A stretch of 64,000 nt of DNA from Spirochaetia bacterium (lineage in GTDB: Bacteria; Spirochaetota; Spirochaetia; DSM-2461), in the NCBI GenBank assembly GCA_963666985.2, contig CAXXIA010000002.1, forward strand, positions 2,624,001-2,688,000, read 5' to 3'. How positions within the stretch are numbered: position 1 is the first letter of the stretch; every line of letters starts with the position of its first letter. Positions 1-64,000 of the stretch are shown in pieces. The position numbers and the translations under genes are program-made. The notes below the pieces were generated by a model. That model did no database searches. It worked only from the letters and a program-made list of their open reading frames with translations, and had not been told where the DNA came from.

Positions 1-109
1 GCTTCTCCGTTCCGTTCTGGGTGAAGTTTGGACCGGGAATCAAAGTGTGAAAGAAGCCGTGGAAGACGGTTATGACGCACTGGTGGCCGCTTACAAAGGG
101 AACGGCTGA
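1..109 (+). CDS. 3' end of probable sugar ABC transporter substrate-binding protein (partial)
   Basis: Frame from nt 2 reads LLRSVLGEVWTGNQSVKEAVEDGYDALVAAYKGNG* (TGA at 107-109). It lies just upstream of two sugar permeases and resembles SBP C-termini. Confidence 0.55.
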   Translation, partial: LLRSVLGEVWTGNQSVKEAVEDGYDALVAAYKGNG

Positions 110-228
110 TTTGAAACCGGCGGAGGCCGCCGTAACTCTTTAAATCGGCCGACTCCGACAGTAAAGGAAAGCGTCCGTAATCGGGGCGCTTTCCCATTTT
201 TGTTTTAAATCGGAAGGATTGATTCTTT

Positions 229-1152
229 ATGCAGCCATCACCCCAAAGAGAAAAACGTAAAAACCCGATGCTGAAAACGGAAGCGCGCGCCGCCTATATC
301 TGTTTGATCCCATCGATTATCGGTTTGATTTTCATTACGTATTTGCCGCTGATCAGCGTGTTTATTCTGGGATTTTTCAAGCTGGGCAAGGGGGCGCCCA
401 CCCCTGTGTTCATCGGATTGGATAATTACATCCGGCTTTTTACCGCCGATCCGTATTTCATGGATTCGGTGAAAGCCACCATCTATTTTTCCATAATCGC
501 CGTTATCGGCAGTATGATTTATTCCTTGTGCATCGCGATGCTTTTAAATCGGAGAATCCCCGCCCGCGGTTTTTTTCGTGCCGTATTCTATTTGCCTTAT
601 GTTCTGCCGGCCATGGCCGTCTACATCGGATGGTCGTGGCTTTATGAATCGAACTTCGGCCTTTTTAATTTTATTCTCTCCGGGCTCGGTCTGCACAAGG
701 TTCGCTTCATCGCCGATTCCAAGCTGGTTATTCCTTCTCTGGCCGTTATAGCGGTATGGCTCTCGGGAAATCTCATCGTGATTTTTCTTGCGGGTTTGCA
801 GAACGTTCCCAAGGTTTATCATGACGCGGCGCAGATTGACGGCGCGAACGGCTGGCAGCGTTTTTGTCATGTAACCATTCCCTGCATGACTCCCATCATT
901 TTTTACAATTTGTTAATGGCCCTGATTACCAATATGCAGGTTGTAACGCCCGCCCTGGCTCTGACCAGCGGCGGTCCGGGGAATTCCTCCTGTTTTCTCA
1001 CCTATCTGATGTACCGGTATGCGTTTGAAAGCAATCAATTGGGATACGCCGGCGCGATTTCATTTGTGTTCTTTATCATCATCGCCATTTTTACGGCGAT
1101 TCTTTTTGCGACAAGCAAGAGCTGGATTTTTTATGAAGGGGACGATGCCTGA
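229..1152 (+). CDS. carbohydrate ABC transporter permease (MalF/UgpA-like)
   Basis: Multiple TM segments and EAA-like motif (YHDAAQIDGANGWQRF). Alternative start ATG at 268. Confidence 0.9.
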   Translation: MQPSPQREKRKNPMLKTEARAAYICLIPSIIGLIFITYLPLISVFILGFFKLGKGAPTPVFIGLDNYIRLFTADPYFMDSVKATIYFSIIAVIGSMIYSLCIAMLLNRRIPARGFFRAVFYLPYVLPAMAVYIGWSWLYESNFGLFNFILSGLGLHKVRFIADSKLVIPSLAVIAVWLSGNLIVIFLAGLQNVPKVYHDAAQIDGANGWQRFCHVTIPCMTPIIFYNLLMALITNMQVVTPALALTSGGPGNSSCFLTYLMYRYAFESNQLGYAGAISFVFFIIIAIFTAILFATSKSWIFYEGDDA

Positions 1153-2027
1153 TGTCGATAAAACACTCTCCGCGTAATGTCTTTCAAAGTTCCCGCCGGC
1201 GGGAAATCATCGGGAATTCCATCGCCTTGGCCGTTCTTGTTTTTCTCAGTGCTTTGGTGCTGCTGCCCATCTGGTGGATGTTTCGTTCCAGCCTGATGAC
1301 CAACGCGGAGCTCTATGCCTATCCGCCGGCGCTTTTCCCGAGCCGATGGCTGTTTAAGAATTATTCGGCAACGATGGATTACTTTCCCTTCTGGAAATAT
1401 CTTAAGAACACCATGACGATTATTGTTCCGTCCGTTTTGGGAGGAACGATTACGGCCACCATGGGCGGCTATGCTTTCGCCCGGCTGCGTTTTCGGGGGA
1501 AAAATTTTCTGTTTGTTCTCTGTATCGGTTCCATGCTGCTGCCCTTCATGGTCATGCTGGTTCCCTTGTACATCATGTGGACTCGAGGATTGCATGTTAT
1601 CGATTCGTATCTGCCGCTGATCGTTCCGCATTTCTGCGGAGGAGGGGCGTTTAATATTTTTCTGATACGGCAGTTCATCAAAACAATCCCCCGTGAGCTG
1701 GATGAAGCGGCCACAATCGACGGAGCGGGGCCCTTTCGTATTCTGATCAGCATTATAGTCCCCGCCATCAAAGCCGCCATGATTGTTATTGCCCTGCTTT
1801 TATTTATTTGGCTGTGGAACGATTTGCTTCAGCAGATCGTCTATATCAATTCGGTGGATAAATTTACAATTGCCTTGGGGCTCTCGCAGTTCAAAGGATC
1901 TCTCGGTTCCGATTGGTCAAAAATCATGTGCGCCACTTGTATGTCCTTCGTGCCCGGAATCATTTTTTATCTGATCGGTCAGAAATACTTCATCGAAGGC
2001 ATTGTAATGACCGGATTAAAGAATTAG
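1152..2027 (+). CDS. carbohydrate ABC transporter permease (MalG/UgpE-like)
   Basis: EAA motif ELDEAATIDGAG, GYAFARLRF, TM segments; start overlaps the upstream stop. Confidence 0.92.
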   Translation: MSIKHSPRNVFQSSRRREIIGNSIALAVLVFLSALVLLPIWWMFRSSLMTNAELYAYPPALFPSRWLFKNYSATMDYFPFWKYLKNTMTIIVPSVLGGTITATMGGYAFARLRFRGKNFLFVLCIGSMLLPFMVMLVPLYIMWTRGLHVIDSYLPLIVPHFCGGGAFNIFLIRQFIKTIPRELDEAATIDGAGPFRILISIIVPAIKAAMIVIALLLFIWLWNDLLQQIVYINSVDKFTIALGLSQFKGSLGSDWSKIMCATCMSFVPGIIFYLIGQKYFIEGIVMTGLKN

Positions 2028-2192
2028 TCATATGAGGCTTATATCCGACGGCCGAACCCCTCCGAACTTGTTTGGAAGGACGTTGTTTCAAAAGTCATTG
2101 ATTTTTGAGATTTCCTCACAGAATTGAAAATAGGAAAATGTAACGGATTTTCTTGTTCGCTTTTGGGAGGTCATTTATAATAGTCCTTCTTA

Positions 2193-3542
2193 ATGAAGGG
2201 CTATACGCGGAATAAAAATCGATTTCAGGAACTGAGACGGAAAAAACACAGAATCCCGGAGACTTCCATCGTTAAACGATATGGGTGGGAACTGGTTTAT
2301 TTCTATATCTCCTTTATCGTCATCACATATGTTTTGACGTTCTTCGGAGCCGGTTCCATTGTTGATGAATCTTCGCCGTCCGCCATTTTGGAGCAAACCT
2401 TTCCGATCTTTTTTACAATATCGCTTCTTCTCAGCGCGCTGCTGTTTTTCTCCAAGTCGAATTTTACCACACTCATACTCATTCTGTTCCGATTCTATTT
2501 AATCGCCATTCAAGGCTACGGAGTGGGAAGTTTTTTCTTTCTGAAACTTCTACTGGGGCTGGGCCTGCTGTTCGAGGCCGTTTTCTTTTTTCAAAGTCCT
2601 TATAATTTCATTTCCGCGTTTCCTCTTATCGCGGGGCTTTTGGCCGTACAAATCTATAATCCTTTTCTCGGCCATTATGCTCAAGAATCTCGTGAGATTT
2701 TTGCTTCATGGCACGAATTGACCGTTTTGGCCTTTGTTTGGGTTTTTTGCGCCGTTCTTCTGGGATTTGTAACGGAAATGGCGCAGAACAGTGAAGAATA
2801 CAAGCGGCATTTTTCCATTCAGAACAAAGGCATGCAGCTCTTAACGGACCTGAACATCGATCTTCAATCTTACGCCCGGAAGATCGATCATGAATCCTCC
2901 GAACGGGAGAGAAACAGGATAAGCCGGGAGCTTCATGATATCTCGGGTTATATTTTCACCAACCTTATCGTCATGCTTGATGCCGCCTGCAGCATTCCTC
3001 CGGAGAATTTCAACGAATTGTCCGATCTTCTCATCGCGGCTCGAAAGGAAGCCCGGCAGGGCTTGAAAGAAACCAGATCGGCCCTGCAAAAGATTCGAGC
3101 GGTTCAATTTCCGGAAGACGAGGGCTTGAGAGCCATAAATAAGATTATTGCGAATTTTCAGAATGTAACGGGTATCGGGGTGGATGTTTCTTGGGGAAAC
3201 GCGCCCTCCACGTTTTCTCCGGAGATTAATTTTATTCTTTACAGGACCGTACAGGAGGCGCTGACGAATTCCTTCAAGCATGGATTGGCCACGGAAGTTT
3301 CCATCCATTTTCTTATCCGCGAGGGGACTCTGAGGGTCAGTATTTCGGATAACGGGAAAGGTGCGAATCAAATCGTCAAGGGAATCGGTTTAACGGGAAT
3401 GGATGAAAGGATCGGTGCCTTGGGAGGGAGCGTACAGGCTTTCGCCGATTCCGGTAAGGGCTTCACTCTTTTGGCGCAAATTCCCCTTGAGCGAAAAGAA
3501 AGTCCGCCTTCGGACGCGAAAGCCGGTATACTGAAAGCATGA
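2193..3542 (+). CDS. membrane sensor histidine kinase (HisKA_3, NarX/DesK-like)
   Basis: ERNRISRELHD H-box, QEALTNSFKHG N-box, DNGKG and GIGLTGM G-boxes, N-terminal TM region. Confidence 0.92.
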   Translation: MKGYTRNKNRFQELRRKKHRIPETSIVKRYGWELVYFYISFIVITYVLTFFGAGSIVDESSPSAILEQTFPIFFTISLLLSALLFFSKSNFTTLILILFRFYLIAIQGYGVGSFFFLKLLLGLGLLFEAVFFFQSPYNFISAFPLIAGLLAVQIYNPFLGHYAQESREIFASWHELTVLAFVWVFCAVLLGFVTEMAQNSEEYKRHFSIQNKGMQLLTDLNIDLQSYARKIDHESSERERNRISRELHDISGYIFTNLIVMLDAACSIPPENFNELSDLLIAARKEARQGLKETRSALQKIRAVQFPEDEGLRAINKIIANFQNVTGIGVDVSWGNAPSTFSPEINFILYRTVQEALTNSFKHGLATEVSIHFLIREGTLRVSISDNGKGANQIVKGIGLTGMDERIGALGGSVQAFADSGKGFTLLAQIPLERKESPPSDAKAGILKA

Positions 3543-4204
3543 ACGGGATTTCCGTCCTTATCGTTGACGATCAGAATCTGTTCGCCGAAAGCCTTAAGAT
3601 GTCGATTCATAATTATACGAACGATATCAAAGTCGTCGGTATCGCTTCCCACGGCCGGGAAGCGCTGGAACTGCACTCTTCCCTGAAGCCTTCGGTGATT
3701 CTCATGGATGTCCGCATGCCGGTTATGGATGGAGTGGAGGCCGTCAGACTTTTAAAGAGTGAGGATTCTTCTGTAAGAATTATCATGCTTTCAACCTATG
3801 ATGAAGACGGCTATGTACGGGAAGCTTTATCGTACGGAGCGGACGGCTATCTGCTGAAAGACATCTCTCCGACGGAATTGATTGCCAGCATCCGGGCTTT
3901 GAACAGCGGGATAACTCAAATTTCCCCCAAGATCATCAATAAACTGATTACGAATCTTCATGAAGATGAAAAACCCGTTTTCTCCCAACTGAGCGAAAAA
4001 TTGGAATGGATGGAGAAATTGACAAAAAGAGAACGGGAGATTTTTACACTGATTGCGACCGGATGCGACAACGACCAAATCGCCCGGGAACTCTGTATTT
4101 CCGAAGGTACGGTTCGAAACCATGTGAGCATGATTTATTCAAAACTGAACGTTGAAAACAGGCTTCAGATTATCCGTTTGGCCAATCAGATCCGTTATCA
4201 TTGA
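3539..4204 (+). CDS. NarL/FixJ-family response regulator
   Basis: REC domain (VDD, LMDVRMP, YLLK) plus LuxR HTH (LTKREREI...TVRNHVS). ATGA overlap with the kinase. Confidence 0.95.
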   Translation: MNGISVLIVDDQNLFAESLKMSIHNYTNDIKVVGIASHGREALELHSSLKPSVILMDVRMPVMDGVEAVRLLKSEDSSVRIIMLSTYDEDGYVREALSYGADGYLLKDISPTELIASIRALNSGITQISPKIINKLITNLHEDEKPVFSQLSEKLEWMEKLTKREREIFTLIATGCDNDQIARELCISEGTVRNHVSMIYSKLNVENRLQIIRLANQIRYH

Positions 4205-4211
4205 ACAACCA

Positions 4212-4225
4212 GTGACAAATGTCAC
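4212..4225. promoter_or_regulatory. palindrome GTGACA-aa-TGTCAC, candidate response-regulator binding site
   Basis: Perfect 6-2-6 inverted repeat between the NarL-type regulator and the sugar ABC operon. Function is inferred. Confidence 0.5.
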
Positions 4226-4362
4226 GCATCCCAAACGCCAATCGTGATTTTTGTTTGTTTCGTTCGATACCCGCCGAAGTCATACTTCCATACATAAGTA
4301 TTAGCAAAGGTTCCCCCGCCGAAGGAAACGGTCGGCCGGAGGACCGAATGAAGGAGAGTCTT

Positions 4363-5679
4363 ATGAAAAAAGGATTGGTTGTATTGTCCTTGGTTTTGGC
4401 GGTCCTTATGGTCTTTACCGTAGGCTGTAAGAAAGAAGCCGCTGAGAAAGCCGAGGCTCCGGGAAAGGGCGGGAAACTGACCGTTTGGTGCTGGGACCCG
4501 AACTTCAACGGTTATTCCATGAAAGAAGCGGCTAAGGCATACGCGGAAGTCAATCCCGATGCCGTTGTCGAAGTCGTGGACATTCCGGAAAACATCGAAG
4601 GCAAAATCGAAGCCGGTCTGCAGGCCGGGGGAGCCGGACTGCCGGATATCGCGCTGTTCCAGGACTATGTTATCGAAAGATTCCTGCAGAACTATCCCGG
4701 TTCTTTCGTTGATTTAAAGGCGGAAGGAATCGATTTCAACCAATTCGCCCAGTATAAAGTCGGCCCGATGAGTCAGAACGGCAAGGTTTTCGGCATCCCG
4801 TTCGATACGGGTTCCACAGGTCTTTTCCTCAGAACCGACATTTTGCAGGAAGCCGGAATTAATCCTGATGATTACAATAAGGCCATGACCTGGAGCGAAG
4901 TTATCGCTTTGGGTGATAAAGTCAAAGCCGCGACGGGCAAGGCTCTTATCGTATACGACAATACCAGTTTCGATTTTCTCAGGATCATGGTTCAATCCAC
5001 AGGCTCTCAATTCTTCGCTCCGAATGGAGATATTCAGTACAATACTCCCGCTACAAAGAAATCCATCGAATACCTGAAGAAAATGAATGATAAGGGCCTT
5101 CTGTACATGACCGAAGGCTGGAACAACTGGCTCGCGGGTTTCAACGGCGGGGAAGGCGGCGGAATGCTCACCGCCATCTGGATTATCGGAACAGTGAAAT
5201 CAAAGCCGGAGAATGCCGGGAAGTGGATGGTCGTTCCCACGCCTTTAGTTGAAGGCGTCGACGGAGCCCGTAATGCGGGAAATAACGGCGGATCGTCCTG
5301 GTACGTTTTCTCCTCGAGCAAGAATAAAGATCTGGCGGTTGATTTCCTTAAAAATACATGGGCAAGCGACTCTCCGAGGGCCATCGAATTCTACAACACC
5401 ATCCTCAAAGGAGCCGGCGCCATGGGAACCTTCCTTCCCTGCCGGAGCGGATCCAATTACACCGCCAATGACGATTTCTTCTACAAGAACCAGGCCGTGT
5501 ACAAGGATTTTGCCAAGTGGATGGAAGATGTCCCCACTCTTCTGTATACACCGAATTACATGACCATGCGGCAGGCGCTGAATAATGCGCTTCAAGGCAT
5601 GTATGCCGGCAAATATAACTCGGCCGATCAAGTTATTGCCGCCGCGGAAGCGGAGTACAAGCAGCTTCGAGGCGAATAA
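4363..5679 (+). CDS. sugar ABC transporter substrate-binding lipoprotein (galactoside-type, by context)
   Basis: RBS AAGGAG at 4351-4356 before ATG 4363, signal peptide with lipobox TVGC, SBP motifs (LTVWCWD, GGSSW). Confidence 0.9.
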   Translation: MKKGLVVLSLVLAVLMVFTVGCKKEAAEKAEAPGKGGKLTVWCWDPNFNGYSMKEAAKAYAEVNPDAVVEVVDIPENIEGKIEAGLQAGGAGLPDIALFQDYVIERFLQNYPGSFVDLKAEGIDFNQFAQYKVGPMSQNGKVFGIPFDTGSTGLFLRTDILQEAGINPDDYNKAMTWSEVIALGDKVKAATGKALIVYDNTSFDFLRIMVQSTGSQFFAPNGDIQYNTPATKKSIEYLKKMNDKGLLYMTEGWNNWLAGFNGGEGGGMLTAIWIIGTVKSKPENAGKWMVVPTPLVEGVDGARNAGNNGGSSWYVFSSSKNKDLAVDFLKNTWASDSPRAIEFYNTILKGAGAMGTFLPCRSGSNYTANDDFFYKNQAVYKDFAKWMEDVPTLLYTPNYMTMRQALNNALQGMYAGKYNSADQVIAAAEAEYKQLRGE

Positions 5680-5692
5680 GCATTACATAATC

Positions 5693-5726
5693 CCGGGCTT
5701 CTTCATTATGAATAAAAGAAGCCCGG
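5693..5726 (+). terminator. intergenic stem-loop after SBP gene (terminator or mRNA stabiliser)
   Basis: CCGGGCTTCTT (5693-5703) pairs with AAGAAGCCCGG (5716-5726), followed by TCTTTTT. Confidence 0.6.
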
Positions 5727-5783
5727 TCTTTTTATTATCCCCGAGCCTCATTTCTCGGGGAAATTATACACAGGGGCTGATTC

Positions 5784-6671
5784 ATGACGAGATTGAATTC
5801 CTATCATCGGTATCTCAATAAGATAGGATGGATTTATATTCTTCCCGCGCTACTTTTTTTCTTGGTCTTCATGGTATATCCCGTCCTCTCATCTCTTTTA
5901 CTGGTAACGCAGAAATGGCAGGGCTTAAGCCGGCAGTTCGTCGGTCTGGGGAATTTCGTGAGGATGTGGCACGATAAGATTTTCTGGAAGGCCCTGGGGC
6001 ATAATTTCCTTTTCATGATTATTCAAATCCCCATTATGATTGCCTTGGCCATGGTTCTCGCGGTGATTCTGAATCAGGGAATTACGCGAATGCGGAGCGT
6101 TTTCAGAACCATCTATTTTCTTCCCTGCGTTACCTCCCTGGTGGCCTATTCGGTCCTTTTTCGGATTCTTTTGCAGTCCAGCGGCCTTTTGAATAATTTC
6201 ATGATTTCTTCGCATGTTATTTCGCAGGCCATTGGATGGCTGAACGATCCCTTCTGGGCGAAAATGACAATTATCATCGCCCTCACTTGGAGATGGACGG
6301 GATACAACATGGTTTTTTTCCTGGTGGGACTCCAAAATATCGATCCGCAGATTTTTGAAGCGGCCGAAGTGGACGGGGCTTCCAGGGTGCGGCAGTTTTT
6401 CAGGATTACCCTGCCTCTGCTGGTTCCCGTTATTCTGTTTTCTCTGGTTACGTCCACCAACGGCACCATGCAGCTTTTTGATGAACCGAATGTGCTGACT
6501 TGGGAGGGCGGACCTTCCAACGGCACGATGACGGTGGCTTTGTACGTTTACCGTCAGGCTTTCGTGCTGAATTCCGATTTCGGATACGCCGCCGCCATTT
6601 CCTATGTCATGGTTATGATTACCGGACTTTTGGCGTATCTGCAGATTAAATTCGTTAGGGAGCGTTCCTGA
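5784..6671 (+). CDS. sugar ABC transporter permease (LacF-like)
   Basis: EAA motif FEAAEVDGAS, WRWTGYNM, TM segments. Confidence 0.92.
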   Translation: MTRLNSYHRYLNKIGWIYILPALLFFLVFMVYPVLSSLLLVTQKWQGLSRQFVGLGNFVRMWHDKIFWKALGHNFLFMIIQIPIMIALAMVLAVILNQGITRMRSVFRTIYFLPCVTSLVAYSVLFRILLQSSGLLNNFMISSHVISQAIGWLNDPFWAKMTIIIALTWRWTGYNMVFFLVGLQNIDPQIFEAAEVDGASRVRQFFRITLPLLVPVILFSLVTSTNGTMQLFDEPNVLTWEGGPSNGTMTVALYVYRQAFVLNSDFGYAAAISYVMVMITGLLAYLQIKFVRERS

Positions 6672-7495
6672 TGGGCACCGTAAGAAAAAAAATCACGCCG
6701 GGACGTATCCTTATCGTTGTTTTTCTGCTTCTGGGCGCCGCTATTTCGGTTTTCCCTTTTATATGGATGCTTATCGGAACAACGCAAAATCCCAATGATG
6801 TGGTAACCGGACGTCTTGTGCCCGGAAAAGAGTTCGCCCTTAACTGGGAGAAAATGACGACGACGTACGACATCCTCCGTTTCTTCTTCAACTCCGTGAA
6901 GATTGCCCTCGGAACGGTGTTTCTGGGGCTCCTGATAAACAGTCTGGCCGCGTTCGGCTTCGAGAAGTACCCCTCGAAAGCCCGGAACAGGATTTTCGGA
7001 ATTATGATGCTGGCGCTGATTATGCCGCAGATGGCCATTGTTATTCCGCTTTTTAAGCAGATCGCCTTTATGCGGCTTCTGGATCGGCATATAGCCATTA
7101 TTCTTCCCATGGTGATGTCGATATTCATCATCTTTTTTCTTCGCCAGAATTTTAAAATGTTCCCAACCGAGATTATGGAAGCCGCCCGGGTCGACGGTGC
7201 CGGAGAAGGCCGAATTTTCTTCAGTATCGTCGTTCCTTCCATGAAGGCAACTTTCGCATCCGCGAGTATTTATATGTTTCTGCAGCAATGGAACAGCTAC
7301 CTCTGGCCCCTGATGACCATTCTCAGCGAGGAGAAGAAAACTTTGCCCATCGCCATGTCGTCCATGATGAGGGCTTATACCATTGAATACGGAGGATTGA
7401 TGCTGTTGGTCTGTATTTCAACCTTCCCCGTTCTTTTCCTCTTTTTGGCCATGCAGCGTCAGTTCGTCCAGGGTCTTACGGGTTCGATTAAGTAA
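6671..7495 (+). CDS. sugar ABC transporter permease (LacG-like)
   Basis: EAA motif MEAARVDGAGE, WNSYLWPL. Confidence 0.92.
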   Translation: MGTVRKKITPGRILIVVFLLLGAAISVFPFIWMLIGTTQNPNDVVTGRLVPGKEFALNWEKMTTTYDILRFFFNSVKIALGTVFLGLLINSLAAFGFEKYPSKARNRIFGIMMLALIMPQMAIVIPLFKQIAFMRLLDRHIAIILPMVMSIFIIFFLRQNFKMFPTEIMEAARVDGAGEGRIFFSIVVPSMKATFASASIYMFLQQWNSYLWPLMTILSEEKKTLPIAMSSMMRAYTIEYGGLMLLVCISTFPVLFLFLAMQRQFVQGLTGSIK

Positions 7496-7509
7496 CGCAG
7501 GGAGAAAAA

Positions 7510-9618
7510 ATGAAAAAGAGTATCGATTTTATTCGTAACGGATTTTTATACGGCGGAGATTACAATCCCGATCAATGGCTGGACCGGCCTGATGTGTTAA
7601 AGGAAGATCTCCGGCTGATGAAGAAGTCCGGCGTGAATGTCGTCTCTTTGGGGATTTTCGCCTGGTCCGCTCTGGAGCCCGAAGAAGGCGTGTTCCGATT
7701 CGAATGGCTGGACCGTGTTTTTGATGACTTGAACCGGAGCGGCATTCGCGTGTTTCTGGCTACGCCTTCGGGCGCCAGACCCGGATGGATGGCCGCGAAA
7801 TATCCGGAGGTTCTTCGCGTCGGTTCCGATGGAAAGCGGAATCTGTTCGGCATCCGGCATAATCATTGTTTCTCTTCTCCCGTGTATCGCGAGAAAACCG
7901 CGGAGATCAATGGGAAGCTGGCCGAACGCTATGCATCGCATCCCGCGGTAATTCTCTGGCATATTTCCAATGAATACAGCGGAGGATGTCATTGTGAACT
8001 TTGTCAGGAAAACTTCCGGAACTGGCTGAAAAATCGGTACGGGGATTTGGATTCCCTGAATAAGGCTTGGTGGAACGCTTTCTGGTCTCATACCGTTACC
8101 GATTGGAATCATATTCATTCGCCGGTTCCCCACGGAGAGCCGATGCTGCATGGTTTGAATCTTGATTGGAAGCGGTTCGTTACGGATATGACCGTGGATT
8201 TCATGGAAGCGGAAATTGCCGCCGTGCATACGGTTCGTCCGGATCTTCCGGTAACGACGAATCTCATGGCCGGTGTTGAGAACTCCGAGCACGATCCCGG
8301 ACTGGATTACTGGAAGTTCCGGGATAAATTCGATTTTGCTTCCTGGGATTCTTACCCCGGCTGGCATCTTCCGGGATACCAGGCCTTTTCTTTGGACATT
8401 CCGGAATCTCCGGTTGACGATTACCGAAGAGCTTCGGAAGTTGCCTTTCAGCATGATCTTTTCAGGTCTCTAACCGGAGGTCCTTTTCTGCTTATGGAAA
8501 GCACTCCCTCCGCGGTGAACTGGAGGCCTCTTTCCAAGCCGAAAAAACCGGGATTGAATATTCTTTCCGGCCTGCAGGCGGTCGCTCACGGGGCGAATTC
8601 CGTTCAGTATTTCCAGTGGCGTAAAAGCCGCGGCGGTTTTGAAAAATACCATGGCGCCGTCGTGGGGCATGACGGAACGGAGAATACCCGAATTTTCCGG
8701 GAAGCCGCGGAGCTGGGAAGCCTTTTGGATAAAATGCGGCCCATAGCCGATACCGATTATCCGGCCCGTACGGCACTGGTTTATAACTGGGAGAATCGCT
8801 GGGTGTTCGAAGACAGCCGAGGCGCTCTCAACGGTCCCAGGAAAGCTTACCTGGAGACTGTGAGAAAGCATTACTTCTGCCTTTGGGACAGCGGTGTTCC
8901 GATGGATATTATTTCGGGAGAGGAAGATCTTTCCGGATACGACTTGGTCGTCGCTCCGATGCTGCATATGGTTGGAAAAACATGTGAAAAACGCATCAGG
9001 GAATTCGTTGAAGCCGGCGGATTGTTTTTTACGACCTACCAATCGGGATATGTCGATGAGTCGGACCTTTGTTTCGAGGGGGCCGTACCCGGTCCTTTGC
9101 GGGATATTTTGGGGATTACCTGTGAGGAACTTGATGTTCTCAATCCTCGGGAACAGGCCGAGATACTGCCGAGTGTTGAAATGGAGTCTTTTTTTCCGAA
9201 CGGAACGGGAATCGCGACCGATTTCTGTGAAGTGGTTCAGGTTCAGTCCGCTCGATCTTTAGCCCGATTCCGGGGAAGTCTGGCCGACGGCGCGCCTGCC
9301 TTGACCGTTAATGACTTCGGGAAGGGGAGTGCCTGGTATCTTGCGGGACGACTGGACGCGGATTCCCTTAAGGGACTGTACAGGCATCTTATCAAGAGAG
9401 CCGGCACGGCGTCCGTCCATGATCGGCTTGCCGCCCGGGATGAAACCGTGAGCGTCCAGGTCCGAAGTTCCGGGGATAAAAAATACCTTTTCTTGATGAA
9501 TTTTGCACCGAAGGAAGCGGTGGTGAGGACCGTTAAATCTTATATGGATTTTTTGAATCCCGGAGAGCCGAAAAGCGAATGGATTCTTCCCGGCTGGGGT
9601 GTCGCGATACTCGAATAA
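7510..9618 (+). CDS. beta-galactosidase, glycoside hydrolase family 42
   Basis: YGGDYNPDQW, WHISNEY (acid/base), CHCELC Zn motif, LMESTPS (nucleophile), EKYHGAV. Confidence 0.95.
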   Translation: MKKSIDFIRNGFLYGGDYNPDQWLDRPDVLKEDLRLMKKSGVNVVSLGIFAWSALEPEEGVFRFEWLDRVFDDLNRSGIRVFLATPSGARPGWMAAKYPEVLRVGSDGKRNLFGIRHNHCFSSPVYREKTAEINGKLAERYASHPAVILWHISNEYSGGCHCELCQENFRNWLKNRYGDLDSLNKAWWNAFWSHTVTDWNHIHSPVPHGEPMLHGLNLDWKRFVTDMTVDFMEAEIAAVHTVRPDLPVTTNLMAGVENSEHDPGLDYWKFRDKFDFASWDSYPGWHLPGYQAFSLDIPESPVDDYRRASEVAFQHDLFRSLTGGPFLLMESTPSAVNWRPLSKPKKPGLNILSGLQAVAHGANSVQYFQWRKSRGGFEKYHGAVVGHDGTENTRIFREAAELGSLLDKMRPIADTDYPARTALVYNWENRWVFEDSRGALNGPRKAYLETVRKHYFCLWDSGVPMDIISGEEDLSGYDLVVAPMLHMVGKTCEKRIREFVEAGGLFFTTYQSGYVDESDLCFEGAVPGPLRDILGITCEELDVLNPREQAEILPSVEMESFFPNGTGIATDFCEVVQVQSARSLARFRGSLADGAPALTVNDFGKGSAWYLAGRLDADSLKGLYRHLIKRAGTASVHDRLAARDETVSVQVRSSGDKKYLFLMNFAPKEAVVRTVKSYMDFLNPGEPKSEWILPGWGVAILE

Positions 9619-9740
9619 AGAGAAAGGCCGCTTCCCGGGCCTTATTCGGTTTCTTGTCTTATCCTACTGTCTTGGGCGATCGCCATGGTCCTTGCTTTGC
9701 TTTGGTCCATTGCTGTTTGCGTTCTTCGGCTTCGCTTTTA

Positions 9741-9796
9741 TATCGCTCGGCGATGAGTACCCTTCGAGTCCTTTGAACTTCCTGAAGCTAAAAAAG
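9741..9796. repeat. 56-bp direct repeat, copy 1 (copy 2 at 10134-10189)
   Basis: TATCGCTCGGCGAYGAGTACCCTTCGAGTCCTTTGAACTTCCT..AAAAAAG; 53/56 identical between copies. Confidence 0.9.
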
Positions 9797-9820
9797 CCCC
9801 CCGATGGGGAGCTTTTTTAG
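9788..9820. terminator. bidirectional intrinsic terminator-like hairpin
   Basis: CTAAAAAAGC-CCCC cgat GGGG-a-GCTTTTTTAG with A and T tracts on both sides. Confidence 0.7.
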
Positions 9821-9821
9821 T

Positions 9822-9839
9822 TCGCGTCCTGCAGGACTC
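9822..9839 (-). repeat. duplicated tRNA-Arg 3' end (att-like core), distal copy
   Basis: TCGCGTCCTGCAGGACTC is identical to 11921-11938. Confidence 0.9.
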
Positions 9840-10032
9840 TCCCTCCATTCGCCGCCGTCCTGGCGGCTTACTTCGGGCCGTCTCCGCCGGCTTCCGCACA
9901 CATCGTGTGTGCTCTTCGCTCCTATTGTCGCGCGCCGACTTCGCTTCGAGCCTGCAGGAACAATAAAACCGCCTTTATTGGTTCAGGCGGCCCTTCCTGC
10001 AATCATGGGGATTATTATCCGGTAAATATGAA

Positions 10033-10051
10033 TCGCGTCCTGCAGGACTCG
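10033..10051 (-). repeat. duplicated tRNA-Arg 3' end (att-like core), proximal copy
   Basis: TCGCGTCCTGCAGGACTCG is identical to 11921-11939. Confidence 0.9.
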
Positions 10052-10203
10052 CCCTTCGGGCGTCGGCATCGTGCCTCCTTCCTCCGGGCCGCTGGTACCG
10101 TCTTCCAGCAACATCCTGTTGCCTCAACCTCGCTATCGCTCGGCGACGAGTACCCTTCGAGTCCTTTGAACTTCCTTAAACTAAAAAAGGGGCTGTCTCA
10201 TTA

Positions 10204-11896
10204 GTTTGAGACAGCCCCTTTTAAAATTTGGTTGACCTCCGAAGACGGGAGGTTCCCTCCCATCCCCTTATCGTTTCTGTAGCTTCCTCATGTTATGAGC
10301 CATACTCAACAGTCCCCATTCAGTACTGACCATCTTCAATCCCCTGGTTCGGAATCTCCGAAATCCCATATTCGTCTTGATATCTCCGAATACAGATTCG
10401 ACTTCAATCGGCCTGAGAGAGCGCATTCTCAGTCCTTCCTCTGAAGTCAGCAACTTGCGCACTTCAGACTTATGCCGTTCCAGGTTTGGACGAACCGTCA
10501 GGATGCGCTCTTTGCCTCCGTATTTGCAGCACCGGATTCGGAGAGAACACCTTTGGCATCCAGGGCCTGTATACCTTTTTTCAGTGGTCGGAAATCCTGA
10601 ACCTGTTTTCGAGATTCTGGTCTCCTCGTGTTTGAATCGGCGACCCTTGGGGCACCGGTATGTATCATCAGAGGCACGATAGTCCCAGTTCTCTTTCATA
10701 TGAATCTGCTTCTTGAACTTCCGTTTCCGCTCCCTGTGGAAGTAGCTGAACTTGATGTACTTCTCGACACCATGATCCTCACACCACTGGTAGTTCTCTT
10801 CACTACCATATCCTGAATCAGCAATGATTCTTTTCGGATAGCGTTTCAGATTCTTTTTCAGTTTCTCCATATGTAGCGGCAATGTCAGGGAGTCACCGGG
10901 ACTCTGGTGGATGCTATATCCGAGGATGAACTGGTTCTCAGTACCCATTTGGATGTTGTACCCGGGCTTGAGCTGACCATTTTTCATATAGTCTTCTTTC
11001 ATCCGCATGAAAGTCGCATCATAGTCTGTTTTCGAGTAACTATTTCGGTCGCCGAGGATTCTCTTCTGCTGCTCATACTTTTTGGCACGAGGGAGATAGT
11101 CCTTGCTAGCGGTATTCAATCTCCGTTGAATCTCCTTCTTTTCTCGCTCCTCCCGATCCTTGCGCAGCTCTTCATTGAGCTTGGATACCGCATCTTCGAG
11201 AATCTCCGACATCGGCCTGCCTTGAGGATCCACATGGGGAAGGTCATGGTCGCCGTACTTCTCATCCTCTTCTTCATTGATGCGGTCGATGTATTCGAAA
11301 AGCTCATCCATATTGCCGGCCAGGCGCTTCTGGAACTTGTCTGTCGCCCGGCCCCATACCCATGTGTATTTGTTAGCTGCTGATTCGATTTTTGTGCCGT
11401 CGAGAAAGTAGTTCTCCATCTGGACATGTCCGCTCTCGATGAGGCTGTTGGCCATTGAGGCAAAGATTTTCTCGATGCTCTTCTTCAATGGACCGTTACG
11501 AAATCTGTTTATCGTGTGGAAATCAGGACGGTTATTACCACTGATCCACATGAAGCATATCTGCTCACGAAGAGCGTCTGCGATTTGACGACAGGAATAC
11601 AGCTGTTTCGAGTAGGCCAACACCAGAACCTTCAGCATCATCACCGGGTGGTAGCTGCTGGCACCGCCTCCCGGATAGGCGTTGAAGAGCTCACTGGTAT
11701 CCATCGTGTCGATGAAGTTGTTGATTGTGCGGGATATATGGTTTGCGGGAAGCAGTTCATCGAGACTTGGAGGCAGGAGCATCTGTTGGCTGATTTCGTA
11801 ATCTTTGAATGTAGCCTTCTTTTTAGTGTCCATGAAGAATTCTACCACCCTTGAATTCAGAAGGGAATTCTTCCAGACATGAAAAAGGGCCGCCTC
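10204..11896 (-). mobile_element. IS1182-family insertion sequence
   Basis: Transposase flanked by imperfect IRs GAGACAGCCCCTTTT (10208-10222) and AAAAAGGGCCGCCTC (11882-11896). TTA is repeated at 10201-10203 and 11897-11899. Exact ends are approximate. Confidence 0.8.
10268..11833 (-). CDS. IS1182-family transposase
   Basis: LLPPSLDELLP, GASSYHPVMMLKV, PDFHTINRFR, LDGTKIESAAN, SKTDYDATFMRMK, IADSGYGS, VESVFGDIK. Start taken as ATG 11833 (ORF extends to GTG 11848). Confidence 0.93.
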   Translation of the reverse strand: MDTKKKATFKDYEISQQMLLPPSLDELLPANHISRTINNFIDTMDTSELFNAYPGGGASSYHPVMMLKVLVLAYSKQLYSCRQIADALREQICFMWISGNNRPDFHTINRFRNGPLKKSIEKIFASMANSLIESGHVQMENYFLDGTKIESAANKYTWVWGRATDKFQKRLAGNMDELFEYIDRINEEEDEKYGDHDLPHVDPQGRPMSEILEDAVSKLNEELRKDREEREKKEIQRRLNTASKDYLPRAKKYEQQKRILGDRNSYSKTDYDATFMRMKEDYMKNGQLKPGYNIQMGTENQFILGYSIHQSPGDSLTLPLHMEKLKKNLKRYPKRIIADSGYGSEENYQWCEDHGVEKYIKFSYFHRERKRKFKKQIHMKENWDYRASDDTYRCPKGRRFKHEETRISKTGSGFPTTEKRYTGPGCQRCSLRIRCCKYGGKERILTVRPNLERHKSEVRKLLTSEEGLRMRSLRPIEVESVFGDIKTNMGFRRFRTRGLKMVSTEWGLLSMAHNMRKLQKR

Positions 11897-11921
11897 TTAT
11901 GAGACAGCCCCTTTTTTAATT

Positions 11922-11995
11922 CGCGTCCTGCAGGACTCGAACCTGCGACCTACGGGTTCGAAGCCCGGTACTCTATCCATCTGAGCTAAGGACGC
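11922..11995 (-). tRNA. tRNA-Arg (anticodon TCG)
   Basis: Reverse complement: GCGTCCT-TAGCTCAGATGGATAGAGTA-CCGGG CTTCGAA CCCGT-AGGTC-GCAGG TTCGAGT CCTGC-AGGACGC-G. Cloverleaf, CCA not encoded. Confidence 0.95.
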
Positions 11996-12016
11996 ATACC
12001 GCCCCTTCGGGGCGAG

Positions 12017-12090
12017 GGTGGATGACGGGACTTGAACCCGCGACAACCAGAACCACAATCTGGCGCTCTACCAACTGAACTACATCCACC
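12017..12090 (-). tRNA. tRNA-His (anticodon GTG, with G-1)
   Basis: Reverse complement: G-GTGGATG-TAGTTCAGTTGGTAGAGCG-CCAGA TTGTGGT TCTGG-TTGTC-GCGGG TTCAAGT CCCGT-CATCCAC-C. Confidence 0.95.
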
Positions 12091-12209
12091 ATGTCGTGAC
12101 GGCAATGGCCACGGGCACTTTTTTTACCCCTTTGGGCCTCCTCATGTCAATACAAGGGTGGACGCTTTATTATTGAAGAGCTATTCTGCGTCGGCTGTAG
12201 AGGTATGAT

Positions 12210-12509
12210 ATGGAACTTACGAAGACACAGCGCCGATGGCTGGCATCAAAGGCGCAGAAGATCAAACCGACCGTGATGATAGGCAAAGAAGGGCTTTCGG
12301 AAGGCGTGACGAAGCAGACCGACGCGGAACTGGAGGCTCATGAGCTGATTAAGGTCCGCTTTGTCGGCCACAAGGAGTTTCTTGAGGAAATCGCGCCGAT
12401 GCTGGCTTCGAATACCGGTGCGGAGCTGGTTCGGACAATTGGTCATGTGGCTGTTCTCTATCGGCCTCGGGAAGAGGAAGAGAAACGGGAGATTATTCTT
12501 CCGTGCTAA
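12210..12509 (+). CDS. yhbY: ribosome assembly RNA-binding protein YhbY (CRM domain)
   Basis: LTKTQRRWL...KPTVMIGKEGL...ELEAHELIKVRF...TIGHVAVLYRP. Confidence 0.9.
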   Translation: MELTKTQRRWLASKAQKIKPTVMIGKEGLSEGVTKQTDAELEAHELIKVRFVGHKEFLEEIAPMLASNTGAELVRTIGHVAVLYRPREEEEKREIILPC

Positions 12510-12565
12510 ACGTCTGCTGATTTCCAAGTGATAATAATCGGGACGGATATAACGTCTTTTTCCGA

Positions 12566-13477
12566 TTAGGTGACGTTTTCCTTGTTTTTGTTAAAGGGAA
12601 AGCGTTCGTAGAAGAAATCCAGAAAAACCTTGAATGCCGGATTGGTATTATTCCGATTCCAGAAAAGAACTGTGAAAAACGTTGTGTCCAATCCTTCAAG
12701 ATCAAGCATGGCGCATCCTTGTATATTTTCCCGGGCAACAGGAGCGGGAATAATGGATCCTACCGTTCCCGATCGGACATTGAGAAGGATGGTATCAATT
12801 GAATCAGGAGACTGGATCTGACCGTCTTCAACCGCATCGGTGAGATCAAGACTTTCCCAGAGATGCCGAATAAAGGGAAACTGATTATACCCAAGGAAAA
12901 TGAATTTCTCATTTTGCAGCATGTCGATCGAAATCTTTTCAAATCGAGCCAGAGGGTGGGTATCCGATAAGATGACACAAAAGCGTTCTTTGAAAAGAGG
13001 AACAATCTCGAATGTCTCTTCATCTTCAATTTCAAAAGAAAAACAAATTCCGAAATCACCCCTGCCGATGGCGACCGAATCCCGGATTAAACCTGTTGGT
13101 CTGTTTTGTGCCGTAAAGCGAACATTGGGATAGGTTTTGCAAAAGTCACGGTAAAGCTGTATCAATTCGGGATAGTAGACCTGCAAACTTTCATAAACAA
13201 TTCTTCCGTATGTACCATTTGAAAACATGCGCATTCTTTCAAGAAGTTTTTCCCGCCTGAGGAGCAATTCATTACATTCCTCCAGAAATACGGCTCCGGC
13301 GGAAGAAAGGTGCATGGATTTATTATCTCGGATAAAGAGTTTGACTTGAAATTCATCTTCCAGTAATAAGATCTGACGGCTGAGAGTCGGCTGGCTGACA
13401 TGAATGATTTCTGATGTTTTTGTAAAATTTAAGTTTTTTGCCAGGGCGGAAAAGGATAGCAATTGTTCAAAGGTCAT
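12566..13477 (-). CDS. LysR-family transcriptional regulator
   Basis: N-terminal HTH (NFTKTSEIIHVSQPTLSRQILLLEDEF), 303 aa, divergent from the downstream operon. Confidence 0.93.
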   Translation of the reverse strand: MTFEQLLSFSALAKNLNFTKTSEIIHVSQPTLSRQILLLEDEFQVKLFIRDNKSMHLSSAGAVFLEECNELLLRREKLLERMRMFSNGTYGRIVYESLQVYYPELIQLYRDFCKTYPNVRFTAQNRPTGLIRDSVAIGRGDFGICFSFEIEDEETFEIVPLFKERFCVILSDTHPLARFEKISIDMLQNEKFIFLGYNQFPFIRHLWESLDLTDAVEDGQIQSPDSIDTILLNVRSGTVGSIIPAPVARENIQGCAMLDLEGLDTTFFTVLFWNRNNTNPAFKVFLDFFYERFPFNKNKENVT

Positions 13478-13805
13478 TTATATTTTCCTCCCCCTCCCTC
13501 TATGAGGCTATAAAATTACTCTATATATAGTGGGCTTTTACTGACTGATCTTACTATGACGGGGTGGACAGTTCAATATGAAATGTCCGCTCTGCCGGTT
13601 CTTGTATCATAACTCAGGAGATATCGATCAAGAAGGATTAGTTCTCTTTATAAACGATATCTTTGATGACTCCGTTATTCGAAATCCGAATACACTTAGT
13701 CGAAATTTCAATTTTACTCCTGAAAAAACCCTCCCTATAATCGGGACTCGCGGATACGGATAAGTCTGTTCCATATCCGGATAAAACATGTAGGAGAAAT
13801 TCATC

Positions 13806-15758
13806 TTGAGTCAACAACAAAAAAAATACGCAAACCTTTTATCCCCGTTCAGAATTGGAAATATTGTTCTGAAAAACAGAATGATTTCATCTCCAAGTCG
13901 CCCGCATTTTGCACAAGGCGGAGAACCTTATCCTACGGATACATGGATTTCCCATTTTGAAAAGAAGGCAAGAAATGGTGCCGCCATTGTTACCTGCAGC
14001 GGTGCCGGAGGTGAGAATCTTGATCCGTCTCACGGATTATTATTCGATATTTTCCAAGGCCATAACCAGCATTATCTTTCTCAGTTGACGGAATCTTGTC
14101 ACTTTTATGGAACACGTGTTCATATGGCTCTTTATCCGATTCATGACAGGAAATGGGATGTCAGCAGTGATGTTCCTTCAATCTTTGTTATGGGTGACGG
14201 CAGTGAGATAACTTACGGCAAGGAAATCCCCGAAGAGGAAATCTTAAGAATTACCGAGCATATGGCCCATCAGGCTCTGGTACTGAAAAGAGACTGCGGT
14301 TTTGATGGTGTTTTTCTTCATATGTGCTATCGGGCAACCCTGCTGGCCAGAAGTCTATCTCCCTTGACGAATATCCGAACCGACAAGTACGGAGGCAGTC
14401 TTGAAAACCGCTGCCGCTGGCCTTTAATGGTCTGTAAAGCCATTAAGGAAAAATGCGGAAATGATTTTCTCATTGAGGCCTGTATTACCGGAGAGGATAT
14501 GGAAGAGGGCGGATGGACTCTCGAAGATTCAATAGAATTCGCCAAAATGGGCAAGGGCTATTTTGATATGCTTCAGCTCAGGAGCCCCGCTATTGATCCG
14601 AATCATCCCACCAGCTTCAACCCTAAAGCAACCCCCTGGCTCTATATGGCCGAAACGGTAAAAAAGGCCGGAGTGGATATGCCTATTGTCGCCATATCCG
14701 GATTCAGTCATCCGGATCTTGGGGAAGCCGCGCTTGCATCCGGGAAAGCCGATTTGGTATCCATGGCAAGAGCGTTTATCTCCAATCCGGAATGGGGAAA
14801 GCTTGTTGAAGAAGGCCGCGGAGAAGATATTGTTCCCTGCCTTCGATGCAATAAATGCCACAAGAGCAGCATGGCCGATCCTTGGGCCAGCGTTTGTTCG
14901 GTCAATCCGGTTTTCGGGCTGGAATACAAGATTGAACGGATGATTCCTCCGGAAGGTCCGTCCAAATCCGTCGCGGTTATCGGCGGCGGACCGGCGGGGA
15001 TGCAGGCGGCACTAAACGCGCTGGGCCGCGGACATAACGTAACCCTTTATGAAAAGAGTGACAAACTCGGCGGACTTTTAAAATGTGCCGATAAAGTGAA
15101 ATTTAAATGGACAATTCTGGCCTATAAGAATTTTCTGATCCGCCGGATAGAAAAATCAAAAGTCCGACTGTTTTTAAATACCGAGGCCACTCCTCAAATA
15201 ATCAATAACGAACATTACGATGTGGTGATTGCCGCGGTCGGTTCGGAGCCGCTTTTTCCGCCGATCCCCGGCATTGATCGGGAAAATGTTGTTTTCGCTG
15301 TTGATGTTTATGGAGGAGCGTATTCCGTTCCAACCGATACGGTCGTTGTAATCGGCGGAGGTGAGATAGGAGTTGAGACCGGAATGCTTCTGGCTCAGCA
15401 GGGCAAAAAGGTTACGCTCCTCGAAATGAGGGAGCGATTGGCTATGGATGCTACTCCTGTTCATTATTACAGCATGTTCATGGAAGCTTGGCAAAAAGAG
15501 TCAAATCTAACACCGATAGTTCGGGCAACGTGTACGGGCATCGGCAAGGATTGTGTAACGTACAGGGATGCTGACGGTGCGGAACGGACGGTGAAAGCCG
15601 GAACGGTCGTGATTGCCGCCGGAATGAAGCCGAAAACGGATGAAGCGCTGAAATTCGCCGCATCGGGAAGTCTTTTCAAGATGATAGGTGACTGTAATCA
15701 AGTTGGGAATGTTCAGAAATGCACTCGGAGTGCTTTTGGGATAGTGAGTTCTCTTTAA
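13806..15758 (+). CDS. NADH:flavin oxidoreductase, Old Yellow Enzyme TIM barrel + [4Fe-4S] + FAD domain (FadH/BaiCD-like)
   Basis: LKNRMI, RTDKYGGSLENR, CLRCNKC...C cluster motif, GGGPAG and GGGEIG Rossmann motifs. TTG start with RBS AGGAG. Confidence 0.9.
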   Translation: MSQQQKKYANLLSPFRIGNIVLKNRMISSPSRPHFAQGGEPYPTDTWISHFEKKARNGAAIVTCSGAGGENLDPSHGLLFDIFQGHNQHYLSQLTESCHFYGTRVHMALYPIHDRKWDVSSDVPSIFVMGDGSEITYGKEIPEEEILRITEHMAHQALVLKRDCGFDGVFLHMCYRATLLARSLSPLTNIRTDKYGGSLENRCRWPLMVCKAIKEKCGNDFLIEACITGEDMEEGGWTLEDSIEFAKMGKGYFDMLQLRSPAIDPNHPTSFNPKATPWLYMAETVKKAGVDMPIVAISGFSHPDLGEAALASGKADLVSMARAFISNPEWGKLVEEGRGEDIVPCLRCNKCHKSSMADPWASVCSVNPVFGLEYKIERMIPPEGPSKSVAVIGGGPAGMQAALNALGRGHNVTLYEKSDKLGGLLKCADKVKFKWTILAYKNFLIRRIEKSKVRLFLNTEATPQIINNEHYDVVIAAVGSEPLFPPIPGIDRENVVFAVDVYGGAYSVPTDTVVVIGGGEIGVETGMLLAQQGKKVTLLEMRERLAMDATPVHYYSMFMEAWQKESNLTPIVRATCTGIGKDCVTYRDADGAERTVKAGTVVIAAGMKPKTDEALKFAASGSLFKMIGDCNQVGNVQKCTRSAFGIVSSL

Positions 15759-15929
15759 ATCGGTAAATGAACTGCAATTCGAAATGTGGATAGTGCAATA
15801 CGGAATTCCAATTGGGAAATGGGAAATTCCTGTGTTAAGGTCGAGATCCGGGGAATCGAAATGAAGGCAAAGTTTATCTTAACCAGATGTCCGATTAACC
15901 GGTGTTAATAATCAAATCGGGGAGAAGTT

Positions 15930-16967
15930 ATGAAAAAGAATTACACATGTACGGTTATCTTGGCTTTGATGATGATCCTATCATTGTTTTTTTCCTGTTC
16001 CAAAACGGAGCAAGCTTCTAAAACGGGAACGGCCGGTGAAGCGGGAGGCGAAGCGGGAGGCGAAGTCTCATCTTCGGTGGAAAAGATGAAGGCCGCCATA
16101 ATTGTCCCCATGCTGACGGTCGAAGCCCTTCAGGCAATTTGTGAATCCTTTGAAGCGAACTGTGCCAAGTATGGTATTGAAGCGGATTCGGCGTCGGCGG
16201 ATGTATCGATTCCCAGGTATATTGAGTTGATTCAAAATTACGTTGCGGATGAATACGATATTCTTGTTATCATTCCTTTGGATGCGACCGGTTTGGAAGA
16301 TGTTGTTGTTTCGGCTCGCAAAGCCGGTACGAAAATTGTGATGCTTTCAACATATCCCTCCTATGAAGTTGACGGAGGAATGATTTGTGATTATGAAACC
16401 ACCGGTTATGCCGTTGCCAAAATGGCCGTAGCCTGGTTGGATCAGGTTTATTCCGGTGCCGCGGCCGACAGTGTCGGATTCGGGGTGGTTGCATCGGAAA
16501 CGCCCGAAGAATATCTGCTCTGCAAGAAAGCCATGATCAGCACCATTAACGCAAGCAAAGCGGGCTATGTGGCTTACGTTAGCGGTGAAGAAGTCGGCGG
16601 CAGTGTTGACGCCGGATATAATTTTGCCCAGGAAGCGATGACGGCCGATCCGAACATCAGGATTTTCGTTTGTAACGAACCGGATTCCGCAAAGGGCGTG
16701 AATAACTATCTTATGTCCGTCGGAGATTTAAAGCGTAAGGACTACGCGATTTTCTCCATCAACACGGATGAAACGGCGATGAAGCTTGTTGCTCAGTCCT
16801 CGTCCGATGAGTCTTTATTGCGGGGACTCATTCCTTATGGGAATCCCGATGTCGGCGGGGTGGCCGCCGGTATTGTCAACAGTATCCTTGCGGGTGAAAA
16901 AACTCCTTACTGGGTTTATGACGAAATCTTTACCCATAATTCTTTCGGTTGGGAATACACGAAATAG
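15930..16967 (+). CDS. ABC transporter substrate-binding lipoprotein (RbsB-like periplasmic binding fold)
   Basis: Signal peptide with FSC lipobox, LacI/RbsB-like pattern, upstream of ATPase and permease. 12-bp tandem repeat (EAGG x2) in the linker at 16038-16061. Confidence 0.8.
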   Translation: MKKNYTCTVILALMMILSLFFSCSKTEQASKTGTAGEAGGEAGGEVSSSVEKMKAAIIVPMLTVEALQAICESFEANCAKYGIEADSASADVSIPRYIELIQNYVADEYDILVIIPLDATGLEDVVVSARKAGTKIVMLSTYPSYEVDGGMICDYETTGYAVAKMAVAWLDQVYSGAAADSVGFGVVASETPEEYLLCKKAMISTINASKAGYVAYVSGEEVGGSVDAGYNFAQEAMTADPNIRIFVCNEPDSAKGVNNYLMSVGDLKRKDYAIFSINTDETAMKLVAQSSSDESLLRGLIPYGNPDVGGVAAGIVNSILAGEKTPYWVYDEIFTHNSFGWEYTK

Positions 16968-17039
16968 CACAATCTTAAAAAGTAATATCCATTCATGAGG
17001 CGCTTTTGAAGCGCCTCTCTTCCGCAACGAGGAATTATT

Positions 17040-18539
17040 TTGAATACGACGAAAGAAGATGTTTTTCTTTCCTTAAGAAATATTACAAAAGTCTATCCCG
17101 GTGTTTTGGCTCTTAATGATGTTTCCGTAGATTTTCTTCAGGGTGAAGTTCATGCAATCGTCGGCGAGAACGGAGCCGGGAAATCCACGCTTATAAAAAC
17201 CATTACCGGAAGTGTTCAGCCCGAAAGGGGCTCAATCATTCTGAAGGGAAAGGAATATCAGGGTATACGGCCGAACGAGGCCAGAAATTTTGGAATTGAA
17301 GCCATCTATCAGGAATTGAATCTTATTGACTGTCTGACTGCCGCGGAGAATATCTGCCTTGGGCGAAAATACGGCCGGCTGATCAATCAAAAGGCTATGA
17401 ATCATACGGCTCAGGAGCTTTTTGACCGGTTTAAAATTGATATCAACCCCAAAACGCCCGTTCGTGAATTAAGCAATGCCAAACGGCAGATTGTTGAAAT
17501 TGCCAAAGCCGTATCAAAGGGTGCGCGGCTTCTGATTATGGATGAACCGACGGCTCCGCTGACAAATGCCGAGATATCCATTTTGATGGATATTATCCGT
17601 CAATTGAAAGCTGAAGGCGTTACCGTCATTTACATCTCTCACAGACTGGATGAGATTTTTCAGATTTCCGACAGAGTCAGTGTTTTCCGGGACGGGAAAT
17701 ACATCGTTACAAAGAAGACTGCCGATACCGATCGCGGTGAATTGATCAGTCTTATGGTGGGACGTGAATTGTCGGAAACCTATCCTGAAAGAAAAACCGA
17801 AGAGGGTGAGGAAGTTTTCAGGATTGAAAATCTTACCGGCAACGGCGTGAAAAACATTTCATTGAATCTGCATCGCGGGACAATTCTCGGATTAGCCGGA
17901 TTGGTTGGGAGCGGGCGCAGTGAAATTATGAAAGTTGTCTTCGGCCTGAAAAAAAAGCAATGGGGAAGAATCTTTATAAAAGGAACTGAAGTTGATATTA
18001 AAAATCCCCGGGAAGCAATTCGCTGCGGGCTCGGCATTGTACCGGAAGATAGGAAACGCGAAGGCTGTCTTATCATGTACAGTGTTGAACAAAATCTCGG
18101 CTTCAACTGTATTGAATCAATATCCAGAGGACCGGTATTCAGCCGATCGAAACTTCAGGAAATCGGAAACAAATTTATCAAGATTCTGAACATAAAAACT
18201 CCTTCCCCCGGACAGAAAGTTTTCACTTTGTCGGGAGGAAATCAGCAAAAAGTTGTTATCGGAAAAACCCTGGCCGCGGAAGCGGATATCATTATTTTCG
18301 ATGAACCGACCCGCGGTATCGACGTAGGCGCCAAGCATGAAATCTATACATTGATGAATCAGCTATGCGCCGACGGGAAGGCAATTATTATGATTACTTC
18401 CGACATGGAGGAACTGCTTGGAATGTCGGACCGAATCATCGTTTTTCATGAACAGGAAATGGCCGGGGAAGTACCTCCGGACAAATTCAATCAGGAATAT
18501 ATCCTTAATCTCGCTTCCGGCGGAAAAGAATCAGCATGA
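17040..18539 (+). CDS. monosaccharide ABC transporter ATP-binding protein (RbsA/MglA-like, two ABC domains)
   Basis: GENGAGKST, MDEPT, LSGGNQQK, FDEPTRGIDVGAK. Confidence 0.95.
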   Translation: MNTTKEDVFLSLRNITKVYPGVLALNDVSVDFLQGEVHAIVGENGAGKSTLIKTITGSVQPERGSIILKGKEYQGIRPNEARNFGIEAIYQELNLIDCLTAAENICLGRKYGRLINQKAMNHTAQELFDRFKIDINPKTPVRELSNAKRQIVEIAKAVSKGARLLIMDEPTAPLTNAEISILMDIIRQLKAEGVTVIYISHRLDEIFQISDRVSVFRDGKYIVTKKTADTDRGELISLMVGRELSETYPERKTEEGEEVFRIENLTGNGVKNISLNLHRGTILGLAGLVGSGRSEIMKVVFGLKKKQWGRIFIKGTEVDIKNPREAIRCGLGIVPEDRKREGCLIMYSVEQNLGFNCIESISRGPVFSRSKLQEIGNKFIKILNIKTPSPGQKVFTLSGGNQQKVVIGKTLAAEADIIIFDEPTRGIDVGAKHEIYTLMNQLCADGKAIIMITSDMEELLGMSDRIIVFHEQEMAGEVPPDKFNQEYILNLASGGKESA

Positions 18540-19582
18540 ATAAACAAGGCGGATTAATTATGAATAGTGAAAGAGAGAATTTTATATCAGCCGTTCTTCT
18601 ATGGATGAAAACGCACATTATGTATCTGGTACTTATAATTCTTCTTGTTTTTTTTGCTACCCAGAAACCGAATTTTCTTTCCTGGAGAAATCTTCGGAAT
18701 ATCCTGGATCAGTCATCCTACATTATCGTTGTCGGCGTTGGCGTCGGATTGGTGATGCTTGCCGGCGGAATCGATCTTTCCGTGGGATTTCAGATGTCGC
18801 TGAACGGCGTTATTCTCGGACTGCTCCTAACCCGGACTCCCATTCCCTGGTATGTATCAATTGTTATTTGTCTGGTTTTGGGGTCGCTTTTGTCGCTGGT
18901 AAACGGGATTCTCTATGTGAAGATGAAGGTTTTTCCCTTCATCATCACCCTGGCCACCCAATACTGCTACCAGGGTCTTTCCTACATGATTTCAGGGTCT
19001 AAAACGATCGGAAGTCTTCCGGCCGCCTTCAAGGTTATCGGACAGAAATCTTTATGCGGTTTGCCGATTTCCATCATCATCATGATTGTTATTGTTTTAA
19101 TAGGTTCGTTTATTTTGAATCGAACCTATTTCGGGCATTTCTATATTTACGGTCTCGGCGGCAATCCCGAAGCCGTTGCCCTCTCCGGTGTGAACACGAA
19201 AAGAACCTATCTCCTTGTCTATGGTTTGGCCGGTCTGTTTATCGGACTGGGAACTGTGATGCTTGTTTCCAGAACCGGATCGGCCGCTTCCTCCATGGGA
19301 CCGGGAACGGAATTTACCATCATAGCCGGCGGCATGCTGGGCGGCATCAAGCTCGGCGGCGGGGGCGGAAAGATATCCAGTATTGTGATCGGAGTATTAA
19401 TTTTGAGTGTTTTATCCAACGGAATGCAGCTGATGCAGCTGGGAAATTATCCGCAGTACCTCGCCAAGGGATTGGTGCTGATCTCAGCCATCGGTTTCGA
19501 TGCTTATCAATCGAGTTCGGTTATCAGGAAGGCTGAGATCGTCTTCGGCAAAGAACCTCGAAAGGAGGAACATCATGTGTAA
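18536..19582 (+). CDS. ABC transporter permease (RbsC-like)
   Basis: GGIDLSVG, GGNPEAVALSGVN, many TM helices. Confidence 0.92.
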   Translation: MNKQGGLIMNSERENFISAVLLWMKTHIMYLVLIILLVFFATQKPNFLSWRNLRNILDQSSYIIVVGVGVGLVMLAGGIDLSVGFQMSLNGVILGLLLTRTPIPWYVSIVICLVLGSLLSLVNGILYVKMKVFPFIITLATQYCYQGLSYMISGSKTIGSLPAAFKVIGQKSLCGLPISIIIMIVIVLIGSFILNRTYFGHFYIYGLGGNPEAVALSGVNTKRTYLLVYGLAGLFIGLGTVMLVSRTGSAASSMGPGTEFTIIAGGMLGGIKLGGGGGKISSIVIGVLILSVLSNGMQLMQLGNYPQYLAKGLVLISAIGFDAYQSSSVIRKAEIVFGKEPRKEEHHV

Positions 19583-20021
19583 CGGCAGCAAAGAATCTTC
19601 GGGAGATTCGCAGCGGGAATACCGTTTGTTCGTACCGGGAATTGTTAAGAAAACCGAAGAGGGCGCGGTTCTGACCGGGAGTCTCTGCAGAATATGCGGC
19701 AAGAAAACTTTTCCTCCGACCGAGTTCTGCCCCAATTGTCTTTCCGAAGATCTGGAGGAATGGGAACTCTCGGGAACCGGAACGCTTTACACCTATACGA
19801 TTACCCGACTGGACGGGGAACATTTCCCCGCGCCGTATCCTCACGGCATTATCCGGATTCCGGAAGATGAAGTGTCTTTGGTGGCGCCCCTTATTGTCGA
19901 TGAAGGTTCGGAACCTCGAATCGGAGACACAATGGAACCTGTATTTGAACGACTCTGGACCGATGAGGATGGTACGGAGATTTACGGGTACAAATACAGA
20001 AAATGCGGAGATGCGACATGA
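19575..20021 (+). CDS. DUF35-family Zn-ribbon/OB-fold protein (thiolase partner)
   Basis: CRICG..FPP...CPNC Zn ribbon, GTGTLYTYTI OB fold. RBS AGGAGG at 19563 before ATG 19575. Confidence 0.85.
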   Translation: MCNGSKESSGDSQREYRLFVPGIVKKTEEGAVLTGSLCRICGKKTFPPTEFCPNCLSEDLEEWELSGTGTLYTYTITRLDGEHFPAPYPHGIIRIPEDEVSLVAPLIVDEGSEPRIGDTMEPVFERLWTDEDGTEIYGYKYRKCGDAT

Positions 20022-21169
20022 GGGAAGTTTTTGTTCTGGGAATAGGTCAAACGGTATTCGGGAAATTCCCTGAGAAATCGGCCATACAGCTGGGTGCACA
20101 AGCGGCAAGAGCCGCGGTACTCGATTCGGAAATCGATCCGCGGATTCTCCAGGTGGTTTACGGCGGCCGCTCTCTGGATGATACGCAAACGGCGGAAAAT
20201 ATTATGGGACGCCTGGGAGTTCACGGCATTCCCATGTTCAATACGGAGAACGCCTGCACAACAGGCGCGACGGCCGTGCATCAGCTTTATAAAGATATTG
20301 CCTACGGCGTTCATGACATCGGTATGGCCGTTACCTGTGAAGCCATGACGACCAGCAGCAAATCGGGCAAGAAAATGGTCGGCGCCGCCGAAGGGGATTT
20401 AAACGGTACTTTGGGAGTAACTATGCCTTCCCATTTCGCGATGATTGCCCAAAGGCTGATTCATGAAAGGGGCGCCACGCCGGAAGATATTGCTTACCCC
20501 TCCGTGAAAAATCATAAGAATGCCTGCATGAATCCCTATTCCATGTATAAGAAAGCGCTCACAACGGAAGAGATTTTGGCATCCCGGATGGTCAGTGATC
20601 CCCTGACGGTTCTCGAATGCTGCCCCATTACCGACGGCGGCGCGGCCGTTATTCTCTGTACGGAGAAGATGGCCCGGAAATATACAACCACGCTCATTAA
20701 AGTGGCGGCGTCCGTTATCCTGAGCGCTACCGAAGAGAAGTGGGACGACGACATCCTGTCGAATCCCTGCATCCGTGAAACGGCCCGCCTTGCTTATCAG
20801 GCCGCCGGAATCGGACCGGAAGATCTGGATTTGATTGAGCTTCACGACGCTTTTTCATCGGAGGAAATATACACGGCCACATGCCTGGGACTCTGCAAGC
20901 CGGGCGAGGAAGTGTCCATGATCCGTTCCGGAGCGTATGAAATCGATGGAAAATATCCGATTAATCCCAGCGGCGGTCTTTTATCGCTCGGGCATCCTCT
21001 TGGGGCATCCGGAGCACGGGTTGTTTGCGAGGTTGTTCAGCACCTAAGGGAGAGCGCGGGCGGACGGCAGGTTCAAGGGGCCAAAGTCGGCATGGCCGAA
21101 ATGCTCGGGGGGTATCTGACGAGGTTCGGTTCCCCGTCCGTTACGGGCATCAATATTCTAACCCGTTAA
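20018..21169 (+). CDS. thiolase-family protein, SCP2/Ltp-type
   Basis: ENACTTG (catalytic Cys region), CCPITDGGAA, ELHDAF, GHPLGASG. ATGA overlap with DUF35 stop. Confidence 0.9.
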   Translation: MREVFVLGIGQTVFGKFPEKSAIQLGAQAARAAVLDSEIDPRILQVVYGGRSLDDTQTAENIMGRLGVHGIPMFNTENACTTGATAVHQLYKDIAYGVHDIGMAVTCEAMTTSSKSGKKMVGAAEGDLNGTLGVTMPSHFAMIAQRLIHERGATPEDIAYPSVKNHKNACMNPYSMYKKALTTEEILASRMVSDPLTVLECCPITDGGAAVILCTEKMARKYTTTLIKVAASVILSATEEKWDDDILSNPCIRETARLAYQAAGIGPEDLDLIELHDAFSSEEIYTATCLGLCKPGEEVSMIRSGAYEIDGKYPINPSGGLLSLGHPLGASGARVVCEVVQHLRESAGGRQVQGAKVGMAEMLGGYLTRFGSPSVTGINILTR

Positions 21170-21186
21170 AAGTAGGATTGTTGTTC

Positions 21187-21591
21187 ATGATCGACGGAAT
21201 CAATCACATAGGCATCGTGACCGGAAATATTGAAGAGACTCTTACCAAGTGGAAAACCTATATGGAATTGGAGGTTGTCGGCTCGGCCAATTATCCGGAG
21301 AGGGGGCAGATGTCCACCATGGTGAAAATTGGAGAGAGCAGTTATATCGAGCTGATGCAGCCGTTGGGAGAAAGCGGAGTCATTGCGGATTTCCTCAAAA
21401 AACACGGCGAGGGCATTCATCATATTTCCCTCCACACGAACGGCCTTTCAGGCGACTGTAACCTTTTGGGAGAAAACGGAATCAAAGTGCTCGGCAATCC
21501 GGGAGATGCCGTCCGGTTTACTCATCCGAAGACGACGAACGGCGTGCTCTTTGAGGTTACCGAGAGTCGGAACGAAAAGGTGGAGTATTAG
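21187..21591 (+). CDS. VOC-family protein (methylmalonyl-CoA epimerase-like)
   Basis: INHIGIV, YIELMQP, GEGIHHISL, HPKTTNGVLFE metal-ligand pattern. Confidence 0.85.
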   Translation: MIDGINHIGIVTGNIEETLTKWKTYMELEVVGSANYPERGQMSTMVKIGESSYIELMQPLGESGVIADFLKKHGEGIHHISLHTNGLSGDCNLLGENGIKVLGNPGDAVRFTHPKTTNGVLFEVTESRNEKVEY

Positions 21592-21643
21592 GACCCATTC
21601 CGGAAACGACATCAGGAAATAATAATCTTTTGGAGGAATAGAC

Positions 21644-22651
21644 ATGAGTAAAGCATGGCAGGAATATCTGCCGGAGAACTTTAAAGAAACTTACGATTAC
21701 TCGAATCGCATGTGGAGAAGCGGTTTATACCAATTCCCGCCGCTTATCGTTACCTGCGCCATCACCGGCGGAAACGCCGGAAAAGAGATAAACCCGAATC
21801 TCCCCGAGTCCCTGGAAGAACAGGTGGAACAGACGAGTGCCGCCTACCAGGCCGGAGCCGGCATGGTTCACATCCATCGCCGGAAGCCGGATAACCCCTG
21901 CGCGGTCACCGAAGATCCGGAACTCTATCGGGAAGTGAATCGGGAAATTAGAAAACGGTGCCCCGATCTGATTATCAACAATACGGCCATCGGCGGACGC
22001 TTTAAGATTTCCGACACGGAACTTTCCGAGCAATGCTGGACTTCCATCTACGCGGAGCCCGAAATAGCCAGTCTGGACATCTCGAATTACTGTTCCTTGC
22101 TGACTCTGCCCAAACGTGAGCCGCCTCTGTTCGGCCGGGATGAACCGGTTACACGGGAATGGGGATACAGTATTACCCAAACCGAAGTGTTCCGGACTCT
22201 GGAACTTATGAAAAAACATAACGTGAAGCCCGAGTTCGAGTGCTTTCAGATGTCCGATATCATGTACACCAAAAAGGTTCTTGATGCCGGATATGAAGAT
22301 CAGCTTGGAGGCCCCCACCTGATCCAGTTTGTTTTTACGCCCGGCGGCAGCAATTGGCCGACCATGGATTTTTTTACCGCTATGAAAAATGCCGTGCCTC
22401 GAGGCTGTCATCTGGGTGTGATCGCCGCCGGCGCTCAGCAGTTTCCCCTGCTGGCCATGGCTATCTGCCAGGGACTCCATGTTCGGGTGGGCATGGAAGA
22501 CAACGTTTACCTGGAAAAAGGCAAACTGGCCGAAAGCAATGCCCAGCTGGTTGAGAAAATTGTTCAAATCGCCGGTTTACTCGGCAGGAAGGTTGCTACT
22601 CCATCGGAAGCTCGAATGATGCTCGGTTTGGGTGAACCGCGGAACTGGTAA
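21644..22651 (+). CDS. beta-keto acid cleavage enzyme (BKACE/DUF849, Kce-like)
   Basis: LIVTCAITG, GAGMVHIHRR, KPEFEC, HVRVGMEDN, ATPSEAR. Confidence 0.9.
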   Translation: MSKAWQEYLPENFKETYDYSNRMWRSGLYQFPPLIVTCAITGGNAGKEINPNLPESLEEQVEQTSAAYQAGAGMVHIHRRKPDNPCAVTEDPELYREVNREIRKRCPDLIINNTAIGGRFKISDTELSEQCWTSIYAEPEIASLDISNYCSLLTLPKREPPLFGRDEPVTREWGYSITQTEVFRTLELMKKHNVKPEFECFQMSDIMYTKKVLDAGYEDQLGGPHLIQFVFTPGGSNWPTMDFFTAMKNAVPRGCHLGVIAAGAQQFPLLAMAICQGLHVRVGMEDNVYLEKGKLAESNAQLVEKIVQIAGLLGRKVATPSEARMMLGLGEPRNW

Positions 22652-22721
22652 CCCGGTACAAAATCTTCCGGAATTCAATTTTCGGCCACGGTAAGAAACG
22701 GTGCTGCGGCCGGGAATCCGT

Positions 22722-23426
22722 TTATTCGCATACCAGGTTCTCATCCCATTCGAAGATTCGCGCCGCTTCGATAAAGCGTGGATCGGGCGGGGCGGTTAGG
22801 GAGATTCTTTCACCGGTAACAGGATGCAGAAAGGAGAGCCGGTGGGCCCTGAGCATCAGGCCGTCCAGGCCGGTTTGTTCCCGCCAGATTCGGTTTCGGG
22901 GGTTATCGCCGTGGGGGATGTCGCCCAGGATGGGATGACTGACTCTGGAAAGGTGCCGCCTGATTTGATGATAGCGGCCGGTGATGAGATTGCATTCGAC
23001 AAGACTGTATCGGCTGGAAGGAAAATTACCGTCGGACCAGGGAGCTTCGGCCGCTGCCAGGCTCCGCCATTTCGTGGCCGCTTCCCGTTCGGGTTTCTCC
23101 GGGGCCTGCTTCATCGGCGAATCAATAACGCCCATGCCTTCCATCCGGCCTCTCACCACACACAGATATTTCTTCTCAATTCCATCACGGCCGCGAAGGG
23201 CCGTGCCGAGCGTTGAGGCGACTTCACTGCTTTTTGCGATGAGCAGGACGCCGCCCACGGGACGGTCGAGGCGGTGCGCCGGATAGAGGCGGTATCCGAG
23301 GCTTTCTTCCAGAAGTGACTGGACGCTCATCTCTCCTCGGGACATTTTCGTGGGGTGGACATGAATATCCCGAGGCTTGTCCACCGCCAGGATGTGTTCG
23401 TCTTCGTAAAGGATGGGGATGATCAT
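22722..23426 (-). CDS. RNA pseudouridine synthase, RluA/TruC family
   Basis: ILYEDEHILAVDKP, HRLDR catalytic motif, GRYHQIRRHL, HPILGD. Start ATG 23426 overlaps the rarA stop. Confidence 0.9.
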   Translation of the reverse strand: MIIPILYEDEHILAVDKPRDIHVHPTKMSRGEMSVQSLLEESLGYRLYPAHRLDRPVGGVLLIAKSSEVASTLGTALRGRDGIEKKYLCVVRGRMEGMGVIDSPMKQAPEKPEREAATKWRSLAAAEAPWSDGNFPSSRYSLVECNLITGRYHQIRRHLSRVSHPILGDIPHGDNPRNRIWREQTGLDGLMLRAHRLSFLHPVTGERISLTAPPDPRFIEAARIFEWDENLVCE

Positions 23427-25705
23427 GAGGACTTGCGGGCCGTAACGATGAAAAGGCCGGTGCGCCATCGGACCGTTTTGCCGCTGAGCAGGGCTTTGAC
23501 GGATCCGGCATAATCGGCCCACTCGGTTCGGCCCAAGCGGGAAGACATGCGTTCGCCGTAGCCTCCGGGATTCGCCGCAGTGAGCCAGCGCTCCAGGATG
23601 CCTTCCGAGAGGAGCCGGTCTTCCACCGCCTCCTGTTCGGCAACGGCCGCAGCGTTCCAGCCCGATTCTTCAATCAGCTTTAATAAAGCATCGGCATCCC
23701 CACTCGTCTCATCATTGCCTCCGGCGAGGTTCGCCATCACCGCGGCCTCGGCTTCGCGGAAGGCCTTCATTCGGCCTTCATCCCAAACGCCTTTGGGAAT
23801 GAGATCGCCCAGGAGGGTTCCCTCACCGGGGCGCGCCTCGGCCAGATACAGGGCGCCCTGTGGGGCGGCGAGGCTCAGGGCGGCGGTCAGCCGCTCGTGT
23901 CTTTCTGTGTTGCCGCTTGAGGTGATCAGCCAGTTGCGGCCGAGAACGGCGTCGAAGAGGGCACCGCTTTTGGAAAGAGAGAGAAGGGGATTCGGATTGT
24001 TTTCGCCTGGGGCCAGAAAGAGAGGGCGTTCGGTTTCGGGAAGCCCTCCGGCCAGCCAGGAAAGGGCATCATAGGCACGAGTGCCGGAGCACAGAGCGGT
24101 AACGCCGCCTTCGGGTACGCGGCGATGGGCTTCCCAGACCAGAACGCCCGAAGGATCGGAGACGATAAGGACGCGGTCGTGCCGTTTGGCCCGCCATGTG
24201 TCGAAGAGAATGTTTCGGACGGCGACGGCGAGAGTTTCCTGGGCGGACTCGGTTCGGCGGACCCAGCGCTCTCTCTCGTCGTCGCCCGGAGAATAGGTGA
24301 GAACCTCCGGGCTTCGGGAGGACAGGGTCGTACCGCAGTGAAGCGAGGAACGATCCCGGCAGTCATCCTCATCAAGCATCGATGCGACTTGAGCTTCCCT
24401 TCGGGCCAGGACGGAGTTTCTGACATCGCCTTCGTATCCGAGTTCTCCGGGGCGGTAGAAGATGCGGCCGGTTAAGCCGTCGGGGAGGTATTGCTGGGCG
24501 GTCCAGTGGTCGCGCCAGGCGTGCGGGTACTTGTAGCCTTCGCCGTGGCCGAAGGCGTGTTTATCGCGGCTGGAATCTTTGAGGTGATTCGGGACGTCCC
24601 GGTTCGTTTCCGCGTCCACGATTTTCAGGGCGTCGAAGTAGCCCAGGGCTGAGTTGGATTTCGGGCAGGTGGCCAGATACAGACAGGCATGGGTGAGATG
24701 GTACTGACCCTCGGGAAGCCCGACGCGGTCGAAGGCGGCGGCGCATGATTGGACGACTCCCAGGGCTTCGGGCGCGGCCAGGCCCACGTCTTCGCAGGCG
24801 GAAATCAGCATGCGGCGGAAGATGAATCGGGGGTCTTCTCCGGCGCGGATCATCAGGGCCATCCAGTAGAGGGCGGCATCGGGGTCTGATCCGCGGAGGG
24901 ATTTGATGAAGGCGCTGATGGTGTCGAAGTGGTAGTCGCCTTCCTTGTCGTAAAGAACCGCTTTGCGCTGGATGCTTTCTTCGGCGGCCGCCAGGGTGAC
25001 GCTGATGGATGTTCCCTCGGGCGGCGGGAATGTTTCGGGAGTGGTTTCCACGGCGAGCTGGAGGGCGTTCAGCAGACTGCGGGCGTCGCCTGAGGCGATG
25101 TTGACCAGGTGCTCCAGGGCGCCGGATTCGAAGGTGACCTTCCATCGTCCGTAGCCCCGCTCCTTATCCGAGAGGGCTTGGCGGGCGACGTTCATCAAAT
25201 CCCCTTCATCCAGAGAGGTCAGCTGGAAAACGCGGCTTCGGCTGACCAGAGCTTTGTTCACTTCGAAATAGGGATTTTCGGTGGTGGCTCCGATGAGGAT
25301 GACGGTGCCGTTTTCCACCCAGGGCAAGAGGGCGTCCTGCTGGGATTTGTTCCATCGGTGCACTTCGTCCACAAAGAGGATGGTGCGGCTGCCGTGGAGG
25401 CTGCGGGCGTCTTTGGCCGCATCGATTTCCCGGCGGATGTCGGCGACGCCGGTGAGGACGGCGTTCAGGGTGACAAAGCGGCTTTTGGTGCTTCCGGCGA
25501 TAACGCGGGCCAGAGTGGTTTTTCCGGTTCCGGGAGGGCCGTAGAAGATGAGGCTGGAGAGCTGGTCGGCGTCGATGGCTCGGCGCAAAAGGCGGCCCGG
25601 ACCGACGATGTGGTCCTGGCCGATGAATTCCTCAAGGGTGCGGGGGCGCATGCGCGCGGCGAGCGGTTCGCCGGTTTTGGGCGCGGAGGCTTCAAAGAGA
25701 TCCAA
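23423..25705 (-). CDS. rarA: replication-associated recombination protein RarA/MgsA with long C-terminal extension
   Basis: PLAARMRP, GPPGTGKT, DEVHR, ATTENPYF, ISAFIKSLRGSDPDAA, plus about 300 extra C-terminal residues. Confidence 0.9.
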   Translation of the reverse strand: MDLFEASAPKTGEPLAARMRPRTLEEFIGQDHIVGPGRLLRRAIDADQLSSLIFYGPPGTGKTTLARVIAGSTKSRFVTLNAVLTGVADIRREIDAAKDARSLHGSRTILFVDEVHRWNKSQQDALLPWVENGTVILIGATTENPYFEVNKALVSRSRVFQLTSLDEGDLMNVARQALSDKERGYGRWKVTFESGALEHLVNIASGDARSLLNALQLAVETTPETFPPPEGTSISVTLAAAEESIQRKAVLYDKEGDYHFDTISAFIKSLRGSDPDAALYWMALMIRAGEDPRFIFRRMLISACEDVGLAAPEALGVVQSCAAAFDRVGLPEGQYHLTHACLYLATCPKSNSALGYFDALKIVDAETNRDVPNHLKDSSRDKHAFGHGEGYKYPHAWRDHWTAQQYLPDGLTGRIFYRPGELGYEGDVRNSVLARREAQVASMLDEDDCRDRSSLHCGTTLSSRSPEVLTYSPGDDERERWVRRTESAQETLAVAVRNILFDTWRAKRHDRVLIVSDPSGVLVWEAHRRVPEGGVTALCSGTRAYDALSWLAGGLPETERPLFLAPGENNPNPLLSLSKSGALFDAVLGRNWLITSSGNTERHERLTAALSLAAPQGALYLAEARPGEGTLLGDLIPKGVWDEGRMKAFREAEAAVMANLAGGNDETSGDADALLKLIEESGWNAAAVAEQEAVEDRLLSEGILERWLTAANPGGYGERMSSRLGRTEWADYAGSVKALLSGKTVRWRTGLFIVTARKSS

Positions 25706-25843
25706 GGAATCCTCCCGGGCGATTGACGGTGCCGGCTTTGGGGATAGAAACGTCTGCGATGGGTGAGTGGGTGCTGTTAACTCTGCCGCCGCTCAATATC
25801 CGGCGTGTCGGGAGGGGATTTTTACGAATGTCTCGGGCGGCCC

Positions 25844-26443
25844 TCATCCGACGAGTTTACGGATTTCGGCCTTTCCCTGGGTAAGAACTTCGGCGTACTG
25901 CTCGTCCAGCCGGGAGAATTCTTCCGAGAGGATTTTACCGAACTCAGGGTCCTGTTCCGGGGTGAGTTGAACGGCTCGTCCGGTTTGCTGCCTGAGCTGC
26001 TGCTCTTTTTGCCTCAGCCGGGGTTCCCACTGGGTTCGTAAGTGTTCCTCGATTTGCTTCAGATTATCCAGGTATTGCTTGAAGAGGTCGGAAAATTGAT
26101 TCATCAGATAGTCGAGGGTTTTCGCGTCCGGTCCTTTCTTCGGGCCGATGCTTTTAACGGCGTCGGAGATAATAGGGAATTTCGAGATGTCGGTTTCATA
26201 GCGGGGGAGGGTGAGGTTGGCCAGGAGGGCCTCCAGGAGTCCTTCCCGGGCCCATTTGGCTTCGTCGTCTTTCAGTGAGTCCAGTTCTTTTTCCAGGGAG
26301 ACGGCGCTCGGATCCGCGATGTAGCGTCCGGCAATGGTTTTTCCCTTCTTTATCGATTCGTCCCGGTGAACCGCTTCTTTATCGATAACGACGTTGGCCG
26401 TTCGTTCCAAGGCCAGTTCCAGGGCTGATTTGATTTTGCTCAT
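25844..26443 (-). CDS. conserved hypothetical helical protein
   Basis: 199-aa ORF beginning MSKIKSALELALERT with a good RBS (AAGGAG). Confidence 0.75.
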   Translation of the reverse strand: MSKIKSALELALERTANVVIDKEAVHRDESIKKGKTIAGRYIADPSAVSLEKELDSLKDDEAKWAREGLLEALLANLTLPRYETDISKFPIISDAVKSIGPKKGPDAKTLDYLMNQFSDLFKQYLDNLKQIEEHLRTQWEPRLRQKEQQLRQQTGRAVQLTPEQDPEFGKILSEEFSRLDEQYAEVLTQGKAEIRKLVG

Positions 26444-26515
26444 GTCGTCTCCTTTGTTGAACTAAGATAAGCCTGATAAGCCGGGTCGGCAAGATTGTTG
26501 ATGCTTCTCTTCTCC

Positions 26516-26623
26516 GAGGCAATTTCATAATTCATGAAATTGCTTGGAACCGACGGCTGAAATCCCTTTAGAATCAATTATAAAGGTTTTATTTCAGAAA
26601 TCGCCGATTTTTGGAATCGCCTC
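26516..26623. mobile_element. ~108-bp MITE-like element (empty copy of the element hosting the IS1111 at 61047-62688)
   Basis: Terminal IRs GAGGCAATTTCA / TGGAATCGCCTC and two internal palindromes. Close match, in reverse orientation, to 61047-61104 + 62633-62688. Confidence 0.75.
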
Positions 26624-26634
26624 CTCATGTTATA

Positions 26635-27279
26635 TCATGTGTCGCGAGTGTCGGAAATGAAGATGATCTCCAAATCGGTTACCATTCCGTCGAGGCATTC
26701 ATCATGCGCATCCATGGGGACGCTTTCCATGATCTGTTCGGCATAGCCGTATCCGATGCGGAGCGGGGCTGTTTTATCGGCGGCGGCCGCCTCTTGGCGA
26801 ACCCGTGAAAGGAAGCGGTCGTAATATCCGCCTCCGCGTCCCAGCCGGCCGCCGCGTTTGTCGAAGGCCAGTCCCGGCACGATGATGAGGCTTGGGCCGG
26901 CAGCGGAGAGAAAATCCCAGAGAGGCGCCGAGGCCTGAGGCTGCCGGATGCCGAAAGGGCCTGTTTCAAAGGGACCGTTACAATCGTTGAGACGCCGAAA
27001 CTCCATGTTTTTATCTGTGATTCTCGGGGCATAGACTTTCTTGTTCTCTTTAAGCGCGGCTTTGATAAGAGGATCGGCGTTCAGTTCGCTTCCGAACGCC
27101 AGATAGAGCAGTACGCATTGCGCGTTTTGCCATGCCTCTGTTGCTTTGAGCAGAGCGCAGGCTCGGTCCGCGGCCGATTTTCGCTTGTCCTTGGGTATTC
27201 CGGCAAGGATGTGTTTCGCCGCGGTTCCGGCCGCGTTTTTTTGTTTCCGGATGTTTGCTTGTGTTTCGCCGCTGTTCAT
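26635..27279 (-). CDS. 5-formyltetrahydrofolate cyclo-ligase
   Basis: VPGLAFDKRGGRLGRGGGYYDRFL, GPFGIRQP, VPMDAHD. Confidence 0.93.
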   Translation of the reverse strand: MNSGETQANIRKQKNAAGTAAKHILAGIPKDKRKSAADRACALLKATEAWQNAQCVLLYLAFGSELNADPLIKAALKENKKVYAPRITDKNMEFRRLNDCNGPFETGPFGIRQPQASAPLWDFLSAAGPSLIIVPGLAFDKRGGRLGRGGGYYDRFLSRVRQEAAAADKTAPLRIGYGYAEQIMESVPMDAHDECLDGMVTDLEIIFISDTRDT

Positions 27280-27597
27280 GCCGCCTCTTGAGTCTCAAGG
27301 ATGGACCGGGAAGGCGTATGGATCAAGATGGCGTGGGGGGCGCAACTTGATATGGCCGGATGAGGCGGCGAATGAGCCGCGGCTTAATGGAAGGGGGGCG
27401 GCGAAGGGTTTTGCCTCAAACGGCGCGGCATCCGGGTATCGGGAGAACGGCCTGAGCGGGAGATGAAAGAGCGATTATCGGATGGGCTTGGACCCGGCTT
27501 GGCCGGGGTCAGCAAAAAAAACCCGCATCGGCCGCAGTGGTGGTATGGCGAACGCGGGTTCTTTGTAATTCACGCCCGGGGCAACGGCGCTCTATTG

Positions 27598-28245
27598 TTA
27601 AAGCTTGACGTCTTGGGATGCGAAGCTGACGGCCATGCCGTTGGTTCGAACGGCGACAAAATCGGCCTTGGCTCCGCTCGCGCCGGGAAGATCCACGTAC
27701 CAGCCCGCGGTTTGGCCGCTGGGATCGGCGATGAGCAGACGTCCGCGCTCGGAGAGGAAGGTCAGCTTAACGGGGATGTCGGCGTAAAGATTCGCCAGCA
27801 GCAGGGGTTCGGCGTACTTGAGGGAGACCGAGTCGACGATTTCCATTTTGGAATTACTGTCGCTTTTATACACTTGAGCGCTCAGCCCGGTGGGGATGCT
27901 TTTGGAAGAGGGATTCTCGTCGTAGTTCAGCCACAGAAGCCAGGAATCGCTCATGCCCCAGGATTTGCCCTTGGGAGCCGTGTCGGAAAGAATGTGAATG
28001 CCGACGCCGCCGTGACCGTCTTCACCGCCGCCTTCGTAGCGCATGGTGAATTCATAGACCATCGATCCGTTTTGAGGGACCGAAAGCCATGCCTTGGCGC
28101 GCGGTGCTTTCACATCGTTCTGATAGAGTCGATTTCCTCTGAAGTTCCACTGTCCTTCCGGTGTGCCGTAACGGCCGTAACCGTCGGCGAAGACCATTCC
28201 CCCCGCCGTGACGACGACGAGGAAGAGAGCGAGTAACTTTTTCAT
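27598..28245 (-). CDS. exported hypothetical protein (beta-rich)
   Basis: Signal peptide MKKLLALFLVVVTAGGMVFA and RBS GGAGG; no family recognised. Confidence 0.75.
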   Translation of the reverse strand: MKKLLALFLVVVTAGGMVFADGYGRYGTPEGQWNFRGNRLYQNDVKAPRAKAWLSVPQNGSMVYEFTMRYEGGGEDGHGGVGIHILSDTAPKGKSWGMSDSWLLWLNYDENPSSKSIPTGLSAQVYKSDSNSKMEIVDSVSLKYAEPLLLANLYADIPVKLTFLSERGRLLIADPSGQTAGWYVDLPGASGAKADFVAVRTNGMAVSFASQDVKL

Positions 28246-28445
28246 GTTGCCTCCTGGTGTTCCGGTTTTTCCCCGGTAATGGTTAATGGCAATAAATTAT
28301 ATGCCTGTGTATTAATAAAAGGGTGAAAAAGGTGCTTCAGTTACGTGAAATCTTAATGAAAATATGCCGCGGCCATTGAATCCCGGGAAGAAATGCATTA
28401 ACGGCGGCATCGGATGTTAACGGAGCTTTCCTTTTCCGGTATTCG

Positions 28446-30185
28446 GTGCGATTGTCCACCCCTTCTTCCCGTGGTAATCTTTCATCCGTGAATACCTCAC
28501 GTGCATCCGTTCGTTTCGCCGTTAATGTCTGTCTGCTGCTCCTGGGAGCTTTGCTTTTTGCCCTGGGATTTCCGAATTTCATCGCCGATTGGGGATGGGC
28601 GCCGTTTGCCTGGATCAGTTTGATTCCCGTGGTTCTTTTGGTTCGCCGCGTTCCTTTGTGGGCCTCTCCGCTCTGGGGCGCCGCCTATGGGTATGCGACC
28701 TATGCCTTGTTCAATTTCTGGCTGGCGACGTTTAATCCGGTGAGCTTCGTTCTCGTGCCGACGATTTACGCCGGTTGGTTTTTTCTGCTCTTCCCCCTTC
28801 TGTCTCTAGTCGACAGAGCTTTCCCCCGATGGGGATGGGCCGCGCAGCTGCTCACCTGGGGAGCTTTCGAGGTGGTGAGGACGAAGGGGTTCATCGGATA
28901 TTCCTACGGGATTATCGGATACAGTCAGTACGGCTGGAGAAGCCTGATTTCCATTGCGGATATCTTCGGCGTGATGGGCGTGAGCATGCTGGTGGCCTTT
29001 CCGTCTTTCCTGATCGGAGGATGGCTTCTCGATTCGGGCTTTCTCGCCGTTTCCGGGAATGGTGTTTCCGGGGACATGGAATCGGCCGGGAGTTGGAATC
29101 GGCCCGATCGCCGATGGACGATTCCGGCGGCGGTGTGGGGCGTGCTGATGATCGCGGCCAATATCTACGGGGCGGCATCGAAAGTCGATTATTCGGAGGC
29201 TCCGATTTGGCGGCCCGCTTTGGTGCAGCACAACGTCAACACTTGGCTGACCGGCATCGAGGCCTGGCGTTTGGCCCTTGATGTTCTTCTGGAAGAGAGC
29301 GAGGCGGCCCTGGAGGGAAATCCGGATGCGATTATTTGGTCGGAAACGGCGTTCGTACCGTCGATTGAATGGCACGAGAAGTATCGCCGCGACCGGGATA
29401 GGGTGGAGCTTATCCACAAGCTGAAGGGTTTTCTCGTGAAGCAGGACATTCCGGTGATTCTCGGGAATAACGATTCGGTCCGGGACGGAGGGAAGAAAAC
29501 GGATTACAATGCCGTTCTTCTTTTCGACGGGGCGGATATCGTCGGGAAATATCGCAAAGTACACCTGGTGCCGTTCAGTGAGCATTTCCCGTATGCCGAC
29601 ATTTTTCCCCGGCTCATGGAATACATTCAATCTCAGGGAACGCCGCTGTACGGGAAGGGAACCGAATACACGGTTTTCGATTTGGAAAAATGGAACGGGC
29701 CCAAGGTGAGTCCGCTTATCTGTTTTGAAGATACGTTTGGCGACTTGGCGCGGAATTTCGTCGGAGAAGGGGCCGAGGTTCTGGTGAATATTACAAATGA
29801 TTCCTGGAGTCCTGAACCGGCTTGTGCCATTCAGCATCAGAACATGGCGATTTTTCGGTCCGTGGAGAACCGGCGGAGCATGGTTCGCGCCACCAATGCG
29901 GGTTTAACCTGTGTTATCGATCCCAACGGCAAGGTGCTGGAGAAGCTGGATCCTTTTACAAAGGGTTATTTGCAGGCGGAGGTGCCGGTTTATGCCGAAC
30001 GGACCACGCTTTATAATCGATGGGGCGATTGGTTTGAAAAGGTTTTGATTATTCTGGCCGTTCCGGTTTGGGCGGCGGGATTGGTTCTGGTGATGATGAG
30101 GCGCCGTATGTTTCGGCGTGAAAAGCCGGCGGACGCCGGGTTAATGGGGAAAGCCGGGACGGCGAAGAGCGGCCGCGGGAAATAA
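28446..30185 (+). CDS. lnt: apolipoprotein N-acyltransferase
   Basis: N-terminal TMs, WSET, YRKVHLVPFSE, ICFED, NITNDSW, RATNAG. Start is uncertain (GTG 28488 is an alternative). Confidence 0.92.
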   Translation: MRLSTPSSRGNLSSVNTSRASVRFAVNVCLLLLGALLFALGFPNFIADWGWAPFAWISLIPVVLLVRRVPLWASPLWGAAYGYATYALFNFWLATFNPVSFVLVPTIYAGWFFLLFPLLSLVDRAFPRWGWAAQLLTWGAFEVVRTKGFIGYSYGIIGYSQYGWRSLISIADIFGVMGVSMLVAFPSFLIGGWLLDSGFLAVSGNGVSGDMESAGSWNRPDRRWTIPAAVWGVLMIAANIYGAASKVDYSEAPIWRPALVQHNVNTWLTGIEAWRLALDVLLEESEAALEGNPDAIIWSETAFVPSIEWHEKYRRDRDRVELIHKLKGFLVKQDIPVILGNNDSVRDGGKKTDYNAVLLFDGADIVGKYRKVHLVPFSEHFPYADIFPRLMEYIQSQGTPLYGKGTEYTVFDLEKWNGPKVSPLICFEDTFGDLARNFVGEGAEVLVNITNDSWSPEPACAIQHQNMAIFRSVENRRSMVRATNAGLTCVIDPNGKVLEKLDPFTKGYLQAEVPVYAERTTLYNRWGDWFEKVLIILAVPVWAAGLVLVMMRRRMFRREKPADAGLMGKAGTAKSGRGK

Positions 30186-30321
30186 CGGCCGTGGGAAGAA
30201 CCGCCGGCCGATAAACGCCGCATACGGTGAGAATGAGGTTTGTTAAGGCGGTTTTTCGCTGCGGAGTAACCGTCTGCTGCCGGAAGGCCCGCCTTTTGGA
30301 CCATAACCGGCGTGCACTATT

Positions 30322-30462
30322 GCGGCGGATTGTTGCCATGGCGGCGGCCGGATTACCGCGGCGGACGACAGCGGCCTGTTCTGGTGGGTTTTTGTGGTGG
30401 GTTGTTGCCATGGCGGCTGACGACAGCGGCCTGTGGCGGCGGATTGTTGCCATGGCGGCGGC
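30322..30462. repeat. imperfect GC-rich tandem repeats in lnt-pepD intergenic region
   Basis: TTGTTGCCATGGCGGC at 30330, 30402, 30444; GACGACAGCGGCCTGT at 30364, 30419. Confidence 0.8.
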
Positions 30463-30554
30463 GGATTATGACCGCGGATCCCCGCTGCCGAGGCGGTTAT
30501 CCGGGAGAAAACCCGGAAGAAAAAATCCGGAACAAAGAGAAAAAGGAGCGGTAT

Positions 30555-32006
30555 ATGACCGATCAATCGATAGAACGGGTCCTCTCCATAATGGATGAGA
30601 TCAATCAAGTTCCCCGGCAGTCTCTCCATTTGGAAAAGATTCATCCCTGGCTCATGGAATGGGGACGTTCTCATGGATTTGAGACAACCACCGATGGGGT
30701 TCTGAATATCTTGATGCGCGTTCCCGCCACACCGGGATTCGAGAAGGCGCCGACGATTGTGCTCCAGGGGCACATGGATATGGTCTGCGAGAAGCGGCCC
30801 GACACGGAGCATGATTTTCAGAACGATCCGATTGTTTCCTACCGCGACGGGGAATGGCTGAGAGCCCGCGGAACCAGTCTCGGAGCCGATAATGCCATAG
30901 CCCTGGCGCTGTTTTTTGATCTGATCACCGACCCGGAAGCTCGGCATCCGGCGCTTGAAATTCTGATTACCTCCGATGAAGAAACCGGACTGGTGGGCGC
31001 ACAGGAACTGAGTCCCGATTTTCTCAAAGGGAAGGTTTTGCTGAACGTCGACTCGGAGGATGAGGGTGTTTTTACCATCGGATGCGCCGGAGGCATGGAT
31101 ACGAATCTTACCTTTCCCGTGGAATACGGGAGCGTTCCGGAAGATTTTCTCAGTTTTTCTCTGGAAGTCGGAGGCCTCGAAGGCGGACACTCGGGTGATG
31201 AAATCAATGAAGGCAGGGCCAATTCCAATGTCCTTATAGCCCGTGTTCTGCGGAACGTGCTCGATGCTCTTCCCGAAGCGCGGATAGGAAAAATAAGCGG
31301 CGGCAGCGCCCATAATGCCATTCCCAGAGAAGCCCGGGCCGTTATTGCCGTTCCGTCCGGCTCGGAGGCGGCCCTTAAGAGTCTTATCGCCGATCTGGAA
31401 GCCGTACTGAAGTCGGAAAATGCCGCTGTTGAGAAGAATCTGTTTTTAAAACTCGGAGAGGCGGTTCTCCCTCCCGAAGGACTTTTTGAACCGGCGGCGG
31501 CTTCCCGACTGATTGACGCACTGCGGCTGATTCCTCACGGTGTGAGGCGCATGTCGGCCGAACTCGAAGGAGTTGTGGATACCAGCATGAACTTCGCCGT
31601 TATGAAAACCGAGGGCGGGGCTGTGAAGGTTTTAACCAACCGCCGGAGTTCGGTGATGAGCTACGGAAATGATTTTTCGGCGACCATGTTCGGTCTGGCG
31701 CGGCTCTGCGGAGGCACCTATGAGACCGGGAACTATTACCCTCCTTGGGAACCCGCGGCTTCTTCCGATGTTCTCGAGAGATGCAAGAGTATTTGGAAAG
31801 GCCTTTTCGGTGAGGAACCTCTTGTGGAAGTGACCCATGCCGGACTCGAATGCGGCGCCATCGGCGCGAAATATCCCCAAATGGATTTGATTTCCTTCGG
31901 TCCGACGATTCGGCAGCCTCATTCTCCCGATGAGAGACTGTTCATTCCTTCGGTCGGTCGTCTGCGGACCTTCTTCAGGGAGCTCTTAATCAGTTACGGA
32001 GAGTGA
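30555..32006 (+). CDS. pepD: aminoacyl-histidine dipeptidase (M20C)
   Basis: LQGHMDMVCEK, GTSLGADN, DEETGL, NVDSE, GGHSG, HAGLECG. RBS AAGGAG before ATG 30555. Confidence 0.92.
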   Translation: MTDQSIERVLSIMDEINQVPRQSLHLEKIHPWLMEWGRSHGFETTTDGVLNILMRVPATPGFEKAPTIVLQGHMDMVCEKRPDTEHDFQNDPIVSYRDGEWLRARGTSLGADNAIALALFFDLITDPEARHPALEILITSDEETGLVGAQELSPDFLKGKVLLNVDSEDEGVFTIGCAGGMDTNLTFPVEYGSVPEDFLSFSLEVGGLEGGHSGDEINEGRANSNVLIARVLRNVLDALPEARIGKISGGSAHNAIPREARAVIAVPSGSEAALKSLIADLEAVLKSENAAVEKNLFLKLGEAVLPPEGLFEPAAASRLIDALRLIPHGVRRMSAELEGVVDTSMNFAVMKTEGGAVKVLTNRRSSVMSYGNDFSATMFGLARLCGGTYETGNYYPPWEPAASSDVLERCKSIWKGLFGEEPLVEVTHAGLECGAIGAKYPQMDLISFGPTIRQPHSPDERLFIPSVGRLRTFFRELLISYGE

Positions 32007-32106
32007 GGGCGGGAGGAGAATTCCGGCCGGCGATGTTCCGGTTCGGCGGGATTCTCCTTAACAAAGGCCCTACACCCGACGTCTCTTCCAAGATATCATA
32101 ATCCTC

Positions 32107-33585
32107 ATGACTCTCCTTTGGTACGATTTGGAAACCTTCGGCCGTAATCCTCGCTTCGACCGCATCGCCCAGTTTGCCGCGCTGCGGACCGACGATGCTT
32201 TTCGGCCGCTTGAAGATCCCGTCGTTCTTTACGGAAAGCTCAGTCCCGACTATCTCCCCGATCCTCTGGCCTGCCTGATAACCGGCATTACCCCCCAGGA
32301 CGCCAACGCAAGGGGGATGGTGGAAGCCGAGCTCGTTCGGGCCATGGATGCGTATCTCTCACGTCCCGGAACCTGCGCTTTGGGCTACAACAGCATCGCC
32401 TTCGACGATGAGTTCGTTCGGAACCTTTATTACCGGAATTTTTTCGATCCCTACCGCCGAGAATGGGCCGACGGGAATTCGCGCTGGGACATCCTCGATT
32501 TGGTCAGGGCGACACGGGACTTGCGTCCCGAGGGCATCGAGTGGCCCGTAACCGAGGAAGGAAAGCCGTCGGTTAAACTCGAACTGCTCACGGCGGCGAA
32601 CGGTTTATCCCATGAACACGCGCACGATGCCCTTTCCGATGTTTACGCCACAGCCGCCGTGGCGAAACTGATTCATGGGAAACAGCCGAAACTCTTTGAA
32701 TGGGCCTTCCGGCATCGAACGAAAGATCGGGCCCGAACGCTGATCGATTTGGCCGAACGAACGCCCCTGGTTCATACCTCGTCAAGCTATTACAGCGAAA
32801 AGGGCAGTACCACGCTTGTCTGTCCGCTGGTAACCGATCCCGAGCGCCGCAATGTCGTTTACGCCTTCGATCTTCGTTTTAATCCCGAGCCGCTGCTGAC
32901 TCTTCCCGAGGATGAAATCCGCCGCCGTATTTTTACCTCTTCGGCCGAATTGGCCGCCGACGATGTTGAACGGATACCCCTGAAAGGGATTGCGATGAAT
33001 AAGGCGCCCTTTCTGGCTCCCCGGTCGGTTCTTACCGCGGATGCCGCCGCCCGGCTGGGCATCGACATATCGGCGGCCTCGGAACATTGGGAACGGCTGC
33101 GGCGAGACACGGGAATCGTTGCCAAGCTGAGACGCGTTTTTTCACAGCAGCCCGACTGGGGCTCCGTGGACGATCCCGATCTTCAGATTTACGACCGCTT
33201 TTTCCCCGATGAAGACCGTGCCGTTCTGGAGGAGATTCGAAAGACTCCTCCGGAGGAATTGGCCGATTTGCGTCCTCAAGCCAAAGATCCCCGAATCCCC
33301 GAAATGCTTCGGCGCTACAGAGGGCGGAACTGGCCCGAAACGCTGAATAAAGAGGAGAAGGAACGCTGGCGGAGTTTTTGCGCTTCGCGCATTCTTTTTC
33401 CGCCGATACCCGATGCTTCGGATTTGGGAGAGTATCGAAAACGGCTGGAAGCATGGAGAAACAGTGATGAACTGGAGGCGGCTAAAAAACCCGTCATAAA
33501 AGCTTTGGAAGAGTACGGAGATATCCTGGAAGCCGAGGTGCTCACCGAATCCGGCGGTTACAGTTCATCGGACGAAAGGCGTTAA
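32107..33585 (+). CDS. sbcB: exodeoxyribonuclease I
   Basis: YDLETFG, DRIAQFA, GYNSIAFDDE, AHDALSDV, RYRGRNWP. Confidence 0.92.
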   Translation: MTLLWYDLETFGRNPRFDRIAQFAALRTDDAFRPLEDPVVLYGKLSPDYLPDPLACLITGITPQDANARGMVEAELVRAMDAYLSRPGTCALGYNSIAFDDEFVRNLYYRNFFDPYRREWADGNSRWDILDLVRATRDLRPEGIEWPVTEEGKPSVKLELLTAANGLSHEHAHDALSDVYATAAVAKLIHGKQPKLFEWAFRHRTKDRARTLIDLAERTPLVHTSSSYYSEKGSTTLVCPLVTDPERRNVVYAFDLRFNPEPLLTLPEDEIRRRIFTSSAELAADDVERIPLKGIAMNKAPFLAPRSVLTADAAARLGIDISAASEHWERLRRDTGIVAKLRRVFSQQPDWGSVDDPDLQIYDRFFPDEDRAVLEEIRKTPPEELADLRPQAKDPRIPEMLRRYRGRNWPETLNKEEKERWRSFCASRILFPPIPDASDLGEYRKRLEAWRNSDELEAAKKPVIKALEEYGDILEAEVLTESGGYSSSDERR

Positions 33586-33621
33586 GCTCCATAAAAGCCG
33601 CGGTATAAAAAGATCTAAAGT

Positions 33622-33635
33622 AATAGCATGCTATT
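33622..33635. promoter_or_regulatory. perfect palindrome AATAGCATGCTATT, candidate MarR operator
   Basis: 14-bp palindrome about 55 bp upstream of the MarR gene; autoregulation is inferred. Confidence 0.55.
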
Positions 33636-33689
33636 GATATGTTGTTTTGAATCTGATATGAAGTATCCGGCTGGAGATAAAGTCCGGTG

Positions 33690-34121
33690 ATGGATCACAA
33701 ACCCACAGGATATCTGCTGAAGCAGATTCACGACGCACTTGAGAAGAAGGCCAACAACGATTTGCGGTCCATGGATTTAACCATGTCCCAGCTTGAGGTT
33801 CTGCTGCTTCTTGATGAGGTTCGGGATAAATCACTTCCTTTGAAAGAGTTGGAAAATAGACTCGGAGTCTCGCAGCCTACCGCCGCGGGAATTGTCAAAA
33901 GAATGGAATTAAAAGGGTTCGTCGAAAGCCGCGGGGAAGAAAGAGACAGACGCATTAAAGTTATTCGACTGACTCCGCGGGGAGTGAAACTCAGTTCTTC
34001 AGCCAAAAGCAATATCGGCGGTGTCGACGATTTAATGTTTGAGGGTTTGACCCAAGAAGAGCTGTCCGTATTTCACCGCATCCTTTTCCATATTCGCGGC
34101 AATCTGGAGAAAGATTCATAA
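33690..34121 (+). CDS. MarR-family transcriptional regulator
   Basis: LTMSQLEVL, VSQPTAAGIVKRMELKGFV, DRRIKVIRLT. Confidence 0.9.
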   Translation: MDHKPTGYLLKQIHDALEKKANNDLRSMDLTMSQLEVLLLLDEVRDKSLPLKELENRLGVSQPTAAGIVKRMELKGFVESRGEERDRRIKVIRLTPRGVKLSSSAKSNIGGVDDLMFEGLTQEELSVFHRILFHIRGNLEKDS

Positions 34122-34171
34122 TTAAGAATCATACTTGAGGGATTCGGCCGCTCTCGAAAATAAGGCGCACA

Positions 34172-35566
34172 ATGGATAAATCAAATGAAAAATTAGCCGT
34201 ATTCAGTACGATGCCCGTACCGCAGGCCGTTATGAAAAATGTTCTTCCGGCGGTTGCTGCCATGATTATGGTGCTCATTTACAACCTCGCGGATACGTTC
34301 TTCATCGGTCAAACCCATGATGATTTTCAAGTCGCGGCCGTGTCGCTGGCCACTCCTGTTTTTTTACTTTTCATGTCGCTCGGCAATGTGTTCGGGATTG
34401 GAGGCACCTCCGTTATTTCTCGCGCGCTGGGCGAGAGGCGAGGAGAGTTCGCGCGAAAGGTCTCCGCTTTTTGCGCGTGGGCTTCAATCGGTACGGGCGT
34501 TATCGCTTCGCTTCTGATGGCCGTATTTTTAGATAAGGTGCTCTCTCTTATCGGGGCGAGTGATGAAACTTGGGATTTTGTAAAAAGTTATCTTTCAATA
34601 GTACTGATAAGCGGACCCTTTGTTCTTTTCGCCACATGTTTTTCCAACATCCTTCGAGCCGAAGGGCAATCGAACAAGGCGATGATGGGATCGCTCATCG
34701 GAAACGTGCTGAATATTATCCTGGATCCGATAATGATTTTATCGTTCGATTGGGGTATCGCGGGCGCGGCCGTCGCAACCGTAATCGGGAATGTCTTTGC
34801 GGCCTCCTATTATCTTTTCTATTTCCTCAAGAAAAAATCCATACTCAGCATCGGTATTCGTGATTTCTCCCTGAAAAAAGATGTCTTCGAAGGAGTTTTG
34901 ACTATCGGAATCCCGGCCGCATTGGGATCGCTGCTGATGAGCGTGTCTCAAATCGTCATGAACAGTTTGATGGCCTCGTACGGAGATATGGAAATCGCGG
35001 CGGTGGGCGTGGCCATGAAAGTCACCATGATTACCGGTATGATTTCCATCGGCCTTGGGCAGGGGGTTCAGCCGCTTCTCGGATATTCTTTCGGTGCAAG
35101 AAACTTGGACCGATATCGAAACATCCTGCGTTTTTCAGTCGTTCTCGCGTTTCTGATCGGCGTAAGTCTGACTCTTATTTGTTTGGGATTTACCCACCAA
35201 ATTGTCGGAGTATTTCTCACGGAGAAGAAAGCCATGAAATTCGGTGTTGAATTCACGCATATTTTACTCACGACAAGTTCTTTATTCGGCGTTTTCTATG
35301 TTTTGGTAAACGCTTTGCAGGCGATCGGAGCCGCGAAGGCGTCTCTGCTGATTAATTTGAGCCGCCAGGGCATTCTCTATATTCCGGCTCTGTTTATCCT
35401 GCGTTCGCTCTTGAATGTTCAAGGATTGATTTGGGCGCAGCCTTTGGTGGATGTTCTTTCGATCATCATCGCCGCCGTACTCTATGCTTCGACAATAAAC
35501 GGCTATAAAACACGTTTGGAATATCAACAGGCGGAGAATAAACACCCGGCAGCCGGAACATCATGA
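34172..35566 (+). CDS. MATE-family efflux transporter (MepA-like)
   Basis: YNLADTFFIG, LNIILDP, GIAGAAVAT, QPLLGYSFGA, about 12 TMs. Confidence 0.93.
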   Translation: MDKSNEKLAVFSTMPVPQAVMKNVLPAVAAMIMVLIYNLADTFFIGQTHDDFQVAAVSLATPVFLLFMSLGNVFGIGGTSVISRALGERRGEFARKVSAFCAWASIGTGVIASLLMAVFLDKVLSLIGASDETWDFVKSYLSIVLISGPFVLFATCFSNILRAEGQSNKAMMGSLIGNVLNIILDPIMILSFDWGIAGAAVATVIGNVFAASYYLFYFLKKKSILSIGIRDFSLKKDVFEGVLTIGIPAALGSLLMSVSQIVMNSLMASYGDMEIAAVGVAMKVTMITGMISIGLGQGVQPLLGYSFGARNLDRYRNILRFSVVLAFLIGVSLTLICLGFTHQIVGVFLTEKKAMKFGVEFTHILLTTSSLFGVFYVLVNALQAIGAAKASLLINLSRQGILYIPALFILRSLLNVQGLIWAQPLVDVLSIIIAAVLYASTINGYKTRLEYQQAENKHPAAGTS

Positions 35567-35622
35567 GCATTTCGAGAATCGCCGGAGATTCAATGCGAAA
35601 GGTGTATCTTCAAAGAGGCTTT

Positions 35623-36117
35623 TTATCGAATATTTTTAAACAGTTGATTTTCTTTTAGGCTGAAATTGACTTCAAAGATCCCTTTGGTTACTCGAAAGGG
35701 AAGGGTAATCACGGGTGTGTTCTGGGGCCAAGCGATACTGTGATTTTTTCCTTGGATAACGAGAGGAACCGTAATATCCAAATCGTATTGATTGATTTTT
35801 CCTACGGTTTTTCCCGCGATCATATTGATGATTTCGCCTACCATGCTGTTGATCATATCGCTTTTTTCATCTTCATTTTCGTCATCATAAAGGATCTTAC
35901 TGGCTTTCAGAATTTTCTCCACAAGTATTTGGGTAAGACGGAGAGCGATAACTCCGTCGGCGGCACCGACAATACCGATAACTCCGGAAATATCCCAGCG
36001 ATGGGCTGCAAAGCGTTCAAGAATTACCGGTTTTCCGGCTGTCGGTGTTTCGCCGATTAAGGATTCAAAAATCTCAAGGGTTGAATCCAAAAAAGGATTA
36101 ATATGGTTCGCATTCAT
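35623..36117 (-). CDS. cheX: chemotaxis phosphatase CheX
   Basis: INPFLDS, DISGVIGIVG, GEIINMIAG, DITVPLVIQG. Confidence 0.88.
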   Translation of the reverse strand: MNANHINPFLDSTLEIFESLIGETPTAGKPVILERFAAHRWDISGVIGIVGAADGVIALRLTQILVEKILKASKILYDDENEDEKSDMINSMVGEIINMIAGKTVGKINQYDLDITVPLVIQGKNHSIAWPQNTPVITLPFRVTKGIFEVNFSLKENQLFKNIR

Positions 36118-36206
36118 CTGAAATCCTATAAATATTGTACCTCAAGTTTTGAAAATGCATATAGCGAATTCAAGATTAACGGTTCGGCACAGGTAAATCC
36201 GTATGA

Positions 36207-36361
36207 GGCCGAATGTCGAGCTTCCTCTTCTTTAAAGGCAATTGTAGGGCTCTCCGCTCAAATGGCTTTATTTCTTATTTTTTCATCTTATTCGATGCTT
36301 CGACAGGCCGAAACCGCTGCTGTCCGGGCTGTAGGCAAGCTGAAAAGCTCGACATTCGGCC
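36207..36361. mobile_element. 155-bp MITE-like element with perfect 17-bp terminal inverted repeats
   Basis: GGCCGAATGTCGAGCTT (36207-36223) and AAGCTCGACATTCGGCC (36345-36361); no credible ORF. Confidence 0.6.
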
Positions 36362-36389
36362 GATTTAAAACGCGGTTATTCAGCAGTCG

Positions 36390-37169
36390 TTAGGCAGTCA
36401 TGCCGCCGTCCACGGGAATGAGGATGCCGGTAAGGTATGCGGAAGCCTCCGTTACCAGAAAAAGAACGGCGCGGGCCACATCGTCCACCTCGCCGTAACG
36501 GCGCATGGGAATGGATTTGAGGACGTATTCGGCGTTCTTCTCATTCTCCAGCATGGGTTTAATCATATCCGTATTGATATACCCCGGAGCCACGGCGTTC
36601 ACGCTGATATTATAGCGGGCCCATTCTTTGGCCATGATTTTGGTTAAGTGCACCACGCCCGCCTTAGCCGATCCGTAAACCGAGACGTATTTGGGAGTCA
36701 TGATGCCGGCGGCGGACGCAAGATTCACGATTCGGCCTCCGGTCTTCCGGTCCTTCATGCATTCGGCCACTGCTTGGGAGGTGAAGTAGAGCCCTTTGAG
36801 ATCGACGTTCTGGACGAAGTCCCATTCCTTTTCGGTCACCTCGAAAATCGGTTTTTCCGGAATCGTTACGCCCGCGTTATTCACCAGGATGTCGATTTTT
36901 CCGTATTTCGAGAGAACCGTTTCAACCATCGCTTTTACACTTTCGGATGATGAGACATCGACGGCCGTTCCCGATGCCCGAAGCCCTTCGCTCTTCAGTG
37001 CTTCAGCGGCTTTGTCGCAAACTTCCCGGTTGAGATCCGTAACGACGACATGGGCGCCGGCCGCCGCCATAACACCGGCAATCCGCAGGCCGATGCCCCG
37101 GCCGGCGCCTGTGACGACGGCGATTTTTTCCGAAAGATCGTATGTGGGAACGCTGTTCCTGAAGCTCAT
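36390..37169 (-). CDS. SDR-family oxidoreductase
   Basis: TGAGRGIG, NNAG, YGSAK, VAPGYI. RBS GGAGG before ATG 37169. Confidence 0.92.
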   Translation of the reverse strand: MSFRNSVPTYDLSEKIAVVTGAGRGIGLRIAGVMAAAGAHVVVTDLNREVCDKAAEALKSEGLRASGTAVDVSSSESVKAMVETVLSKYGKIDILVNNAGVTIPEKPIFEVTEKEWDFVQNVDLKGLYFTSQAVAECMKDRKTGGRIVNLASAAGIMTPKYVSVYGSAKAGVVHLTKIMAKEWARYNISVNAVAPGYINTDMIKPMLENEKNAEYVLKSIPMRRYGEVDDVARAVLFLVTEASAYLTGILIPVDGGMTA

Positions 37170-37337
37170 GATGCACCTCCATGGTGTGGTTGTTTCCGCC
37201 GGATACATGCCGCAGCGGTTATGGATTCCGGTTCATGGTTCCGGCGGTCGAAGTCTGTCTCGGGAGTTCCCGGTCCGGCTTCTATGGAATCGCGGCAAAC
37301 AATCGGCTCACCCCGACGGCTTTTTTGCCTTCCGTTT

Positions 37338-38126
37338 TTAATTACAGCAGGTGGCGCCCATGTCGGCGACAAGTGCGGCCCCCGTTATAATGCTGCTTGA
37401 GTCGGAGGCCAGAAAGAGTGCCACGGCCGCCACTTCCCGGGTTTCTCCGAATCGGCGCAGAGGGATTTTTTTCAGGGTTTTCTCTTTGAATTTGGGATCG
37501 TCGAGGTTGGCCGCGTTTAAATCCGTTCGAACATATCCGGGACAGATCGCGTTTACCAGAATCCCGAACTTTCCCCATTCGGCCGCCATGCTTTTGGTCA
37601 GGTTGATAACGGCCGCTTTGCCGGCTCCGTAGGTTGAGAGATAGTAGTTCCCGTTGAGTCCTCCGATCGAGGCCATGTTGATGATTCGGCCCGAACCCCG
37701 CTCTTTCATCACTTCGGCCGCGGCTTGAGAACCGAAATAGACGGAACGAAGATTGGCATCCAGAACTCGGTCGTATTCTTCTTCACTCGTGTCCAGAATC
37801 GACTGCGTAACCGCCGTACCCGCGTTGTTCACCAGGATGTCCAATTGACCGTAGATTCGGATTGTTTCTTTGATGATCTTTGAAAACTCTTCGGGCCTGC
37901 TTACGTCCGTTTGAATCCCGACGGCTTCACCCCCCAATGCGTTTACCTCGGCGGCAACATTGTCGCAGTCATCCCGGTGCCGGCTTGTTATTACAATTTT
38001 GGCCCCGTAGTAGGCGTAGGTCATAACGATGGCGTAGCCCAAACCCTTAGTGCCGCCGGTTACGATGGCGACTTTGCCCGAAAGATCGAAGGTGGGCATT
38101 GGGAAAGGCATCTTATCTTTATTCAC
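37338..38126 (-). CDS. SDR-family oxidoreductase
   Basis: TGGTKGLG, NNAG, YGAGK, ICPGYV. GTG start with RBS GGAGG. Confidence 0.92.
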   Translation of the reverse strand: MNKDKMPFPMPTFDLSGKVAIVTGGTKGLGYAIVMTYAYYGAKIVITSRHRDDCDNVAAEVNALGGEAVGIQTDVSRPEEFSKIIKETIRIYGQLDILVNNAGTAVTQSILDTSEEEYDRVLDANLRSVYFGSQAAAEVMKERGSGRIINMASIGGLNGNYYLSTYGAGKAAVINLTKSMAAEWGKFGILVNAICPGYVRTDLNAANLDDPKFKEKTLKKIPLRRFGETREVAAVALFLASDSSSIITGAALVADMGATCCN

Positions 38127-38606
38127 GGGAAACCTCCGTGCCGAATGCGGGTGGCGCTTTTTCGACAGCTGAATTGAGATTATCGTGCCTGGAGAAATGG
38201 ATCAATCACACCCCGAATCGCTTGTGCGGGCGGCATCGTAATCATCATCCCCGATGCCGCCGGCGTCCTGTGCGCGTGAATCATCCCGGTTTTCCCGGAT
38301 ATGCATCGCTTCCCGCCGTCCGTGTTTTCATCGGCGCGGGTGAGGTTTGAATTTTACCGAACGGCGGCCAGAGGGAAATCCCGGATGGAATTCGGTTTTT
38401 GCCGAATGTCGGAAGACTCTGTCGGCGAATCCGCGTATGCGGGTGCGCCGACCGCTGGTTTGATACAAGGACAAAAAAACCAAAATCGGTATACTGAAAC
38501 GGAGGCCCTTCGCCGGTGCCGGAGTATCGGAAAGAATTTCTATGCTTCAATAAATAGCTTTTTGGTAGTATTTTCTAAATCTGCTGAATTCCCCAAGGAG
38601 GAAGAT

Positions 38607-39791
38607 ATGCTTGATTTTCGTTTTATCAGTCCCACGCAATTTGTTTTCGGCAAGAACGCCGAAGCGGCTCTGTCCGAGGAGGCGGCAAAACTCGGCGGGA
38701 AAATTCTCTTCCATTTCGGAGGCGGGAGCATTAAAGCCTCCGGCCTTTACGAGCGGGTAAAATCAAGCCTTGCCAAGGCGGGAATCGAATATGTCGAACT
38801 CGGCGGTGTGAAACCCAATCCGGCACTTTCTTTGGTTCGCGAGGGCATTCATATCTGCCGCTCCGAGAACATAACCGGGATTCTGGCCGTGGGCGGAGGA
38901 TCGGTTATCGATTCGGCCAAGGCGATTTCCATCGGTGTTCCCCATAATGGTGATGTCTGGGACTTCTATACCGGAAAGGCCGAGGCCTCATCCGCGCTGC
39001 CCCTGGGGGTGATTCTGACGATTCCCGCGGCCGGCAGCGAAGGCAGCAACGGTTCTGTTGTCAGCGACTACACAACGAAATCAAAGCTTGCCTACGGTAC
39101 GGATCTTTTTCGGCCTGTATTCGCTTTGATGAATCCCGAGCTTACCTTTACCCTCCCTCCGTATCAAACCGCCGCGGGTATCGTGGACATGATTTCCCAC
39201 GTGATGGAGAGATATTTCACGCAAGTTCCCGCCGTTGATTTAACCGACGGACTTTGTGAAACAGTCATCCGCAGCATCGTGAAGGCCGCGCCCAGGGTGT
39301 TTGAGAATCCGAATGATTATAACGCCAGGGCCGAAATCATGTGGGCCGGAATGATTGCTCATAACGATTTGGTCGGCCTGGGACGGCAAGGGGATTGGGC
39401 AAGCCATGGCATCGAACACGAACTTTCGGCCCAATACGACGTGGCTCACGGGGCCGGCCTTGCCGTGGTGTTTCCCGCCTGGATGAAGTTTCTCTACAAA
39501 GAAAATCTTGAACGTTTCGTTCAGTTCGCCGTGCGTATCTGGGATGTCGATTATACCGCCGGGGAAGAAGAAGCCGTGGCTCGGGAAGGCATCCGCCGCC
39601 ATGAGGCTTTTTATCGGTCCATCGGCATGCCCACCACTCTCGCCGCGCTGGGCGTTACGGACAACCGTTTTGAAGCAATGGCACGGCAGGCCGTCTCTCA
39701 CGGTCCTTTGGGAAGCTTCAAGAGACTCAGTCAGGATGATGTCGTCGCGATTTATAAATTGGCGGCGGGCAATCCGGATGGTAAGATGTAA
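38607..39791 (+). CDS. iron-containing alcohol dehydrogenase (BdhA/YqhD-like)
   Basis: GGGSIK, GGGSVID, TIPAAGSE, HGIEHELSA, HGAGLA. RBS AAGGAGG before ATG 38607. Confidence 0.93.
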   Translation: MLDFRFISPTQFVFGKNAEAALSEEAAKLGGKILFHFGGGSIKASGLYERVKSSLAKAGIEYVELGGVKPNPALSLVREGIHICRSENITGILAVGGGSVIDSAKAISIGVPHNGDVWDFYTGKAEASSALPLGVILTIPAAGSEGSNGSVVSDYTTKSKLAYGTDLFRPVFALMNPELTFTLPPYQTAAGIVDMISHVMERYFTQVPAVDLTDGLCETVIRSIVKAAPRVFENPNDYNARAEIMWAGMIAHNDLVGLGRQGDWASHGIEHELSAQYDVAHGAGLAVVFPAWMKFLYKENLERFVQFAVRIWDVDYTAGEEEAVAREGIRRHEAFYRSIGMPTTLAALGVTDNRFEAMARQAVSHGPLGSFKRLSQDDVVAIYKLAAGNPDGKM

Positions 39792-39818
39792 GGCGCAACC
39801 AACCATGGGAGGAGCCCT

Positions 39819-42338
39819 ATGCGCCGTTTGCCTTATGTGTTCCTTTTTTTCGCGGTCTTAGTCCTCGGAACGTTTCCCGTCCCGCTGCTTTGCGCTTCAG
39901 AGCCGGATGTGCCGCCCGAAGTTCCCGGAAAAGTCGTTTATGTGCCTTTTCCGGTTGAAACGGGACCGAACGGCATGCCCGCCGACTGGGAGTCGATTCC
40001 TTCTTATACGGTCACCGCGGGATCGATGACCAAAACCATTGAAGGGGAGAACGATTCGTTCACGTTCTCCCTGGCCGCCGACGAAACGACTCTTTTTCTG
40101 CGATTTACCATGGCCGACAAGAACATTGTCGCGGGCATGCACGGCAAGGACTGGTGGAACGAGGATTCCCTGGAATTTTATCTGAACGATACGGGCGACA
40201 TCGGCACGACTTTTTTTCAGCCGGGCGTGGTGCAGGTGAATGTGAATGCGTCCGAGCTGGAAACGGGAGCTTTGAGCCTTTCCGGCAAACGTTTCGCGGA
40301 AGAACATCTGGACATCCGGGGAAGAACCTTTCGAACACAAGACGGATGGGGGTTTGAAGCCGCCGTTTCCATGGAGGGCCGAACCCTTCCGAAGCACGGA
40401 GCGGCCTTCGGCTTTCAGGCACAGGCCAACGGCGCCACACAAAAAGACCGGAACGTCAAACTCATCTGGTCCTCCTACGATACAAGGGATGAGTCATGGA
40501 AATCTCCGGCGCTTTTCGGTACGGCCGTGTATTACGAACTGGGTCGGGAAGATGTCCCCGAACCTCCTTCCCGATCCTCTTCCGGCGACCGAGATGCGGA
40601 TGTAAGAAAGGAGATTCCGATTCTTCAGCGCCCTCTTATCCGCATCAACCAGAATGCCTATCCCTGCCGGGGCCGTAAGATTGCCATGGCCGCGATTTCT
40701 TCCGAAGAGCCTTTGGAATGGGCTCTCTCCGATAAGTCCGGTATGGTGAAGGCCCGCGGGATGAGCGAACCCCATGGTCCGGATTTTATGAGCGGTGAAA
40801 CGCTCCATATCGTTGATTTTTCAGCATACGATGAAGCGGGTGAGGGATTTATCTTGAGTCTTGGTGATCTCCAAAGCCCGCCGATCAATATCGCCGCCAA
40901 TCCGTATAAGGCCCTTCTCGCCGATTCCCTGGCCTATTTCTACAGAAGCCGGGCCGGTATGAAAATCAATCCGTTTCTCGGAGGAAAGGACTGGGCGAGG
41001 GATGCCTGGTACTCATCGGACAATGCCGTGCGTCCGTTCTCGGGGACCGATACCAACGGCGTTGAATGGGAAGGCGGCGATTATACTCTGGATGCCGGCA
41101 AGGGGTGGTTCGATGCCGGAGACTATGGAAAATACACGGTCAACGGCGCCGTCGCCGCGTGGACTTTGGGAAATCTGTATGAGCATTTTCCCATGGCGGC
41201 GGGCGACGGCGAACTGGCGCTCCCGGAAACCGGCAACGGGATTCCCGACATTCTGGATGAAATCCGCTGGGAAATGGACTTCCTTTTAGGCATGCAGGTT
41301 CCCGAGGGAGAAGAACTCTCCGGCATGGTTCACCATAAGCTCCACGAAGCTCAGTGGACTTCCTTCCCCCTGAGGGGCGTTGTTTCCGCCGACGACAGAT
41401 TCGTCTTCCATCCCTCCACCGCCGCCACCTACGACATGGCCGCGGCGGCGGCCCAGTTTGCCCGTTTGATTGAACCGTATGACAAGGATTATGCCCGGCG
41501 CTGCCTGACGGCGGCAATCCGGGCCTGGACGGCCGCCGAAGGAAATCCCGAATTCCTCTATGGAAATATTCCGGGCTCCGGCGGCGGGAATTATGATGAT
41601 GCGGATGTTTCCGACGAACGGTTTTTCGCGGCGAGTGAACTTTTTGTAACAACCGGGGAGTCGCCATACCGCCGTATCGTGAAGGACTATCTGGAATCTC
41701 CCGAATGGAAGGAACGGGTCGGCAATCCCGGAAACACCCTTTCCTGGCAGCAGGTTTCCTACGCCGCTCTTCTTTCCTTGGCCGCCTCCCGCCGTCCCGG
41801 CTTCGGAGTCCGCAAAACGGCCGCTGAAGATCTTCTGGAAGCGGCCTCGGCCTATCTGCTGATCGCCGAAGCCGACGGATACCGCATTCCACTGACGAAC
41901 TATCCCTGGGGTTCCAATTCGGTTACGCTGAACAAGGGGATTCTGATGGCCGTTGCCGCCGAATTAACCGGCGAGAAAGAAACGGCGGAAGCTTTTCGGG
42001 AAACGGCGGCGGGTATTTTGGATTATCTCCTGGGAAGAAACGCTTTGGCCCAGAGTTATATAACCGGATACGGAATCTATGATTCTTTTGCGCCGCATCA
42101 CCGGTTTTGGGCTGCCGAACCGAAGATGGGTTATCCGTATCCGCCGCCGGGCGTGCTCGTCGGAGGACCGAACGCCGCTCCAAGTGATGAACCCGGCCTT
42201 GCCGTGAGGGGACGGTCCGCGGCAAAACGCTACGCGGATCATAACGAGTCGTTTTCCACCAATGAGGTGGCCGTGAATTGGAACGCCCCCTTGGCCTGGA
42301 TGGCCGCCTGGGCGTCGCAGATGGCCGGCAACGAGTAG
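39819..42338 (+). CDS. secreted GH9 endoglucanase with N-terminal CBM9/DOMON-like and Ig-like domains
   Basis: Signal peptide, EDSLEFYL CBM9-like segment, IRINQNAY, GGWFDAGDYGKY-type motif (KGWFDAGDYGKY), HHRFW, STNEVAVNWNAPL. Confidence 0.9.
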   Translation: MRRLPYVFLFFAVLVLGTFPVPLLCASEPDVPPEVPGKVVYVPFPVETGPNGMPADWESIPSYTVTAGSMTKTIEGENDSFTFSLAADETTLFLRFTMADKNIVAGMHGKDWWNEDSLEFYLNDTGDIGTTFFQPGVVQVNVNASELETGALSLSGKRFAEEHLDIRGRTFRTQDGWGFEAAVSMEGRTLPKHGAAFGFQAQANGATQKDRNVKLIWSSYDTRDESWKSPALFGTAVYYELGREDVPEPPSRSSSGDRDADVRKEIPILQRPLIRINQNAYPCRGRKIAMAAISSEEPLEWALSDKSGMVKARGMSEPHGPDFMSGETLHIVDFSAYDEAGEGFILSLGDLQSPPINIAANPYKALLADSLAYFYRSRAGMKINPFLGGKDWARDAWYSSDNAVRPFSGTDTNGVEWEGGDYTLDAGKGWFDAGDYGKYTVNGAVAAWTLGNLYEHFPMAAGDGELALPETGNGIPDILDEIRWEMDFLLGMQVPEGEELSGMVHHKLHEAQWTSFPLRGVVSADDRFVFHPSTAATYDMAAAAAQFARLIEPYDKDYARRCLTAAIRAWTAAEGNPEFLYGNIPGSGGGNYDDADVSDERFFAASELFVTTGESPYRRIVKDYLESPEWKERVGNPGNTLSWQQVSYAALLSLAASRRPGFGVRKTAAEDLLEAASAYLLIAEADGYRIPLTNYPWGSNSVTLNKGILMAVAAELTGEKETAEAFRETAAGILDYLLGRNALAQSYITGYGIYDSFAPHHRFWAAEPKMGYPYPPPGVLVGGPNAAPSDEPGLAVRGRSAAKRYADHNESFSTNEVAVNWNAPLAWMAAWASQMAGNE

Positions 42339-42554
42339 TTGAAAATATGCCTTTGGTTCGTATCCGGGGTTCTGCCGCAGCGGAATGAGGATTATGGCGA
42401 ATACACGGCGATGCGGCGTCCGGCGATGCTCGAAATAATCGCTTTGCGCCGACCTGCGTCGGCTTGGTGGCTCGGTGGCGCCCATACTTTGTTTGGTGCA
42501 CCACCTGAGCCATCCTTGGTCTTCCGGCTGTCTTGGCTGCGAACCAGAGCCTCA

Positions 42555-42621
42555 ACAGCGGTTCGACAACGTCGAATCGCGAGTCTAAACAGCTCAATAG
42601 CGTAGCTATTGAGCGAGTCTA
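42555..42621. repeat. two 34-bp-period palindromic units (ACAGC-19-nt hairpin-GCGAGYCTA)
   Basis: Units at 42555-42587 and 42589-42621. Confidence 0.8.
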
Positions 42622-42718
42622 TTTTTTTGAAAAATGTTTAATTCAATAATTTTTCTTTTTTGTATGATTTTTTTATATGCATTAATATTCTCCTGAAACA
42701 TGTTTTTCAGGGGGTGTT

Positions 42719-44581
42719 ATGTCCATTCGTTTTAAACTTATCGCTCTTGTATTATTGACCGGTCTGGCTGGAGCTTCATCGATATTTGTCAATCGACTCA
42801 TGATGAGGCCTGTTCGCTATATCAATTCCGAATCACTCATCCTTGAAGAACTCCACAGCAGTTTGGTTAATTACATGGCGCAAACCAATCTTTTGTACAG
42901 TGAATCTTTCAATGAGCAGTTGGTTTCCCTCCAGGAGGCAAAGGATAATCTGGACGATGCCTTTCGGGATATTGGTGAAATGGAATTCTTGCCGATGGTG
43001 AACGAATCCATTGCTGAGTCATTAGATATCATAGTTTTGTTCGGCAATGTTATCTCTTTGAAGCATAATCATCTTTTTGAACGAGTGCAAAAAGTCATTG
43101 ATACTTCCAAAATTATTACGGATACGGACAAGAGTTTTACGATTCTTCAGCTCTTGTTGTCTGAAAAAATAGAGAACGATGAGAAGGCAAGGGATTTCCG
43201 TGACAGCGCTTTTTTTATGAATCTCAGTGCAAATGCTTTGAATCAAACCGTTTTAACCATAATTTCCGAACTTGATACCCAGACGAATACAATTTTGAAT
43301 GAGGCTCATAAATTTGAAACTCGTGCCCAGCGTTTCGTGATTTTAGTCGTTTTTTTAGTCGTGATGATTCCTCTGGGGCTGGCTTTGTTGCTGGCCAATC
43401 TCCTGGCGACGCGAATTAAGAAGATCGATATCGGAATATCACGAATGAAAGATGGAGATTTGGCTGACCGCATCGAAGTCAAAAGTCGGGATGAAATGGG
43501 AAATCTTACCCGGAATGTCAACGATTTTACCGAGGAACTGGGCCGTTCCATCATGAGAATTAAGGAAGCATCCGGGACTAATATGGCTGTGAAGGAGGAT
43601 CTTCTTACAAGCGTTGAGAGATTTTCCAAAGCTACGGGCCGCGTGGAGAATGCATCCAAGTCCATTACAGACGGCATGACTGATCTTGATACGACTGTTC
43701 AATCCAATGCCGAGGCGGTCCGACTCGTCGGAGAACGTCTCTCCAGTCTTGAGGCGATTCTTCAGGATCAGGTTTCTATGATCGAGGAAACCAGCGCTTC
43801 TATAACGGAGATGATTGCGGCTATCGGGAATGTCAGCGATATCACCGTACGCAAGAAGGACTCTCTGGTAGTGCTGAAAAATCTCACAGTGGACGGAGAT
43901 GAAAAACTTTCGGGGACGAATACCACAATTTCATTGATTCATGACAGCATCGAAGAGATTCGGGCGACTACAGGTCTTATTGAGTCTATTGCGTCTCGGA
44001 CGAATCTTCTTGCTATGAACGCGGCTATCGAAGCGGCACATGCCGGTGATGCCGGACGAGGTTTTGCCGTAGTGGCCGATGAAATCCGTAAATTGGCCGA
44101 GGCCACTTCCAGCAACTCCAAGCGAATCGATGGAGTGATGAGTGTTGTTATCGGCAATATCGAGGACGCTGTGGCATCCGGCAGTGGGACCGGAAAAGTT
44201 TTCAAGAGTATTAGCCGAGAGGTGGAGGAAGCTGCGGCATCGTTTGATGAAATAGCCGGCAGCATGGAAGAATTGAGTACCGGCGGGACTCAAATCCTGG
44301 AAGCGATGACTCGACTTAACGATATTACCGGTCAGGTGAAAGAGGTTGGAGGCACCATGTCAAACGCCATGCAAGCCAATCACAGCGCTATGGAGAGAGT
44401 GTCGCATATTGCTTCGGTTGCGTCCGATCGGGTGAAGGAAATCTCCGTCGAGCTGACCTCTTTGGATGAAGAAATGGAGTCTGTTTCCGCCTTGGCGAAA
44501 CGTGTCGATGTTATTTCCGAAACCCTTGAACGCGAAGTGAAAGTCTACAAAGTTGATACGATCGACTTGAATCCAAATTAA
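42719..44581 (+). CDS. methyl-accepting chemotaxis protein
   Basis: Two TMs, HAMP (SRDEMGNL), signalling hairpin [35 protein letters not shown]. Confidence 0.95.
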
Positions 44582-44723
44582 ACTCGCAGAAGGTAAAAGT
44601 GGCTGTAGGAAGCCTTAAGTTTCGGATACTCGCCATGGTTTCCCGTACCAATTTGTGAACTACGGTTGTTTGCGTTCCTCGGCACTTATGTTTGCGGTAT
44701 TGCTTTTGATGCGATCCGGCCCT

Positions 44724-44824
44724 CAAGCGATTCGACACCGTCAAATCGCGAGCCTACACAGCTGTTCGACATCATCGAATAGCGAGCCTACACAGCTGTT
44801 TCACAGCGTGAAATCGCGAGTCTC
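44724..44824. repeat. three 34-bp-period palindromic units of the same family as 42555-42621
   Basis: Hairpin cores at 44729-44747, 44763-44781 and 44797-44815, each followed by GCGAGYCT. Confidence 0.8.
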
Positions 44825-44953
44825 CTCGAAACGAGTTTCCTGAAAAGGCGGTTTTTCTTGACCAATAGAACTCTTTCTGTCATGATTGTTTCTACACAAA
44901 GAAACATACCGCTCACCCGCCAAACTGCCGGTGGAGCCGCAAAGGAGAAGCAC

Positions 44954-46318
44954 GTGTCCCAGAGAGTCCTCTTGAATCCCGATGAAGTGCCCAAGCAGTG
45001 GTACAACCTTGCCGCGGATCTTCCCGAGCCGCCGAAGCCTTACCTGGGCCCGGACGGGAATCCGGTTACTCCGGAAATGATGGCCCCCATTTTCCCGATG
45101 AATCTCATCGAGCAGGAAATGACCACCGAACGCTGGGTGGACATTCCCGAAGAGGTCCGCGGGCTTCTCGCCAAATGGCGGCCCAGTCCCCTGCATCGCG
45201 CCAAAGCTCTGGAAGAAGCTCTCGGAACGCCCGCGCGGATCTACTACAAAAACGAATCGGTCAGTCCCGCCGGCAGCCATAAGCCCAATTCCGCCGTGGC
45301 CCAGGCTTGGTACAACAAGCAGGCCGGAACCAAGCATCTCACCACGGAAACCGGAGCCGGTCAGTGGGGCAGCGCCCTGGCCTTCGCCTGCGCCCAGGTA
45401 GGCCTGGACTGCAAGGTTTACATGGTTCGGGTGAGTTTCGAGCAGAAGCCTTACCGGAAAGTGATGATGCAGACCTGGGGCGCCGAATGTCTTTCCAGCC
45501 CCACCGACACCACCGAGGCGGGCCGCAAGGTTTTAGCCGAAATGCCCGACACTCCGGGATCTTTGGGCATCGCCATTTCCGAAGCCGTCGAGGCCGCGGT
45601 TACCGATCCTACGGGAGAGACCAAATACGCTCTGGGTTCGGTTCTCAACCACGTTATGCTCCATCAGACCGTTATCGGCCAGGAAGCCAAGGTTCAGCTT
45701 GCCAAGTTCGGCGAGAAGAGCCCCGATGTGGTTATCGGATGCGCCGGCGGCGGATCGAACTTCGCCGGTCTCGCTTTCCCGTTCTGCGCGGATAAAATCG
45801 CCGGAACCCAGATGGAAATTATTCCCGTTGAACCGGCCAGCTGTCCGTCCATCACCCGGGGCGCCTATGCCTACGACATCGGCGACAAATCCGGCATGAC
45901 GCCTTTGATGGTGATGTATACCCTGGGCCATGATTTTATTCCTTCTCCCATCCACGCCGGCGGCTTGCGTTATCACGGAATGTCGCCGCTTGTGTCGGCG
46001 GCGGTGTGTCAGGGGTTGATGACCCCGAGGTCCGTCCATCAGCTGGAATGCTTCTCGGCCGCGGTTCAGTTCGCCCGAACCGAGGGACTTATCGTGGCAC
46101 CCGAAACCAGCCATGCCGTGGCGGCCGTGATTCAGGAAGCGAAAAAAGCGAAGGAAGAGGGCAAGGAAAAGGTGATTCTGTTCAATCTGTCCGGACACGG
46201 TCTTATGGATCTGAAGGGCTATCAGGCTTATTTCGCCGGAGAGCTCAGCGATCATGAGCTGCCCCAGGAAGACATCGAAAGTTTCCTGGAAAGCATTAAG
46301 GGTTTTCCGTCCGTTTGA
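44954..46318 (+). CDS. trpB2: TrpB-like PLP enzyme (tryptophan synthase beta chain 2)
   Basis: [45 protein letters not shown] start with RBS AAGGAG; no adjacent trpA. Confidence 0.92.
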
Positions 46319-47178
46319 TGGCTGGGATACGATTCGGAAAGGTCGCAGTTGAGGAGTCGCGTTGTCGTGATTCTTCAACTGTAAATCAGCGAATCATATA
46401 AACTCAGTTTTTCGAAATTTCCTTGCAGGTAATTTTACGCCTCGTCGGCCATGGCGAGGCGTAGAATATAAGTATTTGCAGCAAATCAGGCCCAACTCAG
46501 GCAATAAAAAGTCTGTCATCGTTTGCATCGAATATTTGACATAGAAACGGACGGAATATCAGCTGCTTCAAGTATCATTTACAGGCAACAGAATCCAAAT
46601 ACAGCAGTAACAAGCGATGTGACCTAGCAAGTGGCGGATGTAATGAAATAGGCTTTCAATAATCATCTGGTTGTTAATGTATTGTGGGTAATATATTTAA
46701 AAATTTATAGTCAATTTACACCAATAAAAAAAACTATCAAACTTATAAGATTGCAAGCCAAATATAGTGTCGTCTCCTATTATCAACTCCATATTTCAGG
46801 CGGAGAAAGAAGTCCGCTGTAGAGGAGTGAACAACATCATGAAAAGAGCCTTGTTTTCGGTATTGGTAATTGCCGCTGTGATGTTTGTGGCGGGATGTTC
46901 AAATCCGTCGGACGGCGGAAATGAAAATGATGCGTACGCTATCGATATCGGTCCCGCTGGAGGCTGGGTCTTCTACGATGACGAGGCCGATGGTGTCGAT
47001 GACATTGCAGGATTCCGCTACCTGGAGGCGGCGCCGAGCGATATCAGCTTAGAAGTGTCAGCACCGGTGATAAATTTCCTGAAAACACCGGAATAAGATT
47101 TCCGGTTTTGAGCCAATAAAAACGGGCGAGTATCCCTAAGATGGAGTAACCATACACCCATCGAAAAGGACACTGCCC

Positions 47179-48432
47179 GTGAAGCTCCAGGAGAAACGCA
47201 TGCACCAGGCTCAAGTGCTGGCCAAGGAAGGGTACAAGCAGTACCGAATCGCCGAAATACTCGGCGTTACCGACCGAACGGTTCGAAATTACCTCAGCGG
47301 ACACAGTCCCAAAATGAGCCCCAGGAAGAAACGGAAGAGCAAGCTCGACCACTTCAAATCCCATATTCGCAGTGTACTTGAGGAGGAACCGCTCTTCAAT
47401 TGCGAGGTGCTTTATAAGAATCTTTGCGCCATGGGTTACACCGGAGGAATCACCATCCTCCGTGATTTCGCCAAAGAGACCCGAGATGAGATTCAGAGAG
47501 AAGTAGTTCGCCGCTTCGAAACCCAGGCCGGCTACCAGGCACAGATGGACTGGAAGATATTGCCGAAGGAACACTGGCGAGGCGTCTACGCCTTCGTCAT
47601 GGTCCTCGGCTACAGCCGGACTCCCTATGTGAGATTCACCACCGATATGACCAGCGGCACACTGCTGGCCTGCCACCAGAAAGCCTTTGAGTATTTTGGC
47701 GGTGTTCCTCAGACTGTATTGTACGACAACATGAAAACAGCATGGGTCCACGACGGAGAAGAGTGGAAGACCAACTCCCGGTTACTGGAGTTCGCTTCCT
47801 CCTACGGTTTCTCTCCAAGACGATGCGCCGTCAGGCGTCCCCAGACCAAAGGAAAAGTAGAGAGGTTCATCGACTACCTTTCGGGTAACTTCCTTTCTCA
47901 GGCACGGCGTAGTGGCCTGAAGACGATCGAAGAACTCAATGACGCCATTCTGCCCTGGCTGACTGAAGTTCAGCAGAAAGAGCTCCGGGACTACCAGGAA
48001 AGTCGTGCCCAGCGATATGAGGTGGAGAAATCCTTCCTGCAACCGGCACCGCCAGAGGGAGCTTTTGACTACCGTGACAGCATTCAGCTCATTGTCAGTC
48101 GAGAAGGCTCAGTCACCTACAAGACTAACAAGTACAGCGTGCCGCCTGTATTGGTTGGTAAGAAGCTGACGCTGAAAATCGATGCGCTTTCCATGCAGGG
48201 GGAAATCCTCAATGGGAAGGTTTCCATACGGCTATTCAATCTCCTTCCAGCTGGCTCCCGGCAGAAGGATATCCGCAATGAAGATCGGGAAGCACTCTTT
48301 ACCCTGTGGGAGAAGCAGCGTAAGAAGTCGGCGAAAAAACCAGTCCGGAAGCAACAAGATGAGCAGACCATCGTCGATATCAGAAATCCTGCCTACTATG
48401 AGCGCTTTGTCGCTGTGGGAGTCTCGGTATGA
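47179..48432 (+). CDS. istA: IS21 transposase IstA
   Basis: N-terminal HTH, QAQMDW, LGYSR, LYDNMKT, QTKGKVER. Confidence 0.93.
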   Translation: MKLQEKRMHQAQVLAKEGYKQYRIAEILGVTDRTVRNYLSGHSPKMSPRKKRKSKLDHFKSHIRSVLEEEPLFNCEVLYKNLCAMGYTGGITILRDFAKETRDEIQREVVRRFETQAGYQAQMDWKILPKEHWRGVYAFVMVLGYSRTPYVRFTTDMTSGTLLACHQKAFEYFGGVPQTVLYDNMKTAWVHDGEEWKTNSRLLEFASSYGFSPRRCAVRRPQTKGKVERFIDYLSGNFLSQARRSGLKTIEELNDAILPWLTEVQQKELRDYQESRAQRYEVEKSFLQPAPPEGAFDYRDSIQLIVSREGSVTYKTNKYSVPPVLVGKKLTLKIDALSMQGEILNGKVSIRLFNLLPAGSRQKDIRNEDREALFTLWEKQRKKSAKKPVRKQQDEQTIVDIRNPAYYERFVAVGVSV

Positions 48433-49193
48433 ATATCAAACTTGAGACCGTCACCGAGAGAATGAATTCGCTGGGTATGAGTTTCATGTCCGCAGGACTG
48501 GAATCCTTCCTGGCAGAACCCCGCCGGCAGGAACAGACGGTACTGGATATCGTTGCCGACTTGATGGAACTTGAATACATCCCCCGTAAAGAACGGAGCG
48601 CCAAGAGCCGCTTGAAGCTTTCAGGAATGCCGGCAGTGAAAAGGCTGGAAGACTTCGACAGGGGGTGGCTCAAAGGTGGTATCACCAACCGCCAGTTTGA
48701 CGAGCTCTCCTCTCTGGCCTTCATCGAGCGAAAGGAGAACGTCATTCTCATGGGTCCCAGCGGCCTGGGAAAATCTCATCTGATGCTGGCCCTGGGGCAC
48801 AAGGCCTGCATGGAGGGATTCACCACCTACCATACCACCTGCATCGACCTCATTGAGAACCTGGTTCTTGCCCGAGAGAACAACCGGCTCAAGCGTCGGC
48901 TGGTATGGCTCCGAAAACCGCACCTGCTTCTCATCGATGAAGTCGGTTACGAGAAGCTGACACCCGAACAGGCTAATCTTTTCTTCCAGGTTGTGAATGC
49001 CCGGTATGAACAGGGGAGTATGATCATTACGACGAACAAGCCATTTGGCAGATGGGCGGAGATAATGAGTGATGAGGCTGTTGCCAGTGCAACCCTGGAC
49101 CGTCTGCTTCACCATGCTCATATCCTGAGTCTTCAAGGAGACTCGTACCGAATGAAGGATCGGTTGAAAGCGGGAGTCGTTGACTTCCTTTGA
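48429..49193 (+). CDS. istB: IS21 helper ATPase IstB
   Basis: GPSGLGKSH, LLIDEVGY, TTNKPF, ATLDRLLHH, GDSYR. Confidence 0.95.
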   Translation: MNIKLETVTERMNSLGMSFMSAGLESFLAEPRRQEQTVLDIVADLMELEYIPRKERSAKSRLKLSGMPAVKRLEDFDRGWLKGGITNRQFDELSSLAFIERKENVILMGPSGLGKSHLMLALGHKACMEGFTTYHTTCIDLIENLVLARENNRLKRRLVWLRKPHLLLIDEVGYEKLTPEQANLFFQVVNARYEQGSMIITTNKPFGRWAEIMSDEAVASATLDRLLHHAHILSLQGDSYRMKDRLKAGVVDFL

Positions 49194-49829
49194 CGCCCAA
49201 AACCGGAAAAACTAAATCGGTGAAATCCGGAAATGTTTCGTCGGTGTTGACAAGAAGACGGAACGACCACTTTCCTCTGGGGTGGAGGGGGTTATAATGC
49301 TACGAATGATGCAGATGGGTCGCCCGAACTGACGGCCGTGGGTACAGGGCAGGCCAACACCTCGGCGATTTTGACCGCGCTTGACGGTCAGGGCTATACT
49401 AATTACGCGGCGAAGTACTGCGACAATCTGGAAGTAACGAATAACGGAAGTACCTACGACGATTGGTTTCTGCCGTCGAAGGACGAACTGGGCCTGATGT
49501 ACACCAATCTGCACCAGCAGTCGCAGGGAGGTTTTGCGGCCGACTCTTATTGGAGTTCCTCCGAGATCAGCGGTTTCAACGCATGGTGCCAGGACTTCAG
49601 CAGTGGCACCCAAGAAAGTAAATTCAAGGGTGCAACTTCCGGCTACCGCCGGGTTCGGGCCTGTCGGGCTTTTAATTAATTGAGCTCGCTAATGAGGGTG
49701 TAGGAGCAACTGCACCCTGCCTAAGGCAGGGTGTTTCAAAGAATAAAGCACTAATCAGCCGCCAGAAGCATTCGTGTTTCCGGCTTAGCATTCGGCAATG
49801 AGGCGGTGTTCTTCCGTGAATATCTATAT

Positions 49830-50006
49830 CACCATCATCTCTTCCCGTTCAACTGAGCGAGAATCGCATAACGCTCTTCATCATCACTTCATGCCTGAAT
49901 CACCAAACGATCTGGGTCCTCCCACATCCCTTGGGCCTGTTCAGAGTCAACGCCGTGTTTGACTTTGTTCTTGTTGCTCTTGTTATGATCGTACCTCAAA
50001 GCCCAT
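49830..50006 (-). pseudogene. degraded BrnT-family toxin gene
   Basis: MGFE(frameshift)YDHNKSNKNKVKHGVDSEQAQGMWEDPDRLVIQA*SDDEERYAILAQLNGK follows the BrnT pattern, with a frameshift and stops. The 3' end is approximate. Confidence 0.6.
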
Positions 50007-50341
50007 TTCGGTGAAATGTCAATTTCACGAAGGATACCGAATCTCCATATACAAAGTCCGCCGATGGCGCATTCGGTCAATGTCCTTTGTGTGAAGGAAG
50101 CAGGCCGGATCCGATCCGAAGCACATCCGTGCTTCGGATGCATCTCTCGGTTTAAGACGGAACTTCGAAAAACATCTGTTGATGCGCTCCGGCGGTAACG
50201 AGGTTACCGCCTCCGGGGCTTCGCCCAAATTTGCCTCTGTCATAGATTTTGCGTAAGTCTTATGTCTCGGCAAGAAAGCCGAGACATAAGGCAATCCGGA
50301 AGGTTCATGAGGTCAATAAAAAACGACGGCCGTGGGGAATC

Positions 50342-51700
50342 TTAATCGGTTCTCCAGGAATCCCCAAGCACAAGATCGGCATATTCCGCGGCTTCTTCCA
50401 CATAGGAGCGGGTTTCGTTATCGAGTTCTCTATTCCACAGCTCCTTCATGGGCATAATTGCAGAGAGCTCTTTGCCTTCAAGGGTTTCTTTCACAAAGAG
50501 TACCGGCTCCAAATCGAGTCCGACAACCGCGGCGGCAATCGAACGGTCGGCCGAAGGTTTGGCAATCTTCAAATTGGCGATGAGACTCAAACATGTGGAT
50601 GCCGCACCATAGGCGGGAGTCAGATTCCCAAGGCCGTAGAGAATGGGAACATGCTTCCCCGGAAAATTATTCGTTTTGTATATTTCATAAGGTTGGGAAC
50701 AGTGGGCATGATGTCCTATGATGGCATCAGCGCCGCACTCGGCAACGGCATGGGCCCACTCCAGTTGTTCGGGATGAGGATAGGTTTCATTTTCCAAACC
50801 CCAATGCATTCCCACGAACACCAAATCGGCACCGGACTCCCTGGCGGCTTTTACCTCTGCTTCAAGGGGGGACATATCCACTTCCGCATTGGGGATGATG
50901 TGCATGGGTAGGACATTAACCATCCATGGTTTTCCCTGGGGAAGGGGCTTCCAGTTAAGAGAATAGGTGTAGGCTATCCAGGCGATTTTTACCCCGTCGA
51001 CTTCCATGATAGTCGGTTTACCAAGGCTTTCTTCGTCCAGATTAATCCCAATATAATTAATTTTATCTTCATTCAGCGCCTTAATCGTCCTAAGACAGCC
51101 CTCTTCGCCGCAGTCCATTATGTGATTGTTCGCCAATTGAACCAGATCGTATTTCCTGGATTTATGGGAAACCAGAGACTGATATATTTCTTTAGAAATA
51201 TTCACCTCCGGAGTGCCTCCCATCTCTTCAATGGAAAGAACCGAGGCCGGATTGTCATCGGCAAGAGTCGATTCGAGGTTGGCATAGGAATAATCGGCGC
51301 CAAAAATCAAATCCTCAACATCTGCATACATATGATTACGGGATTCTTCAATCAAGGTGGCAAACATAAGATCGCCGACTGCGCTGATTCGCAATTCTCC
51401 CTCGCTTCCGCATTTATTCGGTAATTCCGCAGATTTCCTGCGGAAGGGCTTAAAATAGGAATCGAGACCCGAATCCTTGCGGGGAACTTTGTATGCTCCG
51501 GAAGTTTTATTGACATAATAGGAAGCAAAATCCAGATCATTCGGATTCATGACGACATCCAGAGGAAAATCCCATTCACCGGCGGCTATTTTCCGCTCGC
51601 GGATGCCATGAATCATCTTCTGCACTTCTTCGGGCATACTTTCAATAAGGCTAAAGGCGTTTCGGGGTAAATTGACAGGTTTAAAATTTCTCTTTTTCAT
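50342..51700 (-). CDS. CapA-family metallophosphoesterase-fold protein
   Basis: AVGDLM, ANLES, LANNHIMDCG, HWGLE, IIGHHAH, YGLGN. Confidence 0.88.
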   Translation of the reverse strand: MKKRNFKPVNLPRNAFSLIESMPEEVQKMIHGIRERKIAAGEWDFPLDVVMNPNDLDFASYYVNKTSGAYKVPRKDSGLDSYFKPFRRKSAELPNKCGSEGELRISAVGDLMFATLIEESRNHMYADVEDLIFGADYSYANLESTLADDNPASVLSIEEMGGTPEVNISKEIYQSLVSHKSRKYDLVQLANNHIMDCGEEGCLRTIKALNEDKINYIGINLDEESLGKPTIMEVDGVKIAWIAYTYSLNWKPLPQGKPWMVNVLPMHIIPNAEVDMSPLEAEVKAARESGADLVFVGMHWGLENETYPHPEQLEWAHAVAECGADAIIGHHAHCSQPYEIYKTNNFPGKHVPILYGLGNLTPAYGAASTCLSLIANLKIAKPSADRSIAAAVVGLDLEPVLFVKETLEGKELSAIMPMKELWNRELDNETRSYVEEAAEYADLVLGDSWRTD

Positions 51701-51709
51701 CGATCTTCC

Positions 51710-52897
51710 TTATTTACGGCCTTCAAGCCAGCGGGCAGCCATATCGGCATAGAGGGCGGCCCCCTTGTAAATCTGCGTTTCGTCAAAAGCGATTTTAGGG
51801 TGATGCTGGGGATAGGGATATCCTTCCGCCGGAGATCCCAGAGATAATGCCATCATCACGGAGGGCACGCGCTGTGTTACATAGGCAAAATCTTCCGATC
51901 CGGAAATCGGAAACAAGGGAGAGGGATAGACTTCTTCACTGCCGAATAACTCTCCGGCATACACATTCAGCTCCTCGACAAGTTTTTCATCATTGAGAGT
52001 AACTCCGCAATTTAAGGAATAGTTCACTTCCGCTTCCGCCCGATACGTTTTTGCCACGAGAGTAACGATCTCTTCAACGCGCTGCTTTATGAATGCTCTC
52101 ACCTTTTCATCGAAGGTCCGGATTGTGCCGGACATAAACCCGTCCTGCGGAATAACATTGTCCGCGGAGCCGGAGCTAATTTGCCCGATGGTCAAAGAGG
52201 CATGGGCGCGGGGAGAGATTTCCCTGGCGTTTATTGTCTGGAGAGCGGTATGTATTCTTGCCAGAACATTGATAGGATCTACCCCCATATCGGGCATGGC
52301 ACCGTGACAGCCCTTTCCCTTTACAGTGATTTTCAATGCATCTACGGCCGCCAGGCAGGGTCCCGGACCGCCGATGTGTATCCGGCCGGAGGGAACGGGT
52401 AAACCGGAAAAGACATGGATCATCATGGCAGCATCAACATCGGGGTTTTTCAATACCCCGGCATCAACCATCGCTTTGGCGCCCTTGATGAGTTCTTCCC
52501 CCGGCTGAAACATAAGTTTCACCCGTCCTTTAAGGCTGCTCTCATTTTGCTTTAGAATCCTGGCGGCTCCCAGGAGCATGGCCGTGTGAATATCATGGCC
52601 GCAGAGATGTCCATTACCGTTGTCGGCCTTAAACTCAAGCTCCGACTCTTCCGGTATCGGCAGGGCGTCCATATCCGCCCTGAGCATGAAAACGGGACCA
52701 TCACCTTTGCCCGCCATGGCCACAATGCCCGATTCGATGAGCCGCTGCGGTTCGTACCCCATATCGGCGAGGCTGTTAAAAACATATTCCGCTGTTTGGG
52801 GAAGATCCATTCCCGTCTCGGCAAAACGGTGTATTTTCCGCCGGTGAGCAAGAATCTCCTGCTCCAGTTCTTTTGCCTGCGAAAGGATCTTACTCAT
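51710..52897 (-). CDS. M20D amidohydrolase
   Basis: LRADMDALP, HLCGHD, FQPGEE, GKGCHGA, SEDFA, HHP. Start ATG 52897 with RBS GGAGG. Confidence 0.92.
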   Translation of the reverse strand: MSKILSQAKELEQEILAHRRKIHRFAETGMDLPQTAEYVFNSLADMGYEPQRLIESGIVAMAGKGDGPVFMLRADMDALPIPEESELEFKADNGNGHLCGHDIHTAMLLGAARILKQNESSLKGRVKLMFQPGEELIKGAKAMVDAGVLKNPDVDAAMMIHVFSGLPVPSGRIHIGGPGPCLAAVDALKITVKGKGCHGAMPDMGVDPINVLARIHTALQTINAREISPRAHASLTIGQISSGSADNVIPQDGFMSGTIRTFDEKVRAFIKQRVEEIVTLVAKTYRAEAEVNYSLNCGVTLNDEKLVEELNVYAGELFGSEEVYPSPLFPISGSEDFAYVTQRVPSVMMALSLGSPAEGYPYPQHHPKIAFDETQIYKGAALYADMAARWLEGRK

Positions 52898-53573
52898 TCT
52901 TATCCTCCGCGGATTTCGCTTCTTTCGGATTGTAGAATCCCAGCTTGAAAGCGATTCTGGCAAAAATAAGAGATAGAGCCGCAATGGCCGGTATTGTGAA
53001 GAATGAATTTATAAGACTGAAACCGAGGACGATTACCGCAACCACGATAGGAATGAGGGCTGTTTTGTAGCTCTTCAGTATCCAGGCCAGTGTGAGGGCT
53101 CCGAAAAGAGCCGGAACAACCTGATCAAAAGCCGGTCGGATGAGAGGATTCTGGAAGAAAGCGGTAAAGGGCGTTAGAAGAAGTACGCCGATAAAGATGA
53201 TAATCATTGTTACCATGGTAGATACGGCCATGGCGATCGTACTCAGCGCGTCGCCTTCCTCGGTTTTGGCATCAACCCCGGCGGCATCGAGTGCCGTTAC
53301 GGTGGCGGGAATTTTAATATTTGAAAAATTACCCGATACCGACATCAGGTAATAACCGGCGGAACCTACGATCGGGGAGTAGCTCATGAATTCGGCAATC
53401 CCCACGGGAATCATTATGGAAAGAATGGTTGTTGCTCCCTTGAGGAAAGCCGGCCAGTTCGGACTAATGCCGAAAACAAGCCAGATAACCATAGGCGGAA
53501 TAAATGATCCAACGAATACCGCCGCAACCATGAATCGTCCCAGTCTGTGAACACGTTCGTTATATGATTTCAT
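52890..53573 (-). CDS. integral membrane protein (putative transporter subunit)
   Basis: Several TM helices, conserved-looking SYSPIVG / GNFSNIKIP; co-transcribed with its neighbours. Confidence 0.75.
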   Translation of the reverse strand: MKSYNERVHRLGRFMVAAVFVGSFIPPMVIWLVFGISPNWPAFLKGATTILSIMIPVGIAEFMSYSPIVGSAGYYLMSVSGNFSNIKIPATVTALDAAGVDAKTEEGDALSTIAMAVSTMVTMIIIFIGVLLLTPFTAFFQNPLIRPAFDQVVPALFGALTLAWILKSYKTALIPIVVAVIVLGFSLINSFFTIPAIAALSLIFARIAFKLGFYNPKEAKSAEDKNE

Positions 53574-53597
53574 TGCTTAATCTCCTTAATATTTCGG

Positions 53598-54311
53598 TTA
53601 TGCGGTAATCGCGGTTTTAATAATCACGGCTATGAGGGCGGCGATTATGCTGAACGACAGGGAATATTCTCCCAGCCAGCTTGCTTTGGTCTTCTTTGAC
53701 AAAATCAGAACAACACCCATGGTAACGGCGCTGACGCCGACCGCAAGAAGGTCGTTTCCGCCCGCTATAATAGCGGGAACCGAAAAGTTTGCAAAAACGG
53801 CTATCATAATGGTCCCGACAAAAACACCCTGCCAAACCGTGTTTCTGGCCGTTATCTTGCTAACGGTCTCCTTGTATTTTTTGAGAGCAAAAAAAGCGAG
53901 GATAAAACCGGGCAGAACTCCGATAGTCATACACCAGACGGAATTGGCCCAAACAGTGGGTGTAAAGCCGGCTCTGCCAAGCCCTTCGGCTCCCGCTTCC
54001 GTGGCACCTATTGTAGCCGTTACCACTTCATACATAAGAGATCCGATAACTGAAAGACGACCCCATGCAATAGGCATTCCGAGAACCGGTACCAGTGTCA
54101 TCAATCCGAGAATGATGGCTATCGAGGGAATGATACTCGTTGTCGCCGCTGTTCTGATTACTTTTGAAATGGTCTTTGTTTCAACACCCAGTTCCAGCGC
54201 TCTTGTTTTTGCCATCCGGAAGAAGATAAACGCCATAACAAAAACTCCGCTCAGAAGGACTGCAACCGCTGCGTACAACGCCACACTGTTCGCCATTACC
54301 AAATGATCCAT
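53598..54311 (-). CDS. DUF5058-like membrane protein
   Basis: RALELG, IIPSIAI, WGRLSVIGSLMYE motif, TM helices. Confidence 0.7.
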   Translation of the reverse strand: MDHLVMANSVALYAAVAVLLSGVFVMAFIFFRMAKTRALELGVETKTISKVIRTAATTSIIPSIAIILGLMTLVPVLGMPIAWGRLSVIGSLMYEVVTATIGATEAGAEGLGRAGFTPTVWANSVWCMTIGVLPGFILAFFALKKYKETVSKITARNTVWQGVFVGTIMIAVFANFSVPAIIAGGNDLLAVGVSAVTMGVVLILSKKTKASWLGEYSLSFSIIAALIAVIIKTAITA

Positions 54312-54562
54312 TAGGAGCTCCTTTAATCCTTAGCTTAGAATGAGATAAATACGTAATTGTTCACGCGTATTTACTGTCGGTATGCAGATATTGTTCATAG
54401 GGTTCATTCATCTGTCAATTGAGGTTTTTCAAATAGTCGATTAAGGATCTTATCCGGCCTTGAGCAGGATCAGCCGCCGGTCCGCTGATTCCAAGGGGGC
54501 TTTTCGGTAAGGAGAGCCTTTTTTTTATTTCCGGATGCGGTATGGATACGCACCGACGCCGG

Positions 54563-55042
54563 TCAAGAAGCGGATATAATTTCGTATTCTCCGATATGAA
54601 AGGCTTCCACGGCTTTATTCACGTTCTCGTCGCGGACCGTGATGTAGAGGTCCATGCCGGACTTCAGGGCCGATCGAATCGTTTCCGCGTGTCCTTTGCC
54701 GCCGATTTCAAGTTTTCCGAGTTCGTCAATGAAAAAAGATTTCGCTTTCTTCCTTATCGCGGTGGAAAGAATTTTTTCGGCCATGGCAAAACCTTCCGTT
54801 CTGAAGGTGAATGCGCCGTATCTTTCGGTTTTTTCCCAATCCTTCGGAAGAGGAAGACTGCTTAATTTCGCAAGAGGAAGGGATTCACCCGTATTCAGAT
54901 CCTTAAGGATATACATCGTGATTCTGCCGCAATCCCATACTTTTTCCGAACCGAATCCATGGGCCGCGTCGCTTTGCCGAAACAATTCTTTAAGCTTGAA
55001 GGTTTTTCCTTCGTTTTTCTTTCCCGTAACTAAATAAACCAT
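54563..55042 (-). CDS. small P-loop NTPase-like protein (DUF2478/NTPase_1-like)
   Basis: VTGKKNEGKT Walker A and FIDELGKLE. Confidence 0.7.
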   Translation of the reverse strand: MVYLVTGKKNEGKTFKLKELFRQSDAAHGFGSEKVWDCGRITMYILKDLNTGESLPLAKLSSLPLPKDWEKTERYGAFTFRTEGFAMAEKILSTAIRKKAKSFFIDELGKLEIGGKGHAETIRSALKSGMDLYITVRDENVNKAVEAFHIGEYEIISAS

Positions 55043-55088
55043 CGGAGGAAAGTATACGCCGATTTGACCGTTTACGAAACGTTTCGGT

Positions 55089-55958
55089 TTATTTCGGGGA
55101 AATCCGGTACTTATGGGCCATCAGATCGGGACGATAAGAAACTTTAGTTTTGCGGAGTCCTTCGCGGCCCATGTCCTGTTCGAGATTCATGTACGTGTAG
55201 TTCGAACAGAAATCGCGGGCGAAACGGCTGAAGAGAAACTGGTAAGATCCTTTGATTCCCATGTCGGCTTTGGCGAAGTGAATGGTAAAAGTTTCTTCAT
55301 TAAGTTTTTCGCCCAGGATAAATCCCGCGGGTTTTCCATCGGCATAGGCGATTGCTCCCGTTAATTCGAGCTTTTCCCTTAATTCCAGTGCTTCCAGGCA
55401 TTGGTGATAATCGCTCGTGGCGAGTTCCTGCCTTGAAGAGTTTTGCCAGAGTTCCAAAATCCCTTTTGCATCCTTCAGCTTATCATCCGTCAGGGGGAGA
55501 AGAAGAGGATTGGGATTACTGAGGAATTGGTTCAGGAGATTTTTCTTTTTGTGCAGAGATTTTCCCGGATATGTTTTAAATTTTTCCGTGTGGTAGAGAT
55601 AATCCGAATCATTCGGATGTGATGTGATGTCGAACTCTTCCGCTTTGAAGCATTCCAGCCATTCTTCGGGTATCGGGAAGATAAAATCCCACTCTTGCCG
55701 TTTCAGGAGGGCTTTCAGCTCTTCAAAGCATCCCTTTTCCGCTTTGTTCGGGCTCATCATGGGCATCAGATAACGCTTATGATCATAGGAGAGACCGGAA
55801 ATTAAGACGCCGTGGCTTATTTCGACAACTTCATATTCGTGCGTATTCCTAAAGAGATAAAGATTGGCAAAGGAAAATTCGGAAAGGTGCATTCCTATGG
55901 CATCCAGCCGCTCGGTGATAAGTTCTTTATGTCCAAGGTCCAATTGTGATATTGTCAT
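55089..55958 (-). CDS. DUF2156 / aminoacyl-phosphatidylglycerol synthase C-terminal-like GNAT protein
   Basis: SEFSFANLYLF, DSDYLY, HFAKA, MNLEQDMG.EGLRKTK.SY.P. Start ATG 55958. Confidence 0.8.
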   Translation of the reverse strand: MTISQLDLGHKELITERLDAIGMHLSEFSFANLYLFRNTHEYEVVEISHGVLISGLSYDHKRYLMPMMSPNKAEKGCFEELKALLKRQEWDFIFPIPEEWLECFKAEEFDITSHPNDSDYLYHTEKFKTYPGKSLHKKKNLLNQFLSNPNPLLLPLTDDKLKDAKGILELWQNSSRQELATSDYHQCLEALELREKLELTGAIAYADGKPAGFILGEKLNEETFTIHFAKADMGIKGSYQFLFSRFARDFCSNYTYMNLEQDMGREGLRKTKVSYRPDLMAHKYRISPK

Positions 55959-56248
55959 ATATATTAGGGTAATGATAATGTTTGGTCGCGGCAATTGGGC
56001 GGAACCGCTGCTCCGATAATATTCTCTCGGATGCCGAGGTTGTTTTTTATGACTTCCCCCTCGCCGCACGGAAGGTTATTTATTATTTTATTCCCAAGCG
56101 AAGCGAGAGAAGTGAAATGGAATTTCGTTTCTGAGCATGAGCCGGGAAAGTCAGGTTTAATATCTCGCCCTTTGGGGCGGAAGGGTCACGGAGTGCTCAT
56201 TTCCAGGGCTTGCCCCGGGGTATGATGCCTTTCATTGGTGTTATTCAT

Positions 56249-57412
56249 ATGGATCGTATTTATTTGGACAACAATGCAACCACGGTTGTGGATCCCTTAG
56301 TGAAGCAGGCTATGGAGCCGTTCTGGCTGCAGAGCTACGGGAATCCCAATTCTCTTCATGATTTCGGCACCGAAACCCATCCGGCGATGAGTATTGCGTT
56401 TGATCGCATCTACGCCGGCATCGGGGCGTCCGATGACGATGATGTGGTTATCAACAGCTGTGCTTCGGAAGGCAACAATACCGTCCTGAAGGGTGTTTGG
56501 GCCGATTCCATTCTCAACGGCGGCAAGAAAAGGATGATCACCAGCCAGGTGGAGCATCCCAGTGTGGCGAACACGCTGGACTGGCTTGAAAGGCAGGGAG
56601 TGGAAGTCATCCGTCTGGCACCGGACGGCGACGGCAGAATTACCGTTGATACTCTGGCCGACGGATTCGATCCGGATGTTACCGCTCTTGTAAGCATTAT
56701 GTGGGCCAATAACGAGACGGGTCTGATTAATCCCGTCGGTGAGCTGGCCTCTTTTTGCCGGGAAAAGGGTGTGTTGTTCCATACGGATGCCGTGCAGGCC
56801 GTGGGAAAAATCCCGGTGGATCTGCAGAACGTTCCCGCCGATTTTTTGACTTTCAGCGCCCATAAGTTTCACGGTCCCAAAGGAATCGGGGGACTTTTCA
56901 TTCGAAAGGGGCATGCGTTGACGCCGCTTCTTCACGGCGGTGAGCAGATGGGCGGCCTGCGGGCGGGGACTGTGAACGTCGCGTTTCTCGTAGGGATGGG
57001 CCTGGCCATGGAAATGGCCGTAGATGCTTTGAAATTTGAGGATACCAGAGTTCGCTCTTTGAGGGATAAGCTTGAGGACGCCATCCTGGCTCTTCCGGAT
57101 ACCATCGTAATCGGCAAGCGGGAGTACCGCACACCGAACACCATCCTGGCGAGTTTCAAAGGGATTGAGGGCGAAGCCTTTCTTTGGGATTTGAATCAAT
57201 TAGGTTTGGCCGCCAGCACCGGCAGTGCCTGCTCCTCCGAGTCTTTAGAGGCCGATGCAACGCTTCGAGCCATGGTTTCGGACGCGGATCTGGCTCATAC
57301 GGCGGTGCGCTTCAGTCTGTCGCGTTTTACCACCGAAGAGGAAATCGATGCGGCCGCGGCGGCCGTCGAGAAAACCGTTTCGCGGCTGAGGGCTATTTCC
57401 AGCACGTATTGA
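56249..57412 (+). CDS. nifS: cysteine desulfurase NifS
   Basis: YLDNNATT, YGNPNS, HTDAVQ, SAHKFHGPKG, STGSACSS. Confidence 0.93.
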   Translation: MDRIYLDNNATTVVDPLVKQAMEPFWLQSYGNPNSLHDFGTETHPAMSIAFDRIYAGIGASDDDDVVINSCASEGNNTVLKGVWADSILNGGKKRMITSQVEHPSVANTLDWLERQGVEVIRLAPDGDGRITVDTLADGFDPDVTALVSIMWANNETGLINPVGELASFCREKGVLFHTDAVQAVGKIPVDLQNVPADFLTFSAHKFHGPKGIGGLFIRKGHALTPLLHGGEQMGGLRAGTVNVAFLVGMGLAMEMAVDALKFEDTRVRSLRDKLEDAILALPDTIVIGKREYRTPNTILASFKGIEGEAFLWDLNQLGLAASTGSACSSESLEADATLRAMVSDADLAHTAVRFSLSRFTTEEEIDAAAAAVEKTVSRLRAISSTY

Positions 57413-57466
57413 AAAATTGAATAGAGGCGGGCCGCTGAACACCGTGCGGCCCGAGAGGAGCATATC

Positions 57467-58423
57467 ATGGCGAAGGGCGACTTGGTCGGCGGATCCCTAT
57501 GGCAGAATTACTCAAACAAAGTCGCCGAACGGATGAACCATCCCCGTTTCCTCGGCGAAATCAGCGAAGACGAAGCCTTATCCCTGGGAGCCAAACTCGT
57601 TGTCGCCGATCATGGCGCCGAGTCCTGCGGGGATGCCGTGAGGCTGTATTGGGCCGTGGATGAACAGTCCGGAAAAATCGTCAGAGCGAAATTTAAAAGC
57701 TTCGGCTGCGGTACGGCCATCGCTTCGAGCGACATGATGGCCGAACTTTGTGTCGGGAAAACCGTTGATGAAGCCATGGGCATTACGAATTTGGAGGTGG
57801 AAAGAGCTCTTCGGGACAATCCCGATGTTCCGGCGGTTCCTCCGCAGAAGATGCATTGTTCGTTGATGGCTTATGACGCCATTAAAGCCGCGGCCGCAAC
57901 GTACAAAGGAATAGACGTTAAGGCGCTGGAAGAAGCCGAGATTGTCTGCGAATGCGCTCGGGTTACCTTGTCCACCATCAAGGAAGTGATTCGTCTGAAC
58001 GATCTGAAAACCGTTGAAGAAATCACCGCGTACACAAAGGCCGGAGCTTTCTGCAAGTCGTGTCTGCATCCGGGTGGACATGAGAAGCGCAAATGGTATC
58101 TGGCGGATATCCTGGCCGAGACGCGGGCCGAAATGGAAGGGGAAGCCGCCGCGGTCGAAGTGCCCTTTAGCGAACTTGCTTTATTTAAGAAGTTCAAAGC
58201 CGTTGAGCGTGTTCTCGATGCCGAAATCCGCCCGATGCTTCATCAGGACGGCGGGGATGTGGAAGTGGAAGATTTCCGCATGGACGGCGATGTGCCCGTA
58301 GCCACAATCTCTTACAAGGGTGCCTGTTTGGGATGTATCAGCGCCACCGTCGGAACCCTGGGATTCATAGAAAATATCCTGAAGGACAAATTGGATCCGG
58401 CTTTTTGCGTGGAAGTTGGCTGA
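57467..58423 (+). CDS. nifU: Fe-S scaffold NifU (IscU-like + BFD-like [2Fe-2S] + NfuA-like domains)
   Basis: CGD, FGCG, KMHC, VCECARV...CKSC, DGGDVE...GACLGC. Confidence 0.93.
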   Translation: MAKGDLVGGSLWQNYSNKVAERMNHPRFLGEISEDEALSLGAKLVVADHGAESCGDAVRLYWAVDEQSGKIVRAKFKSFGCGTAIASSDMMAELCVGKTVDEAMGITNLEVERALRDNPDVPAVPPQKMHCSLMAYDAIKAAAATYKGIDVKALEEAEIVCECARVTLSTIKEVIRLNDLKTVEEITAYTKAGAFCKSCLHPGGHEKRKWYLADILAETRAEMEGEAAAVEVPFSELALFKKFKAVERVLDAEIRPMLHQDGGDVEVEDFRMDGDVPVATISYKGACLGCISATVGTLGFIENILKDKLDPAFCVEVG

Positions 58424-58518
58424 TTATCAGTCTGTTGAGTCGATTTCAAAAATCGCTGCACGGCGTCCTATAATTTCTCCTCGGTTCCTATGGAGGAGCT
58501 TTTTTCATTGCTGATGAA

Positions 58519-59502
58519 TTACATCAGCGATCGGAAAAATTCCATATCGGCGTCCATTACCCGGTAAAAACTGCTTGATATATTGTGGTCTTCTCCGGGA
58601 TATTCGAAGAATCTATAGTTCACTCCGGCGGCATCCAGGTTGGATCGGAATGGGATACTCCATTCGAATGGAACCGATTCGTCAGCCGTACCATGATGGA
58701 TGAGCATGGGAACTGAAATGGAATCCAGGTAGGAATTCGGCGTTAGACTGGGGTAGTGTTTTTTAGAAAAAGCTGATTCGATCTGAACTTGGAGATTCTT
58801 TGCCGCTTCTGCATTCCGGCGTCTGATAAAATACAGCGTGTTTTCCGGGAAATCCTGAGTAACCGCCGCCCATAGGGTTGCTCCTTTGATGGTGGTGTCT
58901 ATTGTAAGAATACGAAGGGATATCTCTCCGCCCATGGAATGACCGTAGAGAAATATGTTATCCGTATCCGCTCCGGGGATTTTATTAAGATCGGCCAGAA
59001 GATTGAGAACATCGATTGAATAATCAATTGTTCTTGATAGACTCCGTTCCCCAAGACCTTCCGAGCGTCCGTGACCCCGATAATCCGGCTTTATCACGAG
59101 AAATCCGCCTGCGGCATAATAACGGGTAACCATTCTGTAATGTTCCGTAGTGGAGTAGATATCCGGGTTGATGTGACCGTGTGCAAGAAGAATCACCGGT
59201 CGGCCGTATTCCGGGGCATCTCCTTCCGGGCCCTCGATTAATCCGTAATTTCTGTTGCCGTCGCTGATATAGGAGAATTCCCGGGCATAAAGACCCTCGG
59301 CCGCGGGAACCGTATTTAAGAGTTGAAAATCTTCCATACCGTAGGAACGCTGCCGAAGAGCGGGGATGCTTAAAGGATGCAGTCCGGTTCTATCGGGAAG
59401 CGGCTGCGGCGCCTGGACGGATATCGTCATTTCCGGAGATGCCGCTCCGTTCCTTGCGCAGCCTATAAGAACCAAAACGATCGGAAGAATGATCTTATTC
59501 AT
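58519..59502 (-). CDS. alpha/beta hydrolase (S9 peptidase-like) lipoprotein
   Basis: Lipobox LIGC, PDYRGHG, GHSMGG, HGTADESV, GEDH. Start may be 59520. Confidence 0.85.
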   Translation of the reverse strand: MNKIILPIVLVLIGCARNGAASPEMTISVQAPQPLPDRTGLHPLSIPALRQRSYGMEDFQLLNTVPAAEGLYAREFSYISDGNRNYGLIEGPEGDAPEYGRPVILLAHGHINPDIYSTTEHYRMVTRYYAAGGFLVIKPDYRGHGRSEGLGERSLSRTIDYSIDVLNLLADLNKIPGADTDNIFLYGHSMGGEISLRILTIDTTIKGATLWAAVTQDFPENTLYFIRRRNAEAAKNLQVQIESAFSKKHYPSLTPNSYLDSISVPMLIHHGTADESVPFEWSIPFRSNLDAAGVNYRFFEYPGEDHNISSSFYRVMDADMEFFRSLM

Positions 59503-59650
59503 TGCATTTTTTAATTTCATAGTAATATTGTAATAATATAGAGAATCTGAGATTTCTGTTTTCTGTTACATTTTTGTCATGTTCCTATTCAATACTTTGA
59601 AAACAGTCGACTACCGGGATTTTGAGAGTTTACTGATTGCTTGTATCGTT

Positions 59651-60886
59651 TCACGCAGGTTCGAATTTCAAAGACACGATCCGCTTCTTTTTAACTTCCA
59701 GAACCGTATAGCGTCCTTCGGAACACGTGAGGACTGTTCCCGGCGTGGGGATTCGTTCGAGTTTCTCCAGCAAATATCCGCCGATTGTGTGCGTTCTGCT
59801 GTCGTGTTCCAAATTGAGTCCCAAAGTATCGGCGATGTCGTAAAAGTCGGCATCGCCCTGCATAATCCAGCCGCCGCTTTCATCGGGGATAATGGGATCG
59901 TCTCCTCCGGATTCCCTTTCATCGTACAGCTCGCCGAAGATTTCTTCCATGATGTCTTCTCTGGTTACAATGCCGTCCAGGCCTCCGTACTCGTCGAGAA
60001 CCACGGCAAGATGAATGGGCTCTTTTTTGAGTCGGAAGTAGAGTTCGTGAGCCTTCATCGTTCCGGGGACGAGGTAGGGCGCTGAAGCTATTGTTTTTAT
60101 CATGGCGCCGGGAGTTTTTTTCATGGCGCCCGCGAGGTCGGTAAGGGCAATTGATCCTGTTACGTGTTCTCCGTCTTTTTTAAGAACCGGAGCGCGGGAA
60201 TGTCCGGATTCGACAAAGCGGTCCATCGCTTCCGAGACGCTCATATCCTCGACGAGAGAGAACAGGTCGGTTCTATGAGTCATGATGGCTTCGACCGGCG
60301 TGTCGTTGATTCGAAAGACATTCCGAACCATTTCTTTTTCGAATGATTCCACAACACCCTCATTCTCAGCCGCTTTAACATGGTGCAGCAGGAATTCCAG
60401 TGTTAATTTGGGTGTTTCCTTTCCGGCGATCATTCGCGTGAGCGTACCGCTGATGGCGGTGACGATCCTGATGACGGGCCGGAAAATCCAAGAGAGAAAC
60501 CTTACCGCACGGACACTGCGGAGTGTGAGCTTTTCCGCGGTTTTCAGGGCAATCTGTTTCGGGGTGACTTCACAGAATATGAGAACCAGCAGCGTGAGAA
60601 TCCCCGTAGCCGCGGCAACGTAGGTATTTCCGAAGAGACGGATGGTCATGGATGTCGTCAGAGCGGAAGCGCCGATGTTGGCCAAGTTGTTGCCGATCAG
60701 AAGCGTCGTCAGGAGGATATCGGGCCGATCCGTCATGTTTTTAACAAGCCGGCCCCGTTTCCCTCGGTTTTCGGACATTGCGGAAATTTGTCCCGGAGTG
60801 AGCGAGGTGAAGGCCGTTTCAACCGATGAGAACAGAGCCGATGCAAGAATTAGCAGAATAAGAAACGCGAGCAGCCAGGCTGTCAT
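59651..60886 (-). CDS. HlyC/CorC-family (DUF21-CBS) membrane protein
   Basis: FSSVETA, LIGNNLAN, CEVTPK, HSRAPV, VLDEYGG, EDIMEEIFGE. Start is uncertain (up to 60961). Confidence 0.9.
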   Translation of the reverse strand: MTAWLLAFLILLILASALFSSVETAFTSLTPGQISAMSENRGKRGRLVKNMTDRPDILLTTLLIGNNLANIGASALTTSMTIRLFGNTYVAAATGILTLLVLIFCEVTPKQIALKTAEKLTLRSVRAVRFLSWIFRPVIRIVTAISGTLTRMIAGKETPKLTLEFLLHHVKAAENEGVVESFEKEMVRNVFRINDTPVEAIMTHRTDLFSLVEDMSVSEAMDRFVESGHSRAPVLKKDGEHVTGSIALTDLAGAMKKTPGAMIKTIASAPYLVPGTMKAHELYFRLKKEPIHLAVVLDEYGGLDGIVTREDIMEEIFGELYDERESGGDDPIIPDESGGWIMQGDADFYDIADTLGLNLEHDSRTHTIGGYLLEKLERIPTPGTVLTCSEGRYTVLEVKKKRIVSLKFEPA

Positions 60887-61173
60887 TCGGCGGATTGGAC
60901 GGCGGCGCGAGATGAAAACGCGCCGGATATAGGCAGGGGATCTTCCATAGATCTTTATCATCCCTTATCGGAGGCGGAGGGACAAGAGGCGGCGGGAAAT
61001 CCATTATCCGGTCGGTATGCCGGTTTCCCGAAAACGTTTCAGAGGGGAGGCGATTTCAAAAATCAGCGATTTTTGAAATAAAACCTTATATAACAGCCTG
61101 TTGATATGATGTGAACTGTAAACCCCCAACCGATTATTTTTTCCCAGAGCCCTCCTCATGAGTGTCTCGGAGA

Positions 61174-61380
61174 GAAGAGCACGAATAAGAGCCCGGCAGC
61201 AAATAACGACGGTTGATCACTCTGATATTCGTGGATCAAGCCGAAGGCCCGCCTACATGGTCGTGATCCGTCGGGAGCTGCCTCAGACTAAAGGCGCGGG
61301 TCCGGCCGATATCGGCCTGTCGCATAGCAGGCGCGAGGATTCTCCTTTCCGTGTGCTGCCGGGCCCTCATTCGTGCTCTC
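61174..61380 (-). ncRNA. putative seekRNA/bridge RNA of the IS1111-type element
   Basis: About 26-bp enclosing stem (61174-61200 with 61355-61380). Two internal-loop domains carry matches to the target flanks and the circle junction. Confidence 0.7.
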
Positions 61381-61395
61381 CTGTTTTCATATCCG

Positions 61396-62535
61396 TTAGG
61401 CTATGACTTCCTGGTGCTTGGATTCAACAGTTGTACCGATCGCCCAAACAAACCCAATGAGATCTCGAGCTACAGCAGTAATCACTTGCTGCTTTGTCTT
61501 CCCACGACCAAGAAGCCTCACGTACCTGGAATGAAGCCTGTGGCGAGCGGTGCCGGCAATCTCAATGACTTCGGCGCTGAGCCCCTCTTGGCGTGCCCGC
61601 AACCTGGGAGTCAGAGTTGGCTGAAATCGTGCCGACCAAGCCGCCTCGACAAGCACCCGGCGGAGGTGCGTGTTGCCTGTCTTGCTTATCCCTCCTCGCC
61701 GAACTCTCTCACCACTGGAGTGTTCACTGGGAACCAGACCGCTGTAACCCATGGCCTGCCGGGCGGTAGGGAATCGTGATAACTGACCAACTTCCGACAC
61801 GATGGTTACGGCGCTGATTTTCGCGATACCTCGCAGTGCCTGGAGGGCCGCTATCACCTCCTGCATGGACTCCGGAGCATTTTCCACGACCTCGTCGATG
61901 AGTTTCTCCAGGCGTTCGATTCGTTGGCCTTGGTGATGGATCTCATCCAGGTAGTCTGCCAGAGTTGCCTGTTGAGCGTACTGTTCGAATTTTACCTCTT
62001 TGCGTATCCATTCGAGGTAACGCTGCGTCCATGCTTTCATCTTCACTGTCGGACGTTTGCCATGCCTGAGCAGGAACTTACTCAGACGATGCCGAGCTCG
62101 AAGCTGATCCTGTTTTGCAGCTTCCCGTGCTCGGACCAGATCTCGAAGAGCCTCGTGTTCGGCGTCTGGCACCCAGACCGAAGTAAGGTCTCCTGCTCGG
62201 TAGGCTCGAGCCAATCGCTCGGCATCCCGCCGGTCAGTCTTGATCCGGTCACCGGGTTTCACCGGGATGAGTGTCGGGGCTACTACCTCACAGGTGCAGC
62301 CCAACTTCGTCAGCTGCCAGTACAATGCGTACCCGGTAGGTCCAGCTTCATAACAAGCCGTCCAAGTCGATTTCGGCCCCAGCTTGCCAAGCAGCTTCTT
62401 GATGCTCGGTTCCCGATTCGGGATGATACCGAGGTTTCTGACTTCTCCCCCGTTGGCTTCGGCAACCGCCACTGCAATTGTTTCAGCGTGAACGTCCAAA
62501 CCTACAAACCGCCCCACCGTCGTGTTAAGCTTCAT
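61396..62535 (-). CDS. IS110-family DEDD recombinase/transposase
   Basis: GLDVH, CYEAG, KTDRRDA, GLVPSEHSSG (catalytic Ser region), GNTHLR. Confidence 0.95.
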   Translation of the reverse strand: MKLNTTVGRFVGLDVHAETIAVAVAEANGGEVRNLGIIPNREPSIKKLLGKLGPKSTWTACYEAGPTGYALYWQLTKLGCTCEVVAPTLIPVKPGDRIKTDRRDAERLARAYRAGDLTSVWVPDAEHEALRDLVRAREAAKQDQLRARHRLSKFLLRHGKRPTVKMKAWTQRYLEWIRKEVKFEQYAQQATLADYLDEIHHQGQRIERLEKLIDEVVENAPESMQEVIAALQALRGIAKISAVTIVSEVGQLSRFPTARQAMGYSGLVPSEHSSGERVRRGGISKTGNTHLRRVLVEAAWSARFQPTLTPRLRARQEGLSAEVIEIAGTARHRLHSRYVRLLGRGKTKQQVITAVARDLIGFVWAIGTTVESKHQEVIA

Positions 62536-62910
62536 ATTGCCCCCCTCGTATGTAGCTCTGCGCTACTGTGTGTCTCACAAAAGCGTAACCTACGCGTTTG
62601 CGAGTGGGGGCATTCGGTTCACATCATTGTGACTAAAGGGGTTTCAACCGTCGGTTCCAAGCAATTTCATGAATTATGAAATTGCCTCAGGGGTGAATTA
62701 TTCTTCTCATAACATGCCGGATACGGCAAACGAGAATGATTTGTTTCGCCGATTAGGTCAGGTCGGACAGACGGAATTTTCGGCTGCCTGGGATTTTCTC
62801 GGCCGAAAGCATCGATCCGTTTTTCAATTCGGCCTTAAAAATCTTGCCGCCGACCCTGCTGTCTTAGTATCTTTTTTGACGATATTTCCACTTACGCAAG
62901 GACACAAAAC

Positions 62911-64000
62911 ATGGCCAAAAGAAAGTTCAAGACGGAAGTCAGTCAGCTGCTGAACCTGTTAATTCATTCCCTTTATTCGCATAGCGAAATATTCCTTCGG
63001 GAACTCATTTCCAATGCATCCGATGCCTTGGACAAGCTGAAGTATCTCACTCTTACGGATGAAGGACTTAAAAATCTCGCTTTTAATCCGCGTATCGATA
63101 TCCGAATCGACGGACGGGGAAGCGGAACTCTCGTGATTGAGGACAACGGCATCGGCATGAACGATGAGGATTTGTCCGAGTCGCTTGGAACCATCGCCCG
63201 CTCGGGAACGAAAAACTTCATGGAGAAGCTCACCGGAGACGCCAAAAAGGATTCCAACCTCATCGGCCGTTTCGGTGTGGGATTCTATTCGTCGTTCATG
63301 GTGGCCGACAAGGTTGAGGTGATTTCCCGAAAGGTGGGTGAAGAGAAGGCCTATAAATGGATCAGCGACGGCGAGACCGGCTTTACTATTGAAGACGCCG
63401 AAAGAGAGACGCAGGGAACCACTGTTATTCTGTATCTGAACGAAACCGGTAAAGAGTATGATTCGCAATGGAAAATCAGTTCCGTCATCAAGAAGTATTC
63501 GGACCATATAGCCTTCCCCATTCATCTGCACTGGACCCAGACAACCGGTTCCGGGGACGATGAGAAAACCGAAGAGAAAGAAGAGCAGGTTAATGCCGCC
63601 AGCGCTCTCTGGAAAAGGCCTAAGTCCGAATTGAAGGACGAGGACTATAATGAGTTCTACAAGACCTTATCCCACGAAACCGATGATCCGATGTTTCGCA
63701 TCCACACCCGTGCCGAAGGAACCTTGGAATACACCACGCTGTTTTTTATTCCGAAAACCGCTCCTCCGGATCTGTATTACGCCGATTACAAGCCCGGAGT
63801 GAAGCTTTATGTAAAGAGGGTGTTCATCACCGATGACGAAAAGGAGCTTCTGCCGGTTTGGCTGCGCTTTGTCCGGGGAGTTATCGATTCGGAAGATCTG
63901 CCTCTGAATGTGAGCCGTGAAATTCTTCAGCAGAACAAGGTGATGGCCAAAATTCGGGAAGCTTCGGTGAAGAAGCTGCTCAGTGAATTCCAGAAGTTCT
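62911..64000 (+). CDS. htpG: molecular chaperone HtpG (Hsp90), 5' part, runs off window
   Basis: [42 protein letters not shown]..., [33 protein letters not shown]. Confidence 0.95.

What the first reader, a model, noticed from the sequence alone, without database searches (positions are those of the whole stretch)
61096..62639. IS1111-type element with a decodable seekRNA/bridge RNA that matches its own insertion site
Seen (transposase strand): the empty target reconstructs as CCTTTAG-TC-AACAGGC and the circle junction as ...CATCATA-TC-ACAATGATG.... The downstream non-coding region folds into a long closing stem (61355-61380 with 61174-61200) containing two domains. Domain 1 is CCTC..[GCCTGCT]..hairpin GGCCGATATCGGCC..[CCTTTAGTC]..GAGG: CCTTTAGTC (61286-61294) is a 9/9 match to the left flank plus core (62631-62639), and GCCTGCT (61326-61332) is a 6/7 match to the opposite strand of the right flank. 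Domain 2 is CGACGG-ATCAC...GTGAT-CCGTCG and contains ATATCA (61223-61228), matching the donor junction. Established: IS110/IS1111 recombinases use such RNAs as guides. Inference: a complete natural guide-target pair with a TC core, usable as a programmable recombinase candidate. The donor-loop assignment is weaker than the target-loop one.
Basis: partly seen in the sequence, partly recalled or inferred. Interest (0 to 1): 0.7.

Follow-up and report, generated by a model that had tools for sequence, protein, structure and literature searches.

The report
RNA-guided transposon aimed at transposon ends

Summary
The element is real: 1,532 bp, minus strand 62634-61103, with a 379-aa IS110-superfamily recombinase, 11-bp subterminal repeats and a downstream two-loop RNA. 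All quoted matches are present. Across 30 distinct guide pairs, guides track their flanks far above permuted and slid controls.

Empty sites of homologues read left-AG-right, so the crossover dinucleotide is AG (CT on the other strand, as in IS621), not TC. The ends are the classical 7+3 nt. TC is the element's own left end and the RNA's likely handshake pair: both read AC in a sister clade. Corrected guides: CCUUU-AG and GCCUG-CU.

The right flank is the first 11 nt of an IS1182-type end. Of 11 metagenomic elements chosen only by a 20-nt guide-loop word, 9 are followed by AG plus 4-5/5 of CAGGC.

No empty allele of this site, circle or RNA was seen. It is a new member of a known kind (ISSso6/ISCARN28 subgroup, IS1111-type layout). 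The scan found similar elements before on other DNA, one also with an AG core.

The parts
61103..62634 (-). Whole insertion sequence, 1,532 bp (7-nt left extension including AG, 3-nt right extension)
   Evidence: only full copy in the genome
62628..62634 (-). Left terminal extension AG-TCACA; AG (62634-62633) is the donor copy of the crossover dinucleotide
   Evidence: AG in 46 of 46 unique insertion events; empty sites
62617..62627 (-). Left subterminal inverted repeat, 11 bp perfect (extends to 62605 at 83%)
61396..62535 (-). Recombinase gene, 379 aa; D14, E63, D101, D104 and S274 present
   Evidence: Pfam PF01548 and PF02371; NF033542 262.6 bits, cut-off 140; alignment to ISCro4; motif positions
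61173..61382 (-). Predicted bridge/seek RNA, closed by a 29-bp stem (61354-61382 with 61173-61201)
   Evidence: only match to model R1 in the genome, 150 of 1,703 candidates scored
61326..61332 (-). Right target guide GCCUG-CU, predicted to pair with AG-CAGGC (the site has AA-CAGGC)
61288..61294 (-). Left target guide CCUUU-AG
61286..61287 (-).
   Evidence: TC/TC in 44 of 46 events; AC in 11 of 11 RNAs and 9 of 9 left ends of a sister clade; ISSso6 does not fit
61259..61262 (-). Short right donor guide GACC (GA-C can pair with G-TC of the left end); weakest of the four guides
   Evidence: reads GUC where the left end is AC
61222..61228 (-). Left donor guide AUAUC-AG, matching the right end plus core
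   Evidence: the same 7-mer occurs in ISSso6
61106..61116 (-). Right subterminal inverted repeat
61103..61105 (-). Right terminal extension ATC
61117..61122 (-). Predicted -35 box (TTTACA); on the circle it would lie 17 nt from CACAAT (62631-62626)
   Evidence: Sequence; scoring separates the two registers only weakly
62635..62641 (-). Left half of target, CCCCTTT; 5 of 5 match to the left guide at -5..-1
61092..61102 (-). Right half of target: AA-CAGGC-TGTT, the first 11 nt of an IS1182-type end
62635..62691 (-). First half of a roughly 110-bp intergenic repeat in which the site lies
   Evidence: 57 nhmmer hits in the genome, 49 of at least 80 nt
61044..61093 (-). Second half of the same intergenic repeat

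Best explanation
A single-copy, intact IS110-superfamily element with IS1111-type ends carries a DEDD/serine recombinase gene and a downstream two-loop RNA whose guides match both flanks; the RNA likely directs insertion at an AG/AA dinucleotide, here likely at the end of an IS1182-type miniature element. Shown: the anatomy, the AG register, guide-flank covariation, and the identity of the right flank with IS1182-type ends. Inferred from IS621 and seekRNA work: (1) the element circularises, joining ATC to AG-TCACA and probably forming a promoter; (2) the recombinase binds the RNA, the donor loop reads the junction (AUAUC-AG plus short GACC) and the target loop reads CCTTT-A(G/A)-CAGGC on both strands; (3) the strand that reads CT is cut 3' of the core and exchanged, helped by UC pairing with the incoming donor end, which leaves the donor's AG at the left junction and the target's dinucleotide at the right. 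Inferred history of this site: an IS1182-type miniature element entered the intergenic repeat at TTAG, this element inserted at its end, and a deletion between two GTT words removed the rest of the miniature element (the order of the last two steps is unknown).
For: Covariation (52 of 80 fetched loci plus the window; 46 unique events; 30 distinct guide pairs): left 2.53/4 against 1.24 permuted (maximum 1.93 in 10,000); right 4.17/5 against 1.75 (maximum 2.57); slid controls 0.87-1.43 and 0.93-1.57. Register: uninterrupted copies of the repeat targeted by L005, L017 and kin have exactly AG between the flanks in all 7 loci found, with gaps of -3 to 15 allowed; 56 of 56 empty copies of the repeat targeted by L029/L034 likewise; the rival form occurs in 0 of 3 genomes. 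Published IS1111 extensions are 7 and 3 bp (PMC11187229 Introduction). Both loops share one layout ending in AG. Prospective test: 11 loci chosen only by a 20-nt RNA word, transposases 42-47% identical where present (10 of 11); right junction AG in 11 of 11, then CAGGC in 6, 4/5 matches in 3, one poor match, one cut by the contig end. One such flank (L135; same right flank in L127) leads into an IS1182-like transposase fragment (E 3e-36, below the curated cut-off), and L126 and L129 have a paired inverted end 153-171 nt on. In this genome the same end bounds 8 short elements and one 1,870-bp element with an IS1182 transposase. Two of four orphan left ends run directly into AG-CAGGC or AG-CAGGG (chance about 0.007 each, noticed after the fact).
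Against: No empty allele of this exact site was seen. The 3 intact repeat copies with CCTTTAG continue AATC, and none of the long copies holds TA(A/G)CAGGC, so the site history needs an inferred deletion. The window is the only one of 46 events with AA opposite an AG-type right guide. Left-guide matching is loose beyond -2 (0.67, 0.63, 0.39 at -3, -4, -5). The permutation ignores kinship. Only 17 of 61 YTAR-CAGGC sites in the genome are IS1182-type ends, and 3 of the 11 test loci (L125, L128, L130) show no obvious such end. L127/L135 share both flanks and L129/L132 share a left flank, so about 9 of the 11 are independent. Two of four orphans do not fit. ISSso6 does not show the handshake match. 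There is no evidence of expression, circle or activity, and only one full copy.
Confidence: 0.88

Rival explanations
1. One reading: the core is TC, with a 9-nt left guide ending in the core and a 6-nt spacer between the repeats on the circle.
For: TC lies near both junctions and follows the left guide in 44 of 46 events. Covariation alone cannot separate the two registers.
Against: Empty sites hold only AG. The left end reads AC in a sister clade and GC in ISSso6 while AG stays. The published extensions are 7+3.
Confidence: 0.02
2. The guides are right, but the element has no special link to IS1182-type ends: it takes any YTAG-CAGGC-like site, and such ends are only a common supply of them.
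For: 44 of 61 YTAR-CAGGC sites in the genome are not such ends. The C1 orphan site and 3 of the 11 test loci show no such end.
Against: The window flank, the C2:2335183 orphan and about 6 of the 11 test loci (L126, L127, L129, L131, L134, L135, judged partly by eye) sit at such ends. The same right guide recurs in elements only about 45% alike in protein.
Confidence: 0.35
3. The one-sided inheritance of the core comes from a crossover at or within the A (0-1 nt overlap, both strands exchanged), or from biased repair, rather than from exchange of one strand only.
For: Hall's no-duplication 7+3 convention describes the same pattern. IS621 structures show bottom-strand cleavage (PMC11208158 passages).
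Against: The pattern (left AG and right AA in 14 of 14 AA-target events) is what cutting 3' of CT on one strand predicts. One-strand integration is reported for CazIS110-1 (bioRxiv 2025.10.25.684509 section 7) and one-strand excision for IS621 (bioRxiv 2026.08.31.748434 abstract).
Confidence: 0.45
4. The match is chance, or a product of sequence copied from the site into the element after insertion.
For: The right match alone occurs in 19% of shuffles.
Against: Joint chance is 0.0001. Identical guides sit at many different sites, and the prospective test succeeded.
Confidence: 0.01

Closest known systems
ISSso6 / ISCARN28 / ISEc45 / ISSfr2 subgroup (ISfinder IS110 family)
   Same: 44% identity over 377 aa to a transposase annotated ISSso6 family. 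That element has the same AG, 5-nt + repeat left end, repeat + ATC right end and ATATCAG donor guide, and matches model R1 at 54.5 bits. ISCARN28 and ISEc45 share the same motifs by eye (supplement rows). ISCARN28 is one of six elements with a predicted bridge RNA in PMC11208160 (Extended Data Fig. 10 legend seen; figure not seen).
   Different: Different guides and target; left end TCACA against GCAGT. I found no experimental work on this subgroup in my searches.
IS1111-family seekRNA elements ISEc11, ISKpn4, ISPst6, ISPa11 (PMC11187229; abstract, Introduction, three Results sections and supplement passages read)
   Same: 11-bp subterminal repeats, 7+3 extensions, downstream non-coding region, top-strand complement 5' of the bottom-strand match, overlapping matches.
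   Different: The transposase is 379 aa rather than 330-350 aa and only 26% identical to IS4321 over 254 aa. Their targets are attC, REP or short linear sites.
IS621 bridge recombinase (PMC11208160, PMC11208158, PMC13626964; passages read)
   Same: Separate target and donor loops. Read on the opposite strand, the core is CT and the guide order and handshake position are those of IS621 (inference).
   Different: The RNA is downstream and the subterminal repeats are long. The variable guides are 5+5 nt. Protein match is confined mainly to residues 205-303 (E 4.6e-9).
IS4321 / IS5075 (seen only as a reference title)
   Same: [quoted passage not shown]
   Different: They target Tn21-family repeats; this guide matches IS1182-type ends. 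Distant proteins (26%).

Membership tests
IS110 superfamily (bridge recombinases) | [quoted passage not shown] | tested here: met
IS110 superfamily (bridge recombinases) | Structured non-coding RNA with loops matching target and donor | tested here: met
   Sequence level only:
IS110 superfamily (bridge recombinases) | RNA is expressed, binds the recombinase and is needed for movement; circular intermediate | not testable with these tools
   Only assembled contigs were available; no circle joint was listed
IS1111 group | Subterminal inverted repeats of 11-13 bp | tested here: met
   11 of 11 bp
IS1111 group | Terminal extensions of 7 bp left and 3 bp right | tested here: met
   (register shown in homologues, transferred to the window by alignment)
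IS1111 group | Long non-coding region downstream of the gene | tested here: met
   290 nt downstream against about 100 nt upstream
IS1111 group | Top-strand complement 5' of the bottom-strand match in the RNA | tested here: met
IS1111 group | Transposase related across its full length to IS1111 | tested here: inconclusive
   26% over residues 47-299 to IS4321; named references sat on long branches in a quick tree; IS1111 itself was not compared
IS110 group in the narrow sense (IS621-like layout) | Long non-coding region upstream; no or very short subterminal repeats | tested here: not met
ISSso6/ISCARN28 subgroup | Full-length transposase similarity with shared ends and RNA fold | tested here: met
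   (tested against the ISSso6-family element only)

The most novel reading that the evidence does not exclude
A guide programmed against IS1182-family ends (YTAR-CAGGC) is kept, or has arisen twice, in bridge-recombinase lineages only about 45% alike, making them specialised parasites of another transposon family. In addition, the one-sided inheritance of mismatched cores (14 of 14 natural events) is genomic evidence that this subgroup integrates through one strand only.
Probability: 0.4. Interest if true: 0.5.

Novelty: new member of a known kind. Interest (0 to 1): 0.3.

Why it matters
The mechanism is known, so the element itself is not surprising. Its value is practical. I found no experimental test of this subgroup. 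The subgroup shows natural retargeting of one scaffold to REP-like repeats, attC-like sites, another repeated element and IS1182-type ends. Targeting of IS1182 ends was not found in print, although targeting of transposon ends is known for IS4321/IS5075. The natural core mismatches also give a cheap readout for the open question of one-strand against two-strand exchange.

Tried and rejected
TC core: rejected. One search's pattern allowed gaps of 0-3 only, so the 4-nt rival was tested separately.

Rfam: no match at E up to 1.

Empty allele of the window site: not found. The 30 relatives searched were too diverged, and the joints in contigs came from other copies of the intergenic repeat. No RNA holder was listed, which says nothing about expression. 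The flanks of a variant element in runs X2/X4 could not be read in full.

Junction promoter as a test of register: weak, 8.75 against 8.16 of 12 over 32 end pairs. No internal sigma-70 promoter was found.

First parse of the right guides misread several myxobacterial RNAs and was redone. Rows left out: L010 (right end truncated), L028 (left flank cut), L066 and L079 (guides not parsed), and 24 loci without both ends.

Donor-loop handshake against target +1: 30 of 46 match, but the signal is essentially one clade-level change, so it is not claimed.

Tree: quick tree only, 11 of 34 picked loci skipped, references on long branches. It shows only that the nearest rows are two spirochaete elements (L002, L012; about 70% identity).

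Close homologues in the host family: 2 of 37 genomes had distant matches only (39-42%). The relatives search for the C1 orphan site did not reach the junction.

Not seen: Durrant Supplementary Table 5 (file cut), the Extended Data Fig. 10 image and bioRxiv supplements; they may already give this subgroup's core and group label.

Full report
Observation. On the minus strand an ORF at 62535-61396 encodes a 379-aa protein with Pfam DEDD_Tnp_IS110 and Transposase_20 domains and NCBIfam NF033542. The catalytic residues D14, E63, D101, D104 and S274 are present. Perfect 11-bp inverted repeats lie at 62627-62617 and 61116-61106. The 290-nt region downstream of the gene folds strongly (z = -6.4) and has no Rfam match. 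In shuffles the left 9-mer appears at 0.0005, the right 6/7 match at 0.19 and both at 0.0001. The genome holds one full copy, four orphan left ends and no second RNA match.

Guides track targets. One search kept 80 of 96 related loci. Both ends and both target guides could be parsed in 52 of them plus the window, giving 46 unique events and 30 distinct guide pairs. With one event per pair, the left guide matches positions -5..-2 at 2.53 of 4 (permuted mean 1.24, maximum 1.93). The right guide matches +1..+5 at 4.17 of 5 (permuted mean 1.75, maximum 2.57). Slid controls give 0.9-1.6. Kinship is not corrected, but the RNA scaffold is nearly constant while the guides change. On 21 aligned RNAs, 97.4% of cells in the two-domain structure pair; 6 of 28 pairs show changes on both sides, four of them in the apical hairpin, and most core helices are invariant and so uninformative.

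The core is AG, not TC. Covariation fits either register, so I used empty sites. The repeat targeted by L005, L017, L019, L020, L022 and L067 is uninterrupted in 7 loci, always with exactly AG between the flanks. The GTAG-type repeat targeted by L029 and L034 occurs empty 56 times with no extra bases; the TC-register form occurs in 0 of 3 genomes. The element therefore runs 62634-61103, with a 7-nt left and a 3-nt right extension, the published IS1111 lengths (PMC11187229 Introduction). Both loops have the same layout: guide, ATG-stem, hairpin, stem, guide ending in AG. Read on the other strand the core is CT and the order is that of IS621. The UC after the left guide then sits where IS621 has its handshake guide (PMC11208158 passages). 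In a sister clade this dinucleotide is AC in 11 of 11 RNAs, the left end begins AC in 9 of 9 seen, and the short donor guide changes to match in most (L128 is an exception). ISSso6 keeps AG and ATATCAG but does not show the handshake match.

The target. The site lies in a roughly 110-bp intergenic repeat (57 hits). The left flank is the repeat's own sequence. The right flank begins AACAGGCTGTT, which no intact long copy has, and then rejoins the repeat. That word is the end of a family of 130-162-bp miniature elements (8 paired copies) and of a 1,870-bp element encoding an IS1182 transposase. The simplest history is insertion of a miniature element at TTAG, insertion of this element at its end, and a deletion between two GTT words. 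This is inferred; no empty allele was seen. As a prospective test I scanned metagenomes for a 20-nt word of the RNA containing the right guide. All 11 loci have the same right end followed by AG. The next five bases are CAGGC in 6, one mismatch away in 3, a poor match in 1 and cut off in 1 (chance of 4/5 or better is 0.016-0.027 per locus). About 9 are independent. One flank leads into an IS1182-like transposase fragment, two have paired inverted ends, and three show no obvious such end. Two of the four orphan left ends in this genome run straight into AG-CAGGC or AG-CAGGG; two do not. Only 17 of 61 YTAR-CAGGC sites in the genome are IS1182-type ends, so specialisation is likely but not shown.

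Core inheritance. The left junction is AG in 46 of 46 events; the parsing pattern allowed one substitution, so AA would have passed. The right junction follows the right guide in 42 of 46. Thirteen myxobacterial events and the window have AG left and AA right. Empty repeats of the myxobacterial type read AA in 13 of 13 matches, from 3 of 5 genomes searched. The reciprocal arrangement was never seen. This is what cutting 3' of CT and keeping that strand predicts, in line with one-strand integration by CazIS110-1 (bioRxiv 2025.10.25.684509, abstract and section 7) and one-strand excision by IS621 (bioRxiv 2026.08.31.748434, abstract and passages). A crossover at the A, or biased repair, would look the same, and Hall's no-duplication convention already describes the pattern, so this is a lead only.

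Relation to known systems. The nearest named transposase is of the ISSso6 family (44%); IS4321 is 26% over 254 aa. ISCARN28, of the same subgroup by eye, has a predicted bridge RNA in PMC11208160 (legend seen). All layout features of the IS1111 group are met; full-length protein relatedness to IS1111 is inconclusive. I file it as an IS110-superfamily element of the ISSso6/ISCARN28 subgroup with IS1111-type layout. Searches found no report of IS1182-end targeting, and searches found no experimental test of this subgroup; the library lacks most subscription papers. The labels REP, attC and YTAR target preference are recalled and come from no call. Earlier notes of this scan describe similar elements on other DNA, one with an AG core. 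I suspected the AG register before seeing any of them and tested it.

Verdict. A real, intact, readable RNA-guided element; first reading right in kind and wrong in register; new member of a known kind; interest 0.3.

Noticed in passing
window 26509-26629 (+); 57 hits genome-wide: A roughly 110-bp intergenic repeat with inverted ends and internal palindromes; an intact copy lies in this window. Its mobiliser is unknown.
   Followed up: partly
G000 C2:1503423-1505292 (L118) and 8 short copies, e.g. C1:474666-474827: An IS1182-family element and a family of 130-162-bp miniature elements that share its ends.
   Followed up: partly
G000 C1:1300951, C2:2335183, C2:148691, C2:2249196: Four orphan left ends of this element family (about 40-165 nt, no transposase), all preceded by YT-AG; two run directly into a guide-matching right flank, as if the body had been deleted.
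   Followed up: partly
L044-L046, L050-L054, L056, L057, L059, L062, L073, L078: A mostly myxobacterial clade of homologues sits in attC-like repeats that occur in arrays about 0.5-2 kb apart; possibly an origin of attC targeting separate from ISKpn4/ISPst6.
   Followed up: partly
L027, L029, L031-L036; L005, L017, L019, L020, L022, L067; L008, L009, L023-L025, L070: Mostly acidobacterial homologues target GTAG-type palindromic repeats, one position in another repeated element, and a promoter-like recurring site.
   Followed up: partly
window 61291-61292, runs X2 and X4: A related strain carries a variant element whose left guide differs at two positions (CCTTT to CCACT); one contig stays aligned through the IS1182-type right flank to 61091 and then diverges, which may be a different insertion site.
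   Followed up: no
window 62551-62605 (-): The short left non-coding region is strongly conserved in homologues and holds a terminator-like hairpin at 62595-62583 upstream of the ribosome-binding site; possibly regulatory.
   Followed up: no
window 59651-60961 (-): The downstream host gene encodes a CNNM/CBS/CorC membrane protein and is not interrupted by the element.
   Followed up: no
window 62973-63263 and beyond (+): The DNA upstream of the site is conserved in most relatives at 65-76% and likely codes on the + strand; the 190-aa minus-strand ORF 62959-63531 had no family match and may be spurious.
   Followed up: no
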